Part shown: piece by piece, positions 1-64,000 of the stretch
Position numbering within the stretch: the stretch's first letter is position 1
How the letters are laid out: every line of letters begins with the position of its first letter
Virus record (IMG/VR): IMGVR_UViG_3300014205_000002
Coordinates: 32,001 to 96,000 of that record
DNA from: a virus
Lineage: Duplodnaviria; Caudoviricetes
Strand: one strand, 5' to 3'
Length of the DNA stretch: 64,000 nt
The notes under the pieces: generated by a model
Seen by the model: the letters and a program-made list of their open reading frames with translations, nothing else
Told to the model about the DNA's origin: nothing
The model's database searches: none
Translations under genes and position numbers: made by a program

Positions 1-1544
1 GACGGCAGCCCCGTGCTCGGCAGCCACGTCAACTGGTGCGCCAGCGCCCCGTAGCCCGTATCTGTGCCAGGGATATTGGTGTTGTCCACGGCAATTGAGG
101 GTGTCCCGCCCGCGACATGTGAAAAGTGCGTCTGGTGCAAGCGTGCGCGCCCGTTGGTGTCGAGACAGATGGCGTATAGCGCCATCGTGCGGTCGGAGCC
201 GGCCGCCTCGTCGGCGATGCCAAAGATGGCAGGCGCTACGTTAGCCTGTCCTGCGATGGTTGTTGCGGCAGCATCCATGACCTTACCCAGCGTGGTGAGT
301 GAGCCAAGCAGTGTTCCGGCTGGCCCGACCACCACCGTGAGGTGTTCAAACGTATTGACCGACGGGGCGGTGGAGTTCCCGTTACAGGTATGCATGAATA
401 GATAGAGACGGCCGCCCTGCCCACGCACAGCACGCACCCTCGCGAAATAGTCATTTACGTAGGTCGTGCGGTAGGCCGCAAGCGGCGTCTGATCCAACTG
501 GGCGGCAAGAATGATCGTGGCGACGGTTACGGTGCCGCTGATGTTGTGAACCGTGACGGCCCCGGTGTTGAGCTGGGCTGCGCCAGAGTTTACGTTCGAC
601 GTATCAACAGTCACGAGGTAGTCGATACCGGCAAAGCCCATCACCTTCTTGCCCGAGACGGTCGAACGCCCATTCACCACTGTCGGGATCAGGCGCGTCA
701 GGCTACGCACACGGAAGTCGCCATCTGCACTTCCACTCATGAGGTCGATCACAAGGGACGTACAGCCGCCGGGGGTCGTGAGCCCGCTACCCGCCGGTAT
801 TGCCCCCATGGCAATGCGGACCATGCTCTTGCCGCTACTGTAGTTAGCTTGATAAGCGGCATGCATGTAGGCATAACCAGAGACGTTAAAACTCTCGACA
901 CCGGTGTAGATGGCGGTCTGTACGCCTGTCTCAATGTCCAGCAACATGGTTGTGCTGTCGATCGTGTTCCCGAAGATCATGATCGCCTTGCCGTCGCCAA
1001 GAGGGATTGCCCGCGCCGTCTGGCTTGACGAGTTGAGTACATTTAGGGCGTTGGTACCCCACCAGACAAGTGGCTCAGGCTCGGCGAAGCTCGGACTGCC
1101 GTTGCCTGCTGCGCTCCCAGCGATATCGATCAGCACGCCCGTCACGATGCCATAGGCGACCCCGGACGCCGATCCGCTGTACCTGTTCACAGCGGTCACG
1201 GCGATAGACTCGCCAGCAGCGAAATTCAGGTCAACCGGAATCGTCATGTTCCCCGCGTTTGTCGTTGATGCGTCCGTGCTGGTCGGGGTGTTATCCATGG
1301 ATGACGCAGGCGACAGGAATACCGTTTCACCATTGATATACAAGGCGGCATTTTGAAGGTTGCCGGCATTTACGGTATCCATGAACGCCGTCACGGTGCG
1401 AATCGCGAGCACCTTGCCAGCCGGAACAACGTAGGTCTCGCCCTGCTGGATCGAGACGAGTGCGCCTCCGACAGGGACTTGACCCGAGTTGACGACGGCG
1501 GTCAGATTGCTGGTGGACGCGCCACCGATATTGACTGAAGGCAT
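1..1544 (-). CDS. Tail fibre/receptor-binding-like protein, partial (runs off left edge)
   Basis: ATG at 1544 with AAGGAG RBS; frame stays open to base 1 (MPSVNIGGASTSNLTAVV...), so it is absent from the ORF track; G/T/S/A/V-rich; last gene of the fibre operon. Confidence 0.6.
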   Translation of the reverse strand, partial: MPSVNIGGASTSNLTAVVNSGQVPVGGALVSIQQGETYVVPAGKVLAIRTVTAFMDTVNAGNLQNAALYINGETVFLSPASSMDNTPTSTDASTTNAGNMTIPVDLNFAAGESIAVTAVNRYSGSASGVAYGIVTGVLIDIAGSAAGNGSPSFAEPEPLVWWGTNALNVLNSSSQTARAIPLGDGKAIMIFGNTIDSTTMLLDIETGVQTAIYTGVESFNVSGYAYMHAAYQANYSSGKSMVRIAMGAIPAGSGLTTPGGCTSLVIDLMSGSADGDFRVRSLTRLIPTVVNGRSTVSGKKVMGFAGIDYLVTVDTSNVNSGAAQLNTGAVTVHNISGTVTVATIILAAQLDQTPLAAYRTTYVNDYFARVRAVRGQGGRLYLFMHTCNGNSTAPSVNTFEHLTVVVGPAGTLLGSLTTLGKVMDAAATTIAGQANVAPAIFGIADEAAGSDRTMALYAICLDTNGRARLHQTHFSHVAGGTPSIAVDNTNIPGTDTGYGALAHQLTWLPSTGLP

Positions 1545-1558
1545 CTCTATACTCCTTG

Positions 1559-2302
1559 TTATTCGTAGGCTTCGCAGCGAAGGTCGGCTGCTCCAGCGGG
1601 AGCGGAAGTAATCTTGAGCGCGAGGAGTTCACCCGCCGCGATGGCGTCGCCAGCTCGTGCAATCTCCGTGGAAGCAACTCCACCATTACATGCAAGCGTG
1701 CCTGAGAACAACAGTGTCTGAGCGCCGCCTGCGACCACTTTGTAGACGTCAAAGCCGATCGTGCCGGAGGCCGGCGTGGCCCAGCTTGTGACGGCGAAGC
1801 CGCACAGGGTTCGTGCGCGCCGGACTCGCTTGGAGTCTACGAATAGACCTACGAAGCCATCCAAGTATCCGGTTGCGAGGAAGTCTACGAACGGTAGATC
1901 GCCCATGTTTTCGACCTCCGCGAGGTCGCCGTTTCCATCGCGCTTGGCGATCGCACCTGCGGTCGCGGCCGTGGCCGGCGCTGCTCCCTGGAGGGTCTGC
2001 GCGTCGGTGCCATTCGAGGTGAGCGGCTTCCATGCGCTGATCGGAGCCCCCCGCCAGACGTAGCCGACGGGGTTGTCCGAGCCATCGGAGTCGAGGACGA
2101 TCACCCAGTCTCCGTCGGAGAGGCCCGAGAGCGCGTTTCGAGCCGTGAGGGTGGCGACCTTGCCCTTGTAGTCGCGGCGCAGATCGAGGTACGTCTGCAC
2201 GTTCGCAGACGCGCCCCCGGTCGCGTCGTTGATCTCGTTGGCGGGGAAGCCTTGGACGCGCCGCCAGGGCAACGTCCAAACGCGGGAATCTCCAAACGGC
2301 AT
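1559..2302 (-). CDS. Tail fibre-associated virion protein
   Basis: 247 aa; fibre-like segment DAQTLQGAAPATAATAGAIAKRDGNG; RBS; operon context. Confidence 0.55.
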   Translation of the reverse strand: MPFGDSRVWTLPWRRVQGFPANEINDATGGASANVQTYLDLRRDYKGKVATLTARNALSGLSDGDWVIVLDSDGSDNPVGYVWRGAPISAWKPLTSNGTDAQTLQGAAPATAATAGAIAKRDGNGDLAEVENMGDLPFVDFLATGYLDGFVGLFVDSKRVRRARTLCGFAVTSWATPASGTIGFDVYKVVAGGAQTLLFSGTLACNGGVASTEIARAGDAIAAGELLALKITSAPAGAADLRCEAYE

Positions 2303-2327
2303 GAGGGGCTCTCCTTCGGCTCAGGGC

Positions 2328-3461
2328 TTACTTGCGGTAGCTGATGCGGTGCGTTTCGCCGGCGATCGGCTCGTAGCCAGCGACGTACGTCAACACCGTG
2401 CCCGCGACCGAGTAGTGAACGCCCGACACCAGCGAAAGGCCGTAGGCTTCGAGGTGCGTACTCCCCGCGAGAGGGGTGAACGCCAGGGAGAAGACCAGGG
2501 TGGCCGCCGCGATCACGCCACCGGGCGTCTCGTTGTCGACGATCACGCCGTTCGCGGCGTTGTTCGCCTCCAGTGCATCGAGGCGACCGTCCAGCGCGAC
2601 GTTGATCAGGTTGAGGTTATTGTCGAGCTTGCCGATCGCAACCAGCAGGGTGTCGTTGTCGGCGACGAAGGTGTTGAATGCGTAGTTGTTCGGGGTCGCG
2701 GCAGTGATGCCGGTGCGCGCGAACAGATCGGCGGTCTGGGTGCTGCGCGTCGAGATCTCCGAGGTGAGCGAGCCCTGGGTCGTGAACAGCTGTTGGTCAA
2801 TCTTGTCGATCGCCGCGATCAGCGTGTCGCCATCAACGATATAGCGGTTGTTCGCGTAGCCGTTGGTCGCGCCCTCGACAATGCCGGCTTTTGAGTAGAT
2901 CTCAGCGATGTCCGCGAGCATCTCGGCCTCGCGTTCGGTGAAGTCCAGGCCCTGGAACTTCTTGCGGGAACGGATCTGCGAGAGTGCCGTCAAGCTCAGG
3001 CGGCTCGGCAACTCGACGACGCCGATCGTTGCGCCCATCGTGCCGGTGTTCCAGGCCACGGCTGCGGGGGCCGCTGTGGTCATGTCCAGCACGTCGTGGA
3101 CGGTGACGGTGTAGACGTAAGGGCCCGTGCCCGCGACGCTGGTCACGCGACCCCAGACCGGACGAGCGTTGGGCCCGATGATCGGGTCGCCGTTCGCCGT
3201 CACGAGGCCGACGTTGGCGTACTCCTTGACGGTCTCGTTCGCGGCTACCACGATGCCGGCTGCGGCCGGGCCGGAAGAGGACGCGGTCGCATCGGATACC
3301 GTGAAGGTCGTCTGCGCGGTGACGGGTGACGTGACGGCCGCCTTCTCCAGCGGGCCGACCTCGAAGATGCGGTTGAGGATCTCGTCCATCGCCACGGCCT
3401 TGAGGACGCCGATGGGAACCGAATCGGGAAGAAGGCGGTGACCGCCGAGCAAGCCTGCCAT
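2328..3461 (-). CDS. Virion structural protein (fibre-like; coiled-coil plus C-terminal beta domain)
   Basis: 377 aa; duplicated DxDTLxxAIxKxD segment; C-terminal module FSLAFTP...YSVAG...GETHRISY resembles modules in 3495-4493 and 34872-36362. Confidence 0.55.
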   Translation of the reverse strand: MAGLLGGHRLLPDSVPIGVLKAVAMDEILNRIFEVGPLEKAAVTSPVTAQTTFTVSDATASSSGPAAAGIVVAANETVKEYANVGLVTANGDPIIGPNARPVWGRVTSVAGTGPYVYTVTVHDVLDMTTAAPAAVAWNTGTMGATIGVVELPSRLSLTALSQIRSRKKFQGLDFTEREAEMLADIAEIYSKAGIVEGATNGYANNRYIVDGDTLIAAIDKIDQQLFTTQGSLTSEISTRSTQTADLFARTGITAATPNNYAFNTFVADNDTLLVAIGKLDNNLNLINVALDGRLDALEANNAANGVIVDNETPGGVIAAATLVFSLAFTPLAGSTHLEAYGLSLVSGVHYSVAGTVLTYVAGYEPIAGETHRISYRK

Positions 3462-3494
3462 GATGGAATCTCCTTGTGGAAGAGGGTCGGGGAA

Positions 3495-4493
3495 CTAGTT
3501 GCGCCAGAGGTATTGAACGAAGACCTGTTCCCCCACGATCGGCTTCTGGCCGGGGAGAATCGTGATGGTGTTGTTGATCCAGGTGAAATGCTCGTTCGGA
3601 TGCAATTCCAGGGTGCCGGCGACGAAGACGCGCGGCACGGTGCCGGTGTCGATGTCGTGGGCGAGGGTAAACGTGCCGTTGCCGTTGAAGCCGTCGGTCG
3701 AGTCGACGACGCCGGCCGCTGGCTGGGTGGCGATGAAAAGATCGAGCTGGGATACGACCGTGCTCTGGTCGTCGGATCCGCGCTGGAACTCGATAATCTC
3801 GACGACCTCGCCGGCCTCGCGGGGCTCGGTGAACTCGATCTGGGTAGCAGAAAGCTCCTCCCAGTGGACGCCCTTGCTCTGAATCAGGCCGCCGGAACTA
3901 ACCAGCAGATGGTGGATGCCGGTCTGGTAAGGCTCCGGCAGGGTGATCACGGTCTCGCCGCCCAGCATCGTCTGCGGCGGATGCACCTTGATGCGGGCCG
4001 CCTGGAGGTCGAGCGTCGCCAGCGCGCCGGTGATCGCCGAGAGCTGGGTCGCGATGTCGTAGCCGTCGACCTGGTTGAGGTTGCCGTTGATGTTGACGTT
4101 GCCGTTGATGGTGACGGTGCCGTCCTCGTCGACGGCGAACAGATCGGTGATGCCGGCGTTCGAGCGAATAAAGAAGCGCGTGCCAGTCTGGTTGGCGTTG
4201 CGATCGAGCATGACCCCGAAGCCCTGGGTGGACTCGAACACGATGTCCACGTCGCCAGCTCCGACGACGGTGCCGGCGGTCAGGCCGCCGGTGATCTCGA
4301 CGTCGCCGATGATCTTGAGCGCGCCGCCGGTCTCAAGATCCCCGTCCCCGTTGAGCCGCACGAGCATCCCCGCAGATGCGGCCGTGCCTAGGATGGCCGG
4401 AGTCGCCACCTTGAGACCGTGGACCTCCTCGGCGTCAGTCATGACCCGGTGGATGTGGTTCAGCGTGTAGACTTCCAGTTCGACTTCCAGCAT
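3495..4493 (-). CDS. Virion structural/fibre protein
   Basis: 332 aa; GTVTINGNVNINGNL shaft repeat; two C-terminal beta modules. Confidence 0.55.
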   Translation of the reverse strand: MLEVELEVYTLNHIHRVMTDAEEVHGLKVATPAILGTAASAGMLVRLNGDGDLETGGALKIIGDVEITGGLTAGTVVGAGDVDIVFESTQGFGVMLDRNANQTGTRFFIRSNAGITDLFAVDEDGTVTINGNVNINGNLNQVDGYDIATQLSAITGALATLDLQAARIKVHPPQTMLGGETVITLPEPYQTGIHHLLVSSGGLIQSKGVHWEELSATQIEFTEPREAGEVVEIIEFQRGSDDQSTVVSQLDLFIATQPAAGVVDSTDGFNGNGTFTLAHDIDTGTVPRVFVAGTLELHPNEHFTWINNTITILPGQKPIVGEQVFVQYLWRN

Positions 4494-4503
4494 CGTTTCT
4501 CTC

Positions 4504-7128
4504 CTACGCCACGTTCTTGTCGCAGCCGATCAGCTCGCCGTTGACGTCGTAGCTGAAACTCTCGGTGATGGTCCTGCCGCCGATGGTCGTCACCCGCGTC
4601 GCCACCCGATTGAGTGGGCCATAGGTGTAGGTGCGCTGCCGAACTTGCGTCACCCCGTCGCTGACCGTGGCCGTTGCTATCCGGCCCTGGGGATCCTTGG
4701 CGACCACCGTGCTGCGCGTGTCGATCGCCGCAACGATCGCCTTGAGGTAGGCCACGTCGGTCCCCGCATCGCCCAGATGAACGTCGCCGGCCAGCGTGGT
4801 CTCGCCGTCGATCACGATGTCGCCGGCGACGAAGGTGTCGCCGTTCTCGTAGACGGCGAACAGATCGAAGGAATCAACGCCGTCCTTGCGGATGGCGAAC
4901 CGACCGTCGGTCCCTGTGTCGTCGGCATCGAGCATGACGATCGCGTGGCGCTGTGTGTGCAGGCGCGTGTCGCTGCCGACGAAGTGCAGGTAGTGGTTGG
5001 TGAGGTTGCGCCCCACGAAGTGGTCCTGGCCGTTGACGACGTTGCCCGCATGGGTCAGCCCGCCGTACAACGTCATCCCAAGCGTGTCGAGTACGGCGAC
5101 GGTGTCGCCCTCGCTGCGCAGATGCAAGGCCCCGCCGACGAGGCCGATGGTCCAGGTGAAGTCGGCGTTGTCGCTCTCGACGAGCTGGAGGTGGTCGGCG
5201 AGCCCGCGCAGGATCGCGGGCCCCGTGACGTCGAGGCCGTCGCCGAAGGTGCCCTTGCCGGCCATCTCCGCATCACCCTGCTCGGTCACGAAGAAGACGT
5301 CGACGTCGCCTCCGTTGCGCACGATGAAGCGCGCCGTGTCGGGGGTGATCAGCTCGTCGTCGTCGAGGTCGATCACCACCGCGCGATTCGAGGTCAGATA
5401 CAGATCGCCGCCGGAGCCGGAGGCCGAGAGCGAGCGCGCGAACATGAGCCCGTCTGGCGTGACGTAGAACAGATCGTCGCCGCCGGAGTCGCGCAGATGG
5501 ATCGGGTTGCGCGTCTGGCCTGCGGCCGCGTCGATCACGAGGCCCGCATCGGCTGCGAGGCCGAGCGATAGACCGCCCGCTCCAGGGTCGACTAGGCTGG
5601 TAAGTGAACCCCCGAGCCGGAGGCCCTTGGCGTGGATCTCCTGCGCGTTGCTCGCCCAGTCGCGCACGGTCAGCGGCGACTGGGCGAACATCGAGCCCGA
5701 GAACTTGTGCGATCCCAGAACCTCCAGCGTGCCGTCTTCCTTGAGCGTGAAGATCCGCGTGCCGACGCCGTTATTTACCGCGAACTCGGCGATGCCGTTG
5801 TTGTTCGCGTCGAGGTTGATGATCAGGCCATGGCGGCTCGTGACGGTGAAGTCATCCTCGCCAGTGTCGTCCTGGACGATGCCTGAGCGGACCGTCAGCG
5901 CGCCGTCGAGCGTCAGGCCACCGGTGGCCATGTCGAAGGTGGCGCGCACGGCGGGAACGCCCGTCGCGTCGATCAGCTGGAGCAGATTGTCTTGCAGACG
6001 TGCGCGCACCTTGCGGGTGGACGCGACAGAGTCGGTGTCCTCCCAGACCAGGCCCGGCGTCGCACCCTGGAGCGTAAGTTCACCCTGGGCCGTCAGTGCG
6101 CCGTCGCGGGAAACCACGACCATTCCGTTAAAGAGGTCGACGGAGCCTGCGGTGGCGGCGTTCTCGCGCTGGAGGTAGAGCGCGGAGCTGGCGGCCGCCC
6201 GGATGGACAGGTCGGACGCATCGGCGACAATCGCCGGATCAGCGCCCGTGAAGACGAGGTTGTCTCCCTCGACCCAGAAGTCGCCGGCGACGCCCATGCC
6301 GTGGCTCGCGCGCCAGCGATCGAGGCCCTCCATCCACATAAAGGAGGCCGTCGCCTGGTTGCCGCGGTTGATCTCGACGCCGGCGTCTTCGGTGGGTGGG
6401 TTGAGCGCTGGCAGATCGCTGTTCAGCGTGATCAGGTTGTCGCCGATCAGGAGCTGCTGCGTCTCGATCTGCGTGACCTGTCCGTTACTGATGAACAGCT
6501 GACCGTTGACGACCACGTCGCTGTTGAATGTTGAGGTGCCCTCGACATTCAACATGCCGAGGATGTGGACGTCGCTCGCGAACTCGGCCAGGCCGCCGAA
6601 CGCGACCCCCGCCTCAAAGACAGTCCTGGTCGCCACCCGGATGGTGGGATCGGCGGGCGTGTAGGAGAGCGAGTCATAGTCCCACTCGCCGACGACCAGC
6701 TCGGTCGCCGGGTGCAAGTAGCCGGCCTTGTCGCGCACGGCGAGCTCGCCCGTCACGTCCACGACCAGATACTGGTTGACGACGCCGAACTCTTCCTCCC
6801 AGCCAATCCAGCTCACGCGGCGGCCAAGCTGATAAGCCGCGCCGCCGGTCAGCGCGATCCGGCGGGTGACGACATTCACGGGGCCGTCGAAGGCCTCGAT
6901 CACGAAGCGATCGGCGTACAGCTCCCGATTGGAGGCGACCAGCGCAACGTCGATGTTGCGCCGACCGTCATCCAACCTGGAGAATAGCCCCTTGTAGAGG
7001 CTCTGGCGCTGATTAAAAGTATCGGCGTCGACGCGCTCGCCGTCGGCGTAGTCCAGCAGATCCATCGGATCGCCGTACGCGCGGTTATCAAGCTCGTCGA
7101 TGTAGGTCTGCTGGTCGGTGGTGTACAT
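4504..7128 (-). CDS. Long tail fibre protein
   Basis: 874 aa; IGDNLITLNSD...DAGVEINRG motif common in phage fibres; internal repeats; YD-like C-terminus. Confidence 0.65.
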   Translation of the reverse strand: MYTTDQQTYIDELDNRAYGDPMDLLDYADGERVDADTFNQRQSLYKGLFSRLDDGRRNIDVALVASNRELYADRFVIEAFDGPVNVVTRRIALTGGAAYQLGRRVSWIGWEEEFGVVNQYLVVDVTGELAVRDKAGYLHPATELVVGEWDYDSLSYTPADPTIRVATRTVFEAGVAFGGLAEFASDVHILGMLNVEGTSTFNSDVVVNGQLFISNGQVTQIETQQLLIGDNLITLNSDLPALNPPTEDAGVEINRGNQATASFMWMEGLDRWRASHGMGVAGDFWVEGDNLVFTGADPAIVADASDLSIRAAASSALYLQRENAATAGSVDLFNGMVVVSRDGALTAQGELTLQGATPGLVWEDTDSVASTRKVRARLQDNLLQLIDATGVPAVRATFDMATGGLTLDGALTVRSGIVQDDTGEDDFTVTSRHGLIINLDANNNGIAEFAVNNGVGTRIFTLKEDGTLEVLGSHKFSGSMFAQSPLTVRDWASNAQEIHAKGLRLGGSLTSLVDPGAGGLSLGLAADAGLVIDAAAGQTRNPIHLRDSGGDDLFYVTPDGLMFARSLSASGSGGDLYLTSNRAVVIDLDDDELITPDTARFIVRNGGDVDVFFVTEQGDAEMAGKGTFGDGLDVTGPAILRGLADHLQLVESDNADFTWTIGLVGGALHLRSEGDTVAVLDTLGMTLYGGLTHAGNVVNGQDHFVGRNLTNHYLHFVGSDTRLHTQRHAIVMLDADDTGTDGRFAIRKDGVDSFDLFAVYENGDTFVAGDIVIDGETTLAGDVHLGDAGTDVAYLKAIVAAIDTRSTVVAKDPQGRIATATVSDGVTQVRQRTYTYGPLNRVATRVTTIGGRTITESFSYDVNGELIGCDKNVA

Positions 7129-7137
7129 GCGCGACCT

Positions 7138-7536
7138 CTACGAAACGCCCCTGGAGACCGACTGGATCTCCAGAGTGTTGCCGACGTAGATGAATGTGTC
7201 CTCAATGGCCTTGCCGCCGATCAGGACCGTGCGCTGACCCACCCGGCCGAGGGCGTCGAGGGCGTAGCTCTTGTCCTTGATGACGTCGAGCCCATCCTTC
7301 TCGGTGAGGCCGGTGAGGCGGGCGTTGCCGTCGAATACCAGCGAGCGCTGGCGGGTGTCGGCGCTCTCGCTGGCCGCGATCAACAGCAGGACGTCGTTGT
7401 CCTCGGTGCCGAGGGTCGGCGGCGGATCGCCCACGGCTGGATCGGCGAAGACCAGGCCGCCGACGTTGAAAAGCGTCTGGCCTTGGCAGTCCAGCGGTTC
7501 GTCGATATTCAGCTGCTTGGAACGAATGCCACTCAC
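7138..7536 (-). CDS. Small virion protein with YD/RHS-like C-terminal repeats
   Basis: 132 aa; FDGNARLT and YALDALGRV; directly downstream of a CTATAATA motif. Confidence 0.5.
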   Translation of the reverse strand: MSGIRSKQLNIDEPLDCQGQTLFNVGGLVFADPAVGDPPPTLGTEDNDVLLLIAASESADTRQRSLVFDGNARLTGLTEKDGLDVIKDKSYALDALGRVGQRTVLIGGKAIEDTFIYVGNTLEIQSVSRGVS

Positions 7537-7561
7537 GGCGCGCCTCCCCTGCTTCCGAGGT

Positions 7562-7569
7562 TATTATAG
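7562..7569 (-). promoter_or_regulatory. Putative late promoter CTATAATA
   Basis: Exact motif about 25 nt upstream of the fibre operon. Confidence 0.7.
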
Positions 7570-7596
7570 GGAGGCGGCGGGAACGTTCACGGGCGG

Positions 7597-8064
7597 CTAG
7601 AACGCCTTGTCCATCACGATCCGCTGGAGCACGGTGGCGCTCTGGTAGTAGCCACCGGGGCTGACGATTACCACGAGCTGAAAGTTGTTCGTCAGTAGCG
7701 GCATCTCGCCCGGCCCGAAGACCCGCGTCGACAGATCGACATAGCTCTTGGTCAACTCGTAGCTGAGGCCCTGGCCTTCCAGCACGACCTTGAGCAGGGT
7801 GAGATCGTAGGGGTAGGTCACGGCGGGGAAGGTGATGCGCCCATCAACCAGGGAAAGCGCGTCCACCGAGAGCCGATCGGCCTCGGTGACGATCGCCGAC
7901 GACTTGACCTGCACCTCCTCGCCCAGGCCGAAGTGCAGGTAGCGGCGATCGCTGAGCACCTGGATGATCGCCTTGACGCTGGCCGACATCGTGCGCGAGA
8001 AGTTCATCTTCTGTTCGGCATGGCCGAGCATGTTCAGCATCAGGGTTTGGAAAAACTCGAACAT
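7597..8064 (-). CDS. Hypothetical protein, probably virion
   Basis: 155 aa; GGAGG RBS; late operon. Confidence 0.6.
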   Translation of the reverse strand: MFEFFQTLMLNMLGHAEQKMNFSRTMSASVKAIIQVLSDRRYLHFGLGEEVQVKSSAIVTEADRLSVDALSLVDGRITFPAVTYPYDLTLLKVVLEGQGLSYELTKSYVDLSTRVFGPGEMPLLTNNFQLVVIVSPGGYYQSATVLQRIVMDKAF

Positions 8065-8067
8065 CGG

Positions 8068-8628
8068 CTAGTCCTCCAGGGACGCGAGGTAGAGGGCGGC
8101 GGCGTACTTGAGCCGGGGTTGGCCCGGCGGCAGATCGGGCGTGGGTGATTCCGGCGGCAGCGGCGAGGGCGCGGCTTTGGGCGCGACCATGTCGACGACG
8201 CTCTTGATGCCGAGGGCATTCCCGCCGATCACCAGCGCCCGCTGAGGGGTGATCACGCTGGGGCGCTTCGTGTTCACGCCGAGCACGCTCAGGGGCAGCT
8301 TCGCGAGCCCCGGCAGCTTTGACGCATCCATCGGGATCCCCAGGCCCGAGCCGAAGTCCTTGTCGAGAAAGCGCTCGACGGCACCCTCGCCCTTCGCGCC
8401 ACTCAGCGAGACCTTGCGGCCCGCATTGTAGATGCGCTGGGACATCTGTGAACGCAGGCCGTTTCCGTTGAAGCGGCTACCGGTCCGTCCCAGGCCGAGT
8501 CCGACGGCGCGACCCAGCATCTTGATTCCACCGCCGACGATACCGGCGAGGCCCGGCGCGCCGGCGATGCCTGCGGCAATCTGGGCGACCCCCCCCAGCA
8601 GCGCAGCTTTTTCCAGATTCTCGTTCAT
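8068..8628 (-). CDS. Gly-rich hypothetical protein, possibly internal virion protein
   Basis: 186 aa; Gly/Ala-rich hydrophobic N-terminus; KxA motifs; ATGA overlap with upstream gene. Confidence 0.55.
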   Translation of the reverse strand: MNENLEKAALLGGVAQIAAGIAGAPGLAGIVGGGIKMLGRAVGLGLGRTGSRFNGNGLRSQMSQRIYNAGRKVSLSGAKGEGAVERFLDKDFGSGLGIPMDASKLPGLAKLPLSVLGVNTKRPSVITPQRALVIGGNALGIKSVVDMVAPKAAPSPLPPESPTPDLPPGQPRLKYAAALYLASLED

Positions 8629-9704
8629 GCGGTGATCCTCGCCTTTCTCAACAGGATTGCCAGAACAGCATCGGCGATGCGACCGCTGACGGCGGCCCTG
8701 GTCTCAAGCTCGCCGTCCCGCCCGCGCTGCACATAGAAGCGCGGAAGATCCAGCAGGTGGTGGTAGGCCCAGTCGACCAGGTCGTAGGGCACCTCGAAGA
8801 TCTGGGCGATCGCCGCCCCGACCACGGCGCGATCGAGGGCCAAGCGCAGGGGCTCCCCCTCGCGCAGCTCAATTGACAGAATGTGGCCCTCGACAGACGC
8901 CCCCGTGATGCGCTCGGCGAGCTTGGTCTCGATCGCCTTGTAGAACTCGCCCTCGCGGCGGTAGATCGAGAAGTCGTCGGGCAGGTACGGCGAGAAGTCG
9001 AGCCCGGTCTCCGCCCGGATGCGCTGAATCACCGCCATGCGCTGGAGTGAGACCATCGGTGTGATCAGCGCAGTGAAGCGCCCAGCCACGACGGAGACGC
9101 CCAGGTTGTCGTTGTGCATCCGTACGACCACCTGGGTGACGTACTCGACCACCGGCAGGCCGTCTATCTCGACGTTCAGGCCGAAGCGGGCGAGGGCAAT
9201 CATCTGCTCGACCCAGGCGGGATCGGTGCCCTTCACGTTGACGATCGGCGTCGCGCGCCGAATGGCCTTGATCATCCAGGGCCGCATCTCCGAGATGGCG
9301 ATCACGTTGCCATGCTTCATGACGAACTCCTCGTCGTCCGTCAGGACCATGCTCGGATGCTTGCGCTTGAGGCGATCGCCCCCGAAGACGCCGCCCTGTC
9401 GCCTGGAGCGTGAGCCCGCGAGCAGCACGCGCTTGCGCGCGGAGAGGCCGCCTTCGTCCTTGAAACCGACGATCCGGATGTGCGAGAGCTCGCCGTGCTC
9501 GCCCAGATAGGGGAAGACCGCGCCGGGGAACTCCGGCAGCGCACGCACCAGGGTGGGGCCGCAGTTCTGCTCGCCGAAATGCCGGCTGGCATACCAGCCG
9601 ACATCCAGTGCATCCGCATAGGCGTAGCCGGCCAGGCAGTCAGGATGGTACTCCTTGACCACCTCTACCGTGCGCCGCCAAAGCGTGTGGACGGGATTCT
9701 TCAT
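8625..9704 (-). CDS. Hypothetical protein with weak DnaG primase-like resemblance
   Basis: 359 aa; AVFPYLGEHGELSHIRIVG and GVFGGD resemble the DnaG core; TOPRIM EG..D and DxD motifs not recognisable. Confidence 0.4.
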   Translation of the reverse strand: MKNPVHTLWRRTVEVVKEYHPDCLAGYAYADALDVGWYASRHFGEQNCGPTLVRALPEFPGAVFPYLGEHGELSHIRIVGFKDEGGLSARKRVLLAGSRSRRQGGVFGGDRLKRKHPSMVLTDDEEFVMKHGNVIAISEMRPWMIKAIRRATPIVNVKGTDPAWVEQMIALARFGLNVEIDGLPVVEYVTQVVVRMHNDNLGVSVVAGRFTALITPMVSLQRMAVIQRIRAETGLDFSPYLPDDFSIYRREGEFYKAIETKLAERITGASVEGHILSIELREGEPLRLALDRAVVGAAIAQIFEVPYDLVDWAYHHLLDLPRFYVQRGRDGELETRAAVSGRIADAVLAILLRKARITA

Positions 9705-9765
9705 GCGGGACTACCGGGTAGACGAGCGTGGGCGATCGGTACTACCATAGTGGATGCACCACGGG

Positions 9766-9773
9766 TATTATAC
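9766..9773 (-). promoter_or_regulatory. Putative late promoter variant GTATAATA
   Basis: 7/8 match, upstream of 8625-9704. Confidence 0.55.
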
Positions 9774-9795
9774 GTCTGGAAGGCGGTGACCCCGC

Positions 9796-10254
9796 ATGCC
9801 CTACGACGAAACCGGCTACGATCTGTATCTCGTCACCCGCGCGAAGGCCCCCGAACCCCCCGGTCGCCTTGCGGTCATTGCGATGGGCGGCCTGGATGCG
9901 TATGGCGAGACCGTCGTTCAGCATGTAGAAGAGGTGGATCGCCCCACGCTCCTGCTCGCTCAGTACGAAGCGGCGATCGTGGGGCTTGAGCAGGCGGTGC
10001 GCCGCGGCGCACAGATTGTCGAGCTGCTTGTCGACTCGCCCGTTCTGCTGGCCCAGTACCTCTCGACGGAGACGCCGGCCGATCCAAGCGTCGCCAAGGC
10101 GCTCATTCGGCTGCGCTGGCTCGCCCGCGGATTCAACAAGCTCGTAGTGAGCGCGAATCCCGCCCCCGACACCCCCCACGGCGTGCCCGCGCACCTGATC
10201 GACTTCTGTCGCGTCAAGCGCCAGGAGCAGGATGCGGCCGTCCTAGCCCCCTAG
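9796..10254 (+). CDS. RNase HI-like fold protein, probably inactive
   Basis: AQYEAAIVGLEQAVRRGAQIVELLVDSPVLLAQY matches the RNase HI pattern AEYEALIxGL...GDSxLV. Confidence 0.65.
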   Translation: MPYDETGYDLYLVTRAKAPEPPGRLAVIAMGGLDAYGETVVQHVEEVDRPTLLLAQYEAAIVGLEQAVRRGAQIVELLVDSPVLLAQYLSTETPADPSVAKALIRLRWLARGFNKLVVSANPAPDTPHGVPAHLIDFCRVKRQEQDAAVLAP

Positions 10255-10263
10255 GAGATCCGA

Positions 10264-10749
10264 GTGAACAGCTACCACATCACGAGCAAAGGCACCGCCG
10301 CGACCACCGAGATCACGGTATTCTCCAAGGCGGACGGCGGGATCGAGTCGATGGCGATCCCGTCTGGCAACCTCCAGGGCCTGCGCCTGGCGGTAACGTC
10401 TGAGGTCGATCGCCCGATTCTGGAAGTCTTCTTCATCGGCAACGGTCAGATCGGTGCCGACGGCCGGATCGCGAAGTTGGTCGGCCTCAACCCCCACGAC
10501 ACCCTGGACTTCTCGCTCGAAGTCGAGAAGGACGGCCAGACCTACCTCGCCGTGGTCGCGAGCGATGAATACTCGCTGCGCATCGACGGCGTGACCGTGC
10601 TCGACTCGCGCAAGAAAAACGGCGGGTTCGCGCTGAATCTCTCGGCCGACGGCTTCGGGGTCGAGTTCGCGACCTTCTTCAATCTGGTGGCTCCGGCCCC
10701 GGGCGATGCGATCGCGCAGCCCCCGCAGCCTGCGGGTGCCGGCGCATGA
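10264..10749 (+). CDS. Hypothetical protein
   Basis: 161 aa; AGGAG RBS; phage-like codon usage. Confidence 0.6.
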   Translation: MNSYHITSKGTAATTEITVFSKADGGIESMAIPSGNLQGLRLAVTSEVDRPILEVFFIGNGQIGADGRIAKLVGLNPHDTLDFSLEVEKDGQTYLAVVASDEYSLRIDGVTVLDSRKKNGGFALNLSADGFGVEFATFFNLVAPAPGDAIAQPPQPAGAGA

Positions 10750-11444
10750 GCATCAAGACCCTGACGCCACACTACCCGACCCTCGACGCCTCGGACCTCT
10801 TTCGCCGACAGGCGACGGTCCCATTTATCGGCATGTCGATCGGCCTCAAGGCGGCTAACAAGCAGCGCCATGAGGCCGCCGGCGCGCCTGTCGCGGTGTG
10901 CTTCCACTGGAGCGCTGGCGACTGGGACGACGTCTACGACGACTACCGGTTCGGCGTGGTCTGGAACAACGTCAGTCGCCAGACCGGCCTAATCAAGACG
11001 CTCGACTGGAAAGAGAAAGAGCAGGCCGTCTGGGGTCGCAACACGGGCGTCGTGAATATTGGCTTCGCTGGCATGATGGATGCGTATCAGGACGCCGCAA
11101 GCAACCTGGTCACAGGTCCGCGCCCGCTCAACACCGACATGATCACGCTCGGAGCCCTGATCGGGGCAGAGGTCTGTGCGTGGAAGCGCATCGATCCGCG
11201 CGCCAAGATCACGGTGCCTGAGAAGCGCCCGAACGCGGACATGACCCAGCTGATTCCGACCGGCCGCATGATCAAGGTGCCGACCGTATGGGATCACGCT
11301 GGCTGGGCCAAGGTCGACGGCTACGCCCGCCATCGCTGGGACATCCATAAGTACCAGCCCGAGGTCAATAAGAGGCTCTTGGAGTTCTACGACGAACTCA
11401 AGGCCCGCACCCGCCAGTTTCAGTTTGAGACATTCCTGAAATGA
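10746..11444 (+). CDS. Endolysin, N-acetylmuramoyl-L-alanine amidase (Amidase_2-like)
   Basis: Motifs FHWSAG, WGRNTG.VNIGF, WDHA...DGY...RWDI. Confidence 0.65.
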   Translation: MSIKTLTPHYPTLDASDLFRRQATVPFIGMSIGLKAANKQRHEAAGAPVAVCFHWSAGDWDDVYDDYRFGVVWNNVSRQTGLIKTLDWKEKEQAVWGRNTGVVNIGFAGMMDAYQDAASNLVTGPRPLNTDMITLGALIGAEVCAWKRIDPRAKITVPEKRPNADMTQLIPTGRMIKVPTVWDHAGWAKVDGYARHRWDIHKYQPEVNKRLLEFYDELKARTRQFQFETFLK

Positions 11445-11554
11445 TGACCAAGGACGGCAAGCTGCGCTGCCCCTGCTGCGCCAGCGATCAGGTGAACGTG
11501 ATCGGCGACGCGGCCACGTGTCAGCCGTGTCTACACGTATGGACAATCTCATGA
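11441..11554 (+). CDS. 37-aa zinc-ribbon peptide
   Basis: MMTKDGKLRCPCCASDQVNVIGDAATCQPCLHVWTIS; two CxxC; ATGA overlaps with both neighbours. Confidence 0.55.
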   Translation: MMTKDGKLRCPCCASDQVNVIGDAATCQPCLHVWTIS

Positions 11555-12126
11555 GTGCCTGGAGTTGGTGGCTGCGCTGCCTGGGTCTCGTTGGCTACAT
11601 GGCGTTCGTGTTCGCGATCGCGCCGGCCAGCGCGACCGCGGCCCGGCCGATCCACAGCAGCGGCGTCGTGATCGATACGGTCGCAATGGGCGTACATGAC
11701 GGCGACACCTTCACGATCAACCTCTACGGTCTGGTCGATCATGTCCGGCTCTGGGGCGTGGATGCGCCGGAGCTGGCTCAGGCTCCCTGGGGGAAGCGTG
11801 CGCGCGACAAGCTGGCCGCGCTCGTTGGTCGCCAGGGCGTCCGGGTCGAGGTGCGCAGCGCGGCTCGACCTCGGGACGGCTACGGGCGCATCCTCGCACT
11901 GGTGTACCTGCCGGACGGCACCTGCGTGCAGCACGAGCTTCTGAGGGAAGGCCTCGCGCTCACCGCCGACTACGGGGACGCGCTCCCCACCTGGGACACC
12001 ATGTGCCTGCTGGAAGACTCGGCCAAGCGCTTACGTAAGGGGGTATGGGGCGATCCCTTGTTCGTGGTCCCCAAGGCCTACCGCCGCAACCACGGCGTCG
12101 GCCGCCTCGTGGGTGGCAACCACTAG
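11551..12126 (+). CDS. Thermonuclease (SNase) family protein with N-terminal signal/TM segment
   Basis: DGDT, VRLWGVDAPE, DGYGRILA and LLREGLA motifs. Confidence 0.85.
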   Translation: MSAWSWWLRCLGLVGYMAFVFAIAPASATAARPIHSSGVVIDTVAMGVHDGDTFTINLYGLVDHVRLWGVDAPELAQAPWGKRARDKLAALVGRQGVRVEVRSAARPRDGYGRILALVYLPDGTCVQHELLREGLALTADYGDALPTWDTMCLLEDSAKRLRKGVWGDPLFVVPKAYRRNHGVGRLVGGNH

Positions 12127-12384
12127 GCTCTCGGGGACCGCATGAACCTGGACGGTCGCGAGGTCGTCGCTGAGGTAAGCCAGCAGAAGCGCCAGTTCCC
12201 TGAGTGCCGTCTTCGCGGTCTCGATATGAACGGGGTCTACCAGAACCGGTAGACCCCGTTCAGCCAGGTACGCGCGGAAGGTCTCGACGTCGGAGACCGT
12301 GTTGACCAACTCCAGATAGCAGCCATTCATGCTGTGACGCAAGAAGGTTTCGCTCTTGGGGTTGAAGATGTGTTCTTTGTTCAT
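12031..12384 (-). CDS. Hypothetical protein
   Basis: 117 aa; GAGG RBS; fills the gap but overlaps the nuclease 3' end by about 95 nt. Confidence 0.45.
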   Translation of the reverse strand: MNKEHIFNPKSETFLRHSMNGCYLELVNTVSDVETFRAYLAERGLPVLVDPVHIETAKTALRELALLLAYLSDDLATVQVHAVPESLVVATHEAADAVVAAVGLGDHEQGIAPYPLT

Positions 12385-12426
12385 GGTGCCTCGTGGGTTA
12401 AGTCATCCGCGTGTTATGATGTCGTC

Positions 12427-13191
12427 ATGATTGACGACGAGACCATCATCAAGGCCTACCTGTCAGGCCTGAGCATCCTGGACACGGCGCGCGAGACCGG
12501 CGCGTCCAAGTGGATGGTTGAGAAAACATTGAAGGCTGCGGGCGTGATGCGCGGTCTCTCCGAGCAATATGCCACCGGTGCATCCGCCTCCGGGAAATTG
12601 ATCGGCCGACCAGCGAAAGAGTTGCCGGAGGGCACCCTGGAAGAGATGCTGCGGCTTTACGATGGCGGCAAGAGCGCCAAGGCGATCGCAAAAGTGATTG
12701 GGATCGATCACCACCGGGCCACGGATATCATTCGTGAAGCAAAGGGCCTGACGTCCTTAAAGAAAGGGGGTTACGGGTGTGGCGGCCTCAAGCCCGGCGC
12801 GATCAAGCGCAAGGCTGTCGGTGGCGATCTGCGCCAGTGCGCCGACTGCAAAGTCGAGAAGCCGTTGGGAGAGTTCAGGAAAAACGGAACGCGCGTCGGT
12901 GGTCTCGCTATTTACTGCAAGCCTTGTTTCTCTGAACGCAGTAAATGGGTTGGCATGAAAGCACTCTACGGCGTCTCGCGAGAGCAGTTTGAAGACATGC
13001 TGCGGAAGCAAGAAGGCGTCTGCGCAATATGCCATAAGCCATGCAACTCAAAGCGCCGGCTATCGATCGATCATTGCCATGCGACCGGGAGAATAAGGGG
13101 ACTGCTTTGCATTAACTGTAACCATGGTCTCGGCCACTTTAAAGACAGTGTTGAATTATTAACAAATGCGCGCGACTATCTATCAGTGTGA
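12427..13191 (+). CDS. Endonuclease VII-type (His-Me finger) free-standing homing endonuclease with N-terminal HTH-like segments
   Basis: YGVSREQFEDMLRKQEGVCAIC...IDHCHATGRIRGLLCINCNHGLG; AT-richer than flanks; start taken at ATG 12427. Confidence 0.85.
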   Translation: MIDDETIIKAYLSGLSILDTARETGASKWMVEKTLKAAGVMRGLSEQYATGASASGKLIGRPAKELPEGTLEEMLRLYDGGKSAKAIAKVIGIDHHRATDIIREAKGLTSLKKGGYGCGGLKPGAIKRKAVGGDLRQCADCKVEKPLGEFRKNGTRVGGLAIYCKPCFSERSKWVGMKALYGVSREQFEDMLRKQEGVCAICHKPCNSKRRLSIDHCHATGRIRGLLCINCNHGLGHFKDSVELLTNARDYLSV

Positions 13192-13194
13192 AGG

Positions 13195-14805
13195 TTAAAT
13201 CTTTCCTGTTCGATGTAAAGTAAGAATTAAATTTGCGTACACTGCACAGTGAGCGAAATCGTCCGGGCTATCATCTGAATGGTCGTATTTAAACTTATCA
13301 TTGTTGTTTCTGTCTTCGATCGGTTCTTCTCTGATACACAGAATCATATCCGCGAACAACTTGAAGAACGACCAATGTGGAAACCAGTATTTCAGCGTGC
13401 GCATCTTCGTGAACGTCTCGCTCATGGCTTTCGTTCTATTGACCTTCCAGAGCCGCGAGTTCGGATCCCAGTGGGTCAGTTCATGCTGCTCGGAGACGTA
13501 CATGAACATGTGAACCGGCATCTTGATCTTCGCCTTGAGCAGCTCAGACTGGAGCAGGCCCGCACCCCAGTCGACGCCCACGTGGGTGACGCAGAAGTCC
13601 CGGATCTTGAGGGCGATCTCGTCGATCTGCTGGAAGAGGTCGGGGTTCGTAAACTTGTGGATGTAGATGGCCTGGAGCCTGTCGTCTCGGGTCAGCCCCC
13701 AGATGGCGAGCACGGTGAACGAGCGCCTGGCGGTCAGGCCCCAGTCGACAGTGGCGTAGATCGCAAGGAAGTCGTCGCGGCCCGGCATGAAGTAGTCGTA
13801 TGGCTCGAATTCGGGCTCGCAGCAGGCCTTGAGGTGATCCTCGTCGAGGATCGAGATACCGGAGCCCGCCGCCTGGCCCATCACCTCATTCAAGAACGTG
13901 ATGTTGTCGGCGTTGTGCAGCTTCCAACAGATCTTTGCCCACTTCTCCTCGTACTCGGTGTGACCGGGCATGATGATCTGCGGAATGCGGAAGCCGATCC
14001 ACTCCTGATCGAGCCCGGCCATCGCGCGCCAGTAGCCGGCCCGTACGTCGCAGACGGCCTTGCAGCGCTTGCAGCAGAAGCCCTTGAGCTGGATGTTCTC
14101 GATCGCCGGTAGGTTGTGGTGACCGCTCGGACAGATCACGATCCACTCGCACTGGCTGGAGCGCCGGAAGGTCTCCTCTAGCACGTTGCCCTTGGTCTTG
14201 GCCGTGCCCGTGCGCAGGATAAATTGCATGTCCGGCTTCTGGCCCGAGAGCGACTCCTCGACGATCGCGAGGTCATCGCTGACCATGTCCTGAACTTCGT
14301 CTTCAAGGATGCGGTTGGCCGACAGGCCGCGCAGGCTTTCTAGCTGGGAGGTCGCGCCGAAGTACATGACCGAGCCGTTGACGAAGCTGCGGTCGGTGAC
14401 GTTCTTGCGGCAGTTGTTGTCGACCCACCAGTTCTTCACGTCCGGCGAGGCGATGATCTTGCCGATATTCTGCGAGTAGCGGCGCATCTGCATCAGCGAC
14501 GGCAGGACGGCGATCGACTCCCAGTGATGCGAGCCGAGACACTCGGCGGTCTGGAAGTTCCGGGCCGTGACCGACTTGCCGACCTGACGCCCCGAGCAGA
14601 TCACGGTGTACTTCGCGCTGACGTTGTAGATGTCGGCGAACGGCGGATGCTCGTCCAGCGAAAAGCTTTCGCCCTTCAACTTGAACATCGACTCGGCGAT
14701 CGTTTGCTTGTTCGTGATGATGATCTGGCGACCATCCTGGTCAGTCGAGACCAGGGCCGGCCGGCCGTGTTCGTCGCGTATCAGAACCGGCGTGGATGCA
14801 CCCAT
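13195..14805 (-). CDS. terL: Terminase large subunit
   Basis: Walker A GRQVGKS; LRGLSANRILEDEVQD Walker B; TGTAK coupling motif; nuclease VDWG; AAGGGAG RBS before ATG 14805. Confidence 0.9.
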   Translation of the reverse strand: MGASTPVLIRDEHGRPALVSTDQDGRQIIITNKQTIAESMFKLKGESFSLDEHPPFADIYNVSAKYTVICSGRQVGKSVTARNFQTAECLGSHHWESIAVLPSLMQMRRYSQNIGKIIASPDVKNWWVDNNCRKNVTDRSFVNGSVMYFGATSQLESLRGLSANRILEDEVQDMVSDDLAIVEESLSGQKPDMQFILRTGTAKTKGNVLEETFRRSSQCEWIVICPSGHHNLPAIENIQLKGFCCKRCKAVCDVRAGYWRAMAGLDQEWIGFRIPQIIMPGHTEYEEKWAKICWKLHNADNITFLNEVMGQAAGSGISILDEDHLKACCEPEFEPYDYFMPGRDDFLAIYATVDWGLTARRSFTVLAIWGLTRDDRLQAIYIHKFTNPDLFQQIDEIALKIRDFCVTHVGVDWGAGLLQSELLKAKIKMPVHMFMYVSEQHELTHWDPNSRLWKVNRTKAMSETFTKMRTLKYWFPHWSFFKLFADMILCIREEPIEDRNNNDKFKYDHSDDSPDDFAHCAVYANLILTLHRTGKI

Positions 14806-14881
14806 GGGGCTCCCTTGTAGATGCGCCTCCGAAGTGGTAGCTTGGTACTGCCAGTTTAGCATACGAGCAGGAGGAACCCCC

Positions 14882-15328
14882 ATGGGATTCGAGCTTCCGA
14901 CCGTCCAGGGCCCGCGCAATCGCACCGGCGAGCTCAAGCCCAATGGTCTTTTCGTCAGGCAGCATGCCAAGTCTCGCGTCAACGAGACGATCCCCTACGA
15001 GAACATCAAACGTGTGATCGGCACGGACAAGGACCTCGAAGTGATCTTTCACGACGGCGTCATCGACCCCGAGACGCAGGCGGTACGCAAGCCGATCGTC
15101 TTTGCGATCATGGAAGGCTCCAGTCACCAGATTCTTGACATGGAGAAGTTCATCGAGGGCTACGTGCTCGCGCAGAACCGCGGCAAGATGGACGAGCACG
15201 GCGAGGCGATCGTCGGCATCATCACGCAGCGCGCCAGTGCGCTGGAGAAGGAAGTGGTCTCGCCGTGGCCCGAGTTCGACATGGATCGCGTGCAGAACCG
15301 CCTCGACAACGCGTTCAGCTTCGCCTAG
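14882..15328 (+). CDS. Hypothetical protein
   Basis: AGGAGG RBS before ATG 14882; divergent from terL. Confidence 0.65.
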   Translation: MGFELPTVQGPRNRTGELKPNGLFVRQHAKSRVNETIPYENIKRVIGTDKDLEVIFHDGVIDPETQAVRKPIVFAIMEGSSHQILDMEKFIEGYVLAQNRGKMDEHGEAIVGIITQRASALEKEVVSPWPEFDMDRVQNRLDNAFSFA

Positions 15329-15350
15329 GGCGACTCGTTTCCCAGGCCCC

Positions 15351-15358
15351 CTATAATA
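15351..15358 (+). promoter_or_regulatory. Putative late promoter CTATAATA
   Basis: Exact motif 40 nt upstream of 15399. Confidence 0.7.
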
Positions 15359-15398
15359 CCCTCGGACATCGACATGTCGGCCCCGAGGTGAGAGTGGC

Positions 15399-16160
15399 AT
15401 GAACAACATCCGACCCGATCTGGACGCCATGGCCCGCGAGATTGCATCCGCGCCACTTGCATCCAACCGTGACCTTGAGGACGCGATCACCAAGATCGCG
15501 TCCGAGCGGGGTCTGTCGGCCGGGGTGATTCAGGCGCTCACGCCGCTGGTGAACCGGCATGTATACAAGCGCGCGATGCTCGATGGGCGCAAGGACGAGT
15601 CTCCGCTCGCCGACGCCGGGGCGATCTTGCACCGGATGCGCCCCGCTGCCACCAAGTCCGCCGCAGCGACCGCAGCTCCCACGGGCTTCGGCTCGGGCGG
15701 CATCGGCGTCGGCGGACAGTTCTCGGGCGCACCCAAGCCGCTCAATGTCGGCCCGATGATGACGGCCAAGTACGCGAGCCAGGAGCGCGGCCTGGAGACG
15801 GAAGTCAAGGGCTTGAACGCCCAGGTTCGCCAGGGCAAGCAAGAGATGATCGGCCTCGCCAAGTTCGCGCGGCAGGTCGGCCTGGTCGGCACCGCTGGCT
15901 TCGACGACCTGATCGCAGCCCAGCCGGAGTACGCGCAGTCGCTCATGCGCGAAGCGGTTGAGAAGTGTGCGGCCACGGTGTGGCCGTACTCGCCCGAGCA
16001 GCTCAAGCTCTACCTGCCCACCGCGATCGCGCAGATCGAGAAGATGGCGGCGATCGCGGGCTCGATTCACGACTCCGAGGTCGCGATCCTCGACGCCAAG
16101 GAAAAGCTCGACCATGTCCGTGCGGAGTTGGGCGTGTTTCGTGGAGGGTATCGCCTGTGA
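15399..16160 (+). CDS. Head-cluster virion protein (KxA-rich)
   Basis: 253 aa; KIAS, KSAA, KYAS, KFAR, KCAA, KMAA. Confidence 0.6.
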   Translation: MNNIRPDLDAMAREIASAPLASNRDLEDAITKIASERGLSAGVIQALTPLVNRHVYKRAMLDGRKDESPLADAGAILHRMRPAATKSAAATAAPTGFGSGGIGVGGQFSGAPKPLNVGPMMTAKYASQERGLETEVKGLNAQVRQGKQEMIGLAKFARQVGLVGTAGFDDLIAAQPEYAQSLMREAVEKCAATVWPYSPEQLKLYLPTAIAQIEKMAAIAGSIHDSEVAILDAKEKLDHVRAELGVFRGGYRL

Positions 16161-16594
16161 GCTTCAACAAGGAAGCCTTCTGGGATCGCATTGCCGCTGG
16201 CGTCAAGGCTACGCTCAGTCAGCCAAAGATGCAGACCCAACTCGCGGTAGCGGCCGGCGTTGGCGCATTCGGTCTCGGCCAGATGGCCATGGGTCGGCTC
16301 GCCGAGCATCGCTCCTACAATCAGATGCTCGATCTCTACCCCGAGCTCAAGCGCGAGAACCCCGAGCAGGTCAAGCTCTACTTCGACACGATCCGCTCCT
16401 CCGCCCCCGGGCTCGCGAGGCAGCCGCTGGTCGCGGGCTCCGTGGTCAAGCGACTGGTGAACTTCGGCGGATTCGATCATGCCGTCTACAAGGATCTCCT
16501 CTCCGCCCAGAGCGTCATCAACGGTAACTCGGGCCACTTCGGCGAGCAGTTGCTGGGCCTCAACAAGACCGTCAACTCAATGCTCTCTCCCTAG
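16157..16594 (+). CDS. Head-cluster hypothetical protein
   Basis: GTG start overlapping upstream stop; GGAGG RBS; hydrophobic Gly/Ala segment. Confidence 0.6.
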   Translation: MSFNKEAFWDRIAAGVKATLSQPKMQTQLAVAAGVGAFGLGQMAMGRLAEHRSYNQMLDLYPELKRENPEQVKLYFDTIRSSAPGLARQPLVAGSVVKRLVNFGGFDHAVYKDLLSAQSVINGNSGHFGEQLLGLNKTVNSMLSP

Positions 16595-16629
16595 CGTCCG
16601 CATCCCCAAAGCCCACCCACCCGGTCTCC

Positions 16630-16637
16630 CTATAATA
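16630..16637 (+). promoter_or_regulatory. Putative late promoter CTATAATA
   Basis: Exact motif upstream of 16670. Confidence 0.7.
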
Positions 16638-16669
16638 CGGGTAGACAAGCGTCCACTCAGGAGGAAACC

Positions 16670-17152
16670 ATGTCCGCATTTGATCTGTTCATGACGATCC
16701 AGAATAAGAAGGCGAACGAAGCCGTCGGTGCCGGCTCCGTCGGCAACGGTCCCCAGAACATGGGGATGCAGGATTCTGACCCAGCCACCGCAACCAACAG
16801 CGCCCTCTCGGCCCAGCGCGCCGCAGCCTCGGCCGCACCGGTCGGCGTCGGCCTGGAGCCGGACGGCGGCATGGGCACAAACAAGTCTATCCCAACGGCG
16901 ATGCCTGGCCAGAACCTGTTCCAGGCCGTCGAGCAGGCTGCCGCCACCGGCAAGGTCGCCACGATCGTCGAGTACGCCAAGGGGTTCGCCGAACAGTGCA
17001 TGAATGTCAACATGCAGAACTACGCGAACACCAAGTCGGCATCGAGCGCCGAGCAAAACGCCTGGTTCGACAAGCTGGCTTCGAGCACGATCGAGGACGG
17101 CTACGAGATGGGCCGTCGTTTCGCGCTCCAGCGCCTGGCCGGCAAGGCGTAG
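16670..17152 (+). CDS. Head-cluster protein (scaffold/internal protein candidate)
   Basis: 160 aa; strong RBS; KxA motifs. Confidence 0.6.
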   Translation: MSAFDLFMTIQNKKANEAVGAGSVGNGPQNMGMQDSDPATATNSALSAQRAAASAAPVGVGLEPDGGMGTNKSIPTAMPGQNLFQAVEQAAATGKVATIVEYAKGFAEQCMNVNMQNYANTKSASSAEQNAWFDKLASSTIEDGYEMGRRFALQRLAGKA

Positions 17153-17169
17153 GCGTCAATCCGTCATGA

Positions 17170-17193
17170 GGGGCGGCGGGCAACCGCTGCCCC
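17170..17193 (+). terminator. GC-rich hairpin with GCAA loop (terminator or mRNA stabiliser)
   Basis: GGGGCGGCGG-GCAA-CCGCTGCCCC, intergenic; no immediate U tract. Confidence 0.5.
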
Positions 17194-17206
17194 AGGAGTT
17201 TTCACG

Positions 17207-17860
17207 ATGCAGAAGCCCACGATCGGGGTCATCGCGCTCGCGGCGGCCGCCAAGGCCGCCAATGTCGGCGATCCCTACGATCAGATCGTCAACCCCGTCG
17301 CGAACACCGCTTCAACAGCGGCTCGCCATGCGGTGACGGGAGCTGGCATCGGGACCGGCCTCAGCACAGCCCTCGCGATTGCGACCAAGGGAAAGAAGAT
17401 CGGCATGCCCGGCATCGGCACCGCCGCCGTCGCCGGCGGCACGCTGGGCGGCATCTCCGGCGTGCATAATTCAAACCAGCATCGCCGCGAGGCCATGCTC
17501 CAGATGGGCATCCCCAAGATGGCCGGCCTGCTCGCGCTCGCAGCCACGGCCAAGAGCGCCGGCATGTGGGACGAGGCCGCCCGCGGCTGGAAGGCCTTCG
17601 ATTCGCGCCTCGTCCATGTGGGCACGGGTGTGCGCCGGGCGACGGAGATGGTCGGTGAAGGTCTTGAGAGCGTCGGGCGCGCCGGCACGGCGCTCAAGGG
17701 CGTGGGCGCGCAGATGAACGACCAGATCGCTGGCCGCATCGCCACCGGTGCCGCCTGGACACTGGGGATCGGTGCGGTCGCGAAGAACGTGGCCGAGCAG
17801 AAGATCCTCGACGAGCAGATCACCGCCCGCCGCCGCCAGGCTGCGGCCTACTACGGGTAG
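17207..17860 (+). CDS. Gly/Ala-rich head-cluster protein
   Basis: 217 aa; glycine-zipper-like segments; KxA motifs. Confidence 0.55.
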   Translation: MQKPTIGVIALAAAAKAANVGDPYDQIVNPVANTASTAARHAVTGAGIGTGLSTALAIATKGKKIGMPGIGTAAVAGGTLGGISGVHNSNQHRREAMLQMGIPKMAGLLALAATAKSAGMWDEAARGWKAFDSRLVHVGTGVRRATEMVGEGLESVGRAGTALKGVGAQMNDQIAGRIATGAAWTLGIGAVAKNVAEQKILDEQITARRRQAAAYYG

Positions 17861-17866
17861 GCCGCC

Positions 17867-19252
17867 GTGGGCGAGTGGCAGGAAAAGATCATCCCATCGG
17901 GTGATCGCACATTCTTGAACGAGGGCGAGCAGCGCGTGACGCCGCTCGTGTCTTGCCACGGCCGCCTTGAGATCGACGATCGACGCGGGCGCACCAAGGT
18001 CGCCGCCGCCGAAGAGGCGCTTGAAGCCGCCGCCAAGATCACGCCGGTGGCCGGCCGCGTCTACATCCTAAACGTGGCGCTGGGCTCGTTTGAGTTCTGG
18101 GGCGACAACAACAACGGCGACGCCTTCCCCGAAGCCGGCCTCCTGGGCCTGCCACCGGCGGACGTGCCGATGTCGTTCTTCGACCGCCTCGCCGCACGCA
18201 TGAAGGGTAAGGACTGGGGGCACAAGACCTTCCTGAACGGCCACACCTTTGAGGAGCACCGGAACACCGATCCGTCACTCGCGATCGGCGGCATCGCAGG
18301 CACCTACTGGAACGATCGCATGCACCGCTGCGAGAACATCCTCTGGATCGACCGCAAGAAGGGTGCGAAGTGGGCCACCCGTATCGACGCCGGCGAGCCG
18401 GTCGGCACCTCAATGGCCTGCAAGATCCCCTTTGATCGCTGTTCGCGGTGCGGCAACCTCGCGGTCACCCGCGTGAGCTACTGCCAGCACCTCAAGCCGG
18501 GCATCAACTCCCAGAACCGTCACATCCTCGCGGACGGCCTGCGCGTGTGCATGATGAACGACTTCCCCTGGTTCTTCGACGACTCGATGGTCGAGAACCC
18601 CGCTGCCCCAGAGGCCCTGACGCTCATGAAGATCGCGAGTGCGCCCGCCGTCCCCGCCAAACGCGCCGAACTGACCAAGGACACGCCGGACCTCCCCAGC
18701 GACGTGATGGCCGACGAGGAGGCCCTGGCCCTCTATGACGCCGAACAGCGGCTGCCGATCGAAGCCCTCGCAAAGCTCGCGGGCCTCGGCCTGCCGTCGA
18801 TCCTGGAGGCCAGTGAACGACTAGGCATGGCGCTGCGCCCGAGTGAAGTCTTCGCCCTGCACTTCGGCCTCAAGTACGCCAGCGACGACACCATTGACCT
18901 CGATCGGCTCGCGGTGCGCCGCCCGGTTCGATACGATGACGTCGATCTCTCTGCGCTCAAGTCCGCAGGCCAGCCACTTGCCCCCAGCTGGGACTTTCGC
19001 AAGGTCGCGCGGGCCCAGGCGCTGCTGGCCCCCTTCGCGCCCAGCCGCTCCTATCTACCCGAGCACCTGGTCGGCCGGCTTGTCCGGCTCGCGAAGTCTG
19101 CCGCCAGACTTTCTCCGCCGATCATGAGCGAGCGCGCCGACAGCCAGCTCGCGATCTACCACGCGCTTTGCAAGCTCGCATCGGGTCGCGTCGGCGTCGC
19201 CAGGCCGAATGCGGCCGCGATCACGCGCCTGCTCGCCGAGGGGCCAGCATGA
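17867..19252 (+). CDS. Prohead (capsid maturation) protease
   Basis: NNNGDAF, EEH, SMACKIPFDRCSRCGN...YCQHLK and DSMVENPAAPEA fit HK97/herpes-fold phage serine proteases with a Cys-rich insert; upstream of MCP. Confidence 0.7.
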   Translation: MGEWQEKIIPSGDRTFLNEGEQRVTPLVSCHGRLEIDDRRGRTKVAAAEEALEAAAKITPVAGRVYILNVALGSFEFWGDNNNGDAFPEAGLLGLPPADVPMSFFDRLAARMKGKDWGHKTFLNGHTFEEHRNTDPSLAIGGIAGTYWNDRMHRCENILWIDRKKGAKWATRIDAGEPVGTSMACKIPFDRCSRCGNLAVTRVSYCQHLKPGINSQNRHILADGLRVCMMNDFPWFFDDSMVENPAAPEALTLMKIASAPAVPAKRAELTKDTPDLPSDVMADEEALALYDAEQRLPIEALAKLAGLGLPSILEASERLGMALRPSEVFALHFGLKYASDDTIDLDRLAVRRPVRYDDVDLSALKSAGQPLAPSWDFRKVARAQALLAPFAPSRSYLPEHLVGRLVRLAKSAARLSPPIMSERADSQLAIYHALCKLASGRVGVARPNAAAITRLLAEGPA

Positions 19253-19551
19253 GCCGGCCCTACGACGCCTTCATGGCGCACATGAAGCGCGCCGCCGACG
19301 AGGAGGCCAGCCTGGCCGCCTACTTCCAGCGCAGCAAGGGCGAGCTGGCGCACAACGCCACCAGCAATGTTCTCTACGGACTCCTTAGCAACCCCCGCGG
19401 GGGCGGCCCGGTGTCCGTGATGGGGGCCAGCGCAGGGGGCGTCATCGACGGCCTGCTGTTCAAGCCCATGGTGGACGCCACCGCCCACGCGATCGGCAAG
19501 GGCCTGGCCCTGGTCGACCGCAACCGATCCCCGAAGCCAGACGCCCTATAA
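19249..19551 (+). CDS. Head-cluster hypothetical protein
   Basis: ATGA overlap with protease; 100 aa. Confidence 0.55.
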   Translation: MSRPYDAFMAHMKRAADEEASLAAYFQRSKGELAHNATSNVLYGLLSNPRGGGPVSVMGASAGGVIDGLLFKPMVDATAHAIGKGLALVDRNRSPKPDAL

Positions 19552-19553
19552 TA
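19546..19553 (+). promoter_or_regulatory. Putative late promoter CTATAATA
   Basis: Exact motif overlapping the upstream stop, before 19578. Confidence 0.7.
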
Positions 19554-19577
19554 CCTTCAAGGGAGGACACGACCGCC

Positions 19578-20063
19578 ATGACGACCCTCAATATCGAATC
19601 GCTGATCAATCAGATCACCACGAAGCGCGCCAGCGAGGATTCCGCCGCCGCCCCTGCGGCCCCTGCGCCCGCAGATACCAGCACCCCCCAGAAGCAGGCC
19701 TCGGTTGACCTCGGCACGCCCGAAGGTCTCAAAGCCAGCATCGACGCACTGTCGCCCGAGGTGAAGGCGGCCTGCATGGTCGAAGCGCTCACCATGCTCC
19801 AGGCCGACGACGCCCGCCTGGGCCTCGCCACCGCTGTCGGCGAGAAGTCCGCTGGTCAGACGGTCGACTTCCAGACGCTGACTGCCGAGGAGAAGGCATC
19901 GTTCGAGAATGCGTTCAACGACCACAGCGCCAAGCTTGCGTCGGAGAACCCAGACTACGCCCTGTTCCTGAATATCGAAGCCGTCAAGATGGCTTTCGAT
20001 CAGGGCGCAGAAGACGCCGAGCAGGAGGTCCTCAAGCGGGCCTCCGAGAAGACCGGCCAGTAG
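19578..20063 (+). CDS. Head-cluster protein (scaffold-like, KxA-rich)
   Basis: 161 aa; seven KxA motifs; paralogous to 20087-20431. Confidence 0.6.
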   Translation: MTTLNIESLINQITTKRASEDSAAAPAAPAPADTSTPQKQASVDLGTPEGLKASIDALSPEVKAACMVEALTMLQADDARLGLATAVGEKSAGQTVDFQTLTAEEKASFENAFNDHSAKLASENPDYALFLNIEAVKMAFDQGAEDAEQEVLKRASEKTGQ

Positions 20064-20086
20064 GCCGGGCGCGAAGGAGAACCCCT

Positions 20087-20431
20087 ATGTCCGCTTTCGA
20101 TCAGTTTTTCAATGGCATCACCGCTGCGCCCGCAACGCCCGCCGTCAAACAGGCCGCCGAGACCCAGGTCAAAGTAGCCTTCGACTCGCCGGCGGAAGAG
20201 GCCTTCTGGGAGGGCCTCGCCAGTGGCGACAAGCAGGCGGCCCGCTCCGGCGACGACACCATCGCCGCCAAGGACCTGTTTGAGGACATCTTCGACCTCC
20301 ACACGACCAAGTTGGCGTCAACCAACCCCGAGTACGCCCATGTCCTGCGCGTCCTGGCCGTGAAAGAGGCCTTCGAGGCCGGGCACGACGAGACGATAGC
20401 CTCGGCTCAGGCCGTCGGCATCGTCCAGTAG
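20087..20431 (+). CDS. Head-cluster protein, paralogue of 19578-20063
   Basis: Shared KLASxNPxYA...AVKxAF motif. Confidence 0.6.
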   Translation: MSAFDQFFNGITAAPATPAVKQAAETQVKVAFDSPAEEAFWEGLASGDKQAARSGDDTIAAKDLFEDIFDLHTTKLASTNPEYAHVLRVLAVKEAFEAGHDETIASAQAVGIVQ

Positions 20432-20441
20432 GGGCGCGCCG

Positions 20442-20735
20442 ATGAAAACCTGGCAGACCGATGTCGACGACCTGCGAAAGCAGGCGTCTGACAAGATGCG
20501 GGAAGCCGCAGACATACTCGCGGTCGCCAGCCAGGAGAAGGCAGCGAGCCAGGACGAGTCCGATCGGGCGATCATCGACAAGAAGCTCGCCTCGATCTAC
20601 ACGAACCTGCTCTATGCGGATCTGGCGAAGACGGCAACCGAGGCCATCAAGTCGGCCAGGCAGATCCCCGCTGCCGCCCCCGGCATGGCCCATGCGGGCC
20701 TGGTCGCCCAGGCTCTACTCTTGAGGGCCGTCTAA
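20442..20735 (+). CDS. Head-cluster hypothetical protein
   Basis: 97 aa; five KxA motifs. Confidence 0.55.
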   Translation: MKTWQTDVDDLRKQASDKMREAADILAVASQEKAASQDESDRAIIDKKLASIYTNLLYADLAKTATEAIKSARQIPAAAPGMAHAGLVAQALLLRAV

Positions 20736-20737
20736 AC

Positions 20738-21241
20738 ATGGATCGCGCGACCAGTCACTGGCTCGCCAAGGCCGCCGAGGCACTCGCCCCGGCGGTCGAT
20801 CCTGCCTGCACGGCTGCCGACGCGCTGACGCTGATCGCCTACGGTGAGATCGCCAAGCGCGCGGCGATCGATCTCGGCAACGAGATCGAGCATCCTTTTA
20901 AGCGCTACTGGCTCCACCGGGTCGGCGGAGCCGCCGCAGGCGCTGCGGCCGGAGCTGGCGTATCAGCGCTTGCGGGCAGCCGAGGCCTGGCCCTGGTGCC
21001 CGGCGCGCTCGCCGGTGCATTCGTGGGTGAAAAGGGCGGGGAGATCAAGAGTCTCGCCAACCACGCCCGTGCGGTCGATGAACTGGAACTTTCGGGGCAC
21101 CATGTGCCGGATGCGGTACGCCATCCCCACCTCTATGGGACCGTGGCCCACCATGCGGCCGTTCGCGGAATGAAAGATCGCGTCGCAGCCGCCCAGGCGA
21201 TGATGCTGTCCGCCATGCCGATCGAGCCCCCAGCGCCATGA
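20738..21241 (+). CDS. Head-cluster protein with glycine-zipper segment
   Basis: 167 aa; GGAAAGAAAGAG...GALAGAFVG. Confidence 0.55.
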   Translation: MDRATSHWLAKAAEALAPAVDPACTAADALTLIAYGEIAKRAAIDLGNEIEHPFKRYWLHRVGGAAAGAAAGAGVSALAGSRGLALVPGALAGAFVGEKGGEIKSLANHARAVDELELSGHHVPDAVRHPHLYGTVAHHAAVRGMKDRVAAAQAMMLSAMPIEPPAP

Positions 21242-22191
21242 TCAACCCGCAGATGCACCGTGCCATCGTCCGGCCCGAGAACAGCAGCCTGATCCTCGGG
21301 GGTCTGCATCACCTGGCGTCCGGTGCCGCCAAGCTTGTCGGCAAGGAACTGCCAAAGCATCTCGACCCCGCCGAACTGGGGGCCGCTGCCGCACGCGGGG
21401 CGGAGCGGATCGACTTCCATGCGGGACGTGCGGCCCAGTCGATCGCGCGCCACGCCGGCCTGGATGCGCATCTGCCCAAGGGGCTGTTCGCGCGCAGTGA
21501 ACAGGCCACTCTGTCGAGCAAGCGGATCCGCGCCCTGGGCGACGAAATAGACGGCCTGCGCACCACCGATGCGACCAAGGCTAAGGCCCTTGAGGACGAT
21601 CTGAATACGCTCGTGAAAACTCACTATAATAAGGGCGAGACCTTCCAGGGACTGCGGGACTTGGCGAGCGACGACTCATTCGCGGCAACGCTCCACAACG
21701 TGGAGGTGCCAAGCCTCACCGGCGAAGCCGGCAAGATGGTCAAGAACGTCGGAACCGACGTCGCCGCCATCTACGGAGCGGGTGAGATCACCGAGAAAGT
21801 TCGCCAGGCCCGTGCATCTGGTTCCGGACCGACCAATCTCCCATCGCGAGGGAAACCCGATATGACTGATTCCTACGCCAAGGCCGCGACCCTCATGAAA
21901 GAGGCCGCCGAGCTGTTTGATGCCGCATCCGTGAAGGAGCGTGCGTGCAAGCAGGCCCAGCAGCTCCTGGACGAGAGCGCGATCGATGCGGGGGAGTTCC
22001 CGAAGTATGCGGCACTGTTTGAAAAGCAGTCCGCGGAGGACGCCGACACGATGGTTGCGGGGATGCTCCGCGGCCATGCGGGCTCTAGCAAGAGCGCGAG
22101 TTTTGGTGATCCCGTTCCCATTTCCGATGCTCAGGCCGAAGGCGGCCAAGGCCGCTTTGAAGCCCTGTGTCGGTCGAAGGCCGGCCACTGA
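21238..22191 (+). CDS. Head-cluster protein, probably with an in-frame internal gene from 21862
   Basis: 317-aa ORF; internal CTATAATA at 21624-21631 and GAGGG RBS before ATG 21862. Confidence 0.55.
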   Translation: MINPQMHRAIVRPENSSLILGGLHHLASGAAKLVGKELPKHLDPAELGAAAARGAERIDFHAGRAAQSIARHAGLDAHLPKGLFARSEQATLSSKRIRALGDEIDGLRTTDATKAKALEDDLNTLVKTHYNKGETFQGLRDLASDDSFAATLHNVEVPSLTGEAGKMVKNVGTDVAAIYGAGEITEKVRQARASGSGPTNLPSRGKPDMTDSYAKAATLMKEAAELFDAASVKERACKQAQQLLDESAIDAGEFPKYAALFEKQSAEDADTMVAGMLRGHAGSSKSASFGDPVPISDAQAEGGQGRFEALCRSKAGH

Positions 22192-22249
22192 CCCGCTCTA
22201 GCGAGCAACCCCACAACCCTGCATTCCCACTGATTCAAGGAGGACCCTG

Positions 22250-22801
22250 ATGTCTGCCATCAGCTTCGGCACCCCCGGCATGCCCAAGAAGACTTTCAAG
22301 GACGGCGGATTCGATCTGCTGACCTCGCCCCTCGCGAAGGTGCCCTGCAAGCTCGCGCCGTCGGCTCTCGTAGCCCCGCTCGCGATCAAGGATGGCCTGT
22401 TCGTCGCGCCTTCGGCGGTCGTCGGCGAGGAGGGCCACTTCGTACTGGCCTCGGACGCCGAGCGCTCGCTCTACCTGGTCTTCACCGGGAACACCCAGGT
22501 GATCCTCGGCAACCCGTTGCCGACGGACAACTACCCCGGCGAGGAGCGGACCGATACCGTCACCGGTATGCTCGGCTCCGTGGTCGGAATTTTCCCGGCT
22601 GATCGTCTGACGATCGGCCTCGTCGGCGGCGCTGCCGTCGCGCTGAGCACGTATGCCGCCAACTTGCCCCTCACGGTCAAGAACGGCAAGCTCTGCCCAG
22701 CCAACCACGGCACCAACACCGGCGAGCGGGTGGTGGCCTATGTCGAGTTCGATTCCGCCCAGATCGGCGACAACTCGATTCAGGTCCGGACGCTCGGCTA
22801 A
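22250..22801 (+). CDS. Capsid decoration/minor head protein candidate
   Basis: 183 aa, beta-rich, immediately upstream of MCP; AAGGAGG RBS. Confidence 0.55.
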   Translation: MSAISFGTPGMPKKTFKDGGFDLLTSPLAKVPCKLAPSALVAPLAIKDGLFVAPSAVVGEEGHFVLASDAERSLYLVFTGNTQVILGNPLPTDNYPGEERTDTVTGMLGSVVGIFPADRLTIGLVGGAAVALSTYAANLPLTVKNGKLCPANHGTNTGERVVAYVEFDSAQIGDNSIQVRTLG

Positions 22802-22828
22802 CCCCCCACCCGCATCAACAAGGAGACC

Positions 22829-23785
22829 GTGATGTCTTTCGCGAATACCAGCGCATCCCCGAACCCCATGGATGCGCGCATGATGAACCAGGGCTTCCTG
22901 AACCTGGTCAAGGAAGGCCCCGACGGGGTCAAGCAAGCTGCAACGGGCATCAACGAGGACATCATCCTCACGACGCTCCGTGAAGACGGCATCGCGCGCC
23001 GCGTGATGCCCTTCGCCCCGATCACCGCAGATCAGCTCGTGGTGGACATCAATAATCCTGATGTCCCAATGACAACAGTACCAGTGGAACCCTCTTTTGG
23101 CGAGTATATCGCCATGGCCGTCGACTACATGCAGGCGTCGAAGGATCTCTGGTTCCGCACCCAGGTCGCTCCCGTCTACTTCAAGCCGATCAAGACGAAG
23201 ACCCTCAAGATGCACGAGGCGCAGCTCCTGGCGTCGCCTTTCCCCATCAAGACCTTCATCGAGTCGGTCGCGCGCAACGACATGCTCGCCGTCGAGGACC
23301 ACTTCCTGATCGGTGCCATCGAGCGCTGCGTCGCGAAGTACGCCGCGACGAACAACATCAGCTCGCTGGGCACCCTCGACAAGGACCACATCGCCGACGC
23401 CACGCAGGCGATGGTCAACAACCGCCTGTCTGCGGAGATGATTCTTGTCAATGAGGTAACTTACCTCGATATTTTGCGCTGGAAGTCCGATACGTACGGT
23501 AGCCATGTTGTCAAAGACCTGGTCGACTTCGGACCCAAGGGCGAGGCCCTCAAGTACAAGTCGTGGATGGGCTTCCGCTGGATCCTGACCAACAACCAGG
23601 ACATCATCGCGAAGGACACGCTCTACTACCTCCCCTCCCTCAAGTACCTCGGCATCGCGTACATGTTGGCGGATGCGGAACAGTGGATCGAGTACCGCGA
23701 CGGCGTGCTCAGCACGAACACCCGCGAGATCATCGGGCGCAACCTGGTGAACGCCCGTGCGCCGATCAAGCAGAACCTGACCTAA
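22829..23785 (+). CDS. Major capsid protein (HK97 fold inferred)
   Basis: 318 aa; LREDGIARRVMP and NDMLAVEDHFLI patterns; strong codon bias; between protease and neck genes; followed by a hairpin. Confidence 0.8.
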   Translation: MMSFANTSASPNPMDARMMNQGFLNLVKEGPDGVKQAATGINEDIILTTLREDGIARRVMPFAPITADQLVVDINNPDVPMTTVPVEPSFGEYIAMAVDYMQASKDLWFRTQVAPVYFKPIKTKTLKMHEAQLLASPFPIKTFIESVARNDMLAVEDHFLIGAIERCVAKYAATNNISSLGTLDKDHIADATQAMVNNRLSAEMILVNEVTYLDILRWKSDTYGSHVVKDLVDFGPKGEALKYKSWMGFRWILTNNQDIIAKDTLYYLPSLKYLGIAYMLADAEQWIEYRDGVLSTNTREIIGRNLVNARAPIKQNLT

Positions 23786-23795
23786 CGGGTCCGAC

Positions 23796-23829
23796 CGATG
23801 GGTCACGTGCTGAGGCGCGTGGCCCATCG
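23796..23829 (+). terminator. Hairpin after MCP
   Basis: CGATGGGTCACGTGC-TGAG-GCGCGTGGCCCATCG followed by a pyrimidine-rich run. Confidence 0.6.
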
Positions 23830-23864
23830 TCTCTGCTGTCCTTTCAAGACAAGGAGTCTCTCTC

Positions 23865-24329
23865 ATGCGTGAGCGCGAACGCAATCAGAACCAGGTTTGG
23901 TTCGTCAAGAACCACACTGGTGGCGCAATTCAGGTTGCCAACAAGCAGATCCCAGGCCACCAGGAGGCTCCCGTGACGGAGAAACTCCTGCGCCCGTGGG
24001 ACGAAAGGGGCGGTCACCGGATGCGTGACGCCGGCAAGATCAGCTACCATGACAAGGCGTCCGAGCCGGATGAAAGCGTGACGGTGACAGCCACGACCGA
24101 CCCCGACGAGGACGAGAACCAGCGCCGCCGATCGGCCGAGGCCTCGATTGCCGCAGACGCCCAGCGGGATGCGGAGATGGCCGCCGAGAAGCGACGCGAA
24201 GAAGAACAACAGGCCGAAGCCGAGAAGAAGGCCGAAGCCGATCGGATCGAGGCCGAGAAAAAGGCCGAAGCCGAGAAGAAGGCCAAGACCGACGCCGAGG
24301 CCGAGAAGAAGTCCAACAGGGGCAAGTAG
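23865..24329 (+). CDS. Hypothetical protein with EAEKKA repeats
   Basis: 154 aa; low-complexity charged C-terminus; AAGGAG RBS. Confidence 0.65.
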   Translation: MRERERNQNQVWFVKNHTGGAIQVANKQIPGHQEAPVTEKLLRPWDERGGHRMRDAGKISYHDKASEPDESVTVTATTDPDEDENQRRRSAEASIAADAQRDAEMAAEKRREEEQQAEAEKKAEADRIEAEKKAEAEKKAKTDAEAEKKSNRGK

Positions 24330-24344
24330 CCCAGGCTGCTGCGG

Positions 24345-24378
24345 AGCGCCCCGCCGGTGACGGCGCGGGCGCTTCTTC
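24345..24378 (+). terminator. Putative intrinsic terminator
   Basis: GAGCGCCCCGCCG-GTGA-CGGCGCGGGCGCTT then CTT. Confidence 0.5.
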
Positions 24379-24427
24379 GTGTCCGAAGAAGTGAGCAAAC
24401 TTCGGACACCCTGCAAGGAGAGACGAC

Positions 24428-24889
24428 ATGGCCGCCAAAGACGACCTAATGGCGAATGACCCCGCCTGCGCGGTGACCGTCGAGCAGCTGCGCAGTCAGC
24501 TCCGCGACAGACCCCAGTTCAACGAGGTCTGGCCCGAGTGCTGGAGCGACGGCGATCTGGCAGGCTGCATCATCGACGCGATCGCCGATTTCAACGGCTC
24601 GCCGCCGATCGACACGGGCTTCGATCACCTCAACTTCCCCGACCGCAAGCTGCTCACGGACATGGCCGTCGTGCAGGCGCTGGAAGAGGTGATCATCTGG
24701 CATGCGCGCAACCAGAACTCGACGACCGACGCCGGCCTCCAGATCAACATCCACGAGCAGTGGCAGGGCCTCCAGGCCATCGTCGATCGCCTGACGCCGC
24801 GCATCGACAAGCGCGTCGCCGACAAGAAGAACCAGATCAACATCGCGCGCGGCTGGGGCGGCGTCCGCTCGCCGCTCTGGTATGGCTAG
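24428..24889 (+). CDS. Head-tail adaptor/neck protein candidate
   Basis: 153 aa, helical; LRSQLRD...SDGDLAGCIIDAIADFN; downstream of MCP. Confidence 0.6.
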   Translation: MAAKDDLMANDPACAVTVEQLRSQLRDRPQFNEVWPECWSDGDLAGCIIDAIADFNGSPPIDTGFDHLNFPDRKLLTDMAVVQALEEVIIWHARNQNSTTDAGLQINIHEQWQGLQAIVDRLTPRIDKRVADKKNQINIARGWGGVRSPLWYG

Positions 24890-24928
24890 GCCCATGCGCG
24901 CCTCCATCCAGTCTTAGGAGGTCAGGTA

Positions 24929-25876
24929 GTGAGTCTGCGTCTGGACGTCCTGTTCGTGGGCGACGATCGAGTGGCGCTGCGCTGGCGGCTCCAGGACATC
25001 GTCTTCGCCCCGGTGAGCTACGCGCTCTTTCGTTCGGGGAACGCTGGGACCGGCTTTGAGCCCGTCGCCGAGGGCCTCGCCGTCGAGAGCTACCTCGACG
25101 GCATCGAGCTGCGCAGCAAGTTCAAGCCAGCCTTCTACCGGGTCGTCGCGACCATCGGCGCGGTGGTGGTCGAGAGCAATACCGTCGCCATCACCGCGCG
25201 CCCCAATGAGGATGTCCTGATGCTCCAGCGCCGCGAGCGCTGGAAGCTCGGGCGCTCCGAGGGTGCCCCGGCCATGCTCTACACGCGCCGGCGCTCGGGC
25301 CCCTTGTGTCCGGTCTGCGTGACCACGCGTGAGCAGGGTGCCTGGGACAACGACTGCCGGACCTGCTACGGCACGGGCCTGCGCCGCGGCTACTACCCGC
25401 CCTTGCCCATCTACGTGGCCCAGCAGAGCCTCGACCAGGAGGGCTCGAACATCACGGCCGAGCGCGTGATCGAGAGCAGCCCCGCGAACCTCTGGACCAG
25501 CAACTGGTCGATCATCAACCCCGAGGACGTGATCATCGAGATGACGCCGCCCAACCACGTCTGGATCGTCAACGGCGTGCAGCGCACGAGTCGACTGCGT
25601 GCGGGCGTGCGCCAGCTCCTGAACGCCAAGCCGGCCGACAAGGGTGGCGCGCTCCACCACCTGCCGATCCCTGACTTCCCGTTCCCCGATCGCTCAGAGG
25701 TCTTCTTCCAGGACCTCCAGGGCCAGGGGCGCGACTTCGACACCCTCTTCGCCGAAAGGATCCGCGTCTATGTTGAAAATATCCTGCCGGACGCTCCGGA
25801 TGGGCCCCAAGCTTACCAGCCTCCAGCTCCGCCAGTCGCTGGCCCCCGCAACCCCGACAGCGGGTTCTTCGCTTAG
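24929..25876 (+). CDS. Neck/head-closure protein candidate with Zn finger
   Basis: CPVC...CRTCYGTG...GYYPP; follows the adaptor. Confidence 0.55.
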   Translation: MSLRLDVLFVGDDRVALRWRLQDIVFAPVSYALFRSGNAGTGFEPVAEGLAVESYLDGIELRSKFKPAFYRVVATIGAVVVESNTVAITARPNEDVLMLQRRERWKLGRSEGAPAMLYTRRRSGPLCPVCVTTREQGAWDNDCRTCYGTGLRRGYYPPLPIYVAQQSLDQEGSNITAERVIESSPANLWTSNWSIINPEDVIIEMTPPNHVWIVNGVQRTSRLRAGVRQLLNAKPADKGGALHHLPIPDFPFPDRSEVFFQDLQGQGRDFDTLFAERIRVYVENILPDAPDGPQAYQPPAPPVAGPRNPDSGFFA

Positions 25877-25888
25877 GCCTGCACTGGT

Positions 25889-26641
25889 TCAGGCGACGGC
25901 GTTGTTGCCTGTGCCCTGAATCGAGAACGACGCGCTGCCGCCTGGCCCCTGGGTCGGGCTGTCGATCGCGTCGTTGTTGGCCCCGACGTTGAAGGCCTGC
26001 TCACCGCCGACAGCGATCACCATGTTCTTCATGGGCACGATCCGCGAGAACGCGATCTGGCAGTACTCCATGATGATGATCTGGTCGGTGCTGATCGGCT
26101 TCGCGTGCTGGCCGATCATGCAGCGCTCCCAGTACTCGGCGCTGATGGGCTCCAGGTTCTCGGTCATCATGACCAGGTAGAGCCCGAACGGCACGTTGAG
26201 CAGATCCGAGTCGAGCCCGACCATCTGCCGGTAGGTCCACTGCCCGCCGGCGGGGTCGGAGTGGTATTTGGAGTCGAGGTTGTAGGCCCAGCGGTAGAGC
26301 ATGCCAACCAGGTTGGCGTCGCGGCCGAGCACCCGGTTGAGTGTGACGGCATGCTGAAAGGCCCCGCCGACGTAGCGGGTGTAGCGGTTGCCCAACTCCT
26401 TGATGCCTTGCAACTGGCGGGAGCTGGTTGGGTTCACGCTCGTGATCATGCCGATCGGCGTGATGAACTTCTGTAGCTCAAGGGCCGCCGGCACCGTCGG
26501 CGGCCCTGAGAACAGGAAGGTGTAGCCGGGCTGGGCGAGCTCTTGCGGTAGCTCGTCCTTCCACACGGCCTTCTCGAACGGATTCGCGTCCGAGATCGAC
26601 CGCATGGCGTCATACCGCAGCTGGTTGAGGAAGTTCGCCAC
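25889..26641 (-). CDS. Tail tube protein 2
   Basis: Paralogue of 26657-27385 (LFSGPP, PIG, E.G, VPFG, EY.ERC.I); downstream of sheath. Confidence 0.7.
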   Translation of the reverse strand: MANFLNQLRYDAMRSISDANPFEKAVWKDELPQELAQPGYTFLFSGPPTVPAALELQKFITPIGMITSVNPTSSRQLQGIKELGNRYTRYVGGAFQHAVTLNRVLGRDANLVGMLYRWAYNLDSKYHSDPAGGQWTYRQMVGLDSDLLNVPFGLYLVMMTENLEPISAEYWERCMIGQHAKPISTDQIIIMEYCQIAFSRIVPMKNMVIAVGGEQAFNVGANNDAIDSPTQGPGGSASFSIQGTGNNAVA

Positions 26642-26656
26642 GTGTGGGTCTCCTCG

Positions 26657-27385
26657 TTACGCGACGGTGCTGTTGCCCAGCTCCATGATGTACTCAATGT
26701 TGTGCAGATCGGCGACGTTGAGCGTGATCGTGTCGGCGGGGACCTTGCGGGTCACACGCATCGCGACCTGCTCGACGATCAGCGGGTTGCCGGCCTGGAC
26801 GGTCTTGCCCTTCTGGGCGATCAGGCAGCGCTCGTAGTACTCCTTGGAGACCACGTTGCCGCCGGCGGTCACGGTCACGAGCAGCATGCCGAACGGCACG
26901 CGGAACAGATCCGAGAACATGCTGGTGAGGTGCGCCTTGCCGGGGCCGTCCTTCTCGCCAGGTGCGAACATGAACTGGGTCGGCTTCTCGTTGAGCTTGG
27001 CGATCCAGGCGTACAGCGCATGGGGCAGGTTGGAGTGGTAGGTCAGCACGCGGCCCATCTGAGCCTGGGTCTGCGGGGTGCCGGCCGCCTGGCGCTCCAG
27101 CACCGAGCCCATCTCATTGAAGGGCACGATGCGCGGCACCTCGGTGTCGTTGAAGTTCTGCACCGCGCCGATCGGCACGAGCAGATCCGAGATGCTTTGC
27201 GCGTTCGCGCCGCCCGGGTTCAATACCGGCGGGCCCGAGAACAGGATCGTGGCCTCGCCACTGGCCACGTTGTTCGGGTCGTCGTCGAACTGGACCACGC
27301 GGTTCATGAAGTCGTAGTCGTTGACGCCGGTGGTAACGGGGTGCAGCAGGCCCTGGTTCTTGAGGAACTGGCTGATGGTCGTCAT
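26657..27385 (-). CDS. Tail tube protein 1
   Basis: PIGAVQNF...PFNEMGS; directly after sheath. Confidence 0.7.
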   Translation of the reverse strand: MTTISQFLKNQGLLHPVTTGVNDYDFMNRVVQFDDDPNNVASGEATILFSGPPVLNPGGANAQSISDLLVPIGAVQNFNDTEVPRIVPFNEMGSVLERQAAGTPQTQAQMGRVLTYHSNLPHALYAWIAKLNEKPTQFMFAPGEKDGPGKAHLTSMFSDLFRVPFGMLLVTVTAGGNVVSKEYYERCLIAQKGKTVQAGNPLIVEQVAMRVTRKVPADTITLNVADLHNIEYIMELGNSTVA

Positions 27386-27423
27386 CGTGGGTTATCTCCT
27401 TCTGCGGGGGAAAGTCCCGGGCC

Positions 27424-29370
27424 TTAGCCCAGGACCTCCACGGTGGCGCGGATGCGGTTGATGGGCGTCGGGATCTCGACGTCGGTGACGAGCCGGACGG
27501 CATCAGCCTCGAACTCGTCCTCGATCAGCTCCTTGATCACGCCCGAGATGATCGGCGAGCCGATGTTCGGGTAGCGAATCTTGAGCAGGCCCGAGTGGTA
27601 CCCGTCGATGTCGTTCTTCATGTCCGTCAGCGTGGCCGCGATGCGGTTGTACGGACCGATGTACTTCCCGAGTCGGGCCTTGAGGCCGATCGAGTAGAAG
27701 TCGAGCGTGCGGGTGATCGAGAGTTCTTGGCGCTGGACCGTCGAGTTGTCGGTGGTGGTCTGGATGTACATGGCCGGCAAGGAGGTGTCGGAGTCCTGGA
27801 CCACCAAAGCCGCGCCCGAGCCCGCGATCAGGCCCATCTGATCGTCGGTCCAGTAGCGCGAGGCGTAGCGCACGCGCTCAAAGCCGATCACCGCCAGGTT
27901 CGTGAAGCCCTGGTGGGGCGGGAAGCCAGCGCACATGCCGCCGTAGGCCGCGCACAGGTAGAAGCCCGGCAGGACCACGCCCGACGTCGCGCCGACCTGG
28001 GCTTCGACCTCGTGGTTGGGGATATAGACGATGCGGCGCGAGTTGATCGAGCTCGCGAGAGCTGCGATCGCATCGGCCTGGCCGTCCTTGTCGAGCACAC
28101 GGAAGACGCGCAGATCCACAAAGTCGTCGGCGAAGTCGACGGCCACGGTGTTGACCGTATCCTCGACGTAGACGCCCTCACCGACCTCGCCCAGGTACTT
28201 CGCGCTCTGGAGTTTGAGGGTGGTCTGGTTCTTGACCTCGGTGACGCGCCAGAAGCCCGCATGCGCGGGAGTGGACGTGGGGCTCGTGCCCGTGCGCAGG
28301 ATCGCCTCGATGAAGTCGCCCACGAGCACGCTGCCTGCGAAGTCGGCTACCGGCTGGGTGATCGTGACCTCGCCGGTGACGCGCTTGATCTTCGCGAGAT
28401 CCAGCTGGGAGACGACGAGCGACTCCCGCGGATGCGGGTAGTTCACAAAACCGATGCGGAACTTGCTCTTTTCGGGGGTCGAGAGCTGCTCGACGTGGGT
28501 CTTGAGGAAGCCGTGGATCGTGGGGTTCTGCGTGAGTAGCACGATGCAGTGGACCGGCTCGTTCTGCAAGAAGTCCAGCGCGGTGAGCCAGCCGATCGGG
28601 GTGTCCTCCTCGACCGCCATCGCGAGCACGGAACTCACGGTGTTGGCCTTGGCGAAGGCGGCACCCAGGGCGAGCGGGTTGTCGGTATTGGCCGCCATCA
28701 GCTTCGCCTCGATCTCGGTGGCGAGGTTGATGTTGGTGAGGCGGTTGGCGGTCAGCTGGCGGACCGCCTTGAACGTGATCAGCACCTCGCCGCGCAAGAC
28801 GGGCAGGGTGGTGATCAGGAGGCCGTTCGAGAGGGTCACGTCGTCAGCGCCGACCGTGTATGCGGTCGAGGGCAGCGTGGTATCTGCGGCCTTGCGCTCG
28901 ACGACGAAGGTCGCGGGCGTCGCGAACGGGATGTCGCGATCGAGCGTCACGACGGAGGCGGAGTCAACGCTCGTGACTTTCGCGCGGTAGGTGACGCCGC
29001 CCGAGGTTACGACCGCCTCGTCGCCGACGGCGACAGCCTTGGTCGTGAAGTCGTTGCCGCCAGCGGGCACGATCGTCATCTTGTCGCTTGCGAAGGTGCC
29101 GGTGATGGCCCCGCCGTCGAAGATCTCCAGAAACACCGCGCGCAGGCGCACGGCGACCGTGTCGGGCTCGACGACGGCTGCGACCTCGATGCCGGGGTAG
29201 GCGACCGTGAGGTCCGAACCCTTCGCATAGTCGCCCGCCACCGCCTGGCTCACCACCTGGCGGTTGATGCCCACCACGACGGTCGGCAACTCCGGCGTGG
29301 TCAGATTGGGGTTGGCCTCAAGGAAGATCTGCTGAATCTCCACTCCGGGCCGTACGATGCGACGGATCAT
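27424..29370 (-). CDS. Contractile tail sheath protein
   Basis: N-terminal RPGVEIQQ; PPHQGFTN; QTTTD...ELSITRTLDF; C-terminal PTPINRI; GAGGAGG RBS before ATG 29370. Confidence 0.85.
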   Translation of the reverse strand: MIRRIVRPGVEIQQIFLEANPNLTTPELPTVVVGINRQVVSQAVAGDYAKGSDLTVAYPGIEVAAVVEPDTVAVRLRAVFLEIFDGGAITGTFASDKMTIVPAGGNDFTTKAVAVGDEAVVTSGGVTYRAKVTSVDSASVVTLDRDIPFATPATFVVERKAADTTLPSTAYTVGADDVTLSNGLLITTLPVLRGEVLITFKAVRQLTANRLTNINLATEIEAKLMAANTDNPLALGAAFAKANTVSSVLAMAVEEDTPIGWLTALDFLQNEPVHCIVLLTQNPTIHGFLKTHVEQLSTPEKSKFRIGFVNYPHPRESLVVSQLDLAKIKRVTGEVTITQPVADFAGSVLVGDFIEAILRTGTSPTSTPAHAGFWRVTEVKNQTTLKLQSAKYLGEVGEGVYVEDTVNTVAVDFADDFVDLRVFRVLDKDGQADAIAALASSINSRRIVYIPNHEVEAQVGATSGVVLPGFYLCAAYGGMCAGFPPHQGFTNLAVIGFERVRYASRYWTDDQMGLIAGSGAALVVQDSDTSLPAMYIQTTTDNSTVQRQELSITRTLDFYSIGLKARLGKYIGPYNRIAATLTDMKNDIDGYHSGLLKIRYPNIGSPIISGVIKELIEDEFEADAVRLVTDVEIPTPINRIRATVEVLG

Positions 29371-29482
29371 GTCATCCTCCTCAAGAAGCGAAAGCGTTCT
29401 GTTATAATGGCCTGAGCCGGTTGGCACTTTGGTCGGTCCCACATCCGGGATGGGGCCACACGAAGCCAGCGCCTTTCGAGGT

Positions 29483-29490
29483 TATTATAG
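29483..29490 (-). promoter_or_regulatory. Putative late promoter CTATAATA for the sheath-tube operon
   Basis: Shares TCCCTATAATAACCTCG with the 7562 copy. Confidence 0.7.
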
Positions 29491-29492
29491 GG

Positions 29493-29960
29493 ATGCCAGA
29501 GAACGGTTCACCGATGACGCCCGAGGAGGCCAGCGCGCACCTCACGGCCGTGCTGTGCGCGGCGCGCGAAGAGGCCCCTGCGGCCTGGCGCGACATCTGC
29601 GTCTGCTTCGAGGCGGAGTTGAACGGGCTCGCCAAGCGCAAGATCTGGCTGGGTGGGTTCGTGATCGAATTGTTCGCGGATGCCATCCGGGTGCAGGTCC
29701 TCAGCGTGCTAGGCAAGAAGCCCGAAGGCTACAACCATCGCGGTATCTGGGCGGTCCTCTACACCCTGGCGATGCCGCGCGTGCTGCCGGTCCAGGCGGA
29801 TCCGTTCCGCATTTCAAGCATCCGCATCGCCCACGGCGAGGACCCCCAAGTTTCCTACGATCGCGGCTTCAAGATAGGCCTGCCTTTGAGCCTGACCGAG
29901 GCCTACGATCCGGATGCGTTCAAGAAGCTCGTGCAGACCCCGGAAGCCAGCTCTACATGA
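29493..29960 (+). CDS. Hypothetical protein
   Basis: 155 aa; ATGA-coupled to the sigma gene; start uncertain. Confidence 0.5.
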   Translation: MPENGSPMTPEEASAHLTAVLCAAREEAPAAWRDICVCFEAELNGLAKRKIWLGGFVIELFADAIRVQVLSVLGKKPEGYNHRGIWAVLYTLAMPRVLPVQADPFRISSIRIAHGEDPQVSYDRGFKIGLPLSLTEAYDPDAFKKLVQTPEASST

Positions 29961-30919
29961 GTGAGTGGGAGGACATGGAGGAAGCCGAAGCGCTTGAGGT
30001 GATCCTCGTGCCGGCCCGCGAAGTCGTCTTCCATGAGAAGGGCCTGAGGCTCTCGGCCAGCGAGGAGCGCGAGCTAATCCGACGCGCCCAGGCCGGCGAC
30101 AAGAAGGCGATGCAGATGCTACTGGATGCACATGCGCCCTTCGTCACGATCGTGATGCGCCAGTTCACAGTACCCTCCTGGGTGCCGCAGGAAGACATCC
30201 GCCAGGAGGGCCTATACGGCCTCATGGATGGGATCAAGCGCTTCGACCTGGTCAAGCGGAAGACGCGACTGCTCTCCTATGCCGCCTGGCGCATCCACAA
30301 GGCGCTCGTGAGCTACTTCGGCGAGATGGCCTACCCGGTCAAGATGCCATTCCCCGACGTCGTAAAATTAAAGAAGGTCATGAATCGGCTTGAGATGGGG
30401 CACTCCGCCGAGCCTGAGCTGGACGAGACCTTCGTCAACCACCAGCGACACCTGAACATGCTCTCCTTGCTCGGCGGCTGCCTGCCGCTCGGCTCGGACG
30501 GCTGCGGCGAGTACGTCTTCGGCACACCCGGTGAATCCGACACCCACGCCCATCGCTCCAGCCGCGAGTTCTCGGTGCCAGACCATGCGGACGCCGTCGT
30601 CGGCACGATGGTGATGGGGGCGATCATCGACTGCCTGCGCAAGCTGCCGCTCTCCGAAGGGTTGCTGCTCGGCCAGTACTACGGCATCTACGTCGCGAGT
30701 CAGCCCGTACCGATCAAGTATATCGCCGGCGAGGCCCCCAAGGCCACGGCGGACGGACGCATCGGGGCCGGCTGGAACGGATATGGAGTCCAGATCGGGG
30801 AGTCCTATAATAGTTGCAGCAAGCTCATACGGCAGGTCGAAGCGAAGTTCCGCCTGATGCTGCTGGAACACCTGGGCCGTATCTACGCCGACTACACGGG
30901 GAGAAGCCATGACGCCTGA
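29957..30919 (+). CDS. Phage RNA polymerase sigma-70 family factor
   Basis: LSASEERELIRRAQAGD (region 1.2); EDIRQEGLYGLMDGIKRFD (2.2); SYAAWRI (2.3-2.4); diverged region 4. Confidence 0.85.
   Translation: MSEWEDMEEAEALEVILVPAREVVFHEKGLRLSASEERELIRRAQAGDKKAMQMLLDAHAPFVTIVMRQFTVPSWVPQEDIRQEGLYGLMDGIKRFDLVKRKTRLLSYAAWRIHKALVSYFGEMAYPVKMPFPDVVKLKKVMNRLEMGHSAEPELDETFVNHQRHLNMLSLLGGCLPLGSDGCGEYVFGTPGESDTHAHRSSREFSVPDHADAVVGTMVMGAIIDCLRKLPLSEGLLLGQYYGIYVASQPVPIKYIAGEAPKATADGRIGAGWNGYGVQIGESYNSCSKLIRQVEAKFRLMLLEHLGRIYADYTGRSHDA
30805..30812 (+). promoter_or_regulatory. Putative late promoter CTATAATA inside the sigma gene
   Basis: Exact motif about 95 nt upstream of 30909. Confidence 0.6.
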
Positions 30920-31562
30920 GAAGAACGACCCCTTCGCGTTCCTGGAAAAAGCACTCGCGGATGCGGCGTGCGGCGACGGCCCCCAGCTGGAGGTGCGTGT
31001 CCACGCCCCCGACCCCATTTTGCCCGCGACCCCCAATGTGGTACCGGTTCTCGCCGGGGAGTTGGTCTTCGCGGGCGACATCGACGACTACGCGATGGAC
31101 TACCCAGAGAAGGCCAAGGCCCCATGCATGGGCCGCGTCGAGATCAAGGCGATCGTCGACGACCCCGGTGCGCCCGATCACGGCCAGGTCGTCTCGCACG
31201 TCTTCTCAAACACCATCACCTTCGATGCGCGCGGCATCATGGCGCGCGCCCTCGCGGGCCTGGCCGAGGCCAAGATCACGACCGTCGGCTGGGGCTCCGA
31301 CAACACGCCGCCCGATCGCTCGAACACCCAGCTTGGCAACGAGCTGATCACCTCCGGCGTGATCGAGCCCGCATCGTTCCCGACGCCGGACTCGGTTGTA
31401 TTCTCCAGCACGCTCGCGCCCAACGTCGGCACCGGGCAGACCTACACAGAGGTCGGGCTCAAGAGCGCCGGCGGCGATCTATTCGCGCGCTTCACCTTCC
31501 CGCCACAGGAGAAGTTTCCGCGCTTGCGCCTGAGCGTCAACTGGCAGATCATCTTCATCTAA
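30909..31562 (+). CDS. Baseplate/tail-fibre attachment protein
   Basis: YTEVGLKSAGGDLFARFTFPPQEK...VNWQI resembles the phage tail-collar/fibre-base family. Confidence 0.65.
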   Translation: MTPEKNDPFAFLEKALADAACGDGPQLEVRVHAPDPILPATPNVVPVLAGELVFAGDIDDYAMDYPEKAKAPCMGRVEIKAIVDDPGAPDHGQVVSHVFSNTITFDARGIMARALAGLAEAKITTVGWGSDNTPPDRSNTQLGNELITSGVIEPASFPTPDSVVFSSTLAPNVGTGQTYTEVGLKSAGGDLFARFTFPPQEKFPRLRLSVNWQIIFI

Positions 31563-31596
31563 ACGGTCCGACCAATCTTCCAATGAGGGAACCCCC

Positions 31597-34500
31597 ATGA
31601 TCCTCGGTACCTTCGGCATTTTCAGCGGCGGCGAGCTGACCAAGAACGCGCTCTCGACCTCGATCGATATCGCGCCGACGACCCTGCGCACCGAGGACGG
31701 CCGCAACGTCGGCTTCGGCCAGGGCGGGAGGCGAATTCAGGTGCGTTTCAATCGCCCCACGTTTGAGTGGCTGTCGACGCGCCCGTCGGATCTCGATGCG
31801 CCGATCTATGCGCTGGAGCTCGACGGCCAGGCGGGCTTTGCCTACATCGCATTCGATGCCGAGAGCACCAACGACATCATCGTGATCCCAGCTCCCCAGA
31901 CGAACTATGTGGTCTTCGCCAAGGTGAGCTGGCCCGTCGACGCAGCCTCGCTTGACGATCTGACGCTGACCTACGTCGAGCGCCAGGAGAGTCGCCTGCT
32001 CACGAGCCCGAACCCGATCCAGCCGGGCGACCTCTACTACTCGGGGATGGACTTCTCCGACGTCTCGTTCAACGCGCCCCTGATGGGCTTCGGCGTGCTC
32101 GCCGAGGTCTTACAGGCCGAACTCAAGGCCCGCAGCCCCGAGGGCTTCAAGGTCGTGCTGATCACCCGCGATCACATCGAGGGGTTGGGCCAGGCGCTGA
32201 CCGTGGCCCCCTTCCGGGTCGCCCGCCGGCATGAGGTGCTAGGCCGCGACACCTTCGCGATCGTCGACACGCGCGTGGCCGCGGCCTTCACCTATGATGT
32301 CACGATCCTGGTGGGTTCGCGCATCTTCATCTGGGTCGATCCCGACACCGGTGCCGTCGGCTCCGGCACGAGCTACACCGAGAGCCTGGGGTTCATGGTG
32401 GCGTACGCCGACGTGCCCGTGGGGGCCGCCGGTCTCCAGGATCTCCGCTGGATCCTGGCCTCAGAGATCTCCCAGAGCTTCGCGCAGGCGGGCGCTGAGA
32501 TCGAGCTGTTCCGTGACGCCTTGCCCTCGGGCTTCGCGGCCCCCCTGGTCGTGACGCCCTCGGTGCTCTTGCCGAACGCACTGGATCTGCAAGACGCGAT
32601 CGCCATCATCAACGGCGTTCAGTTCAGCGCGCCAAGCCAGACGCTGACGCTGCCGGAAGCGCCGTTGCTCGGCGATCGGCTGGATCTGGTATTCCTTGAG
32701 GCCTATCGCGTGATCGAGGCGACCCCGCCTGCTGACGGCAGCTTCTTCGTGCCCCTGGCCGACGAGGGCTTTCTGACGACCAAGACCCGGCTCGTGGTAG
32801 CCGCCGGCGCGACCCGGGCGCTCTCCGACGAGGCCATGCTCGACGGCCAGGTGCAAAGCATCGGCGGCGGCGCTTACGTGCGCCATCCGCTGGGCCACTT
32901 CGTCTCGCCCTATTCCAGCTCCTACGACGGCGAAAGCTGGGCGATACCCGTTGCCTACGCCTACCGCTTCAATCGCGACCCCTGGAGCCTCGGCAACCTC
33001 ACCGGCGGCGGCCTCGGCCCATTGTCGGTGCCCAGTCGGCCGGACGCCAAACGCCATGACTTCATGCACAGCGACGAGGTCGAGGTGCTCGCACCCGTGC
33101 TCTCGCTCACGGGCCTGAACCACCAGGCGATCTTCGGCCAGACCCTCGACATGATCCTCAAGGCCGAGCACCGCAGCATGTTCGGCCAGTCGTCGCTCGT
33201 GCCCACGTACTTCTCCAAGAAGCCCGTGCAGGTCGACACCGTCGACGGAACGCCGACGCCGGGCGTGCGGACGCTGAGTGCGCCCGACCAATTCCGCCGC
33301 CAGTGGAGCGCGGCCCCAGTGCCCTACTGGGTCGGCACCGGCTTCACCCCGAACCTCGACAAGACCAACGAGCTGATCACCTACGAGGACGGCAGCCGCA
33401 CGCTCACGCTCAAGAGCCCCGACGGCGGTGCGCTCTACACCGGCATCCTTGGCACCCAGCCCGTGGCGGAGCTGGCCTGGGTCGAGACCGGCCTGCCGGT
33501 CGCCATCGCTGGCAGTTGGAACCTCGGCATCGACGCCCAGGCCGCCTCATGCGTTCTCGACGACACCGCACCCGGCTTCGATCCGCTCGGCGACATCTCG
33601 CTGAGCTTCGAGGTCGTGCAGGATTCCACCGACTACCTGACCCGGCCGGCTTCGCGCATGCTCCTGGCCTTGATCGACGGCGTGGCGATCGTCCATGCGG
33701 ACGCCACCGAAGTGCTCAGGCTTGAGACGACGCCCGGCAATCTGCTCGCGACGGTCACGGCGATCGGTGACCCCAAGAAGGCTGACGCGCTGGTGGTCGA
33801 GCTGACGCTCACCGCCGACGGCACGAACGTGCTGCTCGTGCCCGAGGTGATCGAGGGCCGCGAGGTGCTCGGCGTGATCGATGCGTCGCTCGCCCTGGGT
33901 GGCGGCCTCGCGATCAAGACCTACCGCCGCGAGGTCGTAAACCATGAACTGGAGCTCACGGCGGCGCTGGCCGCCGGCGTGCTCGTCACGATCCACGTCG
34001 CTCTGGGCGGCAAGATCCTCAACCACGCCCCCCGACGTCTGGAGATCGGCGAGATGGCTGAGAGCCGTGTCGCCGAGACTGTGATCGCGGGCGGTGAAGC
34101 GATCTACCGGTTTGCGCTTCCGAGCAACCGCGTCATGCTCGGCTGTTTCTCCTTTGTGCGGACGCCTGCGACGCCCGCCGTCCATGGCGTGTACCTGAAC
34201 AACCGGCTGTACCCCGCCGTGGTGACGGGCTTCAATCGCAACCTCGTCGAGGTCTCGCTCACGCTCGCGCAGGCGGAGTATCTGGCGCTGCCGCTCGGCG
34301 ACCAGGCGGACTGGGCCTACCATGTGGGCAGCGATACCTACCGGCTCACGCCTGGCGCGTACTCGCTCAAGCTCGGCATCCTCTGGAGTGACCCCTTGAC
34401 CGCCGTGCAGGATCTAGCGCTCGTGTACCAACATGCGGCGCTACCCTTCCTGCCGGTCTCGGGCGGCGAGGTGTTTGAGCTGCTCGCTCGTGGCCTGCTG

Positions 34501-34869
34501 CTCTCGTCCAACTCCAGCGTCGCCAACGAGCAGGCCAGCTACACCGCCCCCGTCGCAGAGAAGTTCCCGGTCGTCGCTGGCATGCGGATCGGCCCTGCGG
34601 CGGGGCCCACCACGAGCCTGCTCGACGTGCAGAACGTGCCCCAGCTGGGCCAGTGGCCGCATGACGGCATCCACTTTGAGGTCGATGGCGGCATCGAGTT
34701 CCAGGCTGGCGTCGGCACGCCGGGGGCGGGTTTCGTCACCTGGCTCGCGCTCGTGAAGGTCAATCGCCATCTGCGGCTCCTGGCTTACGTCGAAACGGGA
34801 GCGACCTTCCCTGTCGACAACGACGACAAGGCTTTCCTGAGCTACCCACTCTCCCAGTTCGTGGAGTAG
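31597..34869 (+). CDS. Large baseplate/tail structural protein
   Basis: 1090 aa; RLDLVFLEAY, AIPVAYAYRFNR and RPD motifs; late operon. Confidence 0.6.
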   Translation: MILGTFGIFSGGELTKNALSTSIDIAPTTLRTEDGRNVGFGQGGRRIQVRFNRPTFEWLSTRPSDLDAPIYALELDGQAGFAYIAFDAESTNDIIVIPAPQTNYVVFAKVSWPVDAASLDDLTLTYVERQESRLLTSPNPIQPGDLYYSGMDFSDVSFNAPLMGFGVLAEVLQAELKARSPEGFKVVLITRDHIEGLGQALTVAPFRVARRHEVLGRDTFAIVDTRVAAAFTYDVTILVGSRIFIWVDPDTGAVGSGTSYTESLGFMVAYADVPVGAAGLQDLRWILASEISQSFAQAGAEIELFRDALPSGFAAPLVVTPSVLLPNALDLQDAIAIINGVQFSAPSQTLTLPEAPLLGDRLDLVFLEAYRVIEATPPADGSFFVPLADEGFLTTKTRLVVAAGATRALSDEAMLDGQVQSIGGGAYVRHPLGHFVSPYSSSYDGESWAIPVAYAYRFNRDPWSLGNLTGGGLGPLSVPSRPDAKRHDFMHSDEVEVLAPVLSLTGLNHQAIFGQTLDMILKAEHRSMFGQSSLVPTYFSKKPVQVDTVDGTPTPGVRTLSAPDQFRRQWSAAPVPYWVGTGFTPNLDKTNELITYEDGSRTLTLKSPDGGALYTGILGTQPVAELAWVETGLPVAIAGSWNLGIDAQAASCVLDDTAPGFDPLGDISLSFEVVQDSTDYLTRPASRMLLALIDGVAIVHADATEVLRLETTPGNLLATVTAIGDPKKADALVVELTLTADGTNVLLVPEVIEGREVLGVIDASLALGGGLAIKTYRREVVNHELELTAALAAGVLVTIHVALGGKILNHAPRRLEIGEMAESRVAETVIAGGEAIYRFALPSNRVMLGCFSFVRTPATPAVHGVYLNNRLYPAVVTGFNRNLVEVSLTLAQAEYLALPLGDQADWAYHVGSDTYRLTPGAYSLKLGILWSDPLTAVQDLALVYQHAALPFLPVSGGEVFELLARGLLLSSNSSVANEQASYTAPVAEKFPVVAGMRIGPAAGPTTSLLDVQNVPQLGQWPHDGIHFEVDGGIEFQAGVGTPGAGFVTWLALVKVNRHLRLLAYVETGATFPVDNDDKAFLSYPLSQFVE

Positions 34870-34871
34870 CC

Positions 34872-36362
34872 ATGCTGGAGAGTGGGATTGGGGCCTTCAC
34901 CCAGCCGCCGGCGATCGCAGGCGAGAACGTAACCATCGCCTTCGCCACGGCGAACCTCGTCGTGACGAAGCGTAACCAGTTCCTGTTCGTGGCCCCTTTC
35001 GCACCGCCCGAGGGGGCCGTGCTGACGGCGATTGTCGATCGACTGACCTACTTTGAGCCCGACTTCCGCATCATCCGGGGCGTGTTCACCTGGCAGCGCG
35101 AGGCCTTGCCGATCGGTACGGTCATCCGGCTGGAGGCCTGGGTCGGCGGGGCCGATCACTGGCGCGCCGAGCGCGTGCTCGTCGCAAACGGCGCGAGCGC
35201 GTTCCGGCTATCGGCCCCCAGCGTCGGAAACCGCTGCACGATCTTCGTGAATGGCCGCTGCTTCACCGAGCATGAGGGTGCGTTCGAGACACGGGGCCCG
35301 CGCGTGCGCTGGCTACAGGGCCCAGGCCCCGGTCCCGCCGACAGCGTGGTCGCGCTCTACCCGCGCACGATGGAAGGGGCGATGGCGCTGCATCAGGAGG
35401 CCTTCCCGTTGCACCCGGCGCGCGGCCGCACCTTCGACCTCGCAATCGAGCCCCGGCCGGCCGGGCGCACCCGTCTGTACCACAGGGGCCTGCGCTACAT
35501 TGAGGGCGATGACTTCACGGTCTCGGGCTCCGCGGTGGCCTCGCCGCCCGGGATCGCGCTCCTGCATGGTGAGGTGCTCGCGGTGCTTGCGACCACCGGA
35601 GCGAACTACTTCGTGAAGACGGCGGAAACCCCAGAGGTGGCGCGCCAGCTGTTCGTTGAGAGCCATGTGACGGTCCAGGCGGATGGCGATGCGATCGCGT
35701 CGATGCCAGCAGCGGCCCTGGCGGCCCCAGGCAAGGCCTTGCTGAGCCTGAACGGCCTGACGTATCCCGAGCAGGCCGGCGGCTTCCTGCGCGAGGGCAG
35801 CGACGTGCTGTGGGACGATGGCGACATGACCTTGCGCGCCGGCGACGACCTGGGGCTGTGGGGCCTGCTCGGCGATCGCGCGGCCGGAGCCTGCGTAATC
35901 AAGGAGATTCCGGCCGGCGTGGGCTGGCCCATGCTCGATCTCGGCGAGCAGGCCGCAGACGTGCGCAAGACCATGCTGTTCGTGAGCAGCGGCGGCTTCG
36001 GCGGCCAGCTCTACCTCGGTCCGCGTTGGCTGACCTTCGTCGACGAGCGCACGATCCAGTGGAACGGGCCGTTTCCGCTCAAGGCCAGCGATCGGCTAGT
36101 GGCCGTCATCTGGAAGGATCCGCTGGTGGCGGCGGCCCTGCGGCTGCATACCCAGTCGATCACGCTGGCCGAGGCCGGCCTGCCCTTCGCCTACCGGCTT
36201 CCGCACCCGCCAAGCGACCCCGGCCGCGTGCTGGTCGCGCAGAACGGCCAGCGGCTCGCGCACCCAGCCGACTTCACCATGCTCGGGGGCGTGTTCAATT
36301 ACGGCCTGCCGGTGACCCGTTCGCTGCATGTGGGCGACGAGTTCGTCTTCCTGTACCGCTAG
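34872..36362 (+). CDS. Virion protein built from tandem beta modules
   Basis: 496 aa; repeated FxL...NG...DF...G...GDx(V/L)xxxY units. Confidence 0.55.
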   Translation: MLESGIGAFTQPPAIAGENVTIAFATANLVVTKRNQFLFVAPFAPPEGAVLTAIVDRLTYFEPDFRIIRGVFTWQREALPIGTVIRLEAWVGGADHWRAERVLVANGASAFRLSAPSVGNRCTIFVNGRCFTEHEGAFETRGPRVRWLQGPGPGPADSVVALYPRTMEGAMALHQEAFPLHPARGRTFDLAIEPRPAGRTRLYHRGLRYIEGDDFTVSGSAVASPPGIALLHGEVLAVLATTGANYFVKTAETPEVARQLFVESHVTVQADGDAIASMPAAALAAPGKALLSLNGLTYPEQAGGFLREGSDVLWDDGDMTLRAGDDLGLWGLLGDRAAGACVIKEIPAGVGWPMLDLGEQAADVRKTMLFVSSGGFGGQLYLGPRWLTFVDERTIQWNGPFPLKASDRLVAVIWKDPLVAAALRLHTQSITLAEAGLPFAYRLPHPPSDPGRVLVAQNGQRLAHPADFTMLGGVFNYGLPVTRSLHVGDEFVFLYR

Positions 36363-37450
36363 GTCTTCTCCAACGCGAACAGGTACTCGGTCACCACGTC
36401 GCTCTTGTAGGTGCGCGTCGCGCTGTCCTTGTCGGCGCGGAAGCGCTTGAGCGGCATCTCGAACGCCGTCACCCGCCCGTGGGCCGCGAGCGTCGCGATG
36501 ATCTGATCCTTGGTCATCAGGCCGTCGCTGGAGTACGAGAGCAGCACCCAGCGAGCGCGTGCGGCTTCGGCGACGCGCTCAAGCTCCCCCTGGACCGTGC
36601 GCCTGGAACACCACAGGCTCTTGAGATCGGCGTAGGGGCGCACGCCGGTCTTGCCGCGAGGCACCGGGCGATCCCAGCGGGCGATCGTCTCCAGGATGTG
36701 GTAGTTCGGGCAGTACTGCCGGTGGTTGTAGGGCGGATCCAGGTAGAGTACGTCGAGCTCGGGCGCGCTCGCGAGGAAGCCGTGGACGTCGAGGTTCGTA
36801 ATGGTCGCCTTCGGGCCGGTGGTGACGGTGAAGCTCTTGAGCCTGAGCGCCTTGGCCGCGGTCGCCTTGATCGCTTTGAGGTAGGCGGCGTAGACCGAGG
36901 CGGTGTTCGCGACCTTGTCGGCGGCGTGAATCAGGCTCGCGACCAGCAGTCCCTTCTCGTCGGGGGTGATCGGCATCTGGTCGATACCCTCCCTGATCGC
37001 CTGGATCGCGGTGCCGTTCGCGGTCGCGAAGTACATGCGCTCGCCGCCGACCGGGTAGCCGCCGGCCTCGCCGCGCTGGCAGTAGTCGTCGATGAACCAG
37101 CTGCCGTACAGATCGGCGCGCCAGAACGTCGTCGGCGCATCGCAGATCATATTGAGGTGGCCGACCACTGCATCCAGCCGATCCGCGTCGGGCAGCTGCT
37201 CGGGGAAGAACTGTCCGGCCACGCCCTCGAAGCGGGGGTGCTCGCTCATGAGCATCGCATGGCCGAGGCAGGCGGAGAAGGCCTGCCAGTCGTTGGCGAA
37301 GACCTCCCAGCCAAGTGCCTGGTAGTGGCGGCCCACCGCGTGGGTGCCCGCGAAGGCGTCGCCGAGCCGGCCGGGCGCGATGCCCAGCTCGGCGATCGCA
37401 CGATCGAGCAGGGGGCCGAGCAGCCGGTCTTTCGAGCCAATGAAATTCAT
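36359..37450 (-). CDS. DNA N6-adenine methyltransferase (D12/Dam-like class)
   Basis: N-terminal NFIGSK; motif I DAFAGT; motif IV YLDPPY. Confidence 0.9.
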   Translation of the reverse strand: MNFIGSKDRLLGPLLDRAIAELGIAPGRLGDAFAGTHAVGRHYQALGWEVFANDWQAFSACLGHAMLMSEHPRFEGVAGQFFPEQLPDADRLDAVVGHLNMICDAPTTFWRADLYGSWFIDDYCQRGEAGGYPVGGERMYFATANGTAIQAIREGIDQMPITPDEKGLLVASLIHAADKVANTASVYAAYLKAIKATAAKALRLKSFTVTTGPKATITNLDVHGFLASAPELDVLYLDPPYNHRQYCPNYHILETIARWDRPVPRGKTGVRPYADLKSLWCSRRTVQGELERVAEAARARWVLLSYSSDGLMTKDQIIATLAAHGRVTAFEMPLKRFRADKDSATRTYKSDVVTEYLFALEKT

Positions 37451-37508
37451 TACGCCTCCCGCATGCGGTAACTATGTAATCATAGCATGCGGAAGGTTGG
37501 TCGGACCA

Positions 37509-38243
37509 CTAGCGGGTCTTGCGGTAGCAGCGGTTGATCATCTTCGCCCCCTCGGAGCGCACGACGTCTTTGTCGCCGAAGCGGATGATGCCGATGTTGC
37601 GCTCGTTCTCGAACATCCAGAGGTCCTCGCAGGCGCTGACCTTGTCCTCGGGCAAGTCGATCTGCTCGGGGTCCATTGTGACGACCACCAGGGTGTCCTC
37701 GCCGATGCGGGTCAGGCACATACGCAGCTGCTCGGGCGTGGCGTTCTGCATCTCGTCGAGCAGCATCACCGTTCGATGGAAAGTGCGGCCGCGGATGTAG
37801 GTCATGCTGGAGAGCTCAATCAGCTCGTTCTTGATCAGCTGGTCGACCACGCCCTTCCCGACGAAGTGCGCCAAATTCTCAAAGATCGGCTTGAGGTAGG
37901 GGGCCATCTTCGCGGCCAAGTCGCCCGTGAGGAAGCCGACCGACTCGCCGGCCTCGACCGCCGGCCTGGTCGCGAGAATCTTGTCGACCTCGCGGCTCTT
38001 GAGTAGATCGATCGCCATCTTGGCCCCGAGGTAGGTCTTGGAGGTACCGGCAGGCCCGATCAGGAAGACGACGTCCTTCTCCTGGAGCATCTTGATGGCG
38101 GTCGTCTGGAGCGCGGTGCGCGACGTGAACTCGCGGACCTGCATCTTCGACACATTGATGCGGCCCCCGTCACCGCCTGGTGGCGACGCAAACTTGGCCG
38201 GCTTGCCGGGCTTGCCGTTCCATTCCTGTGCCTTCTTGCTCAT
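37509..38243 (-). CDS. phoH: PhoH family ATPase
   Basis: GPAGTSKT, TRPAVEAGE..GFLTG, YIRGRTF, LDEMQN, LTRIGE, DVVRS. Confidence 0.95.
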   Translation of the reverse strand: MSKKAQEWNGKPGKPAKFASPPGGDGGRINVSKMQVREFTSRTALQTTAIKMLQEKDVVFLIGPAGTSKTYLGAKMAIDLLKSREVDKILATRPAVEAGESVGFLTGDLAAKMAPYLKPIFENLAHFVGKGVVDQLIKNELIELSSMTYIRGRTFHRTVMLLDEMQNATPEQLRMCLTRIGEDTLVVVTMDPEQIDLPEDKVSACEDLWMFENERNIGIIRFGDKDVVRSEGAKMINRCYRKTR

Positions 38244-38246
38244 GGC

Positions 38247-40277
38247 TCACATGCTCTTTCCGGTCTCACGTCGGGGGGGCTTCTGGTTGGGCATCGGCTT
38301 GTCGACCTTGGGGCTCTTGCCCCCCTGGCCGCCTTCGTCGCCGCCCATCCCCAGCAGCGGCTGGAGGTTGAACGACTCGGCGAGGTTGCCGACGATCAGG
38401 GCCATCACGGGGTTGTTGGCCTGCATCTCCTGGAAGGTGGTCTGGGCGTCCTCGGGGGTCATCGACAGCATCGTCTGGAGCTGGCTGCCGTACTGTCCGA
38501 TGTCGGTCATTGCACGGGTCTGGAGTTGGCGCGCGAGGCCGGGGTTGGTGGCGGCGACCTGCTGGAGGATACCCGCCTGCTCCTCGGGCTTCATCTTGCT
38601 CAGGCCCTGGTAGACCTGCTCGATCTGGGTTGGGTCGATCGCGGGCATTGTGGTCTTCATCTCCGGCGCGAGGAAGTTCTGGAGCATCGACTGGAGCGCC
38701 ATCATGCGGTTCGCCGCCTCGGCCTGAGCCTTGGCATTCGATACGGCCAACTCGACATCCTCATAGTTCCGCTTGCGCATCTGCTCATTGAAGTCGAAGC
38801 CGAACTCCAGGCCCAACATCTCGCCGCTGATCGCCCGGCTCTGCCAGAGGCCGAGGATTAGCTGGCGGAGCTGGATGTCGTCGGCCATCTTGAAGCGGCG
38901 CAGGCCCACGCCGACCTTCTCCAGGCCGGTGATTGCATGCACGCGCTTGATCACCCAGCGGAACATCTTCTCGATCTGCTCGACCTGATTGAGCAGGCTA
39001 TTCTCCAGCATGCGCAAGGAAACGTTCGAGCCTGAGTAGGTCAGACCGCCGTATACGAACTCGCGGGGCACGTTGAGCCCTGCGATCATGTCGTCCTTGA
39101 CCATGCCCATCTCGTTGAACAACATCAAGGCCTTACCCTGTCCGCCCATCTGACCCTGGCCCAATGGGATCGGGCTGAGCATGATATAGAGCGGATCCTT
39201 CTTCCACTTCGTCAGCTCGACCTTCATGCGCCTGCGCCAGTCGCCGAGATCGATGTTGATCGTCGAGTTGGAGCCGACCTCGATGCCGGGAAACAGGTAG
39301 CGGAACGGCAGGATGTGCTCCATCATCAGCGCGAGCTGGGCGCGACGCATGATGTTCAGGTAGATGATCGAGCGCAAGACCGAGACCGTGGCCGGCATTC
39401 CCCAGGGCGTCTCAACACCTGGCAAGTCGATGCCTGGGCGCGCAAGGTGGAAGATCTGACCCCTGTGGAAGCGGATGCGCGCCTGGGCACCGCTCTTGTT
39501 GCGGGTCATCTTGACCGCATCGATCATGTCCTTGGGCGTATTGCGCAGGCGGACGGGGTTGCCCTCGCGGATCGCCTTGGCCTCGGACTCGGGGATCACG
39601 TAGTAGAAGTCCCGCGCGCCGCTGTAGGGGTCGAAGTCGATCTCGATGTTGCTCGGCTGCCAGCTGACCAGGTTCATGCGCAAGAGCGCGGCCTCACCCG
39701 TGACGGCCTTGTCGTAGAAGCGCGCCGCCAAGTTCTGCTGGCAGCGACGACACTTCATGATGAAGTTCATCTTCGCCGTGTCCCATTTCCAGTTGGCCTT
39801 GTCGAGCAGTTCCTCGTGGCGGCACTGCGAGTTCGCGCACACGAGGATGCGATCGAACGGCGCGTACACGCTCGCGAAGGCGTTGCCGTAGATCTGGTAG
39901 TGCTGGCCGGTCTTGATCGCGTAGGTCTTGGCCGAGAGCGTGTCGTCGAAGAGGTCCTGCCACGTCTCTACCAGGCCCTCCTTGCTGCGTAGCTCGGTCC
40001 GGTACTCGGGCGTGTCCGTCGCCGCTTTGAGCTTCGGCGTGAACTGGAACTCGGTGATCGGGTACTCGGCCACCTTCTCGACGGCGGAGTTGACCACCTC
40101 GTTCGTCAGATGCGCGTGCGCCGAGAAGGCGAACAACTCCTTGATCGTCGCGGGCAGGTAGAAGCTCTCGAACTGGAAGAACTGGCTCTCGCCGATCATC
40201 GTGCGCTGCAAAAGCGCGTTCGAGAACAGGAAACCGAGATCGCCGACGACGTCGTCGAAGTTGGTGCCGAGACTCAT
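38247..40277 (-). CDS. Portal protein
   Basis: 676 aa; AVEKVAEYPIT, YQIYGNAF, IFHL...PWGMP, AGLNVPREFVYGG. Confidence 0.75.
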   Translation of the reverse strand: MSLGTNFDDVVGDLGFLFSNALLQRTMIGESQFFQFESFYLPATIKELFAFSAHAHLTNEVVNSAVEKVAEYPITEFQFTPKLKAATDTPEYRTELRSKEGLVETWQDLFDDTLSAKTYAIKTGQHYQIYGNAFASVYAPFDRILVCANSQCRHEELLDKANWKWDTAKMNFIMKCRRCQQNLAARFYDKAVTGEAALLRMNLVSWQPSNIEIDFDPYSGARDFYYVIPESEAKAIREGNPVRLRNTPKDMIDAVKMTRNKSGAQARIRFHRGQIFHLARPGIDLPGVETPWGMPATVSVLRSIIYLNIMRRAQLALMMEHILPFRYLFPGIEVGSNSTINIDLGDWRRRMKVELTKWKKDPLYIMLSPIPLGQGQMGGQGKALMLFNEMGMVKDDMIAGLNVPREFVYGGLTYSGSNVSLRMLENSLLNQVEQIEKMFRWVIKRVHAITGLEKVGVGLRRFKMADDIQLRQLILGLWQSRAISGEMLGLEFGFDFNEQMRKRNYEDVELAVSNAKAQAEAANRMMALQSMLQNFLAPEMKTTMPAIDPTQIEQVYQGLSKMKPEEQAGILQQVAATNPGLARQLQTRAMTDIGQYGSQLQTMLSMTPEDAQTTFQEMQANNPVMALIVGNLAESFNLQPLLGMGGDEGGQGGKSPKVDKPMPNQKPPRRETGKSM

Positions 40278-41020
40278 ACCATACCTGCCTTCAATGCGGT
40301 CATCTGCGCGAGGAGACGGGCGTGTCGTGCGGTGACATAGGCGTCAACCGTTTCCATGCGCGCGCGCTGAATGGCCGGGGCTCCGGCCGCCTCCGCGTCG
40401 CCGCGATGGAGGCGCGCGAGGGGATCCCGGGCGAAGGCGAGCGCCTCGGGGGCCCGAGTGAAACCCTCCCCATGCAAGTGGGCCGCCACGAATACGGCGA
40501 CCTCGTCACCCCAGGGCGTGAGCGGATCGAGGTAGCGCAGGGCGTCGGCCGCCCAGGCCAGCTCCGCCACCGACAGATCGGGCGGCGTGTCGAAGACCAC
40601 CTCGCGCTCGTTCAGCGCGCAGGCCAGGTGCGCGAATACATGCCAGTCTAGATAAGGCGCGGGATCGTAGAGCGCGAAGACCACCAGCATCAGGCGGGTC
40701 GCCTCGTCCGCGTCGATGCCGAGCGCCTCTTGCAGCGTCTCGGGCTCGTAGTCGACGAAGCCTGGACCGAGCTTGCGCTCGGCGATCGCCGCGAGCACGA
40801 TCGGATCCTGGGCGCTCTCGCTCGCAGCCTTGACGGGCTCCGGCTTGAACAGGCGTAGACCCACCGCCAGGTTGCGCGCGACGATGCGCTCAACGACGGC
40901 CTTGGGCGTTGTCGCGCCCTCGGCCGCATCGGCCAGGTTCTTCATGGTCGCGAGCGCCGACCGGATCACGCGATGGCGCTCGGTTACGCCTTCCGTGGCG
41001 ATCGTGGTACGGGGATCCAT
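40274..41020 (-). CDS. Hypothetical virion protein
   Basis: ATGA-coupled to portal; start at ATG 41020 just after the upstream stop. Confidence 0.55.
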   Translation of the reverse strand: MDPRTTIATEGVTERHRVIRSALATMKNLADAAEGATTPKAVVERIVARNLAVGLRLFKPEPVKAASESAQDPIVLAAIAERKLGPGFVDYEPETLQEALGIDADEATRLMLVVFALYDPAPYLDWHVFAHLACALNEREVVFDTPPDLSVAELAWAADALRYLDPLTPWGDEVAVFVAAHLHGEGFTRAPEALAFARDPLARLHRGDAEAAGAPAIQRARMETVDAYVTARHARLLAQMTALKAGMV

Positions 41021-41024
41021 GTCG

Positions 41025-42185
41025 TTACCAGCCGCGGACCCTGGCGAGGATGATCGCCTGGGTCTGGGCTGGCAGGGCCTCGATGTGCTTGGCAAGCTTG
41101 GTCGAGTCGCTCATGTCCGGAATGACGTGAGGGGCGAGGTTCTCCCAGTCGCTTGAGCCGACCTTCGCCATCACCTCGGCGATATTGACCATGTTGTTCG
41201 CGCACAGCGCGGTCTTGCGCTGGCGATCGTCTACGACCTCGCGCTCGCGCATGCTCGCCGCAGGCAGGACGTCCTGGCGTTCGTCGAAGCCCGCGAGCTT
41301 ATCGAGATCCGCGACGTTGTTCCAGAACTCGTCGCCCATCGTGTTCTCAAAAGCCTGTTTGAACAGCATGTCGTAGGCAGCCACGAGTTCGGGCTCGCTG
41401 TTCTTGATGTCCGGCTGATCGTAGGGCAGGGTGACGCCGCGACTGGCCGCCGTCTTGTAGAGGCTCGCGTGCTTGGCCTGGGTGCCGATGCGCTCTTTCA
41501 GCAGGCCGATGCGGTACTGCATCTGCGCGATGATGGCGCTGCGCTTGATCGGTCGAACGTCGTCGACGAGGATCGCATTGGGGTTGACGCTGAACTCGGC
41601 GCACTTGCTCATGAGCGCATTGGCGAGCTGGCCGCGCAGTTCCGCGAGGTCGCCCACGAGGCCGAGCGGGTAGCGCATGGCACTCATGGCCACCTTCTCC
41701 CGATCCGTCACCGGGTAGAGCCTGATCGTCGCGGTTCCGTCTCCGTTGAACTGGGCGCTCCGGCCGGCTCGTTTCACCAGCGGATCATCGGCCGCGAAGG
41801 TCGCCTCCAGTGCGTAGACGTCAGGTGTGGCTTCCGCCGCCGCAACCTTCGCCATGGCCGTGGCGAGGTCGACGTCATGTAGTTCCGCAGCCTGCGCGAG
41901 CTTCTCGCGAATGCGCTGGTGGTACTGATGTGGCACGTTGTGCGAGGTCTTCTCGAAATACATGGCCGAAAGCCATGTGTCGAGCGGGGTGTCGCAAGGG
42001 AGCCTGCCGCCCGCGCCCCAGGCGAAGGCGGTCTTGTCCTGGCGGTAGGCGCTGCCTGCGATCAGCGAGGCACCCTTGACGAAGTCCGGAATCGCCTCGA
42101 CGCCGCCCTGGGCGATCTTCTCGGTGAGGATCTCGGTCAAGACGACGCCGGTGGGGTCGTCGAAGTGGTCGATGATGGCAGGCAT
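41025..42185 (-). CDS. Virion/head assembly protein, very KxA-rich
   Basis: 386 aa; more than ten KxA motifs; under a CTATAATA motif. Confidence 0.6.
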   Translation of the reverse strand: MPAIIDHFDDPTGVVLTEILTEKIAQGGVEAIPDFVKGASLIAGSAYRQDKTAFAWGAGGRLPCDTPLDTWLSAMYFEKTSHNVPHQYHQRIREKLAQAAELHDVDLATAMAKVAAAEATPDVYALEATFAADDPLVKRAGRSAQFNGDGTATIRLYPVTDREKVAMSAMRYPLGLVGDLAELRGQLANALMSKCAEFSVNPNAILVDDVRPIKRSAIIAQMQYRIGLLKERIGTQAKHASLYKTAASRGVTLPYDQPDIKNSEPELVAAYDMLFKQAFENTMGDEFWNNVADLDKLAGFDERQDVLPAASMREREVVDDRQRKTALCANNMVNIAEVMAKVGSSDWENLAPHVIPDMSDSTKLAKHIEALPAQTQAIILARVRGW

Positions 42186-42226
42186 TCAGGTTCCTCGCTA
42201 TACCGGTCCGACGGTAGGTCCACCGA

Positions 42227-42234
42227 TATTATAG
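42227..42234 (-). promoter_or_regulatory. Putative late promoter CTATAATA for the portal operon
   Basis: Exact motif about 40 nt upstream of 42185. Confidence 0.7.
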
Positions 42235-42250
42235 GGTGACGGAAGGTGGG

Positions 42251-42658
42251 CTACCAGGGCGTCAGGCCGATGGCCTGGCGGAGTCCGGTGTGCAGAGCGG
42301 CCTCCTTGGTGTAGCACACGCGAACGGCCTTGGTCTTGCCGTCTCCGCCAGCGATGACGTTCTCGACAATGATGTACTTCCAGTCCGTGACGCGCCGGTG
42401 GTGAAATGAGCCGTCCGAGAAGGACAGGCCGGGTTCATCTTTGACCTTGCCGTCGGTCTCAAACAGGACCGTCTTCGCGGATACCGCATTCTGCATCTGG
42501 ATGCACGCCTCGCCGTCGCGGAGGCTGATGCCGAAGGCCTGGGTGTTCTCGGTGATGCGCACGAAGCGCGTCGCGCGCGTCACCTTGGGTGTGAGCTCCT
42601 GAATGAGGTCTACCACCCACGCCGGGGTCTCGATCCGCTGGGCCTTCTTGATCTCCAC
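42251..42658 (-). CDS. Hypothetical protein
   Basis: GTG start with AAGGAGG RBS; 135 aa. Confidence 0.55.
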   Translation of the reverse strand: MEIKKAQRIETPAWVVDLIQELTPKVTRATRFVRITENTQAFGISLRDGEACIQMQNAVSAKTVLFETDGKVKDEPGLSFSDGSFHHRRVTDWKYIIVENVIAGGDGKTKAVRVCYTKEAALHTGLRQAIGLTPW

Positions 42659-42668
42659 GAGTTCCTCC

Positions 42669-43907
42669 TTAGAATGTGACCGCGGCGAGCGCGGGGATAC
42701 CGAAGACGTTTCCGACCTGATTGAGGGAAGCCTTGACCTGATCGGCACTGGCGGCCCCGGCCACCAGAAGGATACCACCCACGATCATGTCGGTGTCGAG
42801 CTCGGGAGCAGCGAGGGCATTGTCGCTGAACCCCTGAGAGAGCGCGAACTTGAACTGATGGGATCCGCCTTGCATGGGCGGAATCACCAGCGTCGCCACG
42901 GTGAGCTGTCCAAGGTCGTACAGGAATCCGCCCACCGCGTCGTCGATCTGGTCGGTGAAGCCAGCGGCGGCATCGAGCGTGCCGGTGACGAGATCGCCCA
43001 CCGAGTCGAGCCCGCGCGTCACGGCGTTGCCGACGTCGCCGAGGATTGCGCCGGCGTTGTCGAGGATGTTTGCGGCCGTAGCCGCGAGCTGGGCGGCACC
43101 CGGCACGAGCTCGTTGACGGCCTCGCCGACGGTGATGGCCTTCCAGTCGTCGAACACCTGGTCGCCGCCCATCTCTTTGAGGTCGGAGAAGGGATCCACC
43201 GGCGGCACCACTGCGGGCGGCGTGCCGTCCGGGGAGGCGAACAGCTGACTGAGCCAGTCGCCTTCCGCGAGATCCTTGAAGCTGGAGCTGTTCCACCAGT
43301 TCATCAGGTCGGTCTGCTCCTTGGTCCAAAGTTCCTCGGGCAGGCTCGCCAGCTCCACGAATTCCTGGGCGAGCGCCTGCAAGGGCGGCGAGCCCGAGAA
43401 GATGGCCCCGAGCGAGTCGGTAATAGTGGTGCCCTTGCCGCCCATCAGGGCCGCGATGGTCGCCATCGCCGCGAGGATCTGGACGCGGCCGCCGGCGAGC
43501 ATGAGGAAAACCCCACCCGTCCAGGCGCTCTCGCCGAACTGGGGGCGATCGGCGTCGGTTGTATCCGAGAGCGCCCGCGCCATCGTGCTGCGCAGGTAAG
43601 GGTATCCGCCGTAGTCGGGCATCGGCAGATAGGCGTACACGCCGGTCTGCCAGGTGTCCTCAAGGAAACCTGCGGCCGCCTGGGCGAGCGCGTTCGTTGG
43701 CTCGGTGCGACTGGCTATCTCGTCGGTATACCAGGCCTTCAAGCGGTTGTTCACGCTCCGGGCTTTGAGCGCGGAGTCGCGCACCGGCTGAAAGAAGGCG
43801 GAGGTCGCATCCTTGGCGGCATTGGCGAGGCCCGACCACTGCACGTTGGTGCCAGGGATGTCGAGTGCCTGGAAATCGGCCGAGAGCCAGAAGGGCTTGA
43901 CGGTCAT
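42669..43907 (-). CDS. Baseplate-region hypothetical protein with internal duplication
   Basis: 412 aa; two related ...P..GG...L.D...P......GG..L..G units. Confidence 0.55.
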   Translation of the reverse strand: MTVKPFWLSADFQALDIPGTNVQWSGLANAAKDATSAFFQPVRDSALKARSVNNRLKAWYTDEIASRTEPTNALAQAAAGFLEDTWQTGVYAYLPMPDYGGYPYLRSTMARALSDTTDADRPQFGESAWTGGVFLMLAGGRVQILAAMATIAALMGGKGTTITDSLGAIFSGSPPLQALAQEFVELASLPEELWTKEQTDLMNWWNSSSFKDLAEGDWLSQLFASPDGTPPAVVPPVDPFSDLKEMGGDQVFDDWKAITVGEAVNELVPGAAQLAATAANILDNAGAILGDVGNAVTRGLDSVGDLVTGTLDAAAGFTDQIDDAVGGFLYDLGQLTVATLVIPPMQGGSHQFKFALSQGFSDNALAAPELDTDMIVGGILLVAGAASADQVKASLNQVGNVFGIPALAAVTF

Positions 43908-45505
43908 CAGCCGAGCCCTGTGAAGAACGTGAGGATGCCCCAGCTGAGGTCGTCCTCGCAGATGAACAGCAGTGCGCGCGTCTGGCCTGTGGGGCCCTCA
44001 TGGGCGGGCTGCGGATCCGAGCCTTGCAGCCCCTGGGCGAGGTCGGGGTCCATCGTCGCACCGAACTGGTTGATCGGCCCCTCATACTTGTAGACGTGGA
44101 TGTCGCCGAGTACGAGCATGCCGGCGATGCGGGTGGTCCAGCTCATGATGCGCGCGATGAACTTCGTGAAGTCGGCCAGCGCCTTCTCGATCGCCTTCAC
44201 GTAGTTGTCGAAGTAGTCGATCATGGCCTGGAGCCCCTGCCGCCTGAGCTCGGCCATGCCAGCGATGCGATCGATCATGGTCTTGAGGCCTGTGAGCAGC
44301 TCGACGGCCGTCTCCAGGAATCCGAAGGAGATACGGAAGGCGGGAATTGCCCCGCCGACCTTGTCGCGCTTCAAGAATATGAGCTTGCTGCCGTCCGTGG
44401 GGATCGGCAGGGGGCCGCCGGCGGGACCGCTGCCTCCGCCGCCCACTGCGACGGGATCCTGAATGATGAAGTCGCGCGGGGTCTCAACGTCGGACTGGCC
44501 GGACACACGCACCCGCAGCTTGCCGGTCAAGGCACCCTCGGGGATGGTCACGGTCACATAGTCGGCAGCGTAGTCGCCCTCTTCGGGAACGGCGTCGATC
44601 CCGAGGCCGAAGAAACCGCCGGGGAAGACCACACGGACGCCGCCTGGCTCGTCGGAGAAGGCGTCGCCGCGGATCGTGATGGTGCCGCCTGGCAGTCCGT
44701 AGGCAGGCGTCACCGCGTAGATGACGGGTGCATCCTTCGGCAGGATCACGACGACCTGGGGGGTGTAGACGGTGGGTTGACCCGCGACCGTCAAGCCGAC
44801 CTGCGCCGTCACCACGCCGTTCGGCACCTTGACCGTGAGCTGGAAGCCGCTGACCGCCATCGGAACCACGGGGATCGGCAGGCCGATCGCGTCAAAGAAC
44901 AGCACGCTGATGTCGCCCGCCACCGTGCCGAAGTTCTCGCCCGTGATGGTCAGGATCTTGCCGGGCTTGATTGAGGCCGGCGTGAAGGCGGCGATCGCAG
45001 GAGGCTGAGCTGCTTCCTCTTCCTCCTCCTCCTCGTCTAGCTCGCCGAAGAAGCCTTCCAGGCCCTCCCAGCCGGAATTCCCCGTCGCGAAGAAGATCAG
45101 GGCCCGCGCGGGCTCGGTTGGTCCGCCATTGGAGCCCGCCAGGCCCGCCTGGAACTTGGTCGTGACATGCTCATGCATCTCGCTGATCGTGCCTTCGTAC
45201 TGGTAGATGCTCACGCCGCCGTCGAGCAGTCCGTCCTTCAACTCCAGGACCTTGGAGGCGAGGAGCGCGAGGATCACCGCGATGAAGGCCGTGGGGCTAC
45301 CCAGTAGGCCGAGCAGCGCCATCACTACGCCCAAGACCGCCATCATCACGAACTTCTGGATTCGGAGTAGATTCGCGATCAGGTCGAGCACGGGCCGCAC
45401 CAGTCCGACCAGGCCCGCGAGCTGGCCGAGCAGATCGAAGATGCCCTCAAGCCCAGGCACGAGCGCGCCCAGACTTCCTTTGGTCTTGAACTCAAAAACG
45501 GCCAC
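43907..45505 (-). CDS. Baseplate-region protein with two IPT/TIG (Ig-like) domains
   Basis: PAIAAFTP...GKILTITGENFG and PVIYAVTP...GGTITIRGDAFS; poly-E linker. Confidence 0.65.
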   Translation of the reverse strand: MAVFEFKTKGSLGALVPGLEGIFDLLGQLAGLVGLVRPVLDLIANLLRIQKFVMMAVLGVVMALLGLLGSPTAFIAVILALLASKVLELKDGLLDGGVSIYQYEGTISEMHEHVTTKFQAGLAGSNGGPTEPARALIFFATGNSGWEGLEGFFGELDEEEEEEEAAQPPAIAAFTPASIKPGKILTITGENFGTVAGDISVLFFDAIGLPIPVVPMAVSGFQLTVKVPNGVVTAQVGLTVAGQPTVYTPQVVVILPKDAPVIYAVTPAYGLPGGTITIRGDAFSDEPGGVRVVFPGGFFGLGIDAVPEEGDYAADYVTVTIPEGALTGKLRVRVSGQSDVETPRDFIIQDPVAVGGGGSGPAGGPLPIPTDGSKLIFLKRDKVGGAIPAFRISFGFLETAVELLTGLKTMIDRIAGMAELRRQGLQAMIDYFDNYVKAIEKALADFTKFIARIMSWTTRIAGMLVLGDIHVYKYEGPINQFGATMDPDLAQGLQGSDPQPAHEGPTGQTRALLFICEDDLSWGILTFFTGLG

Positions 45506-45514
45506 GGGGGCTCC

Positions 45515-45772
45515 TTATCCGATCGGCGGGGTGGTGGGGCTGCCCTGGTTGCCGTTGCCATGAATGTGACCCGTATGAGTCAGATCCAGTGCCGTGAAAA
45601 TGGGCGTGAAGATGGTCGTCATGTAGATATTGAGGTGGGTCACGATCTCCGTGACCGTCGCCTCTTTGGAGCGATCGTCCTTCGGCTGAATGGTCGCGAG
45701 CAGGCTCGCGAGCAGGGTGGCCTGGGCCGTCTGAGAGAGTGCCGCGAACTGGGGCGCGGTAAGCATCGGCAT
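45515..45772 (-). CDS. Small baseplate spike-associated protein
   Basis: 85 aa ending HTGHIHGNGNQGSPTTPP, like the HxH apex of gpV/gp45 spikes. Confidence 0.55.
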   Translation of the reverse strand: MPMLTAPQFAALSQTAQATLLASLLATIQPKDDRSKEATVTEIVTHLNIYMTTIFTPIFTALDLTHTGHIHGNGNQGSPTTPPIG

Positions 45773-45781
45773 GATCGTCTC

Positions 45782-46960
45782 CTACGGCCCGGGGATATCG
45801 CCGCCGGTGGGGTCGTGCTGGGGGAACTGCACGTTGAGGAACACGCGCGAGAGGAAGTCGGGCACCGGCGGGAACGGGAAGATCATGCCGCAGCCGGGGA
45901 TGGTCGGCCCGCCGAAGGGCTGCGCGTTCACGGTCAGCTGCGTGTTCATGAAGAACTCGACGCTCTTGAGGTAGGCGTAGAGCTGCTCGCCCATCGGGGC
46001 CATCTCCGAGGTGGTGACGCCGCCCATGTAGTTCTTGTTGCAGTTCTGAACGAAGGTGCCGTCGACGTCGCGGGTCTCGTCGCCGCCGACAACCGTCCGG
46101 ACGTTTCCGACGATCCCCTCGCCCTTGTTGCCCATGATCTGGCTGACCTGATCGCGGCGCAGGTAGATGTGCTGGTCGCCGTTCTGGTCGATGCCGACGG
46201 TGTAGACGGGTTCCTTGGACTCCTTGTCGAGAAGCTTGAGTGTGATGAAGTCGTCGGTGACTGGATCCTTGCCGATGATGATCTCGACGTCGTGGACGCC
46301 CGCCCAGGTCTTTGTGCCCTTGGCGTTGCCTTTGACGTGCAGCCGGGTGGCCCCGCCCTCGTTGACGAAGCGCATCTCGCCCCAGTCGGAGAACAGATCG
46401 AAGTTGCGCGATACCATCCGTGCGAGATCGTCTGCCTGGCTGAATAGCAGCTGGCAGAGATCGGAGACCTTGATGCCCGCGACGCCGCCGCGCCCGGCGA
46501 AGATCGTGGAGCCCTCGGGTGTGCGGAAGCCCATGTCGCCCGCGATCAGATCGCTCGGGCGATGGGAGCGGAAGTTGGGGCCGCCGCCGTGATCCAGGGC
46601 CCTATAGGCCTTGGCCGTACCCGTGAGATTCAGGAAGGTGTTGACCTCGTCGGCGTAGTCGTCGCGCTCGGCCGAGACCCCACCTTTGAATAGCGTCGGC
46701 CCCGGCATGAAGCTCTGGATCGACGGTACGCCCATCGCCTTGCTTTTCTGGGCGCGCCAGCCCGGAATCGGGGTCGAGAAGTCACCCTCGCCGTCGGGCC
46801 CGACCATGCCCTGCAATGGCAGGCCAGGCTGGATACTGTCCCCCGACGACATGACGTCGGCGACCTGGCGTACCGGGTCGACGCCCAGGACGGTCTCGTA
46901 TGAACCACCCTGATCGGACTTGAACGCCTCGTAAGGATTGACGGGAGGTTTTTCGCTCAC
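45782..46960 (-). CDS. Baseplate central spike protein (gp5/gpV-like)
   Basis: GTG start with RBS; OB-like N-terminus; beta-helix repeats IMGN...IVGN...VGGD...VDGT. Confidence 0.65.
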   Translation of the reverse strand: MSEKPPVNPYEAFKSDQGGSYETVLGVDPVRQVADVMSSGDSIQPGLPLQGMVGPDGEGDFSTPIPGWRAQKSKAMGVPSIQSFMPGPTLFKGGVSAERDDYADEVNTFLNLTGTAKAYRALDHGGGPNFRSHRPSDLIAGDMGFRTPEGSTIFAGRGGVAGIKVSDLCQLLFSQADDLARMVSRNFDLFSDWGEMRFVNEGGATRLHVKGNAKGTKTWAGVHDVEIIIGKDPVTDDFITLKLLDKESKEPVYTVGIDQNGDQHIYLRRDQVSQIMGNKGEGIVGNVRTVVGGDETRDVDGTFVQNCNKNYMGGVTTSEMAPMGEQLYAYLKSVEFFMNTQLTVNAQPFGGPTIPGCGMIFPFPPVPDFLSRVFLNVQFPQHDPTGGDIPGP

Positions 46961-47023
46961 ACGCTCTCCCAACGGACGATTGGTAGTACCATACTGGAGG
47001 CAGTATATCACAAGGAGACGACC

Positions 47024-47356
47024 ATGCCCCAGGACCCGTCGTTCAGGAAGTTTATCGAGGCGATCGCGCGGCAGCGCAAGGGTGTCGCGGATCTGGAGTT
47101 CCCCGCGTTTGAGGGCAAGGTCGGGGCGTCGGCGCGGGCCACCAGCAAGCTGCTGGCCGAAGCCAAGAAGACGACCAGTCCCCAGCGGCGCGCATGCATC
47201 CAGCAGGCCCTCGACATGATGAAGGCGGCCGAGCGCGCCATCGACATGCGAAACATGACCCACAAAGACTACATGCAGGCTTACAGCACCTCGCAGATCT
47301 CCCAGGAGCGCTACGAAAAGAGCCGCCTTGCACGCTTTGAGTCCGGCCGGTATTGA
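47024..47356 (+). CDS. Hypothetical protein
   Basis: 110 aa; AAGGAG RBS. Confidence 0.6.
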   Translation: MPQDPSFRKFIEAIARQRKGVADLEFPAFEGKVGASARATSKLLAEAKKTTSPQRRACIQQALDMMKAAERAIDMRNMTHKDYMQAYSTSQISQERYEKSRLARFESGRY

Positions 47357-47360
47357 CGGC

Positions 47361-47368
47361 CTATAATA
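47361..47368 (+). promoter_or_regulatory. Putative late promoter CTATAATA
   Basis: Exact motif upstream of 47388. Confidence 0.7.
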
Positions 47369-47387
47369 AGGGCAGGAGGGCCTCACC

Positions 47388-47837
47388 TTGGCCGTTGGAT
47401 TCGCATCCGGCACCTTTGAGAAGATCGCCGAGGGCGTCTTTCGGGTGCGACTCGCGCAGGGGTTCGCCTCGGCGCATCCGGCCACGGGCATGGAAAAGCT
47501 CGCCTTCGAGGTCCTCTACACGCTGTTCTCAACCGAGGGCTCTTTGCCTTTCGATCCCACGAAGGGCACCCAGCTGATGGGCCTCGTCGGGCAGACGAAC
47601 TACGGGGCCGAGGACACCGACCTCGCGGCCACCATCACCGCCGAGGTAATCAAGGCGGAGAGCCAGGTGCTCGCGAGCCAGCTCGCCGCGACCCTGCCTG
47701 ATACAGAGCGCCTCAAGAGCCTGATTCTCGCCGAGGTAACGCTCGACCGTGACGAGCAGGAGGTGTCCTTTCGGATTGGCATCGTGAACGTCCTCGACGA
47801 GTTCGTGGGCCTTGAAATTGTGACGGAGGCTTCCTAG
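47388..47837 (+). CDS. Baseplate wedge protein (gp25/gpW-like)
   Basis: LFSTEGSLPFDPTKGTQL motif; precedes baseplate J. Confidence 0.75.
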   Translation: MAVGFASGTFEKIAEGVFRVRLAQGFASAHPATGMEKLAFEVLYTLFSTEGSLPFDPTKGTQLMGLVGQTNYGAEDTDLAATITAEVIKAESQVLASQLAATLPDTERLKSLILAEVTLDRDEQEVSFRIGIVNVLDEFVGLEIVTEAS

Positions 47838-49300
47838 TGGCGACCATCAGCGATCTGATCCTGGCGCAGGCTGAGGCCTTCATCGAGGCCGCCATCAAGG
47901 CGCGCTACCCGGAGCTGGATCTGCGCAAGGGCACGCCCCAATGGGATCTGCTCGTCAATCCGCATCTGCCGATCATCTCGGAGATCGTGGGCCTGCTCAA
48001 CGATGCCGACCGCAAGAAGACCTTGCTGTCAGCCTCGGAGATGACCGACACCGAGCTGAATGCCCGCGGCGAGTTCTACTTCGTGCCGCGCAACGGCGGG
48101 GACATCGCGTCGGGCTCGATCCGGCTCAAGTTCAACGCGCCGCGCGACGTCGCGCTCACGACCGGGGCCACCGCGACCCAGGCCGGCCTCGTCTATCACC
48201 CGGTCGTCGACGTCTCGCGCGCCGACACGGCTCTTGCGCAGGATCCCGCCCTGGGCTTCTACTACGTCGACCTGGTGATCGCTGCGGAGCTGGCTGGCGC
48301 AGACTACGACACCATCGTCGGCACCTCGTTCGAGATCGCTGAGTTCGCGGGCGACCCCACCTTCATCGAGGCGATCGCCGTCTCGCCGATCCAGGGTGGC
48401 CTCGACGACGAGCAGCCAGACGACTACTACAACCGCATCGTCGACTCGCAGACGGCGCGCAATCTGGTTTCGGATCGCTCGACCAGCGCGATGCTGCGCT
48501 CGGAGTTCAAAGGCGTGATCAAGAAGGTCCTTGTGATCGGCTACCAGGATCCCGAGATGCGCCGCGACCTCATGCGCGTGGTCGACGCCACCTTGAACGA
48601 GACCATCAGCTTCCACCGCGGCGGGCACACGGACGTGTACGTCCACACGCCGATCGTCAGGCAGGCCGTCGAGCTTGAGGTACCCGAGGATCTCCACATC
48701 GACCTCTCGGCCTACCGGGCGATCTTGAAGATCCATTCCGTCAGCCTGAAAGACGACCCCACGACCCAGCCCTTCTACCAGCTGGTCGACACCGATGTGC
48801 TCACGCGCTACAGCGCCACCGACCCCGCGCGCCTGATGGTCGACCCCGCCGCCGCCGGCCAGACCGTCGTCGTCGACATCTCCTACGCGCCGGACGTCGT
48901 CGCGATCCACGAGTTCGTGAACGGCCCCGATCAGCGCGTCTCCAATGCGGACATGCTCGTGCGCCACTTCTACCCGGCCTGGGTCAGCATGAACGCCTAT
49001 GTCGAGGGCGCGGCCGGCAAGGAGACGGGCATCCTCAAAGCGATCGGCAGCTACCTCGATCAGCTCACCGGCGAGGAGTCGCTCGTGATCTCGCGTGTGA
49101 CCGACGCCATGCATGAAGAGGCGATCGTTGGCGTCCATCAGGACTATGAGGTCAGTGTCCAGCTCTACTTCGGCGATGGCGAGGAGATCGAGATCGCCTC
49201 GGGCGTCGCGCTCGATCTGCCGAACCGGCCGGACAAGGGGTTCAGTCCGCGCCTGGCGGTCTTTGTGGCCGAGGGTGTCGTGGTAACGCCGCTCTCATGA
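47837..49300 (+). CDS. Baseplate J-like protein
   Basis: DLRKGT..WDL, AELAGADYD, GGLDDEQPDDYYNRI, GGHTDVYV. Confidence 0.8.
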   Translation: MATISDLILAQAEAFIEAAIKARYPELDLRKGTPQWDLLVNPHLPIISEIVGLLNDADRKKTLLSASEMTDTELNARGEFYFVPRNGGDIASGSIRLKFNAPRDVALTTGATATQAGLVYHPVVDVSRADTALAQDPALGFYYVDLVIAAELAGADYDTIVGTSFEIAEFAGDPTFIEAIAVSPIQGGLDDEQPDDYYNRIVDSQTARNLVSDRSTSAMLRSEFKGVIKKVLVIGYQDPEMRRDLMRVVDATLNETISFHRGGHTDVYVHTPIVRQAVELEVPEDLHIDLSAYRAILKIHSVSLKDDPTTQPFYQLVDTDVLTRYSATDPARLMVDPAAAGQTVVVDISYAPDVVAIHEFVNGPDQRVSNADMLVRHFYPAWVSMNAYVEGAAGKETGILKAIGSYLDQLTGEESLVISRVTDAMHEEAIVGVHQDYEVSVQLYFGDGEEIEIASGVALDLPNRPDKGFSPRLAVFVAEGVVVTPLS

Positions 49301-49356
49301 CGACGGGTGTATAATTTAGGTCAAAAACACCTATAACTACTTTGAAGGCGAACTTT

Positions 49357-49398
49357 ACGTCCCTCTTGGCCCGCAAGGCCAGGGGGGACGTGTCTTTT
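49357..49398 (+). terminator. Intrinsic terminator at the late/early boundary
   Basis: ACGTCCCTCTTGGCC-CGCAA-GGCCAGGGGGGACGT then GTCTTTT. Confidence 0.6.
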
Positions 49399-49409
49399 AG
49401 GAGGTTTCC

Positions 49410-49679
49410 ATGCCCATCTGGTCCGTCTGGTTTTTTTATGGCCGCGACAGGCCACTTCCCTACTGGGAAGACCCAGAGGCCCGCTACGTGGACTGGCCGG
49501 CGTTCGATTCGGCTGGCGCGCTTCCGGCGCGCTCGCGGCGCATCCTCGCACCAGCTCCCATCGCTCTCGGTCGCGGTCGACCGAAGCCAGCGCCATCCCG
49601 TAAGTCCCCCGCCGCCCCGCCTGCCGCCTTCGTCCTCGACGTCGTCGTCTGGCTTGAAGAGTTCGACCTCGCCGCCTAG
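49410..49679 (+). CDS. Hypothetical protein
   Basis: 89 aa; AGGAGG RBS. Confidence 0.5.
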   Translation: MPIWSVWFFYGRDRPLPYWEDPEARYVDWPAFDSAGALPARSRRILAPAPIALGRGRPKPAPSRKSPAAPPAAFVLDVVVWLEEFDLAA

Positions 49680-49733
49680 TCCTGTCCGGGCATCACTGTC
49701 GTTGGCACAGCCAGCAGAAAAAGGAGTCCATCC

Positions 49734-50495
49734 ATGTTCAATATCGACGCACAGCAGAAGGCCATCGTCGCCGCCGGAGCCGCCCTCGTCGCCATCGCCG
49801 GCTCGGCCATCGCCGCCGGCGTGTACCTCTCGGATGCCACCAACCGCGATCACCTCAGCACCGAGGCCGGCAAGGCCGCCGACGCCGTCAAGGAGGCGGC
49901 CACGAACCTCGCCGCGAACCTGAACCCCTTCGCCAAGGCGGCGGCCCCTGCGGCCGCACCCACGCCTCCCACGAAGGCCCAGGCGGTACGTGTCGAGCCC
50001 ACCGTCATCAAGCCGGAGCCGCAGCCCAAGAACCGCGCCCTGACGCACTACAAGCTCGGCGACTACACACTCTCGGCCCTGGAGGTGTCACCCGGCGTCA
50101 TCGAGCTGGACATGTGGATCGAGGGCACGGGCATCCTGCCGCTCGCCCGGGAGGTCTTCGGCCGAGGGCCCGGCGAGGTGCGCATCGGCGCGGACTTGCT
50201 CGACGCCCATGTCCTGAGCTTCACCAACTGGTACAACAAGTCGCGCTACTCGGATCTGTTCGTCGCCGCAGCCCGCGAACTGGCGGGCCATCACCGCATT
50301 GAGACCCGCGATCACGCGCGGGCCGCCACGATTCTCTGGGAGCCCGCCGGGGGCGGCGTCATCGTCGCCACCGGCTTCAACTATCCCAGCAAGCCCGAGA
50401 AGTGCTGGGTCGAGTTCTCGGCCGACCGCACGCGCCGCCTGGAGGGCGCGGAGGCGGTCATGCTGCTCGCCGTCGGTCAGCAGGTCGCCGCCTGA
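49734..50495 (+). CDS. Hypothetical protein with N-terminal membrane anchor
   Basis: 253 aa; AAAGGAG RBS; hydrophobic N-terminus; Ala/Pro linker. Confidence 0.65.
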   Translation: MFNIDAQQKAIVAAGAALVAIAGSAIAAGVYLSDATNRDHLSTEAGKAADAVKEAATNLAANLNPFAKAAAPAAAPTPPTKAQAVRVEPTVIKPEPQPKNRALTHYKLGDYTLSALEVSPGVIELDMWIEGTGILPLAREVFGRGPGEVRIGADLLDAHVLSFTNWYNKSRYSDLFVAAARELAGHHRIETRDHARAATILWEPAGGGVIVATGFNYPSKPEKCWVEFSADRTRRLEGAEAVMLLAVGQQVAA

Positions 50496-50665
50496 TGGCC
50501 GGGTTCACACGCCTCTGCTCATGTCGAGCCGCCCTTCACCACCTCGTTTTGGCCCTGCGCCTGGTGGAGGGTGAGAACCCCGGTGTCACCCTCAAGCAGG
50601 CCCTGGATTCGCCGGCGATCGCCGCGCGTCTCCAGGGCCTCGCAGGCCGCGCGGTGCGGCCGTAA
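50495..50665 (+). CDS. Small hypothetical protein
   Basis: TGATG overlap; 56 aa. Confidence 0.4.
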   Translation: MAGFTRLCSCRAALHHLVLALRLVEGENPGVTLKQALDSPAIAARLQGLAGRAVRP

Positions 50666-50731
50666 ATACCCCCTGGCGAACCAACTTCGCCGCAGTGGGA
50701 CTGCGAAAGCGGACTCACAAGAAAGGACCCC

Positions 50732-51409
50732 ATGACCACGAACACCACCACCAGCTCCTTCGTCGGCAAGAAGGCCGAGCGCGCGGCCGCCCAGGCGCTC
50801 GCCGCATCACTGCCTCTCCAGCACACGCTCTCGCGCATGATCGACGAGAAGCTCATTGCCAACAAGCGCACGCTCGCCCGGGCGAACGAGGCGATCATCA
50901 CCCCCGGCGACGTCACCCGCAACGGCGGCATCCTTGAAGCCCTGCGCGCCAAGCTGATTGGCGGTGTCTGCGGCGACGTGGATCGCTTCGTCAGTTGGAC
51001 CTTTGACGACATCATCGTATTCATGTTCGTCTCCGGCATCTGCGCGCCGATGGTGTTGGATCTGGAAGCCTCTGGCGAGAAGACCGTGGCGAAGGTCATC
51101 CGGACGACACTGGAGCTCTTGAAGAACCACCCAGCTCTGGATATCGACCCCAAGGGCATCACCGACGAGGCCGAGGCAGAGCGCTGCCAGGAGCTGGACG
51201 CTATGATCCAGGGTATGATCGCGAACCAGCCGCCCAGCGAGGAGCTGAGCGAGCACATTAGCGTTCTGCGCAGCTATGGCGATCCAGCAACGTTCGCGCG
51301 GGCCGTACGGGCGGCGCTGTATCTCCACTGCCGAGTGGCCCAGGCCTACGGGCTCACGCCCAAACGTTTCTACACCACGGTCGGGTCCGTCTGGGCTCAG
51401 GAAGGATAG
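50732..51409 (+). CDS. Hypothetical protein
   Basis: 225 aa; RBS. Confidence 0.65.
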   Translation: MTTNTTTSSFVGKKAERAAAQALAASLPLQHTLSRMIDEKLIANKRTLARANEAIITPGDVTRNGGILEALRAKLIGGVCGDVDRFVSWTFDDIIVFMFVSGICAPMVLDLEASGEKTVAKVIRTTLELLKNHPALDIDPKGITDEAEAERCQELDAMIQGMIANQPPSEELSEHISVLRSYGDPATFARAVRAALYLHCRVAQAYGLTPKRFYTTVGSVWAQEG

Positions 51410-51413
51410 GCCT

Positions 51414-51755
51414 ATGCCGAACCTCATTCTGCATGCGGCGGGGGCGGCCACGCTCACCGGCCGTCACCCCAGTACCGGCCACGACCTGGTACTGCCGGCG
51501 GGCAATATCCGCATCGGCCAGGAATTCCAGACAAAGTCGATGATCGACGGCCGCGAGGTCATCGCCATCGCCTTCGCCGATGTTCGCCGACAGCCGGCGG
51601 ACCCTCGGACCATGATTCAGTGCAAGACGCGGGACGGCGAGATCTTCTCGCACGTCGTCTGCGACGACCTGATCGTCGCCCTGCGTGGCGACATCTTCAA
51701 GCTGGCGCAGCAACTCGATATCGTTATCCCGCGCCGCGATCGGCGCACCGCCTAG
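51414..51755 (+). CDS. Hypothetical protein
   Basis: 113 aa from ATG 51414. Confidence 0.55.
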   Translation: MPNLILHAAGAATLTGRHPSTGHDLVLPAGNIRIGQEFQTKSMIDGREVIAIAFADVRRQPADPRTMIQCKTRDGEIFSHVVCDDLIVALRGDIFKLAQQLDIVIPRRDRRTA

Positions 51756-51774
51756 CGGGTCCTGCTGCCCCTTG

Positions 51775-51830
51775 AGGGCCGGGGGCACCGTCGCCTTGTG
51801 CGGCGGTGCCCCCGCAGGCCCTTTGCTTTA
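51775..51830 (+). terminator. Long hairpin/terminator
   Basis: GGGGGCACCGTCGC-CTTGT-GCGGCGGTGCCCCC with outer AGGGCC/GGCCCT and a T-rich tail. Confidence 0.6.
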
Positions 51831-51847
51831 GCTCCCGAGGAGATCCT

Positions 51848-52354
51848 ATGCTCTTGAACTTCACCCCGCCCGATCGGGCGAGATTCGACTCCGACGAGAC
51901 CTGGGGCGACGCCTACTGGAAGGCGCGCAAGGCCTTCATTCATGCCGGCCACTCCGAGCGTCATGACGACTACTGTGCCGCGAGCGACGGCGAGAAGCGC
52001 TACGCCTTTCAGATTCAGCAGATGTACGAGGGCTCGGGCGACTATCTCAGCGGGAACAGCTCCCACGAGCTGCCCTGGTTCGACGACGTCGACAAGGCGA
52101 TCGCCTACCTAGAGCAGGCCCCGTTCCCCGGCTCGGTGCAGCGCACGGCCGCCGGCCTCAAGGGCGAGCCGACCTGGCTCACCGCTGGCGTGGCCTACAC
52201 GAAGTGGGCCGGCGAGCAGGATTACTGGAAGGCCCGCAACCTGACGCCGGGCTTGCATCACTGGCATCCGGAGCTTGGTCAGACCGGGCCGGGCACCGTG
52301 CCCTGTACGCTCTGTGACGTCGCCCGCGCGGACGCACCGCACACTGAAAGGTGA
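51848..52354 (+). CDS. Hypothetical protein
   Basis: GAGGAG RBS before ATG 51848. Confidence 0.6.
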   Translation: MLLNFTPPDRARFDSDETWGDAYWKARKAFIHAGHSERHDDYCAASDGEKRYAFQIQQMYEGSGDYLSGNSSHELPWFDDVDKAIAYLEQAPFPGSVQRTAAGLKGEPTWLTAGVAYTKWAGEQDYWKARNLTPGLHHWHPELGQTGPGTVPCTLCDVARADAPHTER

Positions 52355-53385
52355 CACATATGATTGATTATGAGCACATGGACTTCGACTGTGACGTCCC
52401 TGACGAACTCATGTGCGACCTAAAACAGATTCTCGACGCCCGGAACCGGATCAAGGTATGCGTCGCCGGCAAACTCTACGAGTACCGTCCGGTCGTTGTT
52501 TTTAGTGAAAACTCCGGCACGGTGATTGTCGTCATCAAGTATGCCGACAACGAGGCGCATCTTTCTGATGTGGCGGAGTTCGAGTACGGCGAGTACAAAG
52601 ACCTCTCCGAGGACAAGCGGATCGATCTGGTTCGTTTTAAGTTTCTGGAGATGAAGGATACCTTTGATTGCGTCTCATTCAATATCCCCCGAGAGTTGGG
52701 ACTATTGGAGACGTTTAAGGGGTTGGCCGAGCCTGCGGCCGTCAGCACGGCGACGTGCTCACCTTGGCGCGTCGAGGGCGTCGTTCCAGACGAAGGCATG
52801 GTCAACAAGTTGCTCGTCATCATCCAGAATGAGATTCTTGAGCATTACTCTGACATGCTCGCGTTCGATGTGGACGACGCTGACGACCTCGGTGGTAGCA
52901 TCGTTGATCGGGTGTTTGCGGAGATCGCGCCCGACAAGATCGCCAAGATGCCCAGCGACGATGATGACGCTTCCGAATCCGTCGTTATTACCGACGAAGT
53001 CAAGGAGGCGTTTCGAGACGCCCTCTGGGGCTATTTTAAGATCGCCTCGCCATTGGCGATACGAACCAAGGAAGGCCGCGAGGCCGCAATCGACATGATC
53101 GAGGCTGCTGTTGAGAGCCCCAATCTAGAGGGTAGCTACCTCAAGGATAGCCTTGTTTCTATGACGAATTGGCATAACTTCATGACCGTCACGGAGCTTG
53201 AGCGCAACATTGGTTATGCGATCCTCAATCAGGCTGGCCACGTCCCTATAACCAATGGTTACGGTTACTTGATCTGCACCAATGAGCATCGTCAACTCAC
53301 CGAGATGGAGATCGACTCCATGTCAGATAAGGCCCTGGAGATGATCGTCACCTTCCTTGAGTCCGGCGAGACGGACGACGACTAG
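52351..53385 (+). CDS. Acidic hypothetical protein
   Basis: 344 aa; D/E-rich; AT-richer codon usage. Confidence 0.65.
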   Translation: MTHMIDYEHMDFDCDVPDELMCDLKQILDARNRIKVCVAGKLYEYRPVVVFSENSGTVIVVIKYADNEAHLSDVAEFEYGEYKDLSEDKRIDLVRFKFLEMKDTFDCVSFNIPRELGLLETFKGLAEPAAVSTATCSPWRVEGVVPDEGMVNKLLVIIQNEILEHYSDMLAFDVDDADDLGGSIVDRVFAEIAPDKIAKMPSDDDDASESVVITDEVKEAFRDALWGYFKIASPLAIRTKEGREAAIDMIEAAVESPNLEGSYLKDSLVSMTNWHNFMTVTELERNIGYAILNQAGHVPITNGYGYLICTNEHRQLTEMEIDSMSDKALEMIVTFLESGETDDD

Positions 53386-53387
53386 GC

Positions 53388-53413
53388 TTCCTGATAATCG
53401 CGGTTATCAGGAA
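53388..53413. repeat. Perfect palindrome TTCCTGATAA-TCGCGG-TTATCAGGAA (10-6-10)
   Basis: Read directly; related copy GGTCAGATAA-GACTCA-TTATCTGTAC at 53599-53624. Confidence 0.8.
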
Positions 53414-53689
53414 AAGCCACGGGAACGTGACGCGCGCGAATGCCCTGGGCGTTCGGACCTGGCGCGCGACGGGCCGCCGTAGGGGCGCACGCGCGTTATC
53501 TGGCGCGCGTTATCTAGGCTTGGCACAGGCACTCGTGGGCGCTGCTCCGTAAGCACGCGCCCAGAGCCAGTTTCCGGAAATAGCCCGCATCCGGAATAGG
53601 TCAGATAAGACTCATTATCTGTACTGGCGCGGGTTTCGGTGCTTTTGTCACGCGTCGCGGCCGAGTTGGTCGCGGCAGAGAGGAACCCT

Positions 53690-54376
53690 GTGGAAAAACA
53701 GCTTGCGACCACGGATCCCCACAAGGGGCCGATCATCGACATGCATGCCTCAGACAAGGAAGTCACTCGCGTCTTGAAGGAGGCCGGACACCTGGGCTAC
53801 GCCCGCGGCTATCCGACCAATAGCGACTATGAGCGGTACGTCCTGGTCAACATCCAAACAATCCAGGATGCCTACGCGTTCATGGAACAGTTGATCCGGC
53901 ACAGCTATCACCACCGACCTCGGTGGGCCGTTCACGCAAAGTGGGTGGATACCTGCACTAAAGTGAGCGTGGCACGGCGCACCTACGAGGGTGACAGCAG
54001 TACTTTCTGGTGCGAGCGGCCACGTATGCCGCTTAGCAGTGCCCGTCTGACCCATTGCGGCTGCCACGGCGTCGGTGCCTTCGATGTCCGCAAGGACACC
54101 GGCCGTCCACCATGGGCATTCAACACCCCTAAAGAGCGGGTGAGGGACGCCTATCGCGACTCCCGCTTCAACGCAAACGGTTGCCAGTGTGTCATCATAG
54201 TAGGCGATCGTGTTCTCGGCACAGGCGAGACCGCGGCCAAGGCCTGGGCTGCCGCCGACTTTGCTCTTGAGGAGCAAGTCGTCGCGCGGTGGTACCAGGG
54301 AAACGGCCGACAATTGGCTCCGGCCATGTTCAAGCTGGAGGCGAATCTCGCGCCGTGCCTGTCCAAGATGGCCTGA
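53690..54376 (+). CDS. Hypothetical protein
   Basis: GTG start after GAGAGGA; 228 aa. Confidence 0.55.
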   Translation: MEKQLATTDPHKGPIIDMHASDKEVTRVLKEAGHLGYARGYPTNSDYERYVLVNIQTIQDAYAFMEQLIRHSYHHRPRWAVHAKWVDTCTKVSVARRTYEGDSSTFWCERPRMPLSSARLTHCGCHGVGAFDVRKDTGRPPWAFNTPKERVRDAYRDSRFNANGCQCVIIVGDRVLGTGETAAKAWAAADFALEEQVVARWYQGNGRQLAPAMFKLEANLAPCLSKMA

Positions 54377-54491
54377 CCAACGACCCGCAAGACGACCGAC
54401 CGTCGGGTCACCATTCGCATCTCTTCTGGGGACGGACCAGCAGAGACATCACCAAACTCTATCCACCCCACTCCATTAAAAGGACCCCTTC

Positions 54492-54830
54492 ATGATCATC
54501 ACCAACCGGAAGAACGCCCCGCTCGCCGCCCAGTGGATCAAAGATAAGCGCACCGAGGCAGGTCTCACGCTGCGGGACATTGAGAAGAAGGTCGATGGCA
54601 TCACCTACTCGCACATGTCGCGCATCGAGAATGGTACCCGGCGCATTCCGCTCGATCGCGTCGACGATCTCTGTGACGTCATGGGCGCGCCCCGTCATGA
54701 GCTGCGCGCGCTCGTGCTTACAGAAGACATGAGCGCAGACGATCAGCTCAAGGTGGCCGAAGCTATCCTCAGGCGGCTCGGGCTCACCCTCGCGATCTCG
54801 GCGACGGCGACGCCGGAGCTGGCGGCGTGA
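54492..54830 (+). CDS. XRE/Cro-CI family HTH transcriptional regulator
   Basis: IKDKRTEAGLTLRDIEKKVDGITYSHMSRIENGTRRIP. Confidence 0.9.
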   Translation: MIITNRKNAPLAAQWIKDKRTEAGLTLRDIEKKVDGITYSHMSRIENGTRRIPLDRVDDLCDVMGAPRHELRALVLTEDMSADDQLKVAEAILRRLGLTLAISATATPELAA

Positions 54831-55075
54831 AGCGCCAACCCAAGCCGTCCTTCATGGACCACTGGCAATTGCTACATGACCATCCGCCCGCGCCATTCAA
54901 CCCGCTGGCCGTCCAGGAGACGGCTGCGGAGAAGCAGACGCGCGAAGAGGCCGATCGGGCATTCTGCACGACCCTGCCGGATGTCCCCGAGGAGGAGAAG
55001 CGCCCGCTGCGCGCAGCGTTTCGCCGGACGTACTGGGACGACTTTGTGGCGAAGAAGCGGCCGACTGCGCGATAA
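54827..55075 (+). CDS. Hypothetical protein
   Basis: GTGA overlap; 82 aa. Confidence 0.55.
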   Translation: MKRQPKPSFMDHWQLLHDHPPAPFNPLAVQETAAEKQTREEADRAFCTTLPDVPEEEKRPLRAAFRRTYWDDFVAKKRPTAR

Positions 55076-55092
55076 TCTCTGGTCCTCGGTCC

Positions 55093-55181
55093 GTCGTCAC
55101 GTGACGGCGATCTGGGGGCCCAGTACCGAGAGTGCCGTCTCGTGACGGCATCTGATCGATCGACTGCCGTCCCGTGACGGC
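55093..55181. promoter_or_regulatory. Three 16-bp palindromic operator-like sites, consensus GCCGTCNCGTGACGGC
   Basis: Copies at 55093-55108, 55134-55149 and 55166-55181 in one intergenic gap. Confidence 0.7.
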
Positions 55182-55200
55182 GGCGCACGGAAAGGACCCC

Positions 55201-55692
55201 ATGGACATCAAGGAGAAGGTCTTGGCCCAGGTCGCGGAGCTGGCGAAGAAAGGTTATGTCGTCACGCTCTCTGAGACATATCTTTCGCGCATCGAGAGCG
55301 CGAAGGACGACTGGGACTTCGCCGACTGCCCCGACACGACGCTGATCACCGTCGCGAAGGACGGCCAGGTCGCCGAGGCATCGAGTATTGGCGAGCGGCG
55401 CGTCACACTCAAGGAGTGGACGGGCATCGAGAGTTCGGTCGTGATCGAAGACTGGCACAACAAGCTCTTGCCCGATGCAGAGCGGGTGCTGTTCGACAAG
55501 TTCGGCGACGGCGAGGAGTTCCTCTTCGGCGGCCGCACCTACGAGTTCAACCAGGAGAACAACGGCTGGTTTGAAGACAGCTACTTCGTCGACGGCATCC
55601 AGGATGGCGACGGCTGCGACCCTTACCACGACGTGCCGATGCCGCAGGATGTGGCGGACGGCTTTGAGCGGCGCGACTGGTTCGACGCCTAA
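55201..55692 (+). CDS. Acidic hypothetical protein
   Basis: AAAGGA RBS before ATG 55201. Confidence 0.6.
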   Translation: MDIKEKVLAQVAELAKKGYVVTLSETYLSRIESAKDDWDFADCPDTTLITVAKDGQVAEASSIGERRVTLKEWTGIESSVVIEDWHNKLLPDAERVLFDKFGDGEEFLFGGRTYEFNQENNGWFEDSYFVDGIQDGDGCDPYHDVPMPQDVADGFERRDWFDA

Positions 55693-55726
55693 CTCCGGAG
55701 TGATACCCCTGACAGAGGATGAACAC

Positions 55727-56107
55727 ATGGTCAATTGCCCCGTCTGCGGCACCGCTGTTGCGCTCGATCGCATCGGCGGCAAGCCTTGCTATGAGCATCA
55801 TTACAATGGTGACAACGCACACTGCCCTGGCTCGATCCAACTCCATGCGGACGCCGTTGCGACGGTATCCGCCGATGCCGATGGCCCGACCGGCACGAAA
55901 CTAAGCGCGGGCGACACCTTCACCGCCGACAACATCACGCTCCGTATCGTTGAGGGGCCTGACGGCGGCCCGAGCCTGGTGATCGACGACACGTCCGAGG
56001 CTGAGTTCTACATCCTCGACGAAGACGTCAGTCCGGATCGGCGCGCCGTAAACTATTGCAGCGACATCAATGCCTACGTGGCTGACGACCTCGAAGGCGA
56101 CGCGTGA
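55727..56107 (+). CDS. Hypothetical protein with N-terminal CxxC/H/C Zn motif
   Basis: MVNCPVCG...HH...HCPGS; GAGGA RBS. Confidence 0.55.
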   Translation: MVNCPVCGTAVALDRIGGKPCYEHHYNGDNAHCPGSIQLHADAVATVSADADGPTGTKLSAGDTFTADNITLRIVEGPDGGPSLVIDDTSEAEFYILDEDVSPDRRAVNYCSDINAYVADDLEGDA

Positions 56108-56298
56108 TTCGCCGCGTACCCGACATCGCCTGCGACGACTGCGGGGACTGGGTCGGCGACTTTGAGCCAGAGAACGATGCCAGCATTCGGCGGCAGGCAT
56201 ACAAGCGCGGCTGGCGGCGCGCACGTGGTCCGGATGGTAGGCTCTGGGACTACTGCCCCCGCTGCGCCGCCAAACATCCCAGGCTTTCACGGCCATAG
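56104..56298 (+). CDS. Small zinc-finger protein
   Basis: IACDDCG...GW...DYCPRC. Confidence 0.6.
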   Translation: MIRRVPDIACDDCGDWVGDFEPENDASIRRQAYKRGWRRARGPDGRLWDYCPRCAAKHPRLSRP

Positions 56299-56312
56299 CG
56301 GCCAGGAGGAAT

Positions 56313-56621
56313 ATGGCGACCCCGATTCACTTTCAGGCTTGCAACGGCCTGCATACCATCAAGCGCGAGCATCTGGACGAAGAGGGTGGGCGCACTACCT
56401 TCGATGCGGACGAGCATGACCTTTGGCAGGCTGGCTACGTCAAGGTCGCCACCGTCCGCGAGCACATCGAGGCGAACGATCTGGAAGCGCTGGAGGACTT
56501 CTTTTGCGAGGGGCCGGACGACGGCGAGTTGTCCGACGCCGCGATCGAGCACGCCGCCAAGCTTGAGCAGGCCCGCACCCTAGGCTACCAGAGCAAATCC
56601 GACGGAGGTTCCGATGTCTGA
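56313..56621 (+). CDS. Acidic hypothetical protein
   Basis: 102 aa; GGAGG RBS. Confidence 0.6.
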   Translation: MATPIHFQACNGLHTIKREHLDEEGGRTTFDADEHDLWQAGYVKVATVREHIEANDLEALEDFFCEGPDDGELSDAAIEHAAKLEQARTLGYQSKSDGGSDV

Positions 56622-57066
56622 ACCGATCCTGCAATACCACTTCAACGTGATTCGCCAGTACAACAGCACGACGCGGGGCGAGCGCGTCAATATGGGCATC
56701 CAGGTGAAGGACATCAAGAGCGGGCGCTGCCTTCAAATGGTCCGCACCGACGCGGAGTGCATGATCGGCATCGCGCCAGACATGACGGTTGAGCAGGCTC
56801 AGGCCATCATGCCATTCTTTGGCGGTGACCACGAATGGCAGGAGGATCCAGGCCCGTTCAAGTGCTGGACGCGCAAGGACAACAGCTTCGCCACCGCCAT
56901 GTCGTGCAACCAGATAGAGAAGGGCGGAGGTGGTATCGGCGGCAAGAGGTGCGGAGTCATGGAGAACACGCTGGAGCCAAAACTGGAGCGCCTGTTTCAT
57001 GACTACTGCACGCCCTACCGCTACAACAAGGACACCGCCGAATACCCGGGCGAAGACGGGGCTTGA
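56614..57066 (+). CDS. Hypothetical protein
   Basis: 150 aa; GGAGG RBS; N-terminal YHFNVIRQYNSTTRGERVNMGI. Confidence 0.6.
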   Translation: MSEPILQYHFNVIRQYNSTTRGERVNMGIQVKDIKSGRCLQMVRTDAECMIGIAPDMTVEQAQAIMPFFGGDHEWQEDPGPFKCWTRKDNSFATAMSCNQIEKGGGGIGGKRCGVMENTLEPKLERLFHDYCTPYRYNKDTAEYPGEDGA

Positions 57067-57067
57067 A

Positions 57068-57286
57068 GTGAAGTTGAATGACGACGGCAAGGAGAAGCAG
57101 GTTCCTGTACCGCACCACTGCTCCCAACACGGCGCGGCCCACATGAATGACTGGTGTAGCGTTAGCGACCGGCACAAGACGGCGCTCAGCGCCGTGACCG
57201 AGAAGGAAGCCGTGGCCGAGTGCAGGGCACGGGGCCTTTGGCTCTACGCCGACTCTTCGCGCACAAGCGGAGGCACCGATGCGTAG
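57068..57286 (+). CDS. Small hypothetical protein
   Basis: Fills the gap between neighbours; start uncertain. Confidence 0.4.
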   Translation: MKLNDDGKEKQVPVPHHCSQHGAAHMNDWCSVSDRHKTALSAVTEKEAVAECRARGLWLYADSSRTSGGTDA

Positions 57287-57560
57287 CGCCGCCTACTGTC
57301 GCGCGCAGCTCAAGGCCGCACAGGCCGATCGCAAGGCTGCCAACACGGCAGTCAGGTATTGGCTGAACGAGCTTCGGGCGGCGCATCTCCTGGAGGGCGA
57401 CCGGGAGGCCGCGCGCGAAGCCGGGGTGGATCCGCCGCCCCCGCTGCCGCCCGCACGCTGCGAGTGCCCCAAGGTATTCTCTACGACGGACGGAACCTGC
57501 GATTCATGCGGGTGCGAGGTATGCGAGCTCGTGTTGTCGCGCGACGGCGGTGAAGAATGA
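57279..57560 (+). CDS. Cys-rich hypothetical protein
   Basis: 93 aa; GGAGG RBS. Confidence 0.55.
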   Translation: MRSAAYCRAQLKAAQADRKAANTAVRYWLNELRAAHLLEGDREAAREAGVDPPPPLPPARCECPKVFSTTDGTCDSCGCEVCELVLSRDGGEE

Positions 57561-57763
57561 CCGTGAAGTGGATCGCCAAAAACGCGGGGCCTGTCGTCCG
57601 ATGCGGCGACACTCATGATGTGACGCTGATTCAGGCTAAATGCTTCTGCCACAACATGGCCGGCTGTGTCGAGCACGGCATGCTGTTTATACAGGAGAGT
57701 GGCGAGAAGTCCTGGTACGAGGGTGGTGTCGGTCCCTCGCTCAAGCCCGATGATTCTCAATAA
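57557..57763 (+). CDS. Small hypothetical protein
   Basis: 68 aa; ATGA overlap; stop lies inside site S1. Confidence 0.5.
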   Translation: MTVKWIAKNAGPVVRCGDTHDVTLIQAKCFCHNMAGCVEHGMLFIQESGEKSWYEGGVGPSLKPDDSQ

Positions 57764-57790
57764 GGTTTTGCTTACATTGAAAGGAGCACC

Positions 57791-57937
57791 ATGACGGTCG
57801 AGCAGCTTATCAAGCTCCTGCAAGAGGCCAAACAGACGGCCGAGGTCCGCATCGGTGGTAAGAGCCGCAAGGCGATCGGAAAGAGGATTGGAGGCGTCTG
57901 GCATGGGTCCTGCTACATCGAGATCCTGCCCGAGTAG
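57791..57937 (+). CDS. 48-aa hypothetical protein (cassette)
   Basis: MTVEQLIKLLQEAKQTAEVRI...; AAAGGAG RBS; below the ORF-track cut-off. Confidence 0.6.
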   Translation: MTVEQLIKLLQEAKQTAEVRIGGKSRKAIGKRIGGVWHGSCYIEILPE

Positions 57938-57973
57938 CGATAGGCGTTTACTTCCATTGAAAGGAGGTCCACG

Positions 57974-58339
57974 GTGACCAATTACCTAGTCCGCAATACC
58001 GAGACCGGCGCGTTCTATCCTGTGGTTAACGTCCAACTCGAAATGGACGCCTACACCGCGGTCGTCGAAGCGTTCGACATCCCGCAGTCGGTCGCAGACG
58101 CCCCTCTCGAAATTATGAACCAGGCGTGGGTTTGCCCCGGCGAGTACGCCACCAAGAGCATCCGTAGCGCCAAAGAGGAACTCTGGCAGGCGATGGGGCC
58201 TGACGCCACCGAGGCCGAGCGTGACGCCGTATGGGAGGCTGATGTCGTCCACGATCCGGACGCGGACGCCTACTACGTGGTCGACCTCGTCAAGGCGATC
58301 GAGCGAGTGACGGACAACAAATCGGAGAATCGGAAGTAG
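57974..58339 (+). CDS. Hypothetical protein (cassette)
   Basis: 121 aa; AAAGGAGG RBS. Confidence 0.65.
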   Translation: MTNYLVRNTETGAFYPVVNVQLEMDAYTAVVEAFDIPQSVADAPLEIMNQAWVCPGEYATKSIRSAKEELWQAMGPDATEAERDAVWEADVVHDPDADAYYVVDLVKAIERVTDNKSENRK

Positions 58340-58374
58340 TCAATACTCGTTTACTTACATTGAAAGGAGCCACG

Positions 58375-58581
58375 ATGGCACGCCCACCAGGACCTCGCAA
58401 GCCCCGCCGTGACTTCGACGCCGAGCCGCAATACTGCGGCAGCGGCATCACGCCTGAACAGGCGAAGGCGATTCTGTCGCTCTGCAAGGCGCTGGAATAC
58501 TGCGCGGCCCTGGGTCACGACGACGTGGCGCTCAACGCCCTGGAAGCCGACGCCGCCAAGCACGGGCCACCTACAAAGTAG
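58375..58581 (+). CDS. Hypothetical protein (cassette)
   Basis: 68 aa; AAAGGAG RBS. Confidence 0.6.
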   Translation: MARPPGPRKPRRDFDAEPQYCGSGITPEQAKAILSLCKALEYCAALGHDDVALNALEADAAKHGPPTK

Positions 58582-58600
58582 TCCTTCTTATCGAGAGCAT

Positions 58601-58810
58601 ATGAGGCCACGAATGGAACAACTACACCAGGCTAAATTCCGCGTTGTCTGCACATTGCCGTATGACAACGAAAGGCATGTAGCGTGCCTGACTCCTATTA
58701 ATGGACCCGGCGTAGATCTTCAACTCTACGTTGACACGCCAACATGCGTGCGGTTAAAGCAGGCGTACGACAGCGGTGAGATTGTAACGTTAACGCTAAG
58801 TTCCGGATAA
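58601..58810 (+). CDS. AT-richer hypothetical protein (cassette)
   Basis: 69 aa from ATG 58601 (or 58613); flanked by sites with identical TCCTTC cores. Confidence 0.55.
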   Translation: MRPRMEQLHQAKFRVVCTLPYDNERHVACLTPINGPGVDLQLYVDTPTCVRLKQAYDSGEIVTLTLSSG

Positions 58811-58838
58811 TCCTTCGAATATTGAAAATGAGGTCCTT

Positions 58839-59012
58839 ATGGACGCCTACCACATAGACGGAGAACCATTGCTGCTTGCCACGGTGCAACACGGTGATGG
58901 GCGCACAGAGGAAGTGTGTCTAATGTCCGATGGCACACAGGCCACTAACCCCGTTCGCAGGCTCGGAGGCGGCAACCGGGCACAGCGCAGGGCCGCCAAG
59001 AAGTCAAAGTAA
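58839..59012 (+). CDS. 57-aa hypothetical protein (cassette)
   Basis: MDAYHIDGEPLLL...NRAQRRAAKKSK; GAGG RBS; stop inside site S6. Confidence 0.55.
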   Translation: MDAYHIDGEPLLLATVQHGDGRTEEVCLMSDGTQATNPVRRLGGGNRAQRRAAKKSK

Positions 59013-59037
59013 TCACTATTTCATTGAAAGGAGCGTC

Positions 59038-59244
59038 ATGTACGACGTACAAGTTTGCATCAACGGCTGGGTCACGAACCTGCCGACCAACGTCCCCTGG
59101 ACCGTAGGACAGGAGATCAGCATCCGCGTCGGCGCAGACGAATGGGTCGGCGAAGTCATGGCCTGCAAGTCCACCCTGGACGACCCGAACGAAGGGCCTG
59201 TGACCTCGCCTGGCTACGACCACGCGGCGGGTTACCATGACTGA
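59038..59244 (+). CDS. Hypothetical protein (cassette)
   Basis: 68 aa; AAAGGAG RBS. Confidence 0.55.
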   Translation: MYDVQVCINGWVTNLPTNVPWTVGQEISIRVGADEWVGEVMACKSTLDDPNEGPVTSPGYDHAAGYHD

Positions 59245-59605
59245 GCAGATGGCTGACAGCCCAAGAGGGGCAGCTCACGTCGCAGCTCTCAAAGCAATCA
59301 GCCGGTTCGCCGCTGCTGGCCTGGCAGCCGTCCACGGCGAGCATGTGCCGATCGCCATCACCCAAGGCGCGCTCGACTCCATCTTGCAAGCCGCGATCGA
59401 CGTTGCCGGCGACAGCGCCGTAGACGACGCGCGGGCATCCCTGCGCGACCACTACAACGGCGAGCCAGGTCGATGGCCGGTTGGGGCACCCTTGGAGTGG
59501 CGACGGCCTGAGCCAGAGCCGAAAGAGGAGTGCCAGCACCGGGACACCTACTCGTCCTCGCCGAGCGGCTTCACTGTCTGTCGAGACTGCAATCAGGAGC
59601 TTTAG
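59237..59605 (+). CDS. Hypothetical protein with C-terminal CxH/CxxC motif
   Basis: 122 aa; overlaps upstream stop. Confidence 0.55.
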   Translation: MTEQMADSPRGAAHVAALKAISRFAAAGLAAVHGEHVPIAITQGALDSILQAAIDVAGDSAVDDARASLRDHYNGEPGRWPVGAPLEWRRPEPEPKEECQHRDTYSSSPSGFTVCRDCNQEL

Positions 59606-59645
59606 GCTCAATGTAACCAATATTACATAACGAAAGGAGGGCCCT

Positions 59646-60143
59646 GTGACCTGGTTGAAGTTCGGTACCGTGAAGGGCGGCAAGACACACCGCCACATTG
59701 GTGGCGGCAATGCGCTCTGTGACCCCACTATTCAGTTTGAGGTGACGGGCAACCTCGGCGAGGTCTCGTGCAAGCATTGCCTGCGCAAGATGGCTGACGA
59801 GTCCTTGGCGGTGCCGGCCGTCCGCACGTTCTTCACTTATCAACAGGGCCTCGACTACGCAGTCCATACGGTGACGTTCCCGGCGGAATGGGTGCGGCCT
59901 GCCCGCGGCACCTGGTTCAAGAGCCTTGAAGGGCGTATGGTCGCCTGGCACAACTTCTACGACACGCCGGAGGAGGCGCACGCGGCAGCGGACCTGGCGA
60001 AGTTGCGCAGCCACCTGGCAGCCTTTCACAGCCGTACGAGGGACGACGCCTACGGCAGGGAGATGGTCCAGGAGATGACGGAGCTGGTCGAGAAGATCAT
60101 CGCCATCGCCTACCCGAAGCCAGCCGCCGCACCCGCAATATAA
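59646..60143 (+). CDS. Hypothetical protein (cassette)
   Basis: 165 aa; H..C..CxxC N-terminus; stop inside site S8. Confidence 0.65.
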   Translation: MTWLKFGTVKGGKTHRHIGGGNALCDPTIQFEVTGNLGEVSCKHCLRKMADESLAVPAVRTFFTYQQGLDYAVHTVTFPAEWVRPARGTWFKSLEGRMVAWHNFYDTPEEAHAAADLAKLRSHLAAFHSRTRDDAYGREMVQEMTELVEKIIAIAYPKPAAAPAI

Positions 60144-60173
60144 CAACCATTTCATTGAAGAAAGGAGGGCTAC

Positions 60174-60353
60174 GTGCCCAAGTTCATCGTGGTGACCACG
60201 GTCATCGAGCGGCGAGAGATTGAGGCGGCAACGCCCGACGAGGCTTTTGAGTTAAACAACAACGCAGAAGGCAACGACTACAGTCTTTCCGTTGAGGTCC
60301 CTGACCGCTATGCCACGGACGGGAGTGGTCGGCAGTTCCGCGAAGCACTGTAA
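60174..60353 (+). CDS. 59-aa hypothetical protein (cassette)
   Basis: MPKFIVVTTVIERREIEAATPDEAFEL...; AAAGGAGG RBS. Confidence 0.6.
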   Translation: MPKFIVVTTVIERREIEAATPDEAFELNNNAEGNDYSLSVEVPDRYATDGSGRQFREAL

Positions 60354-60388
60354 TCAAAGTAACACCAACATCATTGAGAGGCCCCAAC

Positions 60389-60712
60389 ATGGACCCTAGC
60401 GCACAGATCCAGGTTGACAAACTGCGACCTAAAATGATCGAAGCATTTTGCGTCAATTTCAATAAAAGTGAAGAAGAAGTAACTACGGCTATGAAAAGCG
60501 TGGGACATAAGTTCTTCATTGTAATATCAACTCGCCAACATGAATCATACGGATTGATGGCAACATTTATGGTTCCAGCCATCCGCAATAACCAACCAGA
60601 CTTTTCGGTCGAGGAGGCGCTAGTTGACGACGACTATATAGATTACTCGATTCGAGTTATTATCCAGTCAATCGAATCCGTCAACAATACGACCATCAGG
60701 CTTTCGCTATAA
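60389..60712 (+). CDS. AT-rich hypothetical protein (cassette, likely recent acquisition)
   Basis: 107 aa; visibly lower GC than the rest of the window. Confidence 0.6.
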   Translation: MDPSAQIQVDKLRPKMIEAFCVNFNKSEEEVTTAMKSVGHKFFIVISTRQHESYGLMATFMVPAIRNNQPDFSVEEALVDDDYIDYSIRVIIQSIESVNNTTIRLSL

Positions 60713-60796
60713 CTCCAAAACCCTTAAAAATAGCACGTAATATACTGACCAGATACCTAGACAACGACGGCGGCACGACCGCCAGGAGGATACCCA

Positions 60797-61165
60797 TTGA
60801 AGCAAGAACGCAAAGAGGCGCTGAGGAAGCTCGGCAAGGCCGCAGAGCGGTTCCGGCTGCTCGCGGCGGTGCCGATGCAACGCACCATCCGCCCCGGCGG
60901 CATCATCGTCCAGGCCGCCGAGGACGTGAACCTGTTTCTGCTGGCCGAGGGCATCGGCCTGGCGGGCGGCGACGGCCTGTTGCTGCTCACCGAGTTGGCG
61001 GCCACGCGGAAGGCGCTGGCGGATCTACTGGAGCACCACGAGGACGAGCCCGATCGGCCAGCCGTCAAGAACGCCAGCGCGATGCTGGAAGGAATCCACG
61101 AACACGTGGCGCTGATGCGGGACTTCGGCCCTGCCTCCGCTAAACAGAGCGAAGGCGGGCTGTGA
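60797..61165 (+). CDS. Hypothetical protein
   Basis: TTG start; AGGAGG RBS; 122 aa. Confidence 0.6.
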   Translation: MKQERKEALRKLGKAAERFRLLAAVPMQRTIRPGGIIVQAAEDVNLFLLAEGIGLAGGDGLLLLTELAATRKALADLLEHHEDEPDRPAVKNASAMLEGIHEHVALMRDFGPASAKQSEGGL

Positions 61166-61404
61166 TGCGGCGAGAGATTCCCATTACCCAGGGACCCAAC
61201 CGCACCGTGGCGATGACCCAACACGGCGACACGTTGAGTCTCTATGAGCGTGCGGACGGCCGGGAAAACCGGGTGTTTATTGCGCCCGAGGAGTTGGCAC
61301 TGGTTGCGCTCTCCGCGTCGGGACGCTTCCAGGAACGCTACTCCGCGGAGATTGAGCGGTTGCAGGGCCAGGCCGACTCACCGGGCGAAGGCGGCGGCGC
61401 ATGA
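61162..61404 (+). CDS. Hypothetical protein
   Basis: 80 aa; GTGA overlap. Confidence 0.5.
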   Translation: MMRREIPITQGPNRTVAMTQHGDTLSLYERADGRENRVFIAPEELALVALSASGRFQERYSAEIERLQGQADSPGEGGGA

Positions 61405-61607
61405 CGAGCGTTTATCCCATCGGGCCGCTCGGCGAACCCGAAGATAGTCGGGCGTGGTCGAACGGCATTCCGCCGTGCGGTCCCTGTGGACGCGGGGAGC
61501 ACGATGAGTGCAAGGGTGGATTCGAGGACCTGGCCGGATACCGTCAGTGCTGGTGCCCTGTTTGCTACCCCGCCTCTTCGCGCAAAGACGGCGATCAGCA
61601 CGGATAG
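61401..61607 (+). CDS. Small Cys-rich protein
   Basis: CGPC..GEHDEC...CWCPVC. Confidence 0.55.
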   Translation: MTSVYPIGPLGEPEDSRAWSNGIPPCGPCGRGEHDECKGGFEDLAGYRQCWCPVCYPASSRKDGDQHG

Positions 61608-61645
61608 TCAATGTAACAGCCGATTCATTGCAAAAAGGAGTCCTG

Positions 61646-61993
61646 ATGACTTGCTGCCATTGTTCAAGCGCCAACTTGGAATACGCCACGAAGCGCGCCC
61701 GCGAGGCTGAAGTTGAACTGGCTCGACTCCAGGCAGACGTCGCACGCATCCGCGGCGAGAACCAGAACCTCCACTACGCCATGCTCGTCGTCCGAGATCT
61801 GGTTGGCTTACAGACGCGGGATGCCTACCTTGACCCGGCCTTTGGGCAGATGGTGAAGCTCCCGGCTGACTGGCGAAAGTGGACGACCGAGCAGTATCAG
61901 GAATGGATCGATGGGCAGCAGCCAGAACTGCGCCGGGCCGTCGAGTTCCTGGACAAGATGGAGGGCGTCGTTGGCGTCGTCCCAGCAATATAA
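61646..61993 (+). CDS. Hypothetical protein (cassette)
   Basis: 115 aa; AAAGGAG RBS; stop inside site S12. Confidence 0.6.
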   Translation: MTCCHCSSANLEYATKRAREAEVELARLQADVARIRGENQNLHYAMLVVRDLVGLQTRDAYLDPAFGQMVKLPADWRKWTTEQYQEWIDGQQPELRRAVEFLDKMEGVVGVVPAI

Positions 61994-62020
61994 CCCCTGA
62001 CTCATTGAAAGGATGGCATT

Positions 62021-62497
62021 TTGCCCAACAAGACGGAACCTGAAATTGGCATGTTGGTCACCAAATGGAAGCACCAATACACGGTCGCCAGCGTGAAGGT
62101 TGGCCTGATCGCCGGGCCTCACGTCCGACTCTCTGGCGATGGCCCAGATGCGGACGGAAGCCTGGTCGCATGGTCGCTCTGCACGCCTGTCGTTACCGAC
62201 CTAAAAGAGGGAAACATGCAGATACTCAAAACCGGCGACAAGGTTCGTCCTCTTAGAGAGTTCGACCTCAGCACCTCGGCCACTCGCAAGATCGTTCCGG
62301 CCGGCACGCCCGGCGTGGTCATCGAGGATCTGAACGAGGTCGTGGCGAAGGAGAACCAGCGACCCGAGATCTACGGGCCGCCCAGCCACCGTCACAAGGA
62401 CCTCGCCCTGGTCCGCTTTGAGGGCCACGACGCCCAGGGGTGGCTGCGGTACGCCGACATCGAGTTGATCGAGGCTGCGGAAGAGGGGTCGACATGA
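62021..62497 (+). CDS. Hypothetical protein (possible internal start near 62216)
   Basis: TTG start after AAAGGA; second RBS before MQILKTGDKVR. Confidence 0.55.
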   Translation: MPNKTEPEIGMLVTKWKHQYTVASVKVGLIAGPHVRLSGDGPDADGSLVAWSLCTPVVTDLKEGNMQILKTGDKVRPLREFDLSTSATRKIVPAGTPGVVIEDLNEVVAKENQRPEIYGPPSHRHKDLALVRFEGHDAQGWLRYADIELIEAAEEGST

Positions 62498-62781
62498 CCA
62501 AAAACACCGTCAGGCACAACTCAGTCGAGGTTGTCGTCACCCACCCTGGCAAGAAGCCCATCAGCGACGAGCAGGCGCTGGAGTTGGTCAAGTTCGCCGA
62601 AGTGGAGGGTCGTCGCTGGAAGTCGGCGCTGAGTGGCTTGTGGATGCGCGCGGCGGCGAACCCGCTGCTTCATCAGCTGAGAAACTCACATGGTCCGACT
62701 TGGTTGCAAGGCGTCCGAATCAATGCGTCCGGCGAGGGGTCTTTTGGTGTTCCTGCCGATCGCGGACTGCCTCCCGATTGA
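62494..62781 (+). CDS. Hypothetical protein
   Basis: 95 aa; GRRWKSAL...LHQLRNSHGPTWL; ATGA overlap. Confidence 0.55.
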   Translation: MTKNTVRHNSVEVVVTHPGKKPISDEQALELVKFAEVEGRRWKSALSGLWMRAAANPLLHQLRNSHGPTWLQGVRINASGEGSFGVPADRGLPPD

Positions 62782-63200
62782 TGACGTCACATGACGACAC
62801 CCTGGCGCGGGTCGGCCTGGCGGTGCCGGGCCTACTCGCCATGGTGCGGCCGCTGGAGAAGATCCAGCAGTATGCAACGGAGCTGGCGGCCGCGCTGGAG
62901 TCTGACGGCCAGGGCGCTAGCCTGCGCGGTGAGGCCAAATACGCCTACAGCATGCTACGGGCAGCGCTGGACGCCGCCGACCCACAAAGGAGCAAGGACT
63001 TGAATAAGCTGTTTACGATCACGGATCCCGCCACCGGCGCGGTGGTGCATGGCCTTGAGGGCCTGCCGCGCGACCATGCGCAGATGATGATGATCGAGAG
63101 CATGGCGAAGCCGCTCGACGAGCTGGAAGTCGGTGAGATCACGACCTGCCGCTTTGCATCCAGCGATCGCGGCACCTACAACGTCTTTCGCGCCCAGTAA
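62781..63200 (+). CDS. Hypothetical protein
   Basis: TGATG overlap; 139 aa. Confidence 0.55.
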   Translation: MTSHDDTLARVGLAVPGLLAMVRPLEKIQQYATELAAALESDGQGASLRGEAKYAYSMLRAALDAADPQRSKDLNKLFTITDPATGAVVHGLEGLPRDHAQMMMIESMAKPLDELEVGEITTCRFASSDRGTYNVFRAQ

Positions 63201-63213
63201 GGAGGGGTCTGAA

Positions 63214-63837
63214 ATGCCCATCTATCCCCCGAACAGGCAGAAGTGGCAGGTCGACGACCTGGTGCTGGCAGACGCCGACGCCAAGGACATATTCATGCTC
63301 ATGGTCGTGGTCAGCGACCAACTCACCCGTGAAGAGGAGCAGCAGGATCTGATCGCGCTGCGCTACCTCGTGCCACGACGCAATTACGGCACCGAGCGGA
63401 TCTACAAGGGCCACTACAGCCACTACCATGATCCGCGCATCTGGCTGAACATGGCCGCCGTCAACCTGCACGAACTCGCGGAGAAACCGAAGCCCAGCCG
63501 CAACCCCCTCGGGGTGCGTGACCTCGACTCGATGGGTATCGTCGGAGAGTACGGCGTCATCCTGCCAGACTTCGCCAACAGCTGGCTCGTGAAGCCTCAG
63601 GCCGCAGCCGTCTTCGACGCCGTCGCCGCCATGCGGGATCGCGCCCATCGGCATGCGGCCTTCCATGTTCCGGGCGACGAGGCGATCGCCATCGAGAACC
63701 AGTTCGCCCAGAGCGCCCCGTGCCGCTGCACGTTCTGGCACGACCCCGCTACCTGTGCGTGGCCGGTCGTGGCGATCGCCGAGGCCTTCTGTCGTTACAT
63801 CGACGCGCACGACCTGGTCGCGCGCGTCAAAGCCTGA
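63214..63837 (+). CDS. Hypothetical protein
   Basis: AAGGAGG RBS; 207 aa. Confidence 0.6.
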   Translation: MPIYPPNRQKWQVDDLVLADADAKDIFMLMVVVSDQLTREEEQQDLIALRYLVPRRNYGTERIYKGHYSHYHDPRIWLNMAAVNLHELAEKPKPSRNPLGVRDLDSMGIVGEYGVILPDFANSWLVKPQAAAVFDAVAAMRDRAHRHAAFHVPGDEAIAIENQFAQSAPCRCTFWHDPATCAWPVVAIAEAFCRYIDAHDLVARVKA

Positions 63838-63849
63838 GGAAAAGGATCC

Positions 63850-64000
63850 ATGAACAAAAAGACCAAGACCACAGGCGACCTCGATCGCCCGGTGATCATC
63901 TACATCTACAAGGGCGGCGCGATCGATTTCAAGCACAAGCATGACAACGCCAAGAATCTGGACGGTGCGCTGCCCATCTTCTCGGTGGACAGCGAGGCGG
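63850..64000 (+). CDS. Hypothetical protein, partial
   Basis: AAAGGA RBS; MNKKTKTTGDLDRPVIIY... runs off the right edge. Confidence 0.5.
   Translation, partial: MNKKTKTTGDLDRPVIIYIYKGGAIDFKHKHDNAKNLDGALPIFSVDSEA

Follow-up and report, generated by a model that had tools for sequence, protein, structure and literature searches.

The array and the genes between its sites

The genome analysed here is the complete 208,264-bp sequence of an uncultured jumbo phage, a myovirus, with a G+C content of 63%. In the window, by which we mean the whole stretch of 64,000 nucleotides under analysis, a block of small orphan genes carries an AT-rich array of 24-base near-palindromes confined to positions 57757 to 62008 (about 4.3 kb). 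All twelve 24-mers of the original prediction, S1 to S12, were confirmed at their positions (Table 1). The element is a directional pseudo-palindrome with the consensus TCAATRTAA-N6-TTNCATTGA, a 9-6-9 layout with a fixed 6-bp spacer, and it is carried by 9 of the 11 non-overlapping gene junctions in this interval. Every copy either contains the upstream stop codon or starts 0 to 2 nt from it, ends 10 to 15 nt 5' of the next start codon and, according to the PWM, scores better in the direction of the genes. The genes between the sites had been described as unrelated, and indeed neither paralogs nor a Pfam family could be detected among them. The coupled genes 60797 to 61607, 3' of S10, use an ordinary Shine-Dalgarno sequence.

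Table 1. Sites, genes and related palindromes in and near the array (positions in the window)
Feature	Position	Strand	Description
GATAA-N6-TTATC palindromes (two)	53389..53623	+	53389-53412 (perfect arms) and 53600-53623
XRE-family helix-turn-helix regulator, 112 aa	54492..54830	+	3 kb 5' of the array; candidate binder of one palindrome family
S1	57757..57780	+	S1-S3 subfamily; left arm only TCAAT, right arm perfect; 5' of 48-aa gene 57791-57937
S2	57937..57960	+	S1-S3 subfamily; spacer GTTTAC, as in S3; 5' of 121-aa gene 57974-58339
S3	58340..58363	+	S1-S3 subfamily; 5' of 68-aa gene 58375-58581
S4	58573..58596	+	Weak/hybrid; array-like left arm, spacer TCCTTC, GATAA-type right arm TTATCGAGA
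65-aa gene	58613..58810	+	Foreign composition (GC 0.49, GC3 0.52); candidate inserted unit
S5	58802..58825	+	Weak/hybrid; GATAA-type left arm TCCGGATAA, spacer TCCTTC, array-like right arm; 5' of 57-aa gene 58839-59012
S6	59004..59027	+	Strong, 32 bits; 5' of coupled genes 59038-59244 and 59237-59605
S7	59608..59631	+	Strong; 5' of 165-aa gene 59646-60143
S8	60135..60158	+	Strong; 5' of 59-aa gene 60174-60353
S9	60354..60377	+	Strong; 5' of AT-rich foreign 107-aa gene 60389-60712 (GC 0.42)
S10	60704..60727	+	Probably a degenerate relic; 70 nt of non-coding, AT-rich DNA follow
S11	61608..61631	+	Strong; 5' of 115-aa gene 61646-61993
S12	61985..62008	+	Strong, last of the array; 5' of coupled genes 62021-62497 and 62494-62781

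When the whole 208-kb genome was scanned with the consensus (9-6-9, at most 5 mismatches, block shuffles as the control), eight matches with the 6-bp spacer were found, all within 57757 to 61985; three weak matches, one of them with a 6-bp spacer, were recorded outside the array, and the identical scan of the shuffles gave 1 to 4. A de novo repeat search independently recovered the family, as one subfamily of six copies and one of four. Leave-one-out PWM scores were 18 to 32 bits for S6, S7, S8, S9, S11 and S12, 11.8 bits for both S1 and S3, 10.3 for S2 and 10.6 for S10, while S5 (6.4 bits) and S4 (5.7 bits) are not significant alone. The maximum in shuffled genomes was 13 to 15 bits, and nothing of 16 bits or more was found outside the array in the phage genome or in G001, the only usable relative. 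Because of these scores, set against the shuffled genomes and the rest of the genome, nine sites are real: the six strong ones and the S1 to S3 subfamily, whose right arm is perfect together with the Shine-Dalgarno sequence and whose left arm is poor. An element array at gene junctions, without equal elsewhere in the genome, is thus established, and the claim that all twelve copies are sites holds for these nine; S10 is probably a degenerate relic, and S4 and S5 look like weak sites of hybrid make-up.

A proposed control signal at the head of each unit

Conservation of the element is strongest at its outer ends (CAAT and CATTGA) and lowest beside the spacer, and the arms of the dyad pair at just 4 to 7 of 9 positions, without compensatory changes. 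Predicted RNA folds have a minimum free energy of 0 to -3.2 kcal/mol, with z about 0 against shuffles, and single-stranded DNA folds of the sites (0 to -2.4 kcal/mol) beat shuffles only at S7 (z -3.3); Rfam holds no match for the element. This lack of RNA or single-stranded DNA structure, together with the weak and uncompensated pairing of the arms and the missing Rfam match, indicates that the signal is read as duplex DNA. An action in the mRNA, where a hairpin or a single-stranded AU-rich leader would tune processing or translation (as a nuclease site, a translational operator or an enhancer of the S1 type), is deemed extremely unlikely. It would suit an AT-rich element that always abuts the Shine-Dalgarno sequence in a genome so rich in G+C, and relatives do have small GC-rich hairpins directly 5' of the Shine-Dalgarno sequence at some junctions; however, the folds are no better than those of shuffles, no covariation was found, and AT-richness alone leaves the conserved dyad unexplained.

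At the level of duplex DNA, the element could be a phage-specific promoter, read by the fused beta-beta' RNA polymerase of the phage with one sigma-like factor and giving each small gene unit a promoter of its own, possibly in an early class served by virion-delivered enzyme. Among the products of the phage are a beta-beta' fusion polymerase of 1955 aa and two proteins of the sigma-70 family, unit-wise promoters are likewise present in the early-gene blocks of other large phages, and the one promoter class that can be recognised, CCCTATAATA, is found mostly at structural genes and hardly at all in the long rightward block. Moreover, every unit has a directional site at its head, left arms contain weak TATAAT-like hexamers (TATAAC, TGTAAC), and the 30 to 35 nt from left arm to start codon lie inside the 24 to 50 nt of TATAAT promoters. 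Nevertheless, we consider this reading unlikely: there is no consistent -10, with A at position 2 and T at position 6 not kept, S1 to S3 have no hexamer in register, the expected -35 position shows no conservation, and the dyad symmetry is left unexplained. Were the right arm taken as the -10, transcripts would begin inside or after the Shine-Dalgarno sequence. A sigma-70 consensus scan gave hits at chance level. Promoter-like and terminator-like sites are likewise at chance level, and the only one at an element is a promoter-like match whose second hexamer, GATAAT, falls in the weak S5.

The reading that we favour, at somewhat better than even chances, is that the element is a control signal in double-stranded DNA, with each small expression unit headed by a putative operator to which a dimeric, phage-encoded regulator would bind. 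High conservation at the outer CAAT and CATTGA with a poorly conserved centre is the pattern of dimer operators, and both the confinement to one block and the fixed register between upstream stop and next start speak for it. A phage-encoded dimeric protein would bind the outer half-sites TCAAT and ATTGA, 14 bp apart, one copy heading each small, separately translated unit directly 5' of its ribosome-binding site TGAAAGGAG, and its binding would turn the entire block, probably an early, host-takeover one, on or off jointly. At least three other palindrome families occupy regulatory places in this phage, among them TTGGTCNGACCAA, with 34 copies against 3 to 9 in shuffles, GCCGTCACGTGACGGC, which occurs in clusters, and GATAA-N6-TTATC. 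The XRE-family gene of Table 1 is a candidate binder, related to the array only as a neighbour. Four observations count against an operator: the half-site centres are 15 to 19 bp apart, wider than in most helix-turn-helix operators and nearer to recombinase geometry; right-arm conservation is in part due to the TGAAAGGAG ribosome-binding context, which is lineage-wide; the array block yielded no promoter; and in more distant relatives (baseplate protein 43 to 50% identical) no array of this kind lies less than 10 kb from the corresponding position.

Foreign genes, spacers and possible site-specific recombination

The gene 58613-58810, for which no true homologs were found, is bounded by two identical TCCTTC spacers with swapped arms. 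The inner arms make up a 7/9 inverted repeat of the GATAA-N6-TTATC type, the outer arms are similar to the array consensus, and this attL/attR-like arrangement is unique in the genome. This gene and the second foreign one, 60389-60712, both adjoin the weakest sites of the array. Ten of the twelve spacers are unique; between adjacent sites, spacers are identical in S2/S3 and S4/S5, match at 5 of 6 positions in S9/S10 and differ elsewhere, so that adjacent spacers are more similar than in shuffled order (p<1e-5 for 12 sites, 0.0014 for 9 sites).

The original prediction saw here a cassette system worked by a tyrosine recombinase, host Xer or phage-encoded outside the window, and an Xer-like phage gene was indeed found at genome 171.4 kb. 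Its product has the Pfam domains SAM_1 and Phage_integrase, its best models are XerD and XerC, and it keeps the Arg, Arg and Tyr of the R-K-H-R-H-Y set. That the sites are core sites for this or the host recombinase, with strand exchange across the 6-bp spacer moving single-gene cassettes, is in our view quite unlikely. The 9-6-9 layout with its fixed spacer, a half-site spacing suited to recombinase clamps, the attL/attR pattern around a foreign gene, the common S2/S3 spacer with the general likeness of neighbouring ones, and the recurrence of GATAA-N6-TTATC sites in the phage and in G001 argue for it. However, conservation is lowest on either side of the spacer, at the expected points of cleavage, precisely where pdif sites are conserved (PMC13141974); with ten unique spacers, most pairs could not recombine. 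With the XerD model, whose cut-off is 329 (near 330 for XerC/D), the phage protein reaches 60 bits, and it has lost both histidines of the catalytic set (QVMR in place of HxxR, LGF in place of LGH). Its gene lies 78 kb from the array with no site beside it, the second foreign gene has no credible site at its end, the sites neither fold nor differ in orientation, and such a system does not require a link to the ribosome-binding site. No variant contigs or joints occurred in the single run that contains this sequence, which is weak evidence as it comes from contigs only. Of the proposed mechanism there stand, then, the Xer-like recombinase, the foreign gene between identical spacers and the alike neighbouring spacers; the reversed conservation, the unique spacers, the absence of folding, the co-orientation with its tie to the ribosome-binding site and the missing histidines speak against it.

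A bolder version is very unlikely: a virulent or plasmid-like jumbo phage would possess its own attC-free cassette system, in which a single divergent Xer-like recombinase captures and shuffles single accessory genes at near-symmetric 9-6-9 sites doubling as expression signals, with 58613-58810 as a caught insertion and GATAA-N6-TTATC as a second site class common to a related phage.

Array and pdif sites have in common a 6-bp spacer between two arms and the small gene modules that separate the sites (PMC13141974); some array copies also tend to TAA/TTA beside the spacer, and the spacers match at the one candidate insertion, 58613-58810. In contrast, pdif sites are 11-6-11, with distinct conserved XerC and XerD arms whose inner TATAA/TTATG is invariant, they alternate in orientation around modules, and they need identical or near-identical spacers to recombine (PMC13141974); the array arms are 9 bp long and near-symmetric, with the lowest information beside the spacer, all copies are co-oriented with the genes, and most spacers are unique. 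Arms ending in TAA and starting with TTA, as predicted, occur in some copies, but S1 to S3 lack the TAA. As for the reported match to the E. coli XerD arm, the count of 7/11 is correct, yet unremarkable for an AT-rich sequence picked after the fact. Integron attC/attI arrays are alike in having single unrelated co-oriented small genes between imperfect palindromes. However, an attC site lies 3' of a promoterless cassette, is recognised in its folded single-stranded form and needs an IntI integrase together with a Pc promoter. The array does not fit this assignment, since its sites do not fold and the integron-integrase model scores 15.5 bits, against a cut-off of 265.

Phage precedents, significance and relatives

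Most likely, the element is a docking site for a phage regulatory protein and not part of a dif/Xer-type gene-cassette system, and so a modest variation on what phages already do. The operator alternative in the original prediction, of the stoperator or start-associated sequence type, fits better than a dif/pdif or integron mechanism. In Cluster K mycobacteriophages, the SAS/ESAS pair also places an inverted repeat directly 5' of a conserved element that includes the ribosome-binding site; the copies stand at the starts of a subset of co-oriented genes, all in one orientation (PMC3203893, PMC12699233). ESAS has 17-bp arms and a variable spacer of 4 to 13 bp, whereas the array has 9-bp arms and a fixed one; the conserved part of SAS is the 13-bp repeat GGGATAGGAGCCC itself, so that sequences differ and the architecture is merely analogous. 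SAS/ESAS copies span the non-structural half of a 60-kb temperate siphovirus, in contrast to one tight cluster in a 208-kb myovirus. Stoperators, known from Cluster A, are asymmetric. Both they and the 17-bp dyad repeat of Cluster O resemble the array in having many copies of one short motif, of the protein-binding type, at junctions within long co-oriented operons, and a pair of Cluster O repeats flanks the inserted gene Corndog 14 (PMC4351075). These motifs are genome-wide (20 to 35 copies) and have no fixed start-codon register, whereas the array has 9 to 12 start-linked copies in 4.3 kb.

If the element is an operator, its repeated units of 24 to 35 bp would, as a by-product, offer short homologies at which genes are gained, lost and swapped, which probably makes the sites a hot spot of gene turnover. 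Such recombination would account for the hybrid sites and for the presence of foreign genes in the array. The precedent is the PeSL (promoter-early stem-loop) cassettes of T4-type phages, where, as here, many small orphan genes of a hyperplastic region are preceded by a repeated intergenic unit; PeSL units carry expression signals, and recombination between neighbours inserts, deletes or circularises single genes and leaves hybrids (PMC2839356, PMC4122927). The array shares the orphan-gene setting, with the two genes of foreign composition and the hybrid sites as indirect signs of breakpoints. Also in favour are the Rad52-family annealing protein encoded by the phage, the similar adjacent spacers, the position of the foreign genes at the weakest sites, and the PeSL mini-circles (PMC2839356, PMC4122927) and Corndog gene 14 repeat (PMC4351075) as precedents. 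The array differs from a PeSL in its make-up: a PeSL consists of a sigma-70 promoter and a stable GC-rich stem-loop terminator, whereas the array shows an AT-rich dyad of 24 bp directly adjoining the Shine-Dalgarno sequence, with no sigma-70 promoter beyond the S5 match and no stable fold; recombination at this dyad is putative, read only from composition and hybrid sites.

As an operator or control cassette, the motif would define about 16 co-regulated orphan genes, probably for early host takeover or anti-defence, in a very sparsely sampled jumbo-phage lineage with its own fused beta-beta' RNA polymerase and sigma factors, and together with the candidate regulator it would offer a handle on the regulation of that lineage. 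The array is a structurally distinct addition (fixed 9-6-9 dyad, no promoter consensus, no hairpin) to the small group of start-linked repeats like SAS/ESAS, and lends further support to the view that gene gain and loss in phages take place at repeated regulatory units. Were the cassette reading true, this would be the first phage genome with a recombinase-driven cassette array.

Protein identity to the nearest relatives is only 43 to 61%, and these share no array genes with the phage. G001 has two 9-6-9 palindromes at the same type of junction, before AAAGGAG at operon heads and near the one conserved neighbouring gene; their arms differ from those of the array, which fits a site that may co-evolve with its own binding protein. 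The palindromes at 53389-53623 have the same layout and are of the type of both G001 sites and of the inner arms around 58613-58810. They lie, along with tandem TTATCT half-sites, in a 304-nt gap that heads the rightward gene block.

Occurrence and register of the elements

The phage genome is a single contig of 208,264 bp with direct terminal repeats, which is rated complete and has a G+C content of ~63%; the presence of terminase, tail sheath, and baseplate wedge genes identifies it as a myovirus. The array, composed of twelve 24-bp elements (S1 to S12) with a 9-bp left arm, a 6-bp spacer, and a 9-bp right arm, is located near the start of a rightward gene run of ~60 kb, which comes after the structural module. 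According to our analysis, all twelve 24-mers occur where the original prediction had placed them. A whole-genome mismatch scan with the 9-6-9 consensus detected eight copies whose spacer is 6 bp long; these all fall within 57757-61985. The same scan gave three weak matches outside the array, and one to four matches in shuffles. An unsupervised repeat search separated two subfamilies, S6, S7, S8, S9, S11, and S12 on one side and S1, S2, and S3 (with S6) on the other. In leave-one-out position weight matrix (PWM) scoring, where shuffled genomes reach a maximum of 13 to 15 bits, the strong sites S6, S7, S8, S9, S11, and S12 obtained 18 to 32 bits, followed by S1 and S3 (11.8 each), S10 (10.6), S2 (10.3), S5 (6.4), and S4 (5.7), and nothing at or above 16 bits was found in the rest of the genome or in G001, a partial genome of a relative. 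Based on these three analyses, we accept nine sites as real and regard S10 as a relic and S4 and S5 as weak or hybrid.

The elements keep a strict register with the genes. The upstream stop codon marks the start of all twelve copies: it occupies left-arm positions 7 to 9 in six copies and positions 5 to 7 in S1, and it ends 0 to 2 nt ahead of the left arm in five copies; in S2, the stop codon and the arm share one base, the last of the former and the first of the latter. The next start codon follows the element end at 10 to 15 nt in every copy. Junctions without a site are overlapping (ATGA type) within the array, and those outside it are either overlaps or short GC-rich Shine-Dalgarno spacers.

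We were not able to assign any array gene to a Pfam family or to detect paralogs, and an ESM Atlas search with two array proteins returned nothing usable. In a collection of 5.8 billion proteins, a single array gene, which encodes a 165-aa product, has a homolog (52% identity), and this homolog occurs on 2-kb contigs carrying at most one degenerate site. The array product is extended at its N terminus by ~60 aa, including a Cys-x-x-Cys motif, that are absent from the homolog.

The strong sites at 59004-62008 have three left-arm variants, A (TCAAAGTAA), B (TCAATGTAA), and C (GCAATATAA), which follow one another as A, B, C, A, (relic), B, C, and the genes upstream of S8 and S12 share their last three codons (Pro-Ala-Ile-stop). 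The arm order and the shared codons could reflect an ancient duplication of three units or repeated exchange. When viral contigs were inspected for the exact pattern TCAAT-N13-CATTGAAAGGAG, 17 single matches were obtained, about the number expected by chance; the sole match in high-GC DNA sits within a tail-fibre repeat.

Features of the phage and of its relatives. Positions are those of the window unless a genome position or a separate DNA stretch (L handle) is named.
Feature	Location	Remark
Array, S1 to S12	57757-62008	
Foreign gene, 65 aa	58613-58810	between S4 and S5
TCCTTC spacer pair	58573-58825	flanks the 65-aa gene
Second foreign gene	60389-60712	between S9 and S10
Array gene with outside homolog, 165 aa	59646-60143	homolog at L003:889-1242
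CCCTATAATA late-type promoter, examples	15352, 16631, 19547, 7568 (minus)	
TTGGTCNGACCAA palindrome, examples	37498, 31564; genome 4000, 150638	
GCCGTCACGTGACGGC clusters (16-bp palindrome)	55096-55169; genome 121482, 122308, 194379-194457	three copies at 55096-55169, upstream of the 156-aa gene; four at genome 194.4 kb
Two GATAA-N6-TTATC palindromes	53389-53623	in the 304-nt gap 53385-53690, head of the rightward block
XRE helix-turn-helix regulator gene	54492-54830	
156-aa gene	55222-55692	conserved in G001
Sigma-70-family proteins	L039:4937-5647; 29975-30919	
Fused beta-beta' RNA polymerase	L039:9898-15765 (genome coordinates)	outside the window
Rad52/Rad22-family single-strand annealing protein	L006:7355-8149	genome 109.4 kb
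Xer-like tyrosine recombinase	L002:1459-2412, minus strand	genome 171.4 kb
G001 9-6-9 GATAA-N6-TTATC palindromes	L012:3993-4016, 6157-6180	
Small genes between the G001 palindromes	L012:4031-6142	
Mini-hairpins of relatives	G001 79.4-83.4 kb (L010/L011); L033:14830-15230	

Type of signal and regulatory setting

Conservation peaks at the outer CAAT (positions 2 to 5) and CATTGA (positions 19 to 24); information content is low in the spacer and at the inner positions of the arms. The arms pair at just 4 to 7 of 9 positions, with departures toward the sequence consensus and without compensatory changes. Folding of the sites gave 0 to -3.2 kcal/mol as RNA (z ~0) and 0 to -2.4 kcal/mol as single-stranded DNA (ssDNA), and an Rfam search with the elements found no match. 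Weak folds, poor arm pairing, and the Rfam result lead us to reject the hairpin, terminator, nuclease-site, and attC-like folding readings; since these fail, the signal is one read as double-stranded DNA. It is directional, as the gene orientation gives the higher PWM score in every copy. The right arm partly merges into the ribosome-binding context TGAAAGGAG, widespread in this phage group even without a palindrome, which leaves TCAATRTAA-N6-TTNCAT as the element-specific part. The left arm mirrors the sequence adjoining the Shine-Dalgarno.

We lean toward reading the element as a start-linked, operator-type control element at the head of each expression unit in a block of orphan genes. Since the phage already uses several operator-like dyads, that of the array is most simply another operator. 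The dispersed palindrome TTGGTCNGACCAA is present in 34 copies with at most one mismatch in the whole genome, versus 3 to 9 in shuffles; several copies adjoin late promoters, such as those at genome 4000 and 150638, beside TATAAT promoters. The clusters of GCCGTCACGTGACGGC look, by their sequence arrangement, like classical multi-operator sets. The gap that opens the rightward block holds, besides its two palindromes, two tandem TTATCT half-sites (GCGCGCGTTATCT); the arms of the first palindrome match perfectly over 10 bp, with -8.3 kcal/mol when folded as ssDNA. This gap might house an operator region, an origin, or else a recombinase site.

That the element contains a phage-specific promoter is deemed rather unlikely. 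A scan of the region for sigma-70 consensus promoters stayed at chance level, and the late-type promoter of this phage consists of CCCTATAATA followed by CCTCGGA-like bases, without a -35 element, 24 to 50 nt ahead of mainly structural genes. In G001, GCTGATAAT seems to take the place of CCCTATAATA. The phage encodes its own RNA polymerase, a fused beta-beta' protein of 1955 aa interrupted by a LAGLIDADG intein, whose beta part comprises Rpb2 domains 3 and 6 and whose beta' part comprises Rpb1 domains 1 and 2, as well as two sigma-70-family proteins. In a review of 224 jumbo phages, sigma factors were found in phages that lack a polymerase of their own, and the polymerase-encoding phiKZ-like group has none (PMC7824862); in light of this distribution, the pairing looks unusual.

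Possible gene exchange and comparison with known systems

The original prediction interpreted the elements as a dif/Xer-type gene-cassette system served by a tyrosine recombinase that might be encoded outside the window. The observation itself is confirmed, and such a recombinase with the XerC/D domain layout does exist, but its scores are far under Xer cut-offs, both catalytic histidines are replaced (by Gln and Phe), and we found neither repeats nor sites next to its gene. Spacers of adjacent sites resemble each other more closely than when their order is shuffled (p<1e-5 with all 12 sites, 0.0014 with 9), as cassettes would predict; however, 10 of the 12 spacers are unique, and most pairs would thereby be unable to recombine. 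The spacer-flanking bases, invariant in pdif (PMC13141974), are the least conserved here and are missing in S1 to S3, and all array sites are co-oriented, whereas pdif sites alternate. Recombination alone would also leave the strict tie to the ribosome-binding site unexplained. A dif/Xer cassette mechanism is therefore not supported as the main explanation, and we regard it as quite improbable.

Also in favor of cassettes is the 65-aa gene, whose composition is foreign (GC 0.49, GC3 0.52; its neighbors have GC 0.56 to 0.68 and GC3 0.66 to 0.85, excluding the equally foreign 60389-60712). It is flanked by two identical TCCTTC spacers; the inner arms constitute a GATAA-type inverted repeat matching at 7/9 positions, and the outer arms resemble the array consensus, a configuration found only once in the whole genome. 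Duplication followed by drift is disfavored, because the arms differ yet the spacers are identical, the reverse of what it predicts. The flanking sequences fit an exchange centered on the spacer, as the cassette reading supposes, or an insertion duplicating 6 bp. The AT-rich gene could equally be a tiny transposon-like insertion into the center of a pre-existing site, with TCCTTC as the 6-bp target duplication and the inner arms as terminal inverted repeats. The second foreign gene (GC 0.42) ends at no credible site, which counts against cassettes; S10 was rejected as half of a matched-spacer pair, since it is a relic and the right end of the gene does not lie at a site. The matches from an exhaustive search with the 65-aa protein were all multi-repeat artefacts involving unrelated repeat proteins.

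Among known systems, the closest architecture is that of the SAS/ESAS of Cluster K mycobacteriophages, whose function is still unknown (PMC3203893, PMC12699233): a co-oriented inverted repeat directly before the ribosome-binding element of a subset of genes. The array, however, lacks GGGATAGGAGCCC and the 17-bp arms. The PeSL cassettes of T4-type phages, regulatory repeats shown experimentally to recombine into mini-circles and leave chimeric units (PMC2839356, PMC4122927), are closest in genome dynamics, but the array has no sigma-70 promoter or stem-loop. It likewise fails the defining features of dif/pdif and of attC. Since the defining features of each system fail, the array element is an analogue of known start-linked or regulatory repeats and not a member of them.

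With an operator-type element, gene flux at the repeats would be a by-product. The repeats would supply 24 to 35 bp of homology (S1 and S3 are 84% identical across 31 nt), and the Rad52/Rad22-family protein likely drives short-homology recombination in this phage; we infer such flux from these two features and from the precedents of PeSL and of Cluster O phages, where an inserted gene is flanked by a repeat pair (PMC4351075). The only public run with this sequence is a landfill metagenome (one DNA run, the probable source) kept as contigs, so the absence of joints or variants in those contigs weighs neither way. Among RNA runs, none is listed as containing the sequence.

Relatives

Sampling of the phage lineage is very sparse. 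No relative was detected by megablast and tblastn searches of 50,697 phage records, by viral-contig scans with the 165-aa array protein and a 723-aa neighbor, by a metagenome scan with the conserved 156-aa neighbor, by a search with the latter in the 5.8-billion-protein collection, or by a genome-contig scan for a prophage relative. A terminase search identified one relative, G001, and a metagenome scan with the terminase yielded two loci, neither of which could be extended. In the 5.8-billion-protein collection, a baseplate search found four distant relatives at 43 to 50% identity and one at 79% on a contig of merely 1.9 kb; the four distant relatives have no such array in the 10 kb following the baseplate gene.

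For G001 (106 kb, roughly half of a complete genome), protein identity across the shared structural module is 23 to 59% (30 to 58% for most proteins); beyond this module, a single gene, that of the 156-aa protein, is common to both phages. Soon after this gene, G001 carries two 9-6-9 palindromes of the GATAA-N6-TTATC type, each directly preceding AAAGGAG and a start codon and heading a series of overlapping small genes. These palindromes share their layout and position with the array sites but not the arm sequence, as would be expected of a site that co-evolves with the protein binding it. The overlapping small genes between the two G001 sites include one for a pentapeptide-repeat protein, and several of their products begin with a similar (L/I)DLxPIKxRLA N terminus.

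Small GC-rich hairpins stand ahead of some Shine-Dalgarno sequences in G001 and in the four distant relatives. These have a 5-bp stem (e.g., GCCGT-TCCG-ACGGC and CCGG-TCTG-CCGG) and, placed directly before the Shine-Dalgarno of several genes, constitute another kind of start-linked repeat within this phage group.

Follow-up and report, generated by a model that had tools for sequence, protein, structure and literature searches.

The route by which phages take up their many small ORFan genes is largely unexplained, the usual answer being rare illegitimate recombination together with selection. We asked whether one such gene, which lies between two imperfect sites with the same TCCTTC centre (S4 and S5) in an array of repeated motifs, entered by exchange within that centre. 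A precise, site-directed one-gene insertion into a repeated intergenic motif would, if true, point to an organised means of gene capture in a large phage, with integrons and dif modules as its nearest analogues. The DNA analysed (the window, 64,000 nucleotides) comprises bases 32001-96000 of a 208,264-bp IMG/VR record with direct terminal repeats, a completeness rating of 100% and a GC content of 64%. Its genes include one for a tail sheath, which marks it as a large contractile-tailed phage, and one for a baseplate wedge protein. Searches of its DNA against 50,697 phage records with megablast and blastn gave no DNA relative, and the only matches of the tail sheath are to Salmonella and Vibrio phages (26-30% identity). 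Using the tail sheath, the 65-aa gene under study and a 165-aa array gene as queries, we found no relatives among viral contigs. The sole public run containing the phage is a landfill metagenome, probably the source sample, and no RNA runs containing it are listed.

The locus belongs to a 4.3-kb run of small same-strand genes, most junctions of which carry a 24-bp motif whose consensus, TCAATGTAA-N6-TTACATTGA, is a perfect palindrome (Table 1). Nine strong copies (17-31 bits with a weight matrix) lie at gene junctions in 57757-61985, all on the plus strand and running into AAGGAG ahead of the start codons, and the rest of the genome reaches at most about 16 bits; S4, S5 and S10 are weak copies. 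The left arm often holds the stop codon of the upstream gene, and individual sites are self-complementary at 4-7 of 9 positions. We rejected an RNA hairpin as the basis of this symmetry, as the leaders fold no better than shuffles (z-scores near zero or positive) and the arms lack covariation (48/81 Watson-Crick pairs, with 52.2 expected from independent columns). With neither covariation nor a stable fold, the symmetry is that of two similar half-sites on double-stranded DNA. A promoter reading was likewise rejected: the array sites show no sigma-70-like match, and promoter- and terminator-like counts are at shuffle level. The motif behaves like the site of a dimeric DNA-binding protein, and a dimer-bound 9-6-9 site is compatible with a recombinase and with a stoperator- or ESAS-like regulator alike. 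Thus the footprint at S4 and S5, which the earlier note took as the best single evidence for recombination over operator function, does not decide the matter for the whole array, whose motif properties fit either. A degenerate motif scan of viral contigs revealed no second array; its only hits were isolated chance matches in AT-rich contigs.

Table 1. Features of the array, of the S4-S5 interval and of the upstream palindromes (window coordinates).
Feature	Position	Strand	Remarks
Perfect 9-6-9 palindrome, TCCTGATAA-TCGCGG-TTATCAGGA	53389..53412		Just after a stop codon
Second palindrome, CAGATAA-GACTCA-TTATCTG	53602..53621		GATAA-N6-TTATC type
Array of the 24-bp motif, TCAATGTAA-N6-TTACATTGA	57757..62008	+	Usually followed by AAGGAG and a start codon
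Upstream gene, 68 aa, ORFan	58375..58581	+	GC3 0.77; end codons ACA AAG TAG form the S4 left arm
S4, putative attL-like hybrid, ACAAAGTAG-TCCTTC-TTATCGAGA	58573..58596	+	Left arm array-like, right arm not
Direct repeat TCCTTC, copy 1	58582..58587	+	Immediately 3' of TAG 58579-81
Inner arm at the left end of the putative insert, TTATCGAGA	58588..58596	+	7/9 inverted to 58802-58810, first 5 bases perfect
Low-GC ORFan gene, 65 aa	58613..58810	+	GC 49.5%, GC3 0.52; Shine-Dalgarno GAGG 58603-06
S5, putative attR-like hybrid, TCCGGATAA-TCCTTC-GAATATTGA	58802..58825	+	Right arm array-like, left arm not
Inner arm at the right end of the putative insert, TCCGGATAA	58802..58810	+	Contains the stop codon TAA of the 65-aa gene
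Direct repeat TCCTTC, copy 2	58811..58816	+	Immediately 3' of TAA 58808-10
Downstream gene, 57 aa, ORFan	58839..59012	+	GC3 0.66

The gene between S4 and S5 is AT-richer than its surroundings, as previously claimed: its GC content is 49.5% and its GC3 0.52, compared with a GC3 of 0.66-0.82 in neighbouring genes. Its likelier start is ATG 58613, at a spacing of 6 from the GAGG, with ATG 58601 in the same frame. Only 0.68% of the genome's 198-bp windows have a GC content as low as this, so the gene is very probably foreign, and we hold with good confidence that it is an insertion. Low-GC windows cluster as nine islands in the 208 kb, and the gene is one of them. We found no family for it in Pfam or PHROG, no homologue in 185,579 prokaryotic genomes and nothing scoring at least 0.9 in a protein atlas. 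An exhaustive HMMER search of 1.84 billion protein representatives gave no true homologue; its four hits were rejected as repeat-inflated matches to unrelated long proteins. A single-sequence AlphaFold2 model of the protein predicts, at low confidence (pLDDT 61), three strands and one helix. The upstream and downstream genes returned only self-matches from 5.8 billion proteins, and the phage genome holds no second copy of the S4-gene-S5 unit.

We then considered the two sites themselves, whose sequences and coordinates are exactly as first described. The TCCTTC copies lie 229 bp apart, and each immediately follows a stop codon, the two codons belonging to successive genes. The left arm of S4, ACAAAGTAG, includes the stop codon of the upstream gene, and the right arm of S5, GAATATTGA, continues into AAAATGAGG, followed by ATG 58839. 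Each site is a poor palindrome alone (S4 3/9 inverted, S5 4/9), and joining the two inner arms as TCCGGATAA-TCCTTC-TTATCGAGA yields a putative circle junction that is 7/9 inverted; both points bear out the original description. The claim that the joined outer arms, the putative empty site, come closer to the array consensus holds by weight matrix and not by palindromy. Specifically, the empty site scores 11.85 bits, above S10, compared with 6.1 bits for S4 and 6.6 bits for S5 (both at genome background) and 0.9 bits for the circle junction, and its arms are inverted at only 4/9 positions. Taken singly, the left arm of S4 scores 6.5 bits (p 0.0013 genome-wide; 0.035 given a stop codon) and matches TCAAAGTAA of S6 and S9 at 7/9 positions, and the right arm of S5 scores 5.35 bits (p 0.0024), whereas the inner arms TTATCGAGA and TCCGGATAA score -0.4 and 1.3 bits. 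Since the outer arms look like those of the array and the inner ones stay at background level, one weak array site has apparently been split. The rebuilt empty site would have a stop-to-start distance of 28 nt, typical of the array.

The two sites share 8/9 bases when the stop codon is included, and their likeness ends at the hexamer. We rejected duplication of a leader as its origin, as their right flanks resemble each other no more than S4 resembles the other leaders; the abrupt end of the likeness is more in keeping with a crossover point than with leader duplication.

The putative circle junction would read GATAA-TCCTTC-TTATC, and exact GATAA-N6-TTATC occurs only twice in the 208-kb genome, at 53393 and 53604, about 5 kb upstream. 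Both occurrences lie in one 300-bp non-coding block (53386-53689) upstream of an XRE-type HTH gene (54492-54830). The first belongs to TCCTGATAA-TCGCGG-TTATCAGGA, the only perfect AT-rich 9-6-9 palindrome of the genome and the closest match to the hypothetical junction, with arm identities of 8/9 and 7/9. The arrangement of a hexamer followed by TTATC and, further on, GATAA followed by the same hexamer is seen once in the genome, at S4/S5; it arose in 0/400 shuffles within 300 bp and in 4% within 3 kb. Likeness of the arms beyond the pentamers counts for little: the right-end inner arm plus one base, TTCCGGATAA, matches TTCCTGATAA at 53388 in 9/10 positions, but so do 3/74 other half-sites, and the 7/10 of the right arm is ordinary. 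The gene at 52351-53385, which adjoins the 53389 palindrome, was rejected as a parallel case, as codon positions 1 and 2 account for its low GC (GC3 0.70).

We tentatively favour, of the readings considered, an exchange of the site-specific type within TCCTTC, between a weak array site and the palindromic site of an incoming unit. The ancestral array copy would have read ACAAAGTAG-TCCTTC-GAATATTGA, and its 6-bp spacer would have received a foreign segment of about 223 bp that holds one gene, from the ribosome-binding site through the 65-aa ORF to the stop codon. The hexamer would now stand on either side of the insert because the proposed exchange took place inside it. The ends of the insert, TCCGGATAA and TTATCGAGA, would be the halves of a second 9-6-9 palindrome of the GATAA-N6-TTATC type, and the mobile form would, for that reason, have been a 229-bp circle or a tandem unit with one complete palindrome. 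The most likely chemistry is conservative site-specific recombination of the tyrosine-recombinase type, in which a dimer would sit on the arms and exchange would occur across the 6-bp overlap; the acting enzyme may have been the Xer-like protein of the phage or a host enzyme. Integration of a 229-bp circle, as put forward in the earlier note, agrees with the foreign gene, the hexamer at the gene boundaries and the split site. The spacers add to this: two of the array's three best-matched pairs (6/6 at S4/S5 and 5/6 at S9/S10; 3/55 by chance) enclose its two most AT-rich genes, the S9/S10 gene being 60389-60712 (GC3 0.47). The proposed exchange agrees less well with the arms, as those of the empty site and of the junction are identical at only 3/9 and 4/9 positions, a difficulty if a single recombinase has to bind the two partners, and spacers that differ at nearly every array site speak against free movement of cassettes. 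Nor is a product seen in the contigs: exact searches of viral and metagenome contigs returned neither the empty site nor the circle junction, nor either flank next to the hexamer, and the assembled contigs of the source run contain a single form and no joints.

The first rival to this exchange is coincidence, which we take as a genuine possibility while leaning against it. S4 and S5 would then be decayed leader copies, the gene would have come by scarless illegitimate recombination, and the repeated TCCTTC and the 7/9 junction would be chance matches, helped by stop codons and by leftovers of the palindromic consensus. The background-level scores of both sites suit this account, as do about 90 genome positions that score at least 8 bits on the array matrix. 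So does the fact that the pattern was spotted by eye, after the event. To gauge chance, we used a fixed register, in which the stop codon forms the last three bases of the left arm and the hexamer follows directly, across 189 pairs of adjacent genes on the same strand, taken from a rough gene call. A fully identical hexamer (6/6) occurs in this register at S4/S5 only, hexamer identity having an empirical rate of 7e-4 per gene pair, and a junction inverted at 7/9 or better occurs in 3/189 pairs (1.6%). The two coincide at S4/S5 only, with an expected joint count of about 0.002, and they do so on one of the nine low-GC islands; no comparable footprint was found at the other eight.

When position is left free, however, a 6-bp repeat accompanied by a 7/9 inverted pair can be found around 15% of random intervals, although limiting this search to two intergenic gaps of about 30 nt brings the figure back to about 0.002. 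Of the arms cross-combined inside the array, 21% reach 7/9, a consequence of its palindromic consensus, and 5/7 of the junction matches (TC....TAA with TTA....GA) fall on array-consensus or stop-codon positions. The tests of whether such matches are expected by chance therefore point both ways: the pattern beats chance solely through its exact placement at gene boundaries, and its significance depends on a register picked after the data had been seen. Allowing for this post hoc choice, we put the chance probability at about 0.004-0.03, which is suggestive and not conclusive.

Coincidence also draws on the neighbouring spacers. Adjacent spacers of the array are in general more alike than distant ones (permutation p 1e-5), so an identical neighbouring pair is not unique; part of this trend is a block structure of S1-S3, S4-S5 and S6-S12. 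Adjacent spacers agree at 6/6 positions at S2/S3 and S4/S5 only, at 5/6 at S9/S10, and at 2-4/6 elsewhere. S2 and S3 enclose a gene of normal composition and share about 20/21 bases, with nearly the entire right half-site in common, which looks like leader duplication rather than a scar. At S4/S5, by contrast, identity stops sharply at the hexamer and both adjoining arms differ, and the junction carries the pentamer pair of the genome's only two GATAA-N6-TTATC palindromes; both features argue against coincidence.

The scar may also be real and have formed without a dedicated enzyme, through microhomology template switching, a single crossover of a small circle at TCCTTC or capture of a fragment broken at the tips of two donor hairpins, in which case the inverted ends would be chance or the remains of the donor hairpins. 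We rate this as unlikely, although it explains the direct repeat, the foreign composition and the split site equally well, and phage mosaicism shows that new phage genes usually enter by illegitimate recombination where genes meet. The dissimilar arms of the empty site and the junction speak for it, as do the lack of a recombinase adjoining the array and the absence of three common transposase families (rve, DDE_Tnp_1 and Y1) from the phage genome. Against it, the 7/9 inverted ends and their GATAA/TTATC identity with 53393 and 53604 would both have to be coincidental, and the donor would need TCCTTC on both sides of the gene, or a switch back exactly in register.

Inverted ends flanked by a direct repeat are the classical hallmark of transposons, and the locus shows the TIR and TSD arrangement, with ends that match at 7/9 positions and perfectly in the first five bases. 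The gene could accordingly be read as part of a miniature transposable element with 9-bp imperfect inverted ends (TTATCGAGA ... TCCGGATAA) and a 6-bp TCCTTC target-site duplication, moved in trans by a host transposase and likened to MITEs or to the ultra-small MPME elements of mycobacteriophages. MPMEs are very small (about 440 bp), have short inverted ends and one small ORF, and are mobile in phage genomes, where they occupy several insertion sites across related phages (PMC3029335). The unit here, in contrast, is 223-229 bp long and unique, with no further copy in the genome and no homologue in the protein and genome collections searched with its gene, and it has a true 6-bp direct repeat, whereas MPMEs carry an extra 6 bp, of unknown origin, at one end and make no target duplication (PMC3029335). 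Given also the very short inverted repeats and the missing transposase families, we find a miniature element very improbable.

Least credible is a homologous exchange between leader motifs, with the gene arriving on a mini-circle through a shared leader as at the PeSLs of T4-type phages: those repeated intergenic motifs flank small ORFan genes in the variable regions of large myoviruses, much as each small ORFan gene here follows a repeated motif in a large contractile-tailed phage, and their exchanges yield indels and encapsidated mini-circles (PMC2839356, PMC4122927), and S2/S3 and S9/S10 (13/18 bases shared) look like duplicated leaders, but a PeSL combines a promoter with a terminator stem-loop and acts through homology, whereas the array motif has neither part, the S4/S5 identity is the hexamer with its stop codon and too short for homologous recombination, and the inner arms are not array-like.

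We searched the genome for an enzyme that could carry out the favoured site-specific exchange. A single tyrosine recombinase is encoded in the 208 kb. Its gene lies about 80 kb from the array, the PF00589 hit covering genome positions 171437-171874 within a 317-aa frame of the minus strand. The protein is distantly Xer-like: its match to the XerD model (61 bits, cut-off 330) and the XerC model (59 bits, cut-off 335) is full-length but weak. When aligned with a recombinase-like PDB chain it retains both catalytic Arg and the Tyr, with Gln in place of the His of HxxR and Phe at the last His/Trp position. The phage genome contains no serine recombinase, and no dif-like site lies beside the recombinase gene.

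The array resembles an integron in that the mobile unit would be one promoterless gene with one site, and a short direct core repeat would bound the integrated cassette. Further likenesses are the single gene orientation, the many ORFans among the putative cassettes and the ORFs that in some cases end inside the site. However, no integrase stands beside the array, and the distant recombinase scores only 15.5 bits against the integron-integrase model TIGR02249 (cut-off 265). Integron attC sites are 57-141 bp long and conserved in structure, whereas the phage sites are 24 bp long and conserved in sequence, lack covariation, a stable single-strand fold and a GTTRRRY core, and have a spacer that varies between sites. 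The locus thus fails the tests that define an integron.

Xer/dif systems fit in geometry only. Palindrome-like arms surround a 6-bp centre in both, the middle of the putative junction has the form ATAA-N6-TTAT, and an Xer-like recombinase is encoded; as in IMEX and in the plasmid dif modules of Acinetobacter, small gene modules are bounded by sites (PMC6449649). The phage arms are nevertheless 9 bp long rather than 11 bp, the recombinase falls far short of the model cut-off and has two catalytic positions changed, and the sites of dif modules alternate in orientation, whereas S4 and S5 are direct.

We also considered whether the array as a whole might be a phage-borne cassette platform, and we give this little credence. 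Genes or short coupled groups would move with their 9-6-9 sites as small circles through the Xer-like recombinase, exchange would take place in the 6-bp spacer, and the sites would additionally provide a stop codon for the gene before them and a translation leader for the gene after. The freshest insertion would then be S4/S5, with S9/S10 and S2/S3 older.

For the array as a whole, the best descriptive match is the SAS/ESAS of Cluster K mycobacteriophages, a resemblance of layout and function only. These are imperfect inverted repeats with a spacer upstream of a start-associated motif, and their function is still unknown (PMC3203893, PMC12699233). In both systems a conserved motif with a Shine-Dalgarno sequence stands just before the start codon and keeps one orientation, the genes it serves are non-structural, and imperfect inverted repeats lie ahead of it. 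Should the proposed insertion be true, it would offer a testable function for start-associated inverted repeats, a question open in Cluster K since 2011; should the pattern be chance, the locus would still be a clear new ESAS-like leader array in an unrelated 208-kb phage. The phage has no sequence relation to any GenBank phage, which leaves it without kinship to Cluster K, and no insertion scar has been described for SAS/ESAS. The motifs also differ in build: the phage has 9-bp arms around a fixed 6-bp spacer, compared with 17-bp arms and 4-13-bp spacers in SAS/ESAS, and its left arm carries the upstream stop codon.

The spacers of the 12 sites (S1-S12) at which a 24-bp motif marks the junctions of the small same-strand gene array (57757-62008) carry few G on the coding strand (6/72 bases, against 31/72 for C). 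They fall into three blocks, with T-rich spacers at S1-S3, TCCTTC at S4-S5, and C/A-rich spacers at S6-S12. This G-poor, block-wise pattern suggests that the spacers are under constraint in the mRNA, have descended locally, or both. The motif also reaches into the coding sequences. In seven array sites the stop codon is a TAA in a fixed frame at arm positions 7-9, and the array motif therefore constrains protein C-termini. Two unrelated proteins (genes 59646-60143 and 61646-61993) share the C-terminal residues Pro-Ala-Ile, since their last codons and stop come from the left arm GCAATATAA.

The gene between S9 and S10 has the highest AT content among array genes. The spacers of these two sites, CACCAA and CTCCAA, are identical at 5/6 positions, and gapless comparison of the 18 nt from the stop codon onward gives 13/18 matches. 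S10 is a degenerate copy of the array motif, followed by an unusual AT-rich gap of 85 bp that precedes the next gene and contains a GC-rich hairpin (GGCGGCACGACCGCC).

Features and their coordinates (window positions unless marked as positions of the whole record)
Feature	Position	Strand	Details
AT-rich array gene	60389-60712		GC 42%, GC3 0.47; flanked by S9 and S10; region 60354-60797
Sigma-70-like match, TTGTAA-18-GATAAT	58782-58811		9/12; within 3' end of inserted gene
Xer-like tyrosine recombinase	whole record 171437-171874; locus L001:1459-2412	minus	317 aa; outside window
Non-coding block	53386-53689		300 bp; after gene 52351-53385
Perfect palindrome, TTCCTGATAA-TCGCGG-TTATCAGGAA	53388-53413		inside non-coding block
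Second palindrome, CAGATAA-GACTCA-TTATCTG	53602-53621		inside non-coding block
Palindromic near-match to array motif, TCAAGGATA-GCCTTG-TTTCTATGA	53141-53164		13.8-15.9 bits

The -10 box of the sigma-70-like match overlaps both the stop codon of the inserted gene, which lies between S4 and S5, and its GATAA arm. This match could drive gene 58839-59012; sigma-70-like matches in this region occur at chance level. The phage encodes one tyrosine recombinase, a remote Xer-like protein. It carries Gln where HxxR has its histidine, and the last His/Trp position is occupied by Phe. Neither a serine recombinase nor a dif-like palindrome was found beside its gene.

The probable role of the non-coding block is that of a regulatory switch or resolution site. 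Besides its two palindromes, the first of which has a further GGCTT/AAGCC pair outside it, the block carries CGCGCGTTATCT twice as direct repeats, along with a pair of TCCGGAA(A)TAG repeats. The genes downstream of it are an ORFan at 53639-54376 and, at 54492-54830, an XRE-type HTH gene. The near-match to the array motif is isolated, lies within ORF 52351-53385, and was additionally flagged as terminator-like by the scan.
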